Virus record (IMG/VR): IMGVR_UViG_3300047160_026157
From: an uncultured virus (IMG/VR IMGVR_UViG_3300047160_026157)
Lineage: Duplodnaviria > Heunggongvirae > Uroviricota > Caudoviricetes
Strand: one strand, 5' to 3'
DNA: 20,000 bases
In this document: one piece after another, positions 1-20,000 of the stretch
Layout: each line of letters opens with the position of its first letter
Position numbering within the stretch: position 1 is the first letter of the stretch
The notes under the pieces: generated by a model
Seen by the model: the letters and a program-made list of their open reading frames with translations, nothing else
What the model was told of the DNA's origin: nothing
Database searches by the model: none
Translations under genes and position numbers: made by a program

Positions 1-5
1 CGGGC

Positions 6-1418
6 GTGGCGGGACAGATTCTTGCCGGCATCAACGGTGTCGTCAACGACCCTGTTTACTCCTTCGCGTCGGACCCTGCCACGGGGATCTGGTCTCCCGG
101 CACCTATCAGTTTGCCATCTCCATCGCTAACACCTGTCAGGTCAGGGCCAGTACCTCTTTCTGGCTGTTCAACGCCTCGATAGACCTTCGCTGGGCCAAC
201 GCCCAGGCGGATATTGGCACGGCCGACGTGGGGCTTACCCGCGTCTCCGCTGGGGTGCTGGGCGTCACGAATGGGGCTGCCGGTACAGGCACCCTCTCGA
301 CAGGTGGGCTCAAGGTCAACGGCGTGCCCTACACCTGGCCCAACGTCCAGGGCGGTGCCTCGACGGTGCTGACCAACGACGGTTCAGGCACTCTGTCATG
401 GGCCGCGGCTGGCGGAGGCACCCCAGGTGGGTCCAGCGGCCAGTTGCAGTTCAACAACGCCGGAGCTTTTGGCGGCACGGTCGCGGTGGTCTACTCCACC
501 GCAGGCTCATTGCTGACCGTCACGGCCCAGGTTCCCACCGACAAACCACTGACGATTGTGGGGGCCGCGGCACAGTCCGCTAACCTGACTGAGTGGCAGA
601 ACTCGGCGGGGGCGGCCTTCGCTTACCTCACGGCTACCGGCATCTTCGCGGTTGGCAAGGTGGGCGGCACGGTCGGCACGACGGAGCTTCAGATCAGCCA
701 CGACGGCAACAACGTAAAGTTTATCAACAAAAAGACCAGCGGCTCATTCATCTTTCCGGTAGGCACCAGTTTCTCGCTGTGTGACTCCACATCTGGCGCC
801 TACTGGAACATCCGGCAGAACACCGGTCCCGCCTTCACGGTCTACAGTGGGGGCAGCTTCGCCTGGTCTAACTCGAGTGGGGCGGAAGGGCCCCTGGACA
901 CCCATATCCTGCGGGTGGTGCCAGGGGTTATCAGGGCTGGCGGCCTCTCGGATGGTAGCGGGGCTGGCTGGTTCCAGAACCCCGGCACCAAGCGCCTCTT
1001 GACCCAGGCGTCGAACGCCACCGTTACGATGCAGAGCCTGACCGACCTCACGGTGACGCTCCAGGCAGGGAGGAAGTACGTCGGCTACATAACGCTGTTC
1101 GCCAGGGACACCGTGGCGGCAGACGGGCTGTCTATCGACCTCAACGGCGGTACAGCGACCTTTACCTACATCGCTTTCGGCTTTACTGGTATGCCGGGCG
1201 TGTCGGCCTTTACGAATGGCTTCTCGGGGGCAGCGGGTACTCAACTCGCCATTACAAACATGGGTGGCACGGCCGACGTGGCGATCACCATCGCCGTCAC
1301 CATCGTCTGCAACGCTGCTGGCACGCTCATCCCTCGATACGCCCAGACAACCCACAGCACGGGTACGGCGTTCGTCGAGCAGGGGAGCTTTATCAAGCTG
1401 GAAGACTGCTACAACTAG
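6..1418 (+). CDS. Phage tail fibre / structural protein (470 aa; frame is open to the window edge, so it may be 5'-partial)
   Basis: Gly/Thr/Ala-rich, beta-rich composition. Contains motifs recalled from phage fibres: YTWPNVQGGASTVLTNDGSGTLSW, GGTPGGSSGQLQFNNAGAFGG, AQSANLTEWQNSAG. Confidence 0.7.
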   Translation: MAGQILAGINGVVNDPVYSFASDPATGIWSPGTYQFAISIANTCQVRASTSFWLFNASIDLRWANAQADIGTADVGLTRVSAGVLGVTNGAAGTGTLSTGGLKVNGVPYTWPNVQGGASTVLTNDGSGTLSWAAAGGGTPGGSSGQLQFNNAGAFGGTVAVVYSTAGSLLTVTAQVPTDKPLTIVGAAAQSANLTEWQNSAGAAFAYLTATGIFAVGKVGGTVGTTELQISHDGNNVKFINKKTSGSFIFPVGTSFSLCDSTSGAYWNIRQNTGPAFTVYSGGSFAWSNSSGAEGPLDTHILRVVPGVIRAGGLSDGSGAGWFQNPGTKRLLTQASNATVTMQSLTDLTVTLQAGRKYVGYITLFARDTVAADGLSIDLNGGTATFTYIAFGFTGMPGVSAFTNGFSGAAGTQLAITNMGGTADVAITIAVTIVCNAAGTLIPRYAQTTHSTGTAFVEQGSFIKLEDCYN

Positions 1419-1426
1419 GAGGCCAC

Positions 1427-1723
1427 ATGGCGACACAGGATCTCTCTACCAAGAAGCAAAGTTTCATGGCCAGGTACTCCGCCGCGGCCGAGGCGTTCCT
1501 CCGCTCGCGGGAGGTGCTGGCCGCACTCCACCGGGAGTGGCTGGCGAACGACTACGCCGACATCATCGTGCAGGACGATATCACGTCGGGTGCCCTGCTG
1601 CACCTCACGCCCGCGATCATGGCGGGCGGCATGTTCGCGCAGGAGCAGCTGGAGCTGCATCTGACGAACGGCCAGCCCATCCAGGGTGAGTACCAGACCA
1701 ACTGGAACGCCCTCGTGGGGTGA
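1427..1723 (+). CDS. Small hypothetical protein following the fibre gene (possible fibre chaperone)
   Basis: AGGAGG RBS, ATG start, GC3-rich codons, tight packing with neighbours. Confidence 0.75.
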   Translation: MATQDLSTKKQSFMARYSAAAEAFLRSREVLAALHREWLANDYADIIVQDDITSGALLHLTPAIMAGGMFAQEQLELHLTNGQPIQGEYQTNWNALVG

Positions 1724-1726
1724 GCC

Positions 1727-2263
1727 GTGGCCAACGAGCTGCAAGCGCACTACACCCCGGGCCTGTTCGTTTACGCCGTCCTCCGGCGGGCGGATGGCCA
1801 GTTCTTCAACGGCGCCGGCTTCGAGATGCCTCTGGGAGGCAACTGGGGCAATTACGCCATCTCGGCCCCCGAGCAGGGCGGGGTGGGCTACTACTACGCC
1901 TCGATGCCGGCGGGGCTGCCGGCCGGCCAGTACAACGCGGATTTCTTCTGGCGGCAGGGGACCACGCCGGCGGTCCTGGACACGATCATCGGCCAGGCCA
2001 GCCTGAGCTGGTCTGGCTCGGCGGACGACAGCTCGGCACAGATCGCCGACAGGTTTCTGGGCCGGGCCCTCCAGGGCGGAGCCGACGGCGGCCGCACGGT
2101 GCGCGACTCGCTGCGGGCGGGCCGCAACAAGGTGGCCTTCGACGTGCCCGCGGTGGGGCAGTTCACGGTCTACGACGAGGGGGACGTCAACCCGGCCTGG
2201 ACGGGCACCTACACCCGCGGGCAGGGCGGTCTGGGGCCGTTGGTGACGACCGACCCGGCGTAG
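1727..2263 (+). CDS. Hypothetical phage structural protein (178 aa)
   Basis: GTG start 3 bp after the previous stop; strong GC3 bias; plausible globular sequence. Confidence 0.75.
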   Translation: MANELQAHYTPGLFVYAVLRRADGQFFNGAGFEMPLGGNWGNYAISAPEQGGVGYYYASMPAGLPAGQYNADFFWRQGTTPAVLDTIIGQASLSWSGSADDSSAQIADRFLGRALQGGADGGRTVRDSLRAGRNKVAFDVPAVGQFTVYDEGDVNPAWTGTYTRGQGGLGPLVTTDPA

Positions 2264-2277
2264 GGGGGCTGAGAGCG

Positions 2278-2790
2278 GTGTTCAACTGGCTCTGGCGGTG
2301 GTTCGGCTGGGACGCCGGCGCCCCCTCCGAGTGGGAGGCCCGCCACGTCCCCCTGAAGGGCTCGGTTGGGACGCACATGCCCCTCTGGGGTAGCGTCGGG
2401 ACAGCGATGCTCCTGGAGGGCGGTGTCGGGACGCATATCCCGCTTTGGGGGGCCCAGACCGTGGCCATTTACCAGACCTGGGGCTGCTTCCGCGGCGAGG
2501 ACGTGCTCCTGACCGACACGCTCCGGCCGCCGGGTGGCATCACCGGCTGGGCCATCACCTTCACGCTCAAGAAGCTCTACACCGACCAGACCGTCCTCAT
2601 CACCAAGACGGTCGGCAACGGCATCAGCATCATCGATCCGATCAACGGGGTCTTCACCGTCGGCTTGTCGGCCCTGGACACCAACCTTCCGGCCGGCGAC
2701 TACCTGTACACGATTGCCAGGACGGACACCGGGGCACATACGGTCCTGACCTACGGCCCCGTTAAGATCCTGGACGACACCGTGTTCTAG
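2278..2790 (+). CDS. Phage structural protein with an Ig/BppU-like beta-sandwich C-terminal domain; alternative start GTG 2461
   Basis: FRGEDVLL..ITGWAITFTLKK..GISIIDPINGVFTVGLSALDT..GDYLYTI pattern resembles baseplate-upper/Ig-like phage domains. The N-terminus has four 10-aa repeats. Confidence 0.6.
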   Translation: MFNWLWRWFGWDAGAPSEWEARHVPLKGSVGTHMPLWGSVGTAMLLEGGVGTHIPLWGAQTVAIYQTWGCFRGEDVLLTDTLRPPGGITGWAITFTLKKLYTDQTVLITKTVGNGISIIDPINGVFTVGLSALDTNLPAGDYLYTIARTDTGAHTVLTYGPVKILDDTVF

Positions 2791-2792
2791 GT

Positions 2793-2820
2793 AACAGGGG
2801 GCTCACGCCCCCCGTTCGCC
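2793..2820. terminator. GC hairpin between convergent genes (bidirectional terminator or REP-like element)
   Basis: AAC-A-GGGGGC-TCAC-GCCCCC-C-GTT-CGCC lies between stops at 2790 (+) and 2820 (-). Confidence 0.55.
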
Positions 2821-3986
2821 TACAGGAAGTTCACGTGCGCCGCCGGCCGGCGGAGCGCTTCCAGGGTGGTGTTCTGCGTCGAGAGCCGGCAGGCGGGCGG
2901 ACACGCCTCGGCCGGCCGGATCGACCGTCGCACCAGGCGGGCCCGCTCGGAGTGCCAGACCTCGGGGAAGGTTGCCTGGTTGAGGTCTCCCAGGCAGAAC
3001 TCCTCACGCCCTTGCCCGTGGCAGCAGATATAGACCTTGCCCTCCGCGCTGATGGCCGCCTGGAGGAAGTGGGCGTGGCAGGCGGAGTAGGTCACGCCGA
3101 GGTCGGGCCGGCCGAGCAACTGGTACTTGTCATGGCTCCAGAGGATGCGGAAGTCGTCCCGCTCGAAGGCGGTCCTGGCGATCCGGTAGGCCGCTTCCAG
3201 GTCGCGGAAGTTGAGGGGCTCAGAGCCCATGCCGCCGCGGAGGCTGGGGTCATCGCCGGGCGGCAGGACCAGCGGGCGGAACTGCAAGTAGTCCAGGCCG
3301 GGAATGCCGGCACAGAAGCGGGCCATCTTGTACAGGTCGCCGCGGCTGACACTGGCTTTGTCCGTCAGGAAGCCGACGCCGACGGTGGGCCAGCACAGAC
3401 CTTGTTTCCAGCGGCGCTCCCTTTCTCTGGCGAAGTCGGCCAGGCGGAAGACCACCTTCCTGAACTCCCCCGGGCCCCGGCCGTGGAAACGGCTGAACGT
3501 CTCTGGGTCGTAGGCGTCGAGCGAGACGCGGACCCAGGAGAAGCCCGCGTACTCCTCCTCGGGCGTCAGGAGCGAGCCGTTGGTGATGAGGGCCGTGTCC
3601 AGGCCGCGCTCCCGGGCCTGGCCGGCCAGGGTCAGCAGGGCGTCCTGGCCCCACAGCAGCGGCTCCCCGCCGCCGGAGAACGTCAGGCCGCGGACCCCGA
3701 AGTCTGCCAGCTCCCCGACCAGGCGCACGGCCAGACTCAGGGGCATCATGTCCTTCTTGACGTTCACCCAGGCCCCGAAGGTGCAGCCGGGGCAGGCGTG
3801 GTTGCACAGCCACGTCAGGTCCAGCTCCACGGTGACGGGCGGCGGCAGCTCGCCCGCCTGCCAGGCGGCCAGGCGGTCCAGGTGGCGGAACATCTTGTCG
3901 CCGGCGAAGGGGTCCGGGCCCACTTGCTTTTCCGAGTAGTCAACCGCCGGAGCGGGGCTCTCGACCATCGGCAGGGCATTCAGCAT
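2820..3986 (-). CDS. Radical SAM protein with C-terminal SPASM/twitch domain
   Basis: CNHACPGC (CxxxCxxC), FSGGGEPLL, ITNG, VRVSLDA; C-terminal CHAH..AEGKVYICC..LGDL..FPEVW..CPPACR. Start assigned to ATG 3986, overlapping the upstream stop. Confidence 0.92.
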   Translation of the reverse strand: MLNALPMVESPAPAVDYSEKQVGPDPFAGDKMFRHLDRLAAWQAGELPPPVTVELDLTWLCNHACPGCTFGAWVNVKKDMMPLSLAVRLVGELADFGVRGLTFSGGGEPLLWGQDALLTLAGQARERGLDTALITNGSLLTPEEEYAGFSWVRVSLDAYDPETFSRFHGRGPGEFRKVVFRLADFARERERRWKQGLCWPTVGVGFLTDKASVSRGDLYKMARFCAGIPGLDYLQFRPLVLPPGDDPSLRGGMGSEPLNFRDLEAAYRIARTAFERDDFRILWSHDKYQLLGRPDLGVTYSACHAHFLQAAISAEGKVYICCHGQGREEFCLGDLNQATFPEVWHSERARLVRRSIRPAEACPPACRLSTQNTTLEALRRPAAHVNFL

Positions 3987-4519
3987 GGCGGCTCCCCCTG
4001 GAACTCGTTTTGGACTACCTCGAAGAAGGCGATCAGCTCGTGCGCCGCCCCCGGGGCCCAGCGGAGAATCAGCTCCCTGTCCCTGTCGGGGTAGAGGGCC
4101 TGGATCTCGTCGAACTCCATCGAGGGCACGTACTCGTCGCGTAGCCACCTGAGCCGCCTTTGGCCGCGGCCGCCCCAGTGCTCCCGGGCAAAGCGGTCAA
4201 GAGCGTCGGTCCAGTGGCGGAACTGCCGGACCGACAGAACGTGGCGGTGGCCGGGGGACAGGGCCATCGGGTTCAGGAAGTGCGGCACGCGGATCTCGAC
4301 GGACGCGCCAACCTTGCACACCCGGGCAATCTCCCAGAGGAGGACCCGCGGGTCGGCAACGTGCTCCAGGCAGTGGGAGCTGAAGACGGCTTCCACGCTC
4401 TCGTCCGGGAAGGGGAGAGGCCCGGCGTCCAGGTCGCAGTGGACGTCAGCCCCGGGGCAGACATCGACGTTCACGTGGCCTTCCCGCGGGTAGCGGCCGC
4501 CGCCCAGGTCGAGCTTCAT
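3980..4519 (-). CDS. Class I SAM-dependent methyltransferase (Methyltransf_11-like)
   Basis: MKLDLGGG..VNVD..LPFPDESVEAVFSSHCLEH..EIARVCKVG..IRVPH. Confidence 0.9.
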   Translation of the reverse strand: MKLDLGGGRYPREGHVNVDVCPGADVHCDLDAGPLPFPDESVEAVFSSHCLEHVADPRVLLWEIARVCKVGASVEIRVPHFLNPMALSPGHRHVLSVRQFRHWTDALDRFAREHWGGRGQRRLRWLRDEYVPSMEFDEIQALYPDRDRELILRWAPGAAHELIAFFEVVQNEFQGEPPC

Positions 4520-4725
4520 CGCCTTCCCCCCGCGTGCCCGGCCCGGAAGGTTTCCATCGCCTGGACGCTCCTGGTTGCCATCTGCCAGCCCTTGCAGAAG
4601 GGCGCGCCGCAGTCGCAGGGGACCGCCTCCAGGCCCACTTTGGGCAGGTCGCCCTGGGTGACCCCGCACCTCTCGGCGTAGTAGCGCTCGAACTCCTCCC
4701 GGGAGATGTGCTTCCTGTCGCTCAT
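4516..4725 (-). CDS. Small Cys-containing hypothetical phage protein (MSDRKHISREEFERYYAERCG..PCDCGAPFCKGWQM)
   Basis: ATGA overlaps with both neighbours; CxC-x4-C motif. Confidence 0.7.
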   Translation of the reverse strand: MSDRKHISREEFERYYAERCGVTQGDLPKVGLEAVPCDCGAPFCKGWQMATRSVQAMETFRAGHAGGRR

Positions 4726-6068
4726 GGGGTTCTCCGGTGCTGGTTGGCCGTCTTCCACCAGTTGAAGGCCGGGATCACGACCCCCCTGACATAAGCGTTA
4801 TGATAGAGGTTCATGAGAGGCGTCGGCGCCTCCCAGAATACGCAGCCCGCCTCGCTGGCGTCGAAGACTCGCGAGGGGAAGATTTCGCCGCCGAAGATTT
4901 GCGTCCGCTTGCCGCCCTCCAGGTGCCATAAGTCGGCCTCCCGCCAGGGGCGGGCGAACAGGTCGGCCGAGCGGGCCGCCCAGAAGGTGCCCGAGTAGTG
5001 CCAGCTCGAAAGGTTGCCGCCGAAGCCGTGGCCGAGCTTCTTCATGGACCCCACGATGGGGAAGCGTGAGAGCAGCTCCTCGACCGCGGGCCAGTAGTCG
5101 AGCAGAGCCTCGTAGAGGACCTCTACCCAGGGCCCGATGGCACTTCCCGGGTCGATGGGCCTGGTCACGCCCTTGCTGTGGGCGTAGAAGAGGACCCGGC
5201 CCCTGTCGTGGGACTCCAGCTGCGACAGGAGCGGCACCAGGCTGGCCACCTCGCGCAGCTCGGGGTCGTTGGGCAGGGTCAACAGCTCGAAGGTGCCCAG
5301 AGGCGCCAGAGCCTTGGCGACCTCTTCGGGCGGGTCCAGGCCGTCGCCGGTCATGCAGGCGATGACCTTCCGGCCGGTGAACAGCCGGGCCCGCTTGACC
5401 AGCATCTCCACGTTCCACCGCCAGACGGTGTTCGAGGCGACGGGGCAGAGGTGGTAGGCCAGGTCGCGGACGGGGAAGGCGGCGCCCTGGCTGGGAGCAG
5501 GTGGTGGAGGGTCCGCAGCCGTCTGACCCGCGGCCCGGGCCAGGGCCTCATCGAGCAGTACCACGGCCGGGTCACCAATTGCCAGCCGGGTCGCCAGCCC
5601 GGTCGTCACGGCGAGGGCGGCGGTCCGGACCCTGGCGACCCAGCCCAAGCTGGCCTGCTGGCTCCTGAGGCGGGCGAGGATCTCGCCGCGGTGGGCCTGG
5701 CACCAGGCGGCCCCGCCCCGGTCCATTGCGTTGGTCCAGGCTTCGCAGCCGCAGCCCGCCTCGCCGGTCAGTCCCAGGGACGCCAGGAGCTTCTTCAGCT
5801 CGGTGCCCGGCCCGAACCCGGGCGGGGTCTGGGGTGGGACGGCGTCTCCCAGAGACGGGGTGGCCAGCTGCTCCGGCAGCGTGGTGGCGCCTTCCAGCTG
5901 CAATCGCCACTTGCGGCGGAACGCCTGCGACTTCTGGGCGGTGACTCGCGGGTATCCTTCGAGCGACACGCCCTGGCAGACGGCGTGGGCGTAGGGGTCC
6001 TGGCGGAGCTTGTAGCGCGGGCAGTAGCCGGGGGCAGCACACTCGCAGGCCGGTTCTTCAATTGGCAT
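4722..6068 (-). CDS. Two-domain protein: Cys-rich N-terminal domain plus putative glycosyltransferase-like domain
   Basis: N-terminal CECAAPGYCP and GPGTELKKLL..CGCEAW; C-terminal FYAHSKGVT..WHYSGTFW, resembling the Y-x-H-[ST]-KG / HYSGNFW motifs of viral sugar-transferase-like proteins (from recall). Confidence 0.6.
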   Translation of the reverse strand: MPIEEPACECAAPGYCPRYKLRQDPYAHAVCQGVSLEGYPRVTAQKSQAFRRKWRLQLEGATTLPEQLATPSLGDAVPPQTPPGFGPGTELKKLLASLGLTGEAGCGCEAWTNAMDRGGAAWCQAHRGEILARLRSQQASLGWVARVRTAALAVTTGLATRLAIGDPAVVLLDEALARAAGQTAADPPPPAPSQGAAFPVRDLAYHLCPVASNTVWRWNVEMLVKRARLFTGRKVIACMTGDGLDPPEEVAKALAPLGTFELLTLPNDPELREVASLVPLLSQLESHDRGRVLFYAHSKGVTRPIDPGSAIGPWVEVLYEALLDYWPAVEELLSRFPIVGSMKKLGHGFGGNLSSWHYSGTFWAARSADLFARPWREADLWHLEGGKRTQIFGGEIFPSRVFDASEAGCVFWEAPTPLMNLYHNAYVRGVVIPAFNWWKTANQHRRTP

Positions 6069-6071
6069 GGC

Positions 6072-7442
<1,371 letters not shown>

Positions 7443-7451
7443 CGGCCGGCC

Positions 7452-9401
7452 TCACATGGCGTCGATGACGACCACTTCCAGGTCGTCCACCCACAGCCCC
7501 GTCTTCTGGTCGTAGCGGCGCCAGAACGCCTGGGAACCGTTGGCGTCGGAGCTGCCCGTCAGGCGGAACAGGTCCTCCCACGGCACCTCGTCGAAGACGC
7601 AGTAGGCGCCGGCCCCGACGCGCAGGAACACGACCGAGCGAGAGGGCCCCGTGGCGCTCTTCACAATCTCCGACTTGCCCGTTGACGGGTCGATGAAGGT
7701 CCACGTGCCGTAGGAGCCGCCCTGGCAAAGGCAGGGGGTGTCTGCGTGCCCCGAACCGGACCCGGAGCCCGACCCGGAGCCGGACCCGGACCCCGCCGGC
7801 GGTGGCACGAACAGGGGCCAGACGGGCAGGTCCAGGTCGCGGGTCTGGTAGGCCGGCCAGCAGCCGGGCTTGCCGCAGATGGACCCCTCGGTGTAGGTGA
7901 CCTGCTGGGGCTGGTCGGAGTCTGAAACCTTGACCCACGAATACTGCCGGGCGTTCCCGCCGTAGGTCTTGTTCAAAAGGAGGGCCGCCCCCGGGTCAGG
8001 CGGCGGGGAGGGGCCGTGGAGCAGCGTCTCCAGCTGGTCGGCAAAGGGCCCGCGCTCGCAGCGGGTCGAGACGCGGTCGAAGGTGTGCTCGTACTCGACC
8101 ATCTCGGTGTGCCCCTCCATGAGCCAGTTGAGGGCCCCCTCGTAGCGGGCCGTCACCCGGCCGAGCTGCCAGAGATACCAGTCGGTGGCGATCTGCGTGG
8201 CGAGGGTCTTCAGGTAGACGGGGTCCGAGGAGCAGGCCGTCGAGAGCAGACTCTTGGCCCCCGCGTAGCCGACGACGCCCTGGTACTGCGGTAGAGCGAG
8301 GTCCTGGAGCACGACCCGCACGGTGTACGCCGGCGTCAGCGGGTCCGGGGCCGAGCGGGGGAAGCTGACCGCCACGGCCCAGGGAGCCACGGCGTTCAGG
8401 TCCTGGCCCGACCCGGAGCCCGAGCCCGAGCCGGAGCCCCAGGGCGCCGCAATGTCCATCTCGTGGCCGGCGATGCGGAGGTTGGGGTAGGTGCCCGTCG
8501 TCTCCAGGGCCAGGTTCGACACCATCGCGTTCAAGCTGCTCGTCGGGGAGTAGACGAGCACGCGGCCGTCCAGGGTCCTGACCACGCGCTGGCCGACCGA
8601 GGCGGCCACCATGTCCAGGAGCACGGGGGCCGCCCGGTACGGGAGTGTCAGGCTGGCCGGCGGGCTGCCGTAGGCCGCCGGCACGGGGTCGTGGAAGATG
8701 GTCACCCCGAGGTTAGAAGCGAGCTGCTGATAGACCCCGTCCCAGCTGGTGATGCCCTGCCAGACGGTCCCCTGCTCCTGGACGCTGAGGGCCCCGGGCC
8801 GCAACCACCAGAAGTATCTCTCGTCTACCAGCGTCAGGAGCCAGAGGGCCCCGGGAGGCACCCAGGTGCCGGACCCGGACCCGGACCCGGACCCGGACCC
8901 GGACCCGGAGCCGGAGCCCGACGGCGGGATGAAGACCAGACGGGCGACGCGCGACAAAGGGCGGGGCGGCAGCATGAACATCTGCGTCTGCACCTGGCGG
9001 CGGCCGTCGTTGATGAGGAGGGGTTGGCTGCGGTAGGCGCCACTGCCGGACCCGGAGCCCCCCGACACGTAAACCGCCGTGCGGATGGCTTGAAGCTCGT
9101 CCTGATCGACCAGGTAGTGGGCGTGGGCGAAGCGGCTGGCTCCCTGCGGCCAGCGGAGGACGCCCAGGTGGAAGGGCTCCCGGCCGAACCAGCCCCGCCA
9201 GCCCATGTAGGGCGGGTACGCAGTGGGCACCGTGCCGGGCGTGGGGAAAGGGCCGTGGACGCCGGCCAGGTCCCCCATCTGCCCGGGGAAGGTCCGCTCC
9301 ACCCATTCGACCAGCCAGGCCGGGTCGAGAAGCTCGGTCAGCTCGGCCAGGGTGCCCGGCGCCGGGGGCGTCAACTCCACGCCTGCGAAGGAAACGCTCA
9401 T
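7452..9401 (-). CDS. Large probable tail/baseplate protein with four Gly-Ser tracts (start MSVSFAG at ATG 9401)
   Basis: LWLLTLVDERYFWW and LLDMVAASVGQRVVRTLDG resemble tail hub-type motifs. The upstream extension of the ORF overlaps the + gene at 9525 and is discarded. Confidence 0.7.
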   Translation of the reverse strand: MSVSFAGVELTPPAPGTLAELTELLDPAWLVEWVERTFPGQMGDLAGVHGPFPTPGTVPTAYPPYMGWRGWFGREPFHLGVLRWPQGASRFAHAHYLVDQDELQAIRTAVYVSGGSGSGSGAYRSQPLLINDGRRQVQTQMFMLPPRPLSRVARLVFIPPSGSGSGSGSGSGSGSGSGTWVPPGALWLLTLVDERYFWWLRPGALSVQEQGTVWQGITSWDGVYQQLASNLGVTIFHDPVPAAYGSPPASLTLPYRAAPVLLDMVAASVGQRVVRTLDGRVLVYSPTSSLNAMVSNLALETTGTYPNLRIAGHEMDIAAPWGSGSGSGSGSGQDLNAVAPWAVAVSFPRSAPDPLTPAYTVRVVLQDLALPQYQGVVGYAGAKSLLSTACSSDPVYLKTLATQIATDWYLWQLGRVTARYEGALNWLMEGHTEMVEYEHTFDRVSTRCERGPFADQLETLLHGPSPPPDPGAALLLNKTYGGNARQYSWVKVSDSDQPQQVTYTEGSICGKPGCWPAYQTRDLDLPVWPLFVPPPAGSGSGSGSGSGSGSGHADTPCLCQGGSYGTWTFIDPSTGKSEIVKSATGPSRSVVFLRVGAGAYCVFDEVPWEDLFRLTGSSDANGSQAFWRRYDQKTGLWVDDLEVVVIDAM

Positions 9402-9524
9402 CCAGCCGCGTATAGCCGCCCGGGGGGCCCGGGGGCAAAGCAACCCCGGTTTGCGGGCGCCCGCCAGAGGGGTGCAGACTGCCGGAACCTGTCTGGCGCC
9501 CGACACCTCGCGGAGGCTACGGAG

Positions 9525-10265
9525 ATGACCCAGGGCGACCTGCTGAGTGCCTTCCAGGCCCGCGGCGTGGCGGACTTCTTCGAGCCCCTCAACTGGGAGC
9601 GGGCCCTCACGCTGGCCGTCGCCCTGGCCCTGGCGGCCGTGGCCCTGGCGGGGCTCAGGCAGCTCGGCCGGGGCGGTGTGGCCCTGGCCGGGCTGTCGTG
9701 GCGGCGGCTGGTCCGGCCGGCCGGGCGGTTGACAGCCCGGGTCCTTTGCTGGCCCTTCCGCAGGGCCCCGGTGCCCGAGCCCGAGCCCAACCCCGTCATG
9801 GACTGGGTGCTGCTGTCCTTGCAGGACCCCGACGCCGTGTGGACCGACGAGACGCAGACCCTCCTGACGAGTGCCCTGGAGGCCCAGCTGGGCCTGGAGC
9901 CGATGACGCAACAGGACTCAGACCGCGTCTGGCGTCTGACCTTCCTTCGCACGGTCGATGACTGCATGAACGTGCTGGCCGACCTGGACGACGAGGAGAA
10001 GGGCACGGCCCTTCAGGCGGTCATCGCGGCCCGCGGCCGGGTCGAGAAGCGCGACCGCGACGCCCGGCGGGCCGAGGTGCTGGGCCGGCTGGCCCGGCGG
10101 TCCGAGTCGTTCCCGGGCGTGGCCCCGGACACGCAAGCTCCCGCGGTGCTGCACGGGCCGCCGCGGCCGGTCAACATCGGGGCCGCGCAGCCCCTGGGTT
10201 CCCCTCCCCAGCAGCCGGCCAGCTGCGAGCCGGGCGCCGGCAAGACGAAGCGTTACCCCTTCTGA
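9525..10265 (+). CDS. Hypothetical membrane protein (246 aa)
   Basis: GGAGG upstream of ATG 9525; hydrophobic segment ALTLAVALALAAVALAGL. Confidence 0.7.
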   Translation: MTQGDLLSAFQARGVADFFEPLNWERALTLAVALALAAVALAGLRQLGRGGVALAGLSWRRLVRPAGRLTARVLCWPFRRAPVPEPEPNPVMDWVLLSLQDPDAVWTDETQTLLTSALEAQLGLEPMTQQDSDRVWRLTFLRTVDDCMNVLADLDDEEKGTALQAVIAARGRVEKRDRDARRAEVLGRLARRSESFPGVAPDTQAPAVLHGPPRPVNIGAAQPLGSPPQQPASCEPGAGKTKRYPF

Positions 10266-10275
10266 GGGTCCAGGC

Positions 10276-11061
10276 ATGCTCAGACTCGCGCTGGCGGTGG
10301 TGCTGCTGGTGGGCACCACCGCCCCTGCCCTGGCGGACCCGCGGGCGGTCGTGCGTCTCGGGTCGCACGGCGCCTCGGGCGTGGTGATCGCCTCGGGGCA
10401 GGGGGTCAGTTATATCCTCACTGCCGCCCATGCGTTCGAGGGGCAGCAGCGGGCCAAGAAGATCGAGTTAGACGCCCCCGACGGCCAGGGCGCCGTCAGG
10501 ACGGGCGGTATCCGTCTGGTCAAGCTCGATTACGGCCGCGACCTGGCGCTCGTGGAGATGCGGCAGGGCCCGCTCCGCCACGTTTGCCCGGTGGCCCAGC
10601 AGGCGGGGCGGACGACGAGCTGCTACTCGGTCGGCTATGATAAGATGGTACTCCCCTCGGGCGGCCCGGGCGTGTACCCCGCCACGATCCTCGATCAGGG
10701 GCGGGCGCGCACCCACACCCGGGAGCGACCCGTTCCGGGCCGTTCGGGGGGAGCACTGATCTGCGACGGCCGCGTGGTCGGGATCTGTCATGGGTATGAA
10801 ATTGGCGGGAGGGGGATATACGTGTCCTTGACCGCGATCCACGAGTTTCTCGGCGGGTATCAGCAGCGCGGTCCGGGGGTGGCGGCCCCCGGCTATGGTC
10901 CTCGTGGGGCGCCTTATAGCGCTGGGGGGGGATACGCCCCCTATTCCTACGAGGGGGGCCGCTGGCAGGGGATGGCGCCGGCACCTTTCAGGGGCCCGCC
11001 GGCGCCACCCCGTTACTCCGAGTCTTTCAGCCGGCCCTACTCTCCGCCGGGCGGCACGTGA
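10276..11061 (+). CDS. Secreted trypsin-like (S1/Trypsin_2) serine protease with a Gly/Pro/Tyr-rich tail
   Basis: Signal peptide MLRLALAVVLLVGTTAPALA; catalytic motifs ILTAAH, DLALV, GRSGGAL. Confidence 0.88.
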   Translation: MLRLALAVVLLVGTTAPALADPRAVVRLGSHGASGVVIASGQGVSYILTAAHAFEGQQRAKKIELDAPDGQGAVRTGGIRLVKLDYGRDLALVEMRQGPLRHVCPVAQQAGRTTSCYSVGYDKMVLPSGGPGVYPATILDQGRARTHTRERPVPGRSGGALICDGRVVGICHGYEIGGRGIYVSLTAIHEFLGGYQQRGPGVAAPGYGPRGAPYSAGGGYAPYSYEGGRWQGMAPAPFRGPPAPPRYSESFSRPYSPPGGT

Positions 11062-11101
11062 AGGTAACTCAGAGGCACCCGTGTGGTGCCAGGAGGCGAC
11101 C

Positions 11102-11800
11102 ATGATCGAGGTGGTACTGATGGCGGCTCTGGCCGGGCCCGCCCAGCAGACGCGGACGGCCCTGGCCAGCCCGGTCACGAGCCGGGCGGTGGCGCCGCCG
11201 GCCAGGAAGCCGGGTCTGCCCCAGGTGCGGCTCCAGGAGCGCTTCACGCAGGGGACCGGCGAGCAGACGGCGTGCTTCTTCTTCTTCGGCCTGCGTCCCC
11301 GGCCCGACCCCTTCCTGTACTTCCAGCTCCAGGGCCTCCGGGACGGCCAGATGCAGCTGGAGTTCCAGCAGCAATTGCAAACGCAACTACTGCTCCAGCT
11401 GCTCGCCCAGCGGCAGTACATGCAGCCGCAGATTGACCTCCGGATCGGCGGCGGCTACAGCTACGGCGGCGGCGGCGGGGGGTTTGTCGGCGGCTTCTCG
11501 GGCGGTTGCGGCCCCTTCGGCTGCCCCCCGACGCCGACGCCCTACGTGGGCCTGGATTCAGCGGGCGGGCCCGGGATGGGGGGTGCCGGTGTGCAGCCGC
11601 CCGGCCTGAGCGGACCTGGCCAGGGCGGTAGCCCGGGCCTTCCTCCCGGCCTGATGCCCGGCGGCGGCTACGGCCCGCCCCCGGGCGGCGGCTACGGTCC
11701 GAGCCCTGGGGGCCCGGCGCCCGGGATGGGTGCGGGCCCGGGCGGCTCGCCGGGTTACATTCACTACAGCCGCGGCCGCCTGGCCGTCCAGAGGCGCTAG
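11102..11800 (+). CDS. Secreted Gln/Gly/Pro-rich low-complexity protein
   Basis: AGGAGG RBS, ATG 11102, short hydrophobic leader, Q-rich then GP-rich repeats. Confidence 0.7.
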   Translation: MIEVVLMAALAGPAQQTRTALASPVTSRAVAPPARKPGLPQVRLQERFTQGTGEQTACFFFFGLRPRPDPFLYFQLQGLRDGQMQLEFQQQLQTQLLLQLLAQRQYMQPQIDLRIGGGYSYGGGGGGFVGGFSGGCGPFGCPPTPTPYVGLDSAGGPGMGGAGVQPPGLSGPGQGGSPGLPPGLMPGGGYGPPPGGGYGPSPGGPAPGMGAGPGGSPGYIHYSRGRLAVQRR

Positions 11801-11810
11801 GAGGCGAGCT

Positions 11811-11933
11811 GTGGCGGAGGGGCCCAGAGACGACTGGCCGGGCGTGGTCTTCTGCGTCCTGGTGCTGTTCGTCCTGGCCGTCTGCGCGGTGGGCCCCTCG
11901 TTCCTGTTCTTCCTCAACGGGATGTGCTGGTGA
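11811..11933 (+). CDS. Small single-pass membrane protein (40 aa)
   Basis: AGGAGG RBS, GTG start; MAEGPRDDWPGVVFCVLVLFVLAVCAVGPSFLFFLNGMCW. Confidence 0.6.
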   Translation: MAEGPRDDWPGVVFCVLVLFVLAVCAVGPSFLFFLNGMCW

Positions 11934-11968
11934 GATTCTGGGGCATGCCAAGAAGGAAAGGGAAAGCC

Positions 11969-12058
11969 GTCAGTACCGCCGGCTGAAGCCGGCGGCTTGT
12001 AGCTGGGGCAGTAGTTATCTGCTCGCCGCTACTAAATCAGGGCCACTGACAGGGGCCC
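11969..12058 (-). ncRNA. TnpB omegaRNA/reRNA-like scaffold at the element right end
   Basis: Hairpin GGGCC-CCTGTCAGT-GGCCC whose loop GTCAGT complements the terminal ACTGAC (pseudoknot), then a GTAGC/GCTAC stem and the terminal hairpin. Confidence 0.55.
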
Positions 12059-12216
12059 CTAGTGACCAGACCGGCCACCGTTGAACGAACCCTGTATCCT
12101 GTCGGCCTAACTGTTTACCCGGAGGGTGCCTTGTGGCCACGGCTCGCTCAACCCGCTTGTGCTTTTACCACCCGGCCGCGTGTTCGGCCGGTAACTCCCT
12201 AGCACTGACAGGGGGT

Positions 12217-12245
12217 AATCTACCCGGGTGGTCCGGGCTAGACAA
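12217..12245 (-). promoter_or_regulatory. sigma70-like promoter inside element 1
   Basis: TTGTCT-17 bp-TAGATT on the minus strand; conserved in element 2. Confidence 0.65.
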
Positions 12246-12320
12246 GGCTGGTAGCGAAACTTACCCGGAGGCGGCAATTCCTCCGCTGCCTGAAGGCAGC
12301 GGTGTCCTTGCCGAAGATTT

Positions 12321-12500
12321 ATGAGCACGGTTCCCGCCGCGATCAAGTGGGAGTTGAAGTGCTCCTGCGACACCTGCAAGAAGGTGCTGCACGAGAGCTT
12401 GTCCTCCAGCGAGGAGCAGTTCCGCGAGAACAGCGCGAAGGCGATGACCGCCTCGGAATTGCATGACTGCAAGGGTGCGCCGAAGCAGACGGGGTCCTGA
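12321..12500 (+). CDS. Small Cys/His protein (59 aa, MSTVPAAIKWELKCSCDTCKKVLHE..HDCKG)
   Basis: Manual translation; ATG immediately follows the element end; GC3-rich; CxCxxC..HxC. Confidence 0.6.
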   Translation: MSTVPAAIKWELKCSCDTCKKVLHESLSSSEEQFRENSAKAMTASELHDCKGAPKQTGS

Positions 12501-12503
12501 GCC

Positions 12504-12617
12504 ATGCAGAGCGACGGACCGCCGAGTGACTGGAGCGTGCTGACGCTGCTGGTGCTGATCGCCCTGGTGCTGCTGGCCTGGCTGGTGGGGCCCTACCTCC
12601 TCTCCCGGGTCCTTTGA
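12504..12617 (+). CDS. Small single-pass membrane protein (37 aa)
   Basis: Manual translation MQSDGPPSDWSVLTLLVLIALVLLAWLVGPYLLSRVL; similar to 11811-11933. Confidence 0.6.
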   Translation: MQSDGPPSDWSVLTLLVLIALVLLAWLVGPYLLSRVL

Positions 12618-12636
12618 CTACTCGGAAAAGCAAGTC

Positions 12637-12993
12637 GTGCTGCCTTTCTTCCTGACCTTCCTGGCGCCGGCCCCCCTGCCGCGGGAGAAGCCGGTCACCC
12701 AGCTGACCCCGGGTGCCTACACGGCACACTGGGGCGGGCGGCCCTTCCCGGTGCAGCTGGGCAAGGATGGCAGCTGGCACTGCCGCTGGGACGGGGTCGA
12801 GTGGTCCGGGGCCTGGGAGTGGCGGGCCGGGGAACGGATGCTCCACGTCAAGGAGAGCCCCGCAACGGGGCCCGAGGACTGGTTCTCGTGGGAGGCGACA
12901 CTGGACGCAAAGCTCCAGGGCGAGGCCCTGATCCTCTCGTCGGGGCCGCCCGAGACCTGGAGCTACCAGCCCGTCGAGTTCCAGCGGAAGTGA
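12637..12993 (+). CDS. Secreted Trp-rich beta-barrel-like protein (118 aa)
   Basis: Hydrophobic leader followed by APAPLPR, a post-signal motif I recall from Planctomycetota proteins. Confidence 0.65.
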   Translation: MLPFFLTFLAPAPLPREKPVTQLTPGAYTAHWGGRPFPVQLGKDGSWHCRWDGVEWSGAWEWRAGERMLHVKESPATGPEDWFSWEATLDAKLQGEALILSSGPPETWSYQPVEFQRK

Positions 12994-13306
12994 GGGAGCT
13001 ATTGGCCTCACCAAGCCGCACCATGCGATCCTCCGCCGCCAGGGCGGGCTGGCCGGCCACCGCGGCCGGCCGGTCGAGGACTGGGTCATCCAGGCCCGGC
13101 GGGAGATCGCCGCCGAGGTGATCGCCGAGCTGGCGGGCCAGAGTGGCCCTCTGGGCCCGCGGGCGGCCCGCGACGCCGTGGCCCTTGTCCTGGAGCAGGT
13201 TGCCGAGCGGCTGCGAGATTGAGCTATGAAGATTTCCGGCATTGGTGCGCGCCCCTCCGCTGGCTTTCGTCTGGAGGGGGCCGGATCAGCGGACGGGAAT
13301 GGCTGG

Positions 13307-13531
13307 CTACTCCGATGCCTCTAGCTCGCTCACCAGGGAAACCATCGTCGTTTCTAGGGCTGCGGCAAGCTGGCTGAGGACCAGCAGGGTAAGGTTTCGC
13401 TCCCCCCGTTCCACAAGGCTGATGTAGGTACGGTGCAGGCCCGCCTTGTCGGCAAGCGCCTCCTGACTCAACCCTTTCTGCTCTCGCCGCTTGCGCAGCA
13501 CTTTCCCGAACCGTGTAGCTAGGTTGTCCAC
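13307..13531 (-). CDS. XRE-family HTH regulator, R-M controller (C-protein)-like
   Basis: FGKVLRKRREQKGLSQEALADKAGLHRTYISLVERGERNLTL; HRTY recognition helix. Confidence 0.9.
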   Translation of the reverse strand: MDNLATRFGKVLRKRREQKGLSQEALADKAGLHRTYISLVERGERNLTLLVLSQLAAALETTMVSLVSELEASE

Positions 13532-13577
13532 TTTGCCGATACACCCCCGATGGGCATAGTGGACAAGACAACTGACC

Positions 13578-13607
13578 TTGACGCCACAGACTATAGTAAG
13601 CGATACT
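13578..13607 (+). promoter_or_regulatory. Putative MTase promoter with a C-box-like operator in the spacer
   Basis: TTGACG-18 bp-GATACT, with CAGACTATAGT (13587-13597) between the boxes. Confidence 0.5.
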
Positions 13608-13658
13608 TCATCCCTGTTGTGAACCGCTGTACAGGAGGAAGCCTTCTCCGGGGAGACG

Positions 13659-14597
13659 ATGGAAACGAACGGCAGCTTGAACGGCCACGCTCAAACCCCC
13701 GCCTGGGAAGTCCTGCAAGGGGATGCCTTCGACCTGTTCGACAGGTTGAAGCCCGGCAGCGTAGACCTTCTCATCACCAGCCCGCCGTATTGGGGGCTGC
13801 GTTCCTATGGCCTTTCGCACAACTGGAATATCTGGAACGACTGGCTGAAGGAACACGACAAGGAGGAACTGCCGTCCTACGGCTGGTACAGATCGCAAGG
13901 CGGGTGTCTGGGGCTAGAGCCGACTCCAGACTGGTACGCATCGAACATCACCAGCATCTTGGGGAAAGCCTGGGATGCCCTCAAGCTGTCTGGTAGCCTC
14001 TGGCTGAACATTGGGGATACCTACTTCGCCCGCTGGTCAAGCATCAGGCCAAAGGGGCGGCAGGGACTCGCCGGCCCGGATCGGGAGCGTAGGCGTGTGC
14101 CGATGGGTGGGTATCGGCAGGAGAAGCAGCTTCTCCTGATCCCCAGCAGGACAGCGATTCGGATGCAAGAAGACGGGTGGATTTTGCGGAACGATCTGAT
14201 CTGGTACAAGCCGAACGTACCGCCCCGGCATGAGAAGGATCGGCTGCCCCTGACCCATGAACACTTCTTCCACTTCGTCAAGAAGCCCACGGAGGGGAGG
14301 GCTACCTACTACTACGACAGGGACGAAGTGGAAGAACCGGGACATGACGTGGTGAAGCTGAACGTGGCTCCTGGCACGAACGGCCACAGCGCCACATTCC
14401 CCCAGGCGCTAATCACGCCACGGATTCTGAGCAGTTGCCCGAAGGGCGGGTTGGTGGTTGATCCCTTCTGCGGAACAGGAACGGCTCTGATCGTGGCAAG
14501 AGAACACGGACGGCGTGCGGTCGGCTTTGAGATTACCCCGAAGTTCGCTGAGGTCGCCAGGGAAGGACTTCGGGCTGTACATGTTTCGCTGTTCTGA
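13659..14597 (+). CDS. Beta-class N4-cytosine/N6-adenine DNA methyltransferase
   Basis: DLLITSPPYW (motif IV) N-terminal; HSATFP and DPFCGTGT (motif I) C-terminal; GGGAG RBS. Confidence 0.93.
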   Translation: METNGSLNGHAQTPAWEVLQGDAFDLFDRLKPGSVDLLITSPPYWGLRSYGLSHNWNIWNDWLKEHDKEELPSYGWYRSQGGCLGLEPTPDWYASNITSILGKAWDALKLSGSLWLNIGDTYFARWSSIRPKGRQGLAGPDRERRRVPMGGYRQEKQLLLIPSRTAIRMQEDGWILRNDLIWYKPNVPPRHEKDRLPLTHEHFFHFVKKPTEGRATYYYDRDEVEEPGHDVVKLNVAPGTNGHSATFPQALITPRILSSCPKGGLVVDPFCGTGTALIVAREHGRRAVGFEITPKFAEVAREGLRAVHVSLF

Positions 14598-14626
14598 AAA
14601 AGACGGGCAGGGCGGCGGGAGGGAAA

Positions 14627-15095
14627 TCACCGGCGGGGCCGGCGGTGCTGGGTGACGGGGCGCTGCCCGCCACAGCAGGGCTTCCGGGCCGGCTGGACCG
14701 TCGCAGGACTTGCAGGAGTGGCAGGAGTTGCACGGACTACCATGCTCGAACCGCACGGGTCACGGTGGAGGTTCAGAATGACCGTGCCGGTGCAGCAGGG
14801 AACCGTGGCGGTACAGGTGCAGTCAGTGGTGGTGGTCTGGCCGTCCGTCGTCCCGTTGAAGCTGGGCGGGTTGCAGGAACAGTTACAGCGACTATCCGGG
14901 TTGCAGTTGTTCGCTATCGGGTTCCATGACTGCGCCATGTCGATCCACTGGTATGTACAGGTTCCTGGGTTACTGCAATCGAACGGCCACTGCATGGCGA
15001 TGGGGATGTTGATATTCAGAGTTTCCATATCGCACAAGCCGCCGGGTAACTCAACCTCCCCGAAGCCGGTGTTGTCGGCCCCGCAGACAACAGGC
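14627..15095 (-). pseudogene. 5'-truncated Cys-rich protein fragment, homologous to the C-terminus of 6072-7442
   Basis: GTCTYQW..WNPIANNCN..CSCNPP..TTTDC..TVPCCTGTVILNLHR aligns by eye with GTCSWGC..WFPVSQGCN..CGCDPP..ATTQC..TVPGCC..GAVAVRVMR. Confidence 0.65.
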
Positions 15096-15198
15096 CCCCG
15101 AAGAGTTCCTTGTTGAAGTAGGACCATGCCGCCTGGTAGGCGCGAAACTGTTCCACTGTGGGCGGGGGCGGTTCTGGCTTTGGCTTGCTCTTGGCCAT
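15016..15198 (-). pseudogene. Truncated SprT-like metalloprotease N-terminus
   Basis: AGGAG RBS; PTVEQFRAYQAAWSYFNKELFGGLL resembles the SprT-like N-terminus. The resemblance ends at ~15090 and there is no HExxH motif. Confidence 0.6.
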
Positions 15199-15368
15199 GC
15201 TCATGCTCCTGTGTGTCCGGGCTGCCATCCTGCCAGGTACACCTGCGTCCCTCGCGTTCAGGATTTTCTGCCCGGCATCTCACTATACGGGCGCAAAGCC
15301 GCCTGGAAAGGCAAAAAACCCCTCAACTTGGCTGCGAAAAAAAATCTGAAATCCACGGGTACTGATGT

Positions 15369-15427
15369 GCCAGTTGTAAAGGGCGCAAGTCCTTGTGGGA
15401 GAAGGGGTCGCGCCCTTTACAACTGGC
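15369..15427. repeat. Perfect 18-bp inverted repeat with a 23-bp partly symmetric spacer
   Basis: GCCAGTTGTAAAGGGCGC (15369-15386) / GCGCCCTTTACAACTGGC (15410-15427). Confidence 0.9.
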
Positions 15428-15475
15428 CAATTGTAACCATGCCTTACGGCGGCTCTTGCGGCGAAAAAAAGTTCA

Positions 15476-15504
15476 TTGACAACCCCTGCGGCCCTGCCTA
15501 AACT
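15476..15504 (+). promoter_or_regulatory. Near-consensus sigma70 promoter
   Basis: TTGACA-17 bp-TAAACT with an upstream A-tract. Confidence 0.75.
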
Positions 15505-15555
15505 CCAATCGACGGGACGCGAAACCCACACACACGGCAACAGGAGAGCAACACC

Positions 15556-15792
15556 ATGAACCTGAAAGACTTGGCCACTACCCAGGCGCTCGTGACTATG
15601 GCGATGGAGCAGTACCACAAGGACTGTGAAGGGGCCGGCTTCATGGCCGAGATGCCCTCTCTGCGCGACTCCACCGTGAACGTCAAGACCGGGCGGGTGT
15701 TCTTCAACCGCACCCGTGGCCACCTTTGCAGCTACGTTCTCAAGGACGACAAGATGGTGCGGGAGGGTGACATCTACGGCGAGAAACAGTGA
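15556..15792 (+). CDS. Hypothetical protein (78 aa)
   Basis: AGGAG RBS and a strong promoter; the stop codon lies inside the terminus of element 2. Confidence 0.75.
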   Translation: MNLKDLATTQALVTMAMEQYHKDCEGAGFMAEMPSLRDSTVNVKTGRVFFNRTRGHLCSYVLKDDKMVREGDIYGEKQ

Positions 15793-15904
15793 CGACTCCG
15801 CTGCCTGAAGGCAGCGGCTTCTCGGGGCAGTACCCGCTGGTACTTATGCTGTGACACACACAACTGCCTTTCGACCCTGTGTGGCCTTTTACCCGCTGGC
15901 CCCG

Positions 15905-16435
15905 TCAGCAGGATCGGTAGGCCAGTATGGTTCGGAGGAAGGAAAGGAACTCTTCAGGCGTGCGATTCCTCTTCATCTCGTTCACTTCCCGGCAGACCCA
16001 CTCGATGTTTGTCGGGTCGGAACGAAGTTCGGGATGCTGGTCAAGGGGCTTGATGTGATCGACAGAGTCGTTGACCCCGAGGACGAGTGCGAAGCCCGTG
16101 TAAGAGCATCTGCCCCCTTGCGCCTGCAATCGCTCTTTCAGGGCTGTCCAGGACCGGCGAGAGCCGAGCCTGTTTTTCGCCTTGTTCTTGAGGTAACAGG
16201 TTTCGCAGTAGCGGTGGTGAAGGCCGGCGGCCTTCAGAGACTCAAGATAGGGCGTTTTCCCGCAGTGGGAACACAAGCCTTGAGAAACGTTCCTGCGATA
16301 CCGCCTGATCTGTGCTTCCCTGTGTCCCGTGTGACACGGCTTGCACCGTGTCGTTCCTGGACTCGGAGGGGATTTGCCACAGACCGTGCAAAGGCCCTGA
16401 GCGATCCTGCGGTAGTAATAGGTGTCTGCGACCAT
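15905..16435 (-). CDS. HNH endonuclease with two tandem N-terminal C4 zinc fingers (176 aa)
   Basis: GLCTVCG..RCKPC and GLCSHCG..YCETC, then QGGRCSYTG..SVDHIKP..NIEWVCREVNEMK. Confidence 0.9.
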   Translation of the reverse strand: MVADTYYYRRIAQGLCTVCGKSPPSPGTTRCKPCHTGHREAQIRRYRRNVSQGLCSHCGKTPYLESLKAAGLHHRYCETCYLKNKAKNRLGSRRSWTALKERLQAQGGRCSYTGFALVLGVNDSVDHIKPLDQHPELRSDPTNIEWVCREVNEMKRNRTPEEFLSFLRTILAYRSC

Positions 16436-16439
16436 AGGT

Positions 16440-16590
16440 CCCCGTCCAGGCCAGCCCCTGTCCTACAGGGGTTTACCGAAACCGTGTTCGGTGTCGTTCC
16501 AGGGAATCCGGTTGGGTTGGACCCCGCTTGTGGCGGGAAGGCCCTTTGGGCATGTACCGTGTACCACCGGCTTCCCCCGGCAACGAAGCA
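16440..16590 (-). ncRNA. Putative structured leader RNA upstream of the HNH gene (homologue at ~12077-12210)
   Basis: Motifs shared in the same order with element 1 (CCGG..TGGTA, CACAAGCGGG, CACC-hairpin-GGTAAAC, ACAGGG) and an equivalently placed helix. Confidence 0.55.
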
Positions 16591-16595
16591 AGTGC

Positions 16596-16623
16596 AGTCT
16601 ACCCGGGCGTTCCGGGAAGACAA
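16596..16623 (-). promoter_or_regulatory. sigma70-like promoter inside element 2
   Basis: TTGTCT-16 bp-TAGACT on the minus strand. Confidence 0.65.
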
Positions 16624-16700
16624 GGTTGGTAGCGAAACTCTCTCGGAGGGCGGCGATTCCCCCGCGGGCTGAAGCCCGCGGTACCCTCGCCGCGGTCGTC

Positions 16701-16949
16701 ATGGAGGAGGGCGGCCACCCGCACCTGTTTGGCCGCAAGCCGGGCGACACTGGCCGCGGGTGCTGCTACGACGAGGCGGAGGCGGAGTTCCTGCGTGCCT
16801 GCGAACAGTACCGCGAGCGGCAGCACCTGAAGTTCATGAAGGCGACGGACTACTTCAGGGTGGTGATCGAGCTGGGCTACGAAAAGCCCCCCGCCCAGAG
16901 CCCGGCCGGGACGACGCATCCGGCAGGAGAACCAGGCGGGGGGAAGTAG
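16701..16949 (+). CDS. Small conserved protein (YDEAEAEFLRACEQYRERQHLKF..VVIELGYEK)
   Basis: Resembles a recurrent Planctomycetota family (Y..EE.EF..A...YK....FPT......LGY.K), from recall. ATG abuts the element end. Confidence 0.75.
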   Translation: MEEGGHPHLFGRKPGDTGRGCCYDEAEAEFLRACEQYRERQHLKFMKATDYFRVVIELGYEKPPAQSPAGTTHPAGEPGGGK

Positions 16950-17022
16950 GGCCCCGGCCGGGGCCCGCAGCCGGCCGCTATCAGAAAACCGGCGGCAGGA
17001 ACGACACCCGGCCGGGGTGGCT

Positions 17023-17310
17023 TCAGGACTTTTTCCGGCGTCTGGCCTTCCGTTCCTTCTCTTCCTTTTCTTCTCTCTCCCGCTGCTCGCGCTGGCGGAT
17101 CTGCTCCGCAATGAGGGGATGGGAGCGGAAGCGCCGCTCGTAGGCGTCCAGGCAATCCTCGCACAGCTCGCCCGCCTGGGCCGCGGCCGCGGAGCGGGGC
17201 AACGGTTCGCCGGCGTCCAGGCGGTCCTGCCAGTGCTCGTGGCAGAGCCGGCGGCCGCCGCCCTGGGGCAACGGCACCACCGCCACGTCGAACGATGGGT
17301 TCCAGGTCAT
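17023..17310 (-). CDS. Hypothetical Zn-binding protein with a charged tail (alternative start 17346)
   Basis: LCHEH..LCEDC; E/R/K-rich C-terminus. Confidence 0.6.
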   Translation of the reverse strand: MTWNPSFDVAVVPLPQGGGRRLCHEHWQDRLDAGEPLPRSAAAAQAGELCEDCLDAYERRFRSHPLIAEQIRQREQREREEKEEKERKARRRKKS

Positions 17311-17317
17311 GGGCCGA

Positions 17318-17569
17318 TCATCTTTCCTGAGAGGCTTGATCCACATAGGGCCCCCAGCGGTCCGCCTTGATCGTGTCGTTGCCGTTGACCCATTCCATCG
17401 CCATCCACTCGGCGTCGCAGAGGTCAGCGCACGCCCCGGTGGTGTAGATCACCGGGCCGCCGGCGCCCTTCTGGACGTTGGCGAACCACTGGCCGTCCCG
17501 GGGGAAGGTGACAATCGCGATCCGCGTCTTGCCCTTCTCCTCCTCGCTGTCGTCCTGGCACTTCTTCAT
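17318..17569 (-). CDS. Hypothetical protein (83 aa)
   Basis: AGGAGG RBS; ATG 17569 overlaps the upstream stop (ATGA). Confidence 0.65.
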   Translation of the reverse strand: MKKCQDDSEEEKGKTRIAIVTFPRDGQWFANVQKGAGGPVIYTTGACADLCDAEWMAMEWVNGNDTIKADRWGPYVDQASQER

Positions 17570-17847
17570 TGCGGCCTCCTCAGATACCAAAGGAACATCC
17601 CGCTGGGGCACTCCAGGACCCCGACCGGCCCGTCGAGGACATAGTCCACACAGTCGTGGTCGTGGCCGGGCAGGGGACAACGTCTCGGCCGGAGTTCCAC
17701 GCAGCGGTAAACCCCGCCGTGGCCGGTCGAGGCGGGGGCCCGGACCCAGTCGGGCTTGCCCCCGTCCCCGTGGATGAGATACTCGGAGGGGTCTTCCTGG
17801 CTGTGGTCCAGGGGACAGCCCGCGACCCTTTCGTACCAGAATGTCAT
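17566..17847 (-). CDS. Hypothetical Cys/His protein (93 aa)
   Basis: Purine-rich RBS and tight packing. Confidence 0.65.
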   Translation of the reverse strand: MTFWYERVAGCPLDHSQEDPSEYLIHGDGGKPDWVRAPASTGHGGVYRCVELRPRRCPLPGHDHDCVDYVLDGPVGVLECPSGMFLWYLRRPQ

Positions 17848-17851
17848 CGCT

Positions 17852-18055
17852 CTATCCCTTTCCGTCGCTGTAGCCGCACTTCGAGCAATGGCACCTCACC
17901 GGCAACGGTTTGGAGTCGTAGGACTTCCGCTTCACGACATGGCCGCATTCGAGCGTCAACCGCCACTCCTGGCGGTCGGCGGCCGCCACGGTCATCCACG
18001 CTGGCCGCGGGATGGCTTCCAGGTTCACCACCAGCTTGAGAGGCTTGATCCACAT
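17852..18055 (-). CDS. Small zinc-ribbon protein (LTLECGH..CHCSKC)
   Basis: LECGH..CxxC pattern; first gene after the AT-rich intergenic region. Confidence 0.65.
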   Translation of the reverse strand: MWIKPLKLVVNLEAIPRPAWMTVAAADRQEWRLTLECGHVVKRKSYDSKPLPVRCHCSKCGYSDGKG

Positions 18056-18138
18056 AGGGCGCCCCCAACGGTCGGTCTTGGTGAGCGGGCCGTCTACACC
18101 TTAGCTTATTCGCTCTGGGCGTGTTTTACACAAGGAAA

Positions 18139-18154
18139 TTCCAGGCGCCTGGAA
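18139..18154. promoter_or_regulatory. 16-bp perfect palindrome in a divergent intergenic region (putative operator)
   Basis: TTCCAGGCGCCTGGAA. Confidence 0.55.
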
Positions 18155-18230
18155 AATTGTGCTAGGTGAAGGGATGGGACCTGGGTAGATTTGACAGACC
18201 CTCTCGTGCCTCCAAGCCCCGAGCGCGCAC

Positions 18231-18776
18231 ATGCCGGTGACTCGTAGCTGCCGCACCGCCCTGCCCGCGGTCGGTCCTTACCCGGGGTGCCTGGCCGAGA
18301 AGAAGCGGCGGCAGTGCTGTCTCATCTGCGAGGACGCCGAGCCCTGCTCGGCTGTTCTCCGCCGGATCGACCGGCTGGATGACCGGCTCCTGGACCGTCT
18401 GGAGGCGGTCGGCTGGCGGGACCTGGAGGGGGTCCTCGAAGCGGCGAAAGCCCTTCTGCCCAGCCGCCAGCACGGCTACTACGAGGCCCCCCGGCCGCCC
18501 CGGCCGACCCGGGCCGAGCCGGGGTCCTTGCGGAAGCTCAAGGTCTTTCGCAAGCGGCTGCGCAAGGGTTACGCCCTGCACCACCCTGACGACCGGCGGA
18601 TTGCCCCGCCGGCCGGGGCCACTCAAAAGCATTCCGCCCGCTACAAGAAGGAGACCCAACCGTATGGCTGGAGCCACCGCAACGACGACGCCGACCACCA
18701 TGCTCCCCCTGGTGAAGATCACCCGGGACAAGCGCTGCCAGCCCCGGCAGATTTACGACCCGGCGGTGACCAGTGA
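18231..18776 (+). CDS. Hypothetical protein with N-terminal Cys cluster and PTRAEPGSLRKLKVFRKRLRKGYALHHPDD motif
   Basis: The motif PT.A.PGS..K..V...R...G..L.HP.D is recalled from Planctomycetota proteins. The 3' end overlaps the next gene. Confidence 0.65.
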   Translation: MPVTRSCRTALPAVGPYPGCLAEKKRRQCCLICEDAEPCSAVLRRIDRLDDRLLDRLEAVGWRDLEGVLEAAKALLPSRQHGYYEAPRPPRPTRAEPGSLRKLKVFRKRLRKGYALHHPDDRRIAPPAGATQKHSARYKKETQPYGWSHRNDDADHHAPPGEDHPGQALPAPADLRPGGDQ

Positions 18777-19347
18777 CTACGCCGCCGACCTCCAGGTCGG
18801 CGCCGAGTTCCCGCCCGTGGTCGTCTTCCGCGACATGGAGGGTGTCATCTGGCTGGCCGACGGCTTCTACCGCGTGGCCGCCTTCCTGGAGGCGGGCCGC
18901 TCGCACATCCCCGCCCAGGTCTGCCCGGGCGAGCTGTCCGACGCGGTCCTGTACGCGGCAGGCTGCAACTACCGCCACGGCTTCCGCCGCACCGACGGGG
19001 ACAAGCGGCGGGCCGTCATGATGGTGCTCAGGCACGAGGAGGGCAAGGTGTGGGCCGACGAGCGCGTCGCCGCCCACTGCCACGTCTCCTCCCCCCTGGT
19101 GGCCGGCATCCGCCTGACCCTGGAGGAGGGGGTGGAAGACGACCTGGACGATGACGAGGACGAGGACGATTCGGACCTCGAAGAGGAGCTGGACGAGGCC
19201 GAGCAGATCCTCAAGTGCAAGGGGCAGGTGCGGCGGCTGTGCGCCAAGCTGGACAGGCACGCCAGGACCCTGGGAACGACTACGGAGGCCCTCGTGCAGA
19301 TGTATCGCTCGGGCGAGCTGGAGCCGGTCGTCCTGGCGGCGAAGTGA
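18700..19347 (+). CDS. ParB/Srx-like N-terminal domain protein with HTH and acidic tract (alternative start 18664)
   Basis: QPR..YAADLQVGAEFPPVVVF..WLADGFYRVAA..GCNYRHGFRRTDGDKRRAV..WADERVAAHCHVS. Confidence 0.85.
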   Translation: MLPLVKITRDKRCQPRQIYDPAVTSDYAADLQVGAEFPPVVVFRDMEGVIWLADGFYRVAAFLEAGRSHIPAQVCPGELSDAVLYAAGCNYRHGFRRTDGDKRRAVMMVLRHEEGKVWADERVAAHCHVSSPLVAGIRLTLEEGVEDDLDDDEDEDDSDLEEELDEAEQILKCKGQVRRLCAKLDRHARTLGTTTEALVQMYRSGELEPVVLAAK

Positions 19348-19351
19348 CGCG

Positions 19352-19414
19352 CTCTCACACGAAGTGATATCACTTCGTGTGAGAGACAGGTCTCACACGA
19401 AGTGATATCACTTC
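19352..19414. repeat. 34-bp perfect palindrome plus a 24-bp partial second copy
   Basis: CTCTCACACGAAGTGAT|ATCACTTCGTGTGAGAG (19352-19385); TCTCACACGAAGTGATATCACTTC (19391-19414). Confidence 0.95.
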
Positions 19415-19425
19415 AGGGGAATTGC

Positions 19426-19857
19426 ATGTCTGAGCCCTCCGTCTCGCACCGCCGTGTCTGTTGCGTCCGCCTCCCCTCCGACGTGGACCGGGCCCTGCGG
19501 GCTCGCGCTGCCGGGGCGGGCCGGGGCTTTAACGACGAGGCGGTCGCCGCCCTCCGCGTGGCCCTGAACCTGCCGCCGCCCGAGCCCCGCCTCACGCCAG
19601 TGGAAGCGGCGGTGATGGCGCTCCTGGCCGCCCCGATTAGCGAGGTGGACTTCCTGGCCTGGTCGAACTTCCGCCGGCCGCCGCGGGGCGACGGCTGGCG
19701 GCCTTACTCCTACCTGGCGGACCGGGTGCCGGCCAGCCATGACCGGCGGCACAACGCCTGCGGCCGGGCCGTCCGCCGCCTGGAGCGGCTGGGGCTGGTC
19801 GAGGTTCGCTACCGGCGGGAGCGGGCCCGCTGGGTGAGGCAGAGGGGGCCGGCATGA
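19426..19857 (+). CDS. Arc/ribbon-helix-helix DNA-binding protein with a possible C-terminal winged helix
   Basis: VRLPSDVDRALRARAAGAGRGFNDEAVAAL; C-terminal RAVRRLERLGLVEV; AGGGGA RBS. Confidence 0.8.
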   Translation: MSEPSVSHRRVCCVRLPSDVDRALRARAAGAGRGFNDEAVAALRVALNLPPPEPRLTPVEAAVMALLAAPISEVDFLAWSNFRRPPRGDGWRPYSYLADRVPASHDRRHNACGRAVRRLERLGLVEVRYRRERARWVRQRGPA

Positions 19858-19865
19858 AAGCGGGC

Positions 19866-20000
19866 CTACTCCTCGCTGGTCGCCTCGTCCTCGCCAGGCA
19901 GCGGGAACAGCTCCGTCGTGGCCCGCGTGAGGCTCTTCGGCTGCTCGCCGTGCAGGTGCGCCCACATGGCCGTCTCGGCCAGCTGGTAGACCACGGTGGT
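19866..20000 (-). CDS. C-terminal end of a gene entering from the right (..VYQLAETAMWAHLHGEQPKSLTRATTELFPLPGEDEATSEE*)
   Basis: Open frame with high GC3 from the window edge to TAG at 19866-19868. Confidence 0.6.
   Translation of the reverse strand, partial: TTVVYQLAETAMWAHLHGEQPKSLTRATTELFPLPGEDEATSEE

Follow-up and report, generated by a model that had tools for sequence, protein, structure and literature searches.

The two look-alike stretches that we analysed in a 20,000-nt window of DNA from an uncultured virus are the interiors of two small, transposase-less, non-autonomous units of the IS200/IS605 type, both on the minus strand. Protein-less or nuclease-carrying non-autonomous IS200/IS605 elements are a class that has been described before. 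Element 1 (12320-11969, 352 bp) encodes no protein and is therefore PATE-like, and element 2 (16700-15789, 912 bp) carries a gene for a zinc-ribbon HNH endonuclease. The sequence of element 1 contains a structured RNA-like domain that is conserved and strand-specific and is present although no open reading frame accompanies it. Based on its position and on analogy, we tentatively propose, with slightly less than even confidence, that element 1 is a promoter-driven omegaRNA-type guide-RNA cassette running through the right end. The original prediction had taken the two stretches for one structured leader RNA and missed the transposon frame around both; the motifs and helices that it listed are indeed present on the minus strand at the positions given, and the stretches resemble each other because the shells have homologous left ends, a putative internal promoter and homologous right ends.

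Both units follow a common plan, in which a (T/C)CAT target is followed by a left-end hairpin whose loop is CTTCAG and then by an inward promoter-like site, and in which the 3' side consists of ACAAG or AGAAG, a second CTTCAG-loop hairpin and 7-9 bases. Hairpins of the form CCGC-NNN-CTTCAG-NNN-GCGG occur four times in the 20 kb, with no others, and exactly flank the two units, two per unit. All four have a 7-bp stem and lie on the minus strand in the same orientation, and their stems covary between copies. Element 1 starts at 12320, immediately 3' of CAT (12321-12323), and its left-end (LE) subterminal hairpin CCGCTGC-CTTCAG-GCAGCGG (12283..12302, minus strand, 7-bp stem) has homologues beside TnpA, TnpB and IscB genes. 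Its right-end (RE) hairpin CCGCCGG-CTTCAG-CCGGCGG (11976-11995, minus strand) belongs to a right end with a 34-nt match to the RE of L284, a TnpB element, and the TACTGAC after this hairpin (11969-11975, minus strand) marks the presumed right boundary (RE region 11969..11995). Element 2 starts at 16700, after CAT (16701-16703), and its LE hairpin CCGCGGG-CTTCAG-CCCGCGG (16662..16681, minus strand, 7-bp stem) shows LE homology. The 3' domain and right end of element 2 (15789..15904, minus strand, fold z -3.94) include the RE hairpin CCGCTGC-CTTCAG-GCAGCGG (15798-15817), followed by AGTCGTCAC, with a 38-nt match to the RE of the ORF-less unit L271; covariation in the RE hairpins comprises 4 pairs. 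A 48-nt upstream box (12224-12271 and 16602-16649) is 77% identical between the two elements, and BLAST of the upstream region gives 81% identity over 96 nt. The shell of element 2 belongs to the same family as that of element 1 but is more distant. TnpA, TnpB and IscB queries by tblastn gave no match in the 20-kb window, and the ORF lists contain no transposase gene in either unit.

The same ends are found in other elements. The left end, GGCAAGGA-stem-CTTCAG-stem-AGGAAT, is present at 38 viral-contig loci, and its neighbour is an IscB homologue on the opposite strand at 27 of them, TnpB on the same strand at three and neither at eight; Pfam confirmed both IscB (RRXRR 1.2e-58, plus HNH) and TnpB. 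L087 has an LE-type hairpin some 60 nt before the gene of a Y1 transposase TnpA (PF01797, 1.4e-41). The sequence immediately 5' of the left end is (T)TCAT or CAT in elements 1 and 2, L137, L271 and most of the 38 loci, beyond which the flanks are unrelated; L086 has TCAA there. The flanks differ among the three element 1-type copies (element 1, L137 and L086), a pattern that would fit transposition; no empty site was seen for these copies. No TnpB, IscB or TnpA was found in the contigs of L086, L137 and L271 (for TnpB: G001, G002 and G004), which are fragments, as is the window. An ORF-less unit of about 420 bp from the same IS family, L244, has kept 256 nt that are 86% identical to the HEARO omegaRNA region of L285, an IscB element.

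Both left ends contain putative sigma-70-like promoters that read inward. In element 1 the promoter-like site lies inside the LE (12217..12245, minus strand) and is composed of TTGTCT (12240-12245) and TAGATT (12217-12222), with a 17-nt spacer that holds the inverted repeat CCCGG-N5-CCGGG. The site in element 2 (16596..16623, minus strand) has TTGTCT (16618-16623) and TAGACT (16596-16601) around a 16-nt spacer, again with CCCGG-N5-CCGGG. These -10 hexamers align with TACACT in L086, TACAGT in L271 and TATAAT in L284, where the aligned TATAAT sits 8 nt before the tnpB ATG. The element 1 site agrees with the consensus at 8 of 12 positions, which is below the cut-off of the promoter scanner and gave no call.

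The 5' domain of the element 1 RNA (12078..12214, minus strand, 137 nt) is formed by an outer stem P0, a hairpin P1, GGTGGTAAAAGCAC and the helix P2, which encloses two small hairpins and GGTAAAC. P2, GTTGAGCGAGCC/GGTTCGTTCAAC (12152-12141 with 12091-12080), comprises 12 bp with two G-U pairs. The claim that this helix works on the minus strand only is borne out: P2 is part of the minimum-energy fold, the sense strand has a fold z of -3.12 versus -0.22 for the opposite strand, and the conserved U-G pairs and both P2 G-U pairs are consistent with the minus strand only. The G-U pairs and the promoter-like site also agree on the direction, toward the right end. A covariance model built from element 1 alone (R1) matches L137 (E 5e-16, 75 bits) and L086 (E 5.5e-10, 49 bits), two units without an ORF, each bounded by LE and RE hairpins of its own and inserted at a different site, so that, for the element 1 type, a conserved structured RNA-like domain does persist without the ORF, as had been proposed. 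A second model (R2) was built from this three-member family. In the alignment of the three sequences, 91.3% of the paired cells can pair, versus at most 45.6% with the partners slid, and both-sided changes occur in 8 of 35 pairs, a number reached by 0 of 500 shuffles; mean column identity in alignment A6 is 80%. The covariation of P2 rests mainly on element 1 versus L137, in an alignment fitted to the model, because the minimum-energy fold of L086 itself lacks this long helix. The 5' domains of L086 and L137 have weak fold z-scores (-0.52 and -1.24).

The 3' domain of the element 1 RNA (11996..12077, minus strand, z -2.40) consists of three hairpins, the last of which is closed by GUAGC/GCUAC just before ACAAG. 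The 3' parts of element 1, L137 and L086 present the same four-hairpin series (z -2.4, -5.55 and -5.62), and the 3' domain hairpins keep their shape across the three copies with weak sequence similarity. In line with the original prediction, which assigned them to no known family, the RNAs of the window match no family in Rfam. The HEARO model (RF02033) was not matched, either at its gathering score or with E allowed up to 10, and L285, as a positive control for this model, scores 87 bits versus a cut-off of 83; no self-cleaving ribozyme or group I intron model (IStron-like) matched either.

The interior of element 2 begins with a leader (16436..16595, minus strand) that is partly homologous to L271, its nearest relative. 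It is composed of a P1-like hairpin CCGG-GGGAAG-CCGG, TGGTACACGGT, two small hairpins and an imperfect helix, GTCCAACCCAACC/GGCTGGCCTGGAC. This helix holds up only in part: 10 of its 13 positions pair, but it is missing from the minimum-energy fold (leader z -0.30), and forcing it costs 9.6 kcal/mol. The leader is followed by the zinc-ribbon and HNH endonuclease gene (15905..16435, minus strand, 176 aa, Pfam HNH E 0.001), which has homologues in 2613 representatives at E <= 0.001 and belongs to a family in which D126, N143 and N152 are invariant. Its PHROG matches are ordinary phage HNH and endonuclease VII families, Pfam finds no RRXRR or PLMP domain in it, and BLASTP reveals no similarity to the IscB of L285 (E 0.76). 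Relatives of the protein occur on 15 viral contigs. The seven closest of these (L004-L010) gave no match to the RNA model, which speaks against the view that the RNA is a leader belonging to the HNH gene. Upstream of nine (L004-L012), neither a common motif nor a hairpin of the shell type was seen. The HNH endonuclease of element 2 is probably a homing-type nuclease cargo.

According to the guide-RNA model that we favour for element 1, the internal promoter would produce an RNA of about 245 nt, which would comprise the 137-nt conserved 5' domain, the three variable-sequence hairpins and the right-end hairpin and would continue into the flanking DNA. A nuclease of the TnpB family, encoded at another locus, would use the scaffold of this RNA, with the flank beyond 11969 as the guide, so that the empty site would be cut and element 1 kept. 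Cutting of the empty site and retention of the element have been demonstrated by others for IS200/IS605 elements. In element 2, a different, loosely related RNA region would be combined with the HNH gene as cargo. Conservation in the element 1 RNA is highest in the 5' domain, a long way from the presumed guide, a distribution that is unexpected for a TnpB omegaRNA, in which the part close to the guide counts most. Homology to a TnpB guide-RNA scaffold was detected for the 34 nt of the right end shared with L284 and not beyond them: when the hairpin regions of element 1, L137 and L086, without the RE hairpin, were compared with the 3' end of the L284 tnpB, their scores were reached by 212, 153 and 387 of 1000 shuffles. 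A search with R2 of five contigs with TnpB or IscB elements having these ends found nothing; the cognate TnpB may belong to a clade other than those sampled. According to Meers et al. 2023 (PMC10055086), omegaRNAs are often encoded by PATE elements and would be used by TnpB in trans.

The lack of similarity to the guide regions of TnpB and IscB elements that share these ends would also be expected if the element 1-type RNA were an independent small RNA carried as cargo, about 140-160 nt long and extending from the 5' domain to the first downstream hairpin. Such an RNA would have a non-guide job, for instance in the control of the transposon family, a host target or a defence system, and the mini-transposon would be a mere vehicle. 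The superior conservation of the 5' domain, seen in the R1 scores and column identity, the downstream hairpins that keep shape and not sequence, and the RNA's own promoter-like site all favour this reading, which we nevertheless regard as unlikely, given that there is no evident target, partner or U-tract terminator, that no Rfam family matches, and that protein-less IS200/IS605 units elsewhere keep guide RNAs (L244, and the elements described in PMC10055086). Alternatively, there may be no functional RNA, and the foldable interior may act as DNA, in single-stranded intermediates or in the binding of TnpA or host factors, or be a decaying remnant. IS200/IS605 elements move as single strands and have DNA hairpins as ends, as stated in PMC10055086. 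GC-rich DNA also folds easily, and the weak z-scores of L086 and L137 are in line with this. On the other hand, the conserved U-G and G-U pairs would correspond in DNA to weak G-T pairs, with A-C mismatches in their place on the opposite strand, and the promoter-like site is kept at a fixed distance. What TnpA recognises in known IS200/IS605 family members is the ends, and not a 137-nt interior, and we consider the DNA or remnant interpretation quite improbable.

The proposal of a single structured leader RNA family, which would precede the HNH gene in element 2 and survive alone in element 1, is in our assessment improbable. Besides the homologous left ends and promoters, its basis is a hairpin that lies between GTT(A/G)C and (G)GTGGTA / GTAAAA in elements 1 and 2, L137, L086 and L271, with differing stems, and a set of exact words of at least 6 nt in the same order in both leaders, among them GGTGGTA, CACAAGCGGG, GGTAAAC and ACAGGG. 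The two exact copies of CACAAGCGGG (12152-12161 and 16523-16532) are the only ones in the window. The collinear chain of shared words downstream of the -10 hexamer amounts to 30 nt versus a null of 16 +/- 5.7, but 30 of 2000 shuffles and 27 of 1492 other 155-nt windows from the same 20 kb score at least as high (1.5-1.8%); the leader similarity downstream of the -10 hexamer exceeds chance only marginally. Gapped local alignment of the two leaders gives a z of 0.2, and R1 and R2 with filters off match neither the element 2 leader (16436-16595, E up to 10) nor L271. Moreover, a local hairpin in element 2 takes its loop and 3' arm from CACAAGCGGG, which in element 1 pairs with the 5' end, and the best fold of L271 contains no helix matching that of element 2, itself outside the best fold. 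The compensatory pairs are those of element 1, L137 and L086, with the element 2 leader outside the models, and helix sequences that differ with pairing retained are not demonstrable for homologous positions of the two elements, whose RNAs are distant cousins at best. We give even less credence to an RNA-dependent nuclease formed by the HNH protein and its flanking RNA, a new OMEGA-like class analogous to IshB with element 1, L086, L137 and L271 as guide-only derivatives. The RNA, the nuclease gene and the right end do lie in one shell in the order of TnpB units, the ORF-less L271 parallels the HEARO-only units of IscB, and among HNH domains of solved structure, a profile search places those of Cas9 nearest (E 5e-5). 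Against these points stand the single instance of the arrangement, the size of the protein family, the viral relatives without RNA model match, upstream motif or hairpin end, the lack of a PLMP/RRXRR domain or IscB similarity, and the ordinary PHROG matches, and this makes the hypothesis very improbable.

Among known systems, the free-standing phage HNH homing endonucleases (PHROG 1035, 144 and 589) share the HNH motif and N-terminal zinc ribbons with the element 2 protein, whereas the element 2 gene lies inside a transposon shell, between the RNA region and the right end; the viral relatives mentioned above have neither RNA model match (L004-L010) nor upstream shell hairpin or shared motif (L004-L012). 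IshB, described in 2021 (as cited in PMC10734217 and PMC11610941), is similar in its small HNH-only protein (here 176 aa), IS200/IS605-type shell and adjoining structured RNA. According to PMC10734217, IshB is defined by PLMP and an IscB-type HNH, whereas the element 2 protein has zinc-ribbon repeats, no RRXRR/PLMP match and no similarity to the L285 IscB, so that it does not fit this definition. IscB elements with HEARO have left and right ends of the same type as elements 1 and 2, with CTTCAG- or CTTTAG-loop hairpins and ACAAG before the right-end hairpin, and an ORF-less, RNA-only derivative (L244), but HEARO lies on the opposite strand and begins at the right end, unlike the RNAs of elements 1 and 2. 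Compared with the PATE-like omegaRNA elements of the Geobacillus stearothermophilus ISGst families, as described by Meers et al. 2023 (PMC10055086), element 1 comes from a high-GC soil organism and has an RNA with a 137-nt conserved 5' domain and no detectable likeness to the TnpB or IscB guide regions of elements sharing its ends, and its expression and guide use are predicted. Like them, it is short, has a subterminal hairpin at either end, encodes neither a transposase nor a nuclease and keeps a structured RNA region inside, and TnpB or IscB is found in relatives whose ends are the same.

Hairpins of the form CCGC-NNN-CTTCAG-NNN-GCGG number exactly four in the window; all are on the minus strand, and they bracket the two elements. 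Those at 16662-16681 and 15798-15817 enclose element 2 in the order hairpin, box, leader, HNH gene, hairpin, while those at 12283-12302 and 11976-11995 enclose element 1, which reads hairpin, box, RNA, hairpin. Scanning viral contigs for the hairpin with its 3' flank gave 11 loci: at L087 a Y1 transposase (PF01797, E 1.4e-41) follows it after about 60 nt, at three loci (L088, L089 and L092) it stands before tnpB, and at L086 it precedes an RNA clearly related to that of element 1. The pattern GGCAAGGA-N9-CTTCAG-N8-GGAAT returned 38 loci; in 27 the hairpin adjoins an IscB homologue encoded on the opposite strand, in three it has TnpB on its own strand, and eight have neither (among them the L086 place, four loci cut short, L237, L244 and L249). 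Pfam searches of the neighbours confirmed both IscB (RRXRR 1.2e-58, HNH) and TnpB, and one IscB element, L285, has a HEARO RNA (87 bits) adjoining its right end. With CTTCAG-N8-GGAAT-N-GCCGC, 27 loci were found, true hairpins being present in four (L257; L262, the L137 place; L271; and L274, the L236 place).

The ends of these units follow common rules. In the left-end loci, (T)TCAT or CAT stands directly before the left end and the DNA preceding it is unrelated; the target CAT lies at 12321-12323 for element 1 and at 16701-16703 for element 2. Right ends consist of ACAAG or AGAAG, the hairpin, and then 7-9 bases ending in GAC, CAC or TAC, and a 34-nt match links the right ends of element 1 and the TnpB element L284. 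Because hairpin ends, target motif and right ends match that family, element 1 (12320-11969, minus strand, 352 bp) and element 2 (16700-15789, minus strand, 912 bp) are IS200/IS605-type units without a transposase; neither TnpA, TnpB nor IscB was found in the window. The CAT abutting each left end forms, on the plus strand, the ATG start of a small ORF that points away from the unit (12321-12500 and 16701-16949), and L137 and L271 show the same arrangement. Insertion at TCAT, which reads ATGA on the opposite strand, may often put such units immediately ahead of start codons and separate genes from their upstream signals.

The box behind the left hairpin carries promoter-like hexamers, TTGTCT-17-TAGATT in element 1 and TTGTCT-16-TAGACT in element 2, each site matching 8 of 12 consensus positions; a promoter scanner called neither site. 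When six left ends are aligned, the -10 hexamers of element 1, element 2, L086 (TACACT) and L271 (TACAGT) fall in the column of the TATAAT of L284, 8 nt before its tnpB start. Based on this alignment, the box is probably a promoter that forms part of the left end in this IS family and reads into the unit. The upstream 48-nt boxes of the two elements are 77% identical, and a BLAST alignment of 96 nt shows 81% identity. A 21-nt box pattern had no match in viral contigs, and its one match in genome contigs and two in metagenome contigs were chance occurrences in AT-rich or coding DNA.

The original prediction was that both elements share a single structured leader RNA. The motifs on which it was built are all present on the minus strand at the coordinates given; CACAAGCGGG has two exact copies in the window (12152-12161 and 16523-16532) and no more. 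In element 1 the helix (12152-12141 paired with 12091-12080) is indeed 12 bp long with two G-U pairs and belongs to the minimum-energy fold. The imperfect helix proposed for element 2 fared less well: it pairs at 10 of 13 positions, but is absent from the best fold (z -0.30) and costs 9.6 kcal/mol if forced in folding. Gapped local alignment of 12078-12214 with 16436-16590 was no better than shuffles (z 0.2). Summing collinear exact common words of at least 6 nt gave a chain of 30 nt against 16 +/- 5.7. Chains at least as long arose in 30 of 2000 shuffles and in 27 of 1492 further windows taken from this DNA. Two covariance models, R1 with a hand-set structure from element 1 alone and R2 from element 1, L137 and L086, both run with filters off, did not match the leader of element 2, with E values up to 10 allowed. 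By alignment, word chain and covariance models alike, the similarity of the two leaders is marginal, and one RNA common to both elements is not upheld. What all copies of both RNA types have in common is small: a hairpin whose stem varies, with GTT(A/G)C on its 5' side and (G)GTGGTA or GTAAAA on its 3' side. MAFFT alignments of element 1 with element 2 were discarded, as the motifs fell out of register, and the 67 viral loci matching CACAAGCGGG-N28-52-GGTAAAC were all unrelated and mostly coding.

On the other hand, the proposal that a structured RNA persists without the ORF is borne out for element 1. The homologue search with R1 recovered L137 (75 bits, E 5e-16) and L086 (49 bits, E 5.5e-10), which, like element 1, are ORF-less. 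They are units of about 340 bp with their own left- and right-end hairpins; their flanks differ, and they are separate insertions. In the model-fitted alignment of the three sequences, 91.3% of cells are paired compared with at most 45.6% when partners are slid, and 8 of 35 pairs are changed on both sides (two in the hairpin P1, six in the 12-bp helix P2), values reached by none of 500 shuffles; these figures come from only three sequences in an alignment that leans towards structure, and the best fold of L086 lacks P2. Two U-G pairs are kept in all three sequences. The G-U pairs favour folding of the element 1 sense strand, at -58.5 kcal/mol (z -3.12), over that of the opposite strand, at -45.9 kcal/mol (z -0.22). 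In every copy the 137-nt domain is followed by a further three hairpins before the one at the right end (z -2.40 for element 1, -5.55 for L137 and -5.62 for L086). The sequences of these downstream hairpins are barely alike among the copies, and a consensus fold of the 3' modules, based on a MAFFT alignment, yielded the right-end hairpin and nothing else.

The structured domain of element 1 is conserved and probably an RNA. It is also new, matching no Rfam family and no guide region of the sister elements; Rfam gave no match in the whole window at gathering scores and nothing relevant in 11800-16900 at E up to 10. No further members appeared among the 171 loci searched or in seven viral contigs. 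The motif GGTGGTAAAAGCAC occurs at 119 loci at least, and among the matches listed only L098 (the L086 place) and L137 are real. A blastn search of phage records gave no match. The 24 sequencing runs listed for the stretch are of soil metagenomes, with no RNA run among them; contigs of four runs covered the window in fragments, with no joints or informative variants in the RNA regions. An 11-nt direct repeat, CCCTGTCAGTG, is found on the minus strand at 12202-12212, the 5' edge of the RNA domain, and at 12042-12052, inside the second 3' hairpin of element 1.

The nearest relative of element 2 is L271, an ORF-less unit of about 450 bp. Its left end, promoter and first hairpin are homologous to those of element 2 (score 86, where shuffles average 26), the right ends match over 38 nt, and TGGTACACGGT, TCCAACCCA and GGCTGGC(C) occur in both in the same order. 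L271 has long insertions relative to element 2, and its best fold contains no long-range helix equivalent to the one proposed there. Since the sequence after the HNH stop (GGGGCCAGCGGG) resembles, by eye, that after GGAC in L271 (TGGGCCAGTGGG), the HNH gene may be an insertion into such a unit, or L271 a deletion of one.

The gene encodes a 176-aa protein with zinc-ribbon repeats and an intact HNH motif. At E <= 0.001 its family has 2613 representatives; the PHROG annotation is endonuclease VII / HNH, and the nearest solved domains are those of Cas9 HNH (E 5e-5). It has no detectable PLMP/RRXRR domain and no similarity to the IscB of this IS family, and it is accordingly not IshB as PMC10734217 defines that protein. 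A zinc-ribbon HNH as cargo in such a shell is new. Scanning viral contigs with the single protein yielded no relatives, a 38-sequence alignment was too divergent, and a 10-sequence alignment gave 15 loci.

Element 2 lies within 13200-16650, where G+C is 0.57-0.63 against 0.67-0.75 in most of the remaining window. This stretch, probably an acquired island, also holds an XRE-type HTH gene (13307-13531, minus strand), a divergent N4/N6 DNA methylase (13659-14597, plus strand) and a Cys-rich ORF. An intergenic 26-bp inverted repeat at 15369-15427 (GCCAGTTGTAAAGGGCGC...) is 88% complementary, and the weak miRNA-family, R1 and R2 matches there are spurious, arising from the repeat. Elsewhere, a perfect 24-nt inverted repeat on TCTCACACGAAGTGATATCACTTC (19353-19428) forms a 38-nt tandem pair with 79% identity; it immediately precedes and overlaps the start of a ribbon-helix-helix-like ORF (19402-19857, plus strand) and looks like an operator. 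The two copies of a 28-nt repeat (17328-17355 and 18037-18064, 96% identical) each span the start of a small minus-strand ORF; the two ORFs (17023-17346 and 17852-18055) are paralogous, begin MWIKPL and have no family match. A radical SAM/SPASM protein (2820-4148) adjoining a methyltransferase (3980-4669), both on the minus strand, possibly forms a peptide-modification cluster with the neighbouring long ORFs of Gly/Ser/Pro-Glu repeats (6998-9800).

As to function, the likeliest of the readings, though at somewhat below even chance, takes element 1 and its relatives as PATE-like mini-transposons from which an omegaRNA-type RNA is expressed. The transcript would begin at the promoter in the left end, pass through the structured interior and the right-end hairpin and enter the flank, which would guide a TnpB-family nuclease encoded at another site. 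Where the RNA lies, the direction in which it reads and its strand-specific structure fit this reading, and Meers et al. (2023, PMC10055086) describe PATEs as often encoding omegaRNAs used in trans. It is further favoured by L244, a unit of about 420 bp on an IMG/VR contig (oriented ~893-1312) that has no ORF, carries the left and right ends of this IS family and keeps only an IscB guide RNA; its HEARO-like region is 86% identical to that of L285 over 256 nt, despite which it scores below the Rfam gathering threshold.

Several results count against a guide function. Beyond the right end, the element 1-type RNAs show no detectable likeness to the 3' region of the L284 tnpB, nothing resembling the element 1 RNA was found in the TnpB/IscB contigs tested, the best-conserved part lies far from the presumed guide, and no partner protein is in view. 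The RNA could instead be a cargo small RNA with another function, which we consider less likely; the other rival readings share what probability remains. Far less probable still is that element 2 represents a new class of IS200/IS605 accessory system, in which a stand-alone zinc-ribbon HNH nuclease would take the structured RNA flanking its gene as guide or specificity factor and element 1, L086, L137 and L271 would be its guide-only satellites rather than TnpB's. The RNA model matched none of the seven closest (L004-L010) of the 15 viral-contig relatives of the HNH protein, and no common motif or shell hairpin was seen upstream of nine of them (L004-L012).

Our results show that a repeated promoter with a structured leader can be the interior of a mini-transposon, the cue being the CTTCAG-loop hairpins. 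Both elements are of a known kind, non-autonomous IS200/IS605 units with or without a nuclease, a class that is known to carry guide RNAs. If the guide-RNA reading is true, the soil bacterium or phage concerned has protein-less guide-RNA cassettes under promoters of their own, with a conserved core that is matched neither by HEARO nor by the TnpB/IscB guide regions of elements sharing these ends, which would widen the known range of omegaRNA scaffolds and add a case of a homing-type HNH gene riding in the same transposon shell.

Follow-up and report, generated by a model that had tools for sequence, protein, structure and literature searches.

A zinc-ribbon HNH gene carried by a TnpB-less IS605-type element with an omegaRNA-like 3′ module

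We investigated a 912-bp unit at positions 15789–16700 (minus strand) of a 20,000-nucleotide stretch of DNA from an uncultured virus, the whole of which is called the window here, and found that it consists of an IS605-type left end (LE), an intact HNH gene and a right end (RE). The unit is a non-autonomous IS200/IS605-family element belonging to the group with ISDra2-like TnpB, and the reading of its HNH gene that we favour, with moderate confidence, is that of a homing-type, protein-guided gene colonising the tnpB/omegaRNA junction of IS605 elements. Full-length relatives are arranged LE-tnpA-tnpB-HNH-omegaRNA/RE; of these parts, the window copy has the HNH gene, both ends and the 3′ module of a TnpB-type omegaRNA. 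The HNH protein belongs to a large zinc-ribbon HNH endonuclease family, mostly of free-standing phage genes, and a selfish gene of this family may have settled repeatedly in one permissive slot, the tnpB/omegaRNA junction; it would ride the transposon and probably rely on its zinc-ribbon array, not on an RNA, for cutting DNA, its target presumably being recognised by protein alone. In a literature search covering mainly papers outside subscription journals, we found no description of an HNH gene between tnpB and omegaRNA. The features of the element and its surroundings are as follows.

15556–15792, plus strand: neighbouring 78-aa ORF, whose TGA stop (15790–15792) is supplied by the terminal bases of the element
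15769–15788, minus strand: right flank of about 20 nt, defined by position only; putative guide segment, should transcription of the module run past the RE
15789–16700, minus strand: whole element, LE-leader-HNH gene-omegaRNA-like module/RE, a 912-bp non-autonomous IS605-family derivative
15789–15903, minus strand: omegaRNA-like 3′ module and RE, with a match to covariance model R1 and helix covariation
15905–16435, minus strand: HNH gene (176 aa), with two C4 zinc ribbons (residues ~16–34 and 55–80) and a C-terminal HNH domain (~100–176)
16436–16635, minus strand: leader, from LE to the HNH start codon, unique sequence
16636–16700, minus strand: LE, with an inverted repeat and an architecture common to relatives
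16701–16704, minus strand: left flank CCAT (ATGG on the plus strand, in the start codon region of the neighbouring plus-strand ORF), candidate TnpA target and TnpB TAM
16701–16949, plus strand: neighbouring 82-aa ORF, whose ATG begins right at the LE junction

The two ends have the characteristics of IS200/IS605 elements: subterminal imperfect hairpins on both sides, no terminal duplications and a short conserved target adjoining, together with homology to the ends of elements that encode Y1 TnpA and TnpB (through the R1 match at the RE and an LE common to TnpA loci). The hairpin at 15798–15817 has a perfect 8–9 bp stem and a TGAA loop on the plus strand, and that at 16650–16693 is nested, again with a TGAA loop, its inverted-repeat arms lying at 16650–16670 and 16673–16693. 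The 7-nt termini TGACGAC (15790–15796) and GTCGTCA (16694–16700) are mutually inverted copies, and the minus strand terminates in GTCAC at 15789, as does the RE of relatives. Reading inward, the LE comprises the 7-nt terminus, an outer stem GCGGCG/CGCCGC, internal loops, an inner TTCA-loop hairpin and then a CCTCC tract. This nested architecture is also present in three other HNH loci (L001, L011 and L012) and 5′ of tnpA in seven of the nine canonical elements inspected (L021, L028, L049, L070, L075, L080 and L094), the other two (L039 and L095) having an LE of another type. In the window, as in these three HNH loci and seven canonical elements, CCAT stands 7–10 nt ahead of the outer stem of the LE; by analogy with IS200/IS605 biology, it would be the target.

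Nine contigs from four soil metagenome runs matched the window over its terminal 35 nt only (15789–15823/15825), with flanks on both sides unlike those of the window, indicating that the RE boundary at 15789 is shared. A contig of 151 nt, too short for interpretation, joined about 22 nt of RE, 26 other letters and about 18 nt of LE; the contigs of the four soil runs revealed no empty site, none of them bridging the two flanks of the element. A second copy of the whole element was not found, blastn of 15500–17000 against phage records gave no match, the two neighbouring ORFs had no match in Pfam or PHROG, and none of the sequencing runs containing the stretch is recorded as RNA. TnpA was not found in the 20-kb window (best tblastn E 2.0), and TnpA/TnpB were undetectable there (best tblastn E 0.23; no match by HMM search), so the element is non-autonomous. 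It could move only if Y1 TnpA made elsewhere acted on its end hairpins, and could re-home only via TnpB made elsewhere that used its omegaRNA module.

The trailer of about 115 nt between the HNH gene and the end is non-random. It contains an outer stem CGGGG/CCCCG around two hairpins, a GAGAAGC linker, the terminal hairpin (15798–15817) and the end GAGTCGTCAC. Covariance model R1, which was built solely from 24 canonical modules lying directly 3′ of TnpB ORFs, matched it at 37.8 bits (E 1.9e-9), the sole full-length match in the window; partial R1 matches, to the hairpin alone, were seen at 11976–11998 and 12283–12302, GC-rich hairpins being frequent in the window. Three helices were supported by covariation across eight related loci, with 87.4% of cells paired, both-side changes in 13 of 17 pairs, and none of 500 shuffles equal. 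A structured omegaRNA scaffold abutting the RE is present at the level of sequence and structure. Of all clear R1 matches, the one in the window is the most diverged (38 bits vs 51–88). Judged on these features, the trailer is the 3′ module of a TnpB-type omegaRNA and not an RNA specific to the HNH protein; the initial annotation had considered it, together with its flank, as one possible guide for HNH. Were transcription of the module to continue past the RE, the right flank would serve as the guide, as in the TnpB omegaRNA layout described by Meers et al. (PMC10055086).

The leader had been described as structured and as a candidate guide, preceded by a minus-strand promoter; neither the promoter nor the structure was supported. 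A sigma-70 scan of 15700–16800 found no promoter at threshold, and the best promoter-like pair by eye on the minus strand (TTGTCT at 16623–16618, 16 nt, TAGACT at 16601–16596) is weak, matching at 8 of 12 positions. The leader fold had a z-score of −1.62, with 8 of 200 shuffles folding equally well. Past the LE, the leader resembles none of the related loci and contains no TnpA, TnpB or RHH remnant; being unconserved, it offers no candidate guide RNA. An Rfam scan of the window (E ≤ 1) placed no family inside the element, HEARO included, its matches being miRNA models on hairpins outside the element only, and no tandem array of the TIGR or CRISPR-like kind was found within or beside the element.

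We then examined the HNH protein against 40 homologues. The zinc-ribbon cysteines (C16/19/31/34 and C55/58/77/80) and the HNH residues D126, H127, N143 and N152, all intact in the window protein, occupy columns that are invariant or at least 90% conserved, and the D-H...N...N/H motif lies on a beta-beta-alpha fold, placing the protein in the HNH (beta-beta-alpha-metal) superfamily (AlphaFold2 model, pLDDT 96.7). The window protein is predicted to have nuclease activity. Searches of Pfam, NCBIfam and PDB with it returned HNH matches only, and both RuvC and PLMP were absent; the Pfam and NCBIfam searches likewise gave no detectable RNA-binding domain (PLMP, wedge or Nop), and the alignment of the 40 family members contained no PLMP motif. 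The closest solved structures to the HNH domain are Cas9 HNH domains, and at domain level the Cas9d model was matched by 19 and the Cas9 model by 16 of the 40 members, with the IscB model touched by a single member, via HNH. Foldseek against PDB gave nothing at E ≤ 1e-3, and the N-terminal zinc-ribbon part had no convincing fold match. Among PHROG profiles, phrog_1035 was matched by 35 of 40 members, phrog_144 by 32 and family 589 by 27. The number of zinc ribbons differs across the family (1–6 matched stretches), as expected of a modular DNA-binding arm. A good part of the initial annotation was borne out: the hairpin-bounded 912-bp unit with its minus-strand end and CCAT flank, the IS200/IS605 identity of the ends, the (C4 zinc finger)2-HNH ORF of 176 aa without RuvC or PLMP, and the existence of a trailer ending in the RE hairpin.

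Close relatives carry the HNH gene inside IS605 elements. The R1 module lies directly 3′ of HNH in 10 of the 13 other close loci (L001, L002, L006, L008, L009, L010, L011, L012, L014 and L015, L010 being the same locus as L008), with a full LE in L001, L011 and L012 and the 3′ half of the LE in L015. Immediately upstream of HNH and in the same orientation, TnpB is encoded in L001, L006, L008 and L014 and in the viral locus L145, giving the layout tnpB-HNH-omegaRNA/RE; it is present in L017 as well. The L006 TnpB aligned with ISDra2 TnpB (E 1.7e-55) through the RuvC motifs, and L001, which sits in a chromosomal MAG contig, encodes Y1 TnpA too (PF01797, E 9.9e-38). Over 1947 nt, L001 and L006 share 91.7% identity, which stops precisely at the RE end, and their flanks are unlike; at the level of these sequences, the tnpB-HNH unit moves as a whole. 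The initial annotation had supposed that an unrelated HNH took over the accessory-nuclease slot, whereas in these fuller relatives HNH coexists with TnpB, between tnpB and omegaRNA, an arrangement seen in at least six loci with three right-end types.

Like tnpB in its usual setting, the HNH ORF extends into the omegaRNA module: its stop codon falls within hairpin A in L001, and 12–17 nt ahead of the RE end in L011 and L012. This overlap suggests long coexistence and possibly co-function. L011 retains, between LE and HNH, an N-terminal TnpB remnant of about 40 residues (HMM positions 2–42, E 6.4e-10), suggesting that TnpB-less forms can arise by deletion of tnpB; no remnant of this type is found in the window element. 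HNH-only elements lacking TnpB, their ORFs intact, are seen repeatedly (the window, L011, L012 and L015), a recurrence that could mean that HNH serves the transposon itself. An intact 134-aa homologue on a Microcystis plasmid occupies the same slot antisense to tnpB and omegaRNA; a plasmid search with this HNH returned the same record only, and 401 Chloroflexota genomes yielded only the two already known. The IS-borne sample is small, about a dozen independent loci, and is biased by its retrieval through peptide patterns.

The distribution of HNH is patchy and tied to this slot. Among 80 RE-pattern loci fetched, HNH was present in one, and TnpB ran into the RE in 29. More distant homologues in viral contigs had the RE module at 1 of 48 loci, and of 20 viral loci inspected closely, 18 lacked both the module and a TnpB beside it. 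Two or three HNH copies occur in some phages, viral HNH endonucleases make up the nearest Atlas clusters, and the family, which spans about 1120 clusters at E ≤ 1e-10, is commonest in viral clusters; a viral scan with the window protein as single query found no relatives. In a tree of 49 HNH sequences, IS-borne and free-standing genes were intermixed in one clade (support 100/90) with an open polytomy inside and nine long-branched rows, and one versus many origins of the IS association were not separated. The expectation that homologues would share the ends and leader at unrelated loci thus stood for the right end in most close loci and for a full LE in three, and failed for the leader. The single HNH gene among 80 RE loci, the antisense Microcystis copy, the free-standing phage homologues and the varying zinc ribbons argue for HNH as an independent, selfish cargo.

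Several of these observations could also be read as the signature of a working partner of RNA-guided machinery, in which omegaRNA with the flank as guide would direct HNH to cut the empty donor site, or HNH would act in trans as a second nuclease with TnpB. The position between tnpB and omegaRNA across three right-end types, the overlap of the ORF with the module, the Cas9-like HNH domain with its Cas9d and Cas9 model matches, and the retention in HNH-only elements of extra module helices, which TnpA should not need, are all consistent with such a role. We nevertheless consider it unlikely: the majority of relatives stand alone in phages, without an omegaRNA module or TnpB in the vicinity, the Microcystis copy is antisense to both, PLMP, wedge and Nop-type RNA-binding domains went undetected, and the window module is the most diverged, as decay rather than use predicts. 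The earlier suggestion that HNH may act as an RNP is not supported; we saw no sign of RNA use, and most of the distant relatives are phage genes lacking the RNA module. That the zinc-ribbon HNH is a third functional OMEGA component, using a TnpB-type omegaRNA alone or beside TnpB and cutting the vacated donor site, appears quite unlikely to us. A trans-acting HNH beside TnpB would amount to a split version of the RuvC and HNH pairing that is fused in IscB and Cas9.

The tight, recurrent linkage to IS605 ends and the persistence of intact HNH genes in minimal elements would equally suit a nuclease that aids transposition or retention without RNA, for example a structure-specific nickase at end hairpins or replication forks; such a nickase would make single-stranded DNA for TnpA or process the donor gap. 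This is very unlikely, given that most canonical elements of the group do without HNH, that phage homologues have no IS context, and that the IS200/IS605 mechanisms set out by Meers et al. (PMC10055086) need no such nuclease. A distinctly improbable explanation is that HNH is a passenger retained for an advantage that it gives to its carrier replicon (a phage or a plasmid), such as the cleavage of rival genomes, with the IS605 ends as vehicle. The window does resemble a mobile replicon, encoding an HTH regulator, a DNA methyltransferase and a ParB-like protein, and the viral prevalence of the family and the multiple copies per phage agree with it, but a benefit to phages leaves unexplained the precise, repeated tnpB/omegaRNA placement in chromosomal MAG contigs (L001), and no immunity or partner gene was seen. 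An ordinary phage HNH gene lying by chance between two unrelated GC-rich hairpins is extremely improbable; hairpins of this kind are common in the window and account for the partial R1 matches, but the juxtaposition is contradicted by the full-length R1 match, the homology of the LE to that of TnpA-bearing elements, the coincidence of the boundary with nine independent contigs, and the homologues elsewhere that are flanked by the same ends.

The guide-RNA nucleases TnpB and IscB originate from IS605-family transposons. The accessory genes of these transposons have only recently come under study, and many are described as poorly understood in a 2026 preprint on Arc. The feature reported here is a conserved nuclease gene placed exactly between tnpB and omegaRNA, with several right-end types and in both orientations. 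Its conservation in this slot and its survival in TnpB-less elements point either to a new layer of parasitism, in which a homing-type gene inhabits a transposon that is itself capable of homing, or to a component of these systems whose role has gone unrecognised. Were HNH an OMEGA component, tnpB-HNH-omegaRNA would be a split RuvC and HNH RNA-guided system, no known RNA-guided nuclease locus would be smaller than the HNH-only elements, and the arrangement would be an extant instance of the gene adjacency that could lead to RuvC-HNH fusions.

We compared the element with known systems. Canonical IS200/IS605 elements with ISDra2-like TnpB have the same LE architecture and CCAT flank as the window, and the same RE/omegaRNA 3′ module (hairpin A, hairpin B, GAGAAGC linker, terminal hairpin and GAGTNGTCAC); they differ in encoding tnpA and tnpB, neither of which is in the window copy, and in having no extra HNH gene between tnpB and omegaRNA in 79 of the 80 RE-pattern loci. 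The TnpB (RuvC) gene of a TnpB-omegaRNA (OMEGA) system is absent from the window element. IshB retains the PLMP domain, which defines it. As described (PMC11610941, PMC13284715), IshB is an HNH-only IscB relative of about 180 aa, equivalent to IscB minus its RuvC domains and lacking RuvC and TID. The window protein resembles it in size (176 aa), HNH-only content, IS200/IS605-type carrier and an HNH domain of Cas9/IscB flavour, but has two C4 zinc ribbons at the N-terminus in place of PLMP, and no IscB-family match. The element also differs from those of IscB and IshB in having no HEARO-type 5′ RNA, its RNA module being TnpB-type and 3′.

Tas proteins carry a Nop-like RNA-binding domain. TIGR-TasH, a compact HNH nuclease, had been named as a comparator in the initial annotation; each TIGR-Tas system as described comprises a TIGR array and a Tas protein (PMC12045711), and the window has neither a tandem array near the element nor a match to a Tas-like domain. 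PATE-like elements likewise consist of ends and omegaRNA without a transposase, so that mobilisation and guide use would necessarily occur in trans, and PATEs as described by Meers et al. (PMC10055086) lack protein-coding genes, whereas the window element retains an intact nuclease gene that is neither TnpB nor IscB. IStrons, in which a group I intron is nested in IS605-family elements (10.1101/2023.11.20.567912), are alike in that a second selfish element shares an IS605 element with TnpB and omegaRNA; no Rfam family lies inside the present element at E ≤ 1, and what is nested here encodes an HNH protein instead of being an intron. Phage HNH endonucleases of PHROG 1035/144/589 belong by profile to the same protein family and have the same zinc-ribbon and HNH layout. 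The free-standing ones lie between phage genes, sometimes several per genome, with no transposon ends; unlike them, the window gene and its closest relatives occupy a fixed slot inside IS605 elements.

We regard the element as, securely, a non-autonomous IS605-family derivative that carries a TnpB-type omegaRNA/RE module and the HNH gene as its sole ORF. Its features, all on the minus strand, are as follows.

CCAT, minus strand: left flank of the element
16700, minus strand: element start, a 7-nt terminus read from the sequence
Left end (LE), minus strand: nested hairpin with a GCGGCG/CGCCGC outer stem and, inside it, a stem capped by a TTCA loop
Between LE hairpin and ORF, minus strand: leader, ~200 nt
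16435-15905, minus strand: HNH ORF, 176 aa
To 15789, minus strand: trailer, 115 nt, ending in a perfect hairpin and then GAGTCGTCAC

Two plus-strand neighbour ORFs border the element without a gap on either side; the upstream ORF takes its TGA stop from the terminal bases of the element, and the downstream ORF starts at an ATG just after the LE. Genes in the 20-kb surroundings encode an HTH regulator, a DNA methyltransferase and ParB-like, protease-like and radical-SAM proteins; none across the 20-kb window was recognised as a phage structural gene, and neither TnpA nor TnpB was found anywhere in it. Whether phage or not, the source looks like a mobile replicon from soil. The leader, which the initial annotation had put forward as an RNA component, is unique sequence, and that role was not supported.

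In the HNH protein, two C4 zinc ribbons precede the HNH domain, which is C-terminal and includes D126-H127, N143 and N152; the zinc-ribbon cysteines and HNH residues occupy invariant or near-invariant columns of a 40-sequence alignment. The public gene call is a 123-aa truncation, and the 176-aa reading is better because homologues conserve the first zinc ribbon. At 50% identity the family forms 2613 clusters (E<=1e-3), 1120 (E<=1e-10) or 58 (E<=1e-30), with a variable number of zinc-ribbon repeats. The sole Pfam match of the protein was HNH, below threshold. Among 40 family members, 35 matched phrog_1035 and 32 matched phrog_144, both phage HNH/endonuclease VII families in PHROGs; NCBIfam gave domain-level matches to Cas9d in 19 and Cas9 in 16 (best E 2.8e-9), and to IscB in only one. 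Cas9 HNH domains accounted for 14 of the 15 matches in a profile search of PDB sequences, which had a best E of 1.7e-5. The AlphaFold2 model was confident (pLDDT 96.7, pTM 0.86); Foldseek found no match to it at E<=1e-3, the best being the Gme HNH nickase (5.7e-3). These searches indicate an HNH of Cas9-like flavour with a zinc-ribbon arm, and without RuvC, PLMP or a Nop-like part; the lack of RuvC and PLMP claimed initially was thus borne out by Pfam, NCBIfam and PDB.

We then investigated the right end (RE). Searching viral contigs with the RE pattern gave at least 122 matches, 80 of which were taken for analysis; many matches must be due to chance because the pattern specifies 16 bases. A perfect stem of at least six pairs was present in 29 of the 80 loci (strict count), a TnpB ORF led straight into the RE motif in 29, and an HNH did so in one, the L015 contig. 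The last ~110 nt of canonical loci consist of hairpin A (GGAC loop), hairpin B (TAAC motif), a GAGAAGC linker and a terminal hairpin, and 24 such modules were used to train R1, a covariance model of canonical tnpB-adjacent omegaRNA/RE modules. Loci of close HNH homologues were retrieved by pattern from a 10-sequence alignment (13 loci: two genome, nine metagenome and two viral; L010 is the L008 locus with another IS inserted downstream), and in most of them the HNH stop is followed by GAGAAGC, a hairpin and GAGTGGTCAC. Directly downstream of the HNH, R1 scored 87 bits in L001 and L006, 71 in L011, 56 in L014, 51-52 in L012, L009, L002 and L015, and 17.9 (E 0.0047) in L008/L010, so that the recurrence of the RE at homologues' loci, raised in the initial annotation, was found at all of these. 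Among the 13 loci, R1 had no match in L007, L013 and L016; a comparable end (…GAGTGTCA…) is visible on inspection of L013 and L007 but was kept out of the module counts. The window trailer scored 38.1 bits (E 5.9e-9; 37.8 bits, E 1.9e-9 with filters off), the lowest among the clear matches, and its module is rearranged, with two hairpins enclosed by an outer CGGGG/CCCCG stem.

Over eight HNH-linked modules, 87.4% of cells were paired, with two-sided changes in 13 of 17 pairs, and none of 500 shuffles scored as high, the structure being tested on the sequences from which it was derived. The two helices 5' of the terminal hairpin appear to exceed the needs of a transposase end, which identifies the module as omegaRNA-like. 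By this sequence and structural likeness, the predicted identity of the element trailer is a TnpB omegaRNA 3' module.

On their upstream side, L001, L011 and L012 have the window-type LE, with CCAT at an equal distance, and L015 has half of such an LE. The window-type LE also precedes tnpA in seven inspected canonical elements (L021, L028, L049, L070, L075, L080, L094), two others (L039, L095) having an LE of a different type. With LE and RE common to TnpA/TnpB-bearing relatives, the original assignment to IS200/IS605 ends stands. L001, L006, L008 and L014 have TnpB domains directly 5' of the HNH and codirectional with it; the L006 TnpB aligns with ISDra2 TnpB across the RuvC motifs (E 1.7e-55). 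Since L001 carries a Y1 TnpA as well, its layout is LE-tnpA-tnpB-HNH-RE. A 1947-nt stretch that runs from the end of tnpA across tnpB and HNH is 91.7% identical between L001 and L006; the identity ends exactly at the RE, beyond which the flanks are unlike. The tnpB-HNH unit therefore moves as a single piece. L011 keeps TnpB profile positions 2-42 between LE and HNH (E 6.4e-10), which suggests that its TnpB-less form arose by internal deletion. Profile search found no TnpB remnant in the window, L012 or L015. In L002 and L016, TnpB lies farther upstream with other genes intervening. L002, a Chloroflexia MAG contig, has the order canonical TnpB, the omegaRNA/RE module that belongs to this TnpB, DDE_3 transposase, HNH fragment (the last ~53 codons only) and second module (features at 1655-1760 and 3001-3238); its HNH locus is a decayed HNH-bearing element beside a canonical one.

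Other details of these loci were observed. In place of the plain Y1 tnpA of L001, L006 (1-1212) has a 299-aa ORF (313-1209) with a LAGLIDADG_3 match (E 5.1e-6) and a TnpA-like C-terminus, preceded by a second TnpA-like C-terminal stretch; an intein or homing endonuclease within tnpA is one possible reading, a tandem remnant another. Right after tnpB and 5' of the HNH cassette, a hairpin in L001 (2310-2345) has GGAC in its loop and resembles omegaRNA hairpin A; the module's 5' edge may thus be duplicated, flanking the HNH insertion on both sides. In the TnpB-less L012, a 66-aa RHH-like ORF (170-367; RHH_1 E 0.0015, below threshold) lies between LE and HNH and is reminiscent of the Arc proteins that a preprint describes in IS605 elements (10.64898/2026.09.24.754181).

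Exact contigs span the element's RE junction in four soil metagenome runs. Nine other soil contigs have only the terminal 35 nt in common with the window, with unlike sequence on either side, which places the element boundary at 15789. Their sequence on the inner side reads like a canonical hairpin B, indicating closely related canonical REs in the same soils, without implying a common host. One very short soil contig (151 nt; run X2, record 9) joins ~22 nt of RE, 26 unrelated letters and ~18 nt of LE hairpin (aligning to window 15787-15808 and 16647-16664), and may represent a mini-element that has related ends but no gene.

We investigated HNH occurrence beyond these elements. Microcystis aeruginosa NIES-2481 plasmid p1 carries an intact, unannotated 134-aa homologue (L017:2998-3402, record 126053-126457) between the annotated tnpB and an RE whose hairpin ends ...AGTGTCAAC. 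A second retrieval, with less closely related family members, yielded 48 loci in viral contigs, and 20 loci were inspected in detail (the best 19 of the 48 plus phage record L018), TnpB lying directly upstream of the HNH in one (L145). A looser hairpin-plus-GTCA scan gave nothing above the 4.6% background. Some large viral contigs hold two or three family members, in tandem or far apart (L157: 389-1219, 1462-2289 and 2276-3037; L147 and L149 are one contig).

The HNH best fits a putative protein-guided, homing-type selfish nuclease gene, given its family membership, patchy presence, either orientation and free-standing phage relatives. Such a gene would colonise the tnpB/omegaRNA junction of IS605 elements and ride the transposon from there; we guess that its target would be the HNH-less junction in sibling elements. 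That the HNH works together with the omegaRNA or with TnpB, as its fixed slot, an ORF that overlaps the module and the repeated occurrence of intact HNH-only elements would favour, seems to us improbable: the HNH is missing from nearly all canonical elements of the same group (present in one of 80 RE-pattern loci), the Microcystis copy is antisense to tnpB and has an RE of another subtype, R1 found the module in only one of the 48 distant viral loci (L015 again), and 18 of the 20 inspected loci had neither module nor adjoining TnpB. Moreover, the protein-atlas clusters closest to this HNH consist of viral HNH endonucleases, and a tree of 49 HNH sequences mixes IS-borne and free-standing genes in one well-supported clade (100/90), whose interior is a polytomy that gives no count of capture or escape events. 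Full-text search of openly accessible papers, main text only, yielded no account of a zinc-ribbon HNH gene located between tnpB and omegaRNA.

Elsewhere in the window, a long near-perfect intergenic hairpin (15364-15431) matched the Rfam miRNA model mir-BART20 (E 0.00087) far below gathering; in all likelihood it is simply an inverted repeat, and the window has a comparable palindrome at 19364-19411. Small minus-strand ORFs occur at 17023-17346, 17852-18055, 17318-17680 and 17844-18068; two start MWIKPL, and PYVDQASQ recurs near the end of the 17318-17680 ORF and at the start of the 17844-18068 ORF, which suggests a small-gene module duplicated ~0.8 kb apart.
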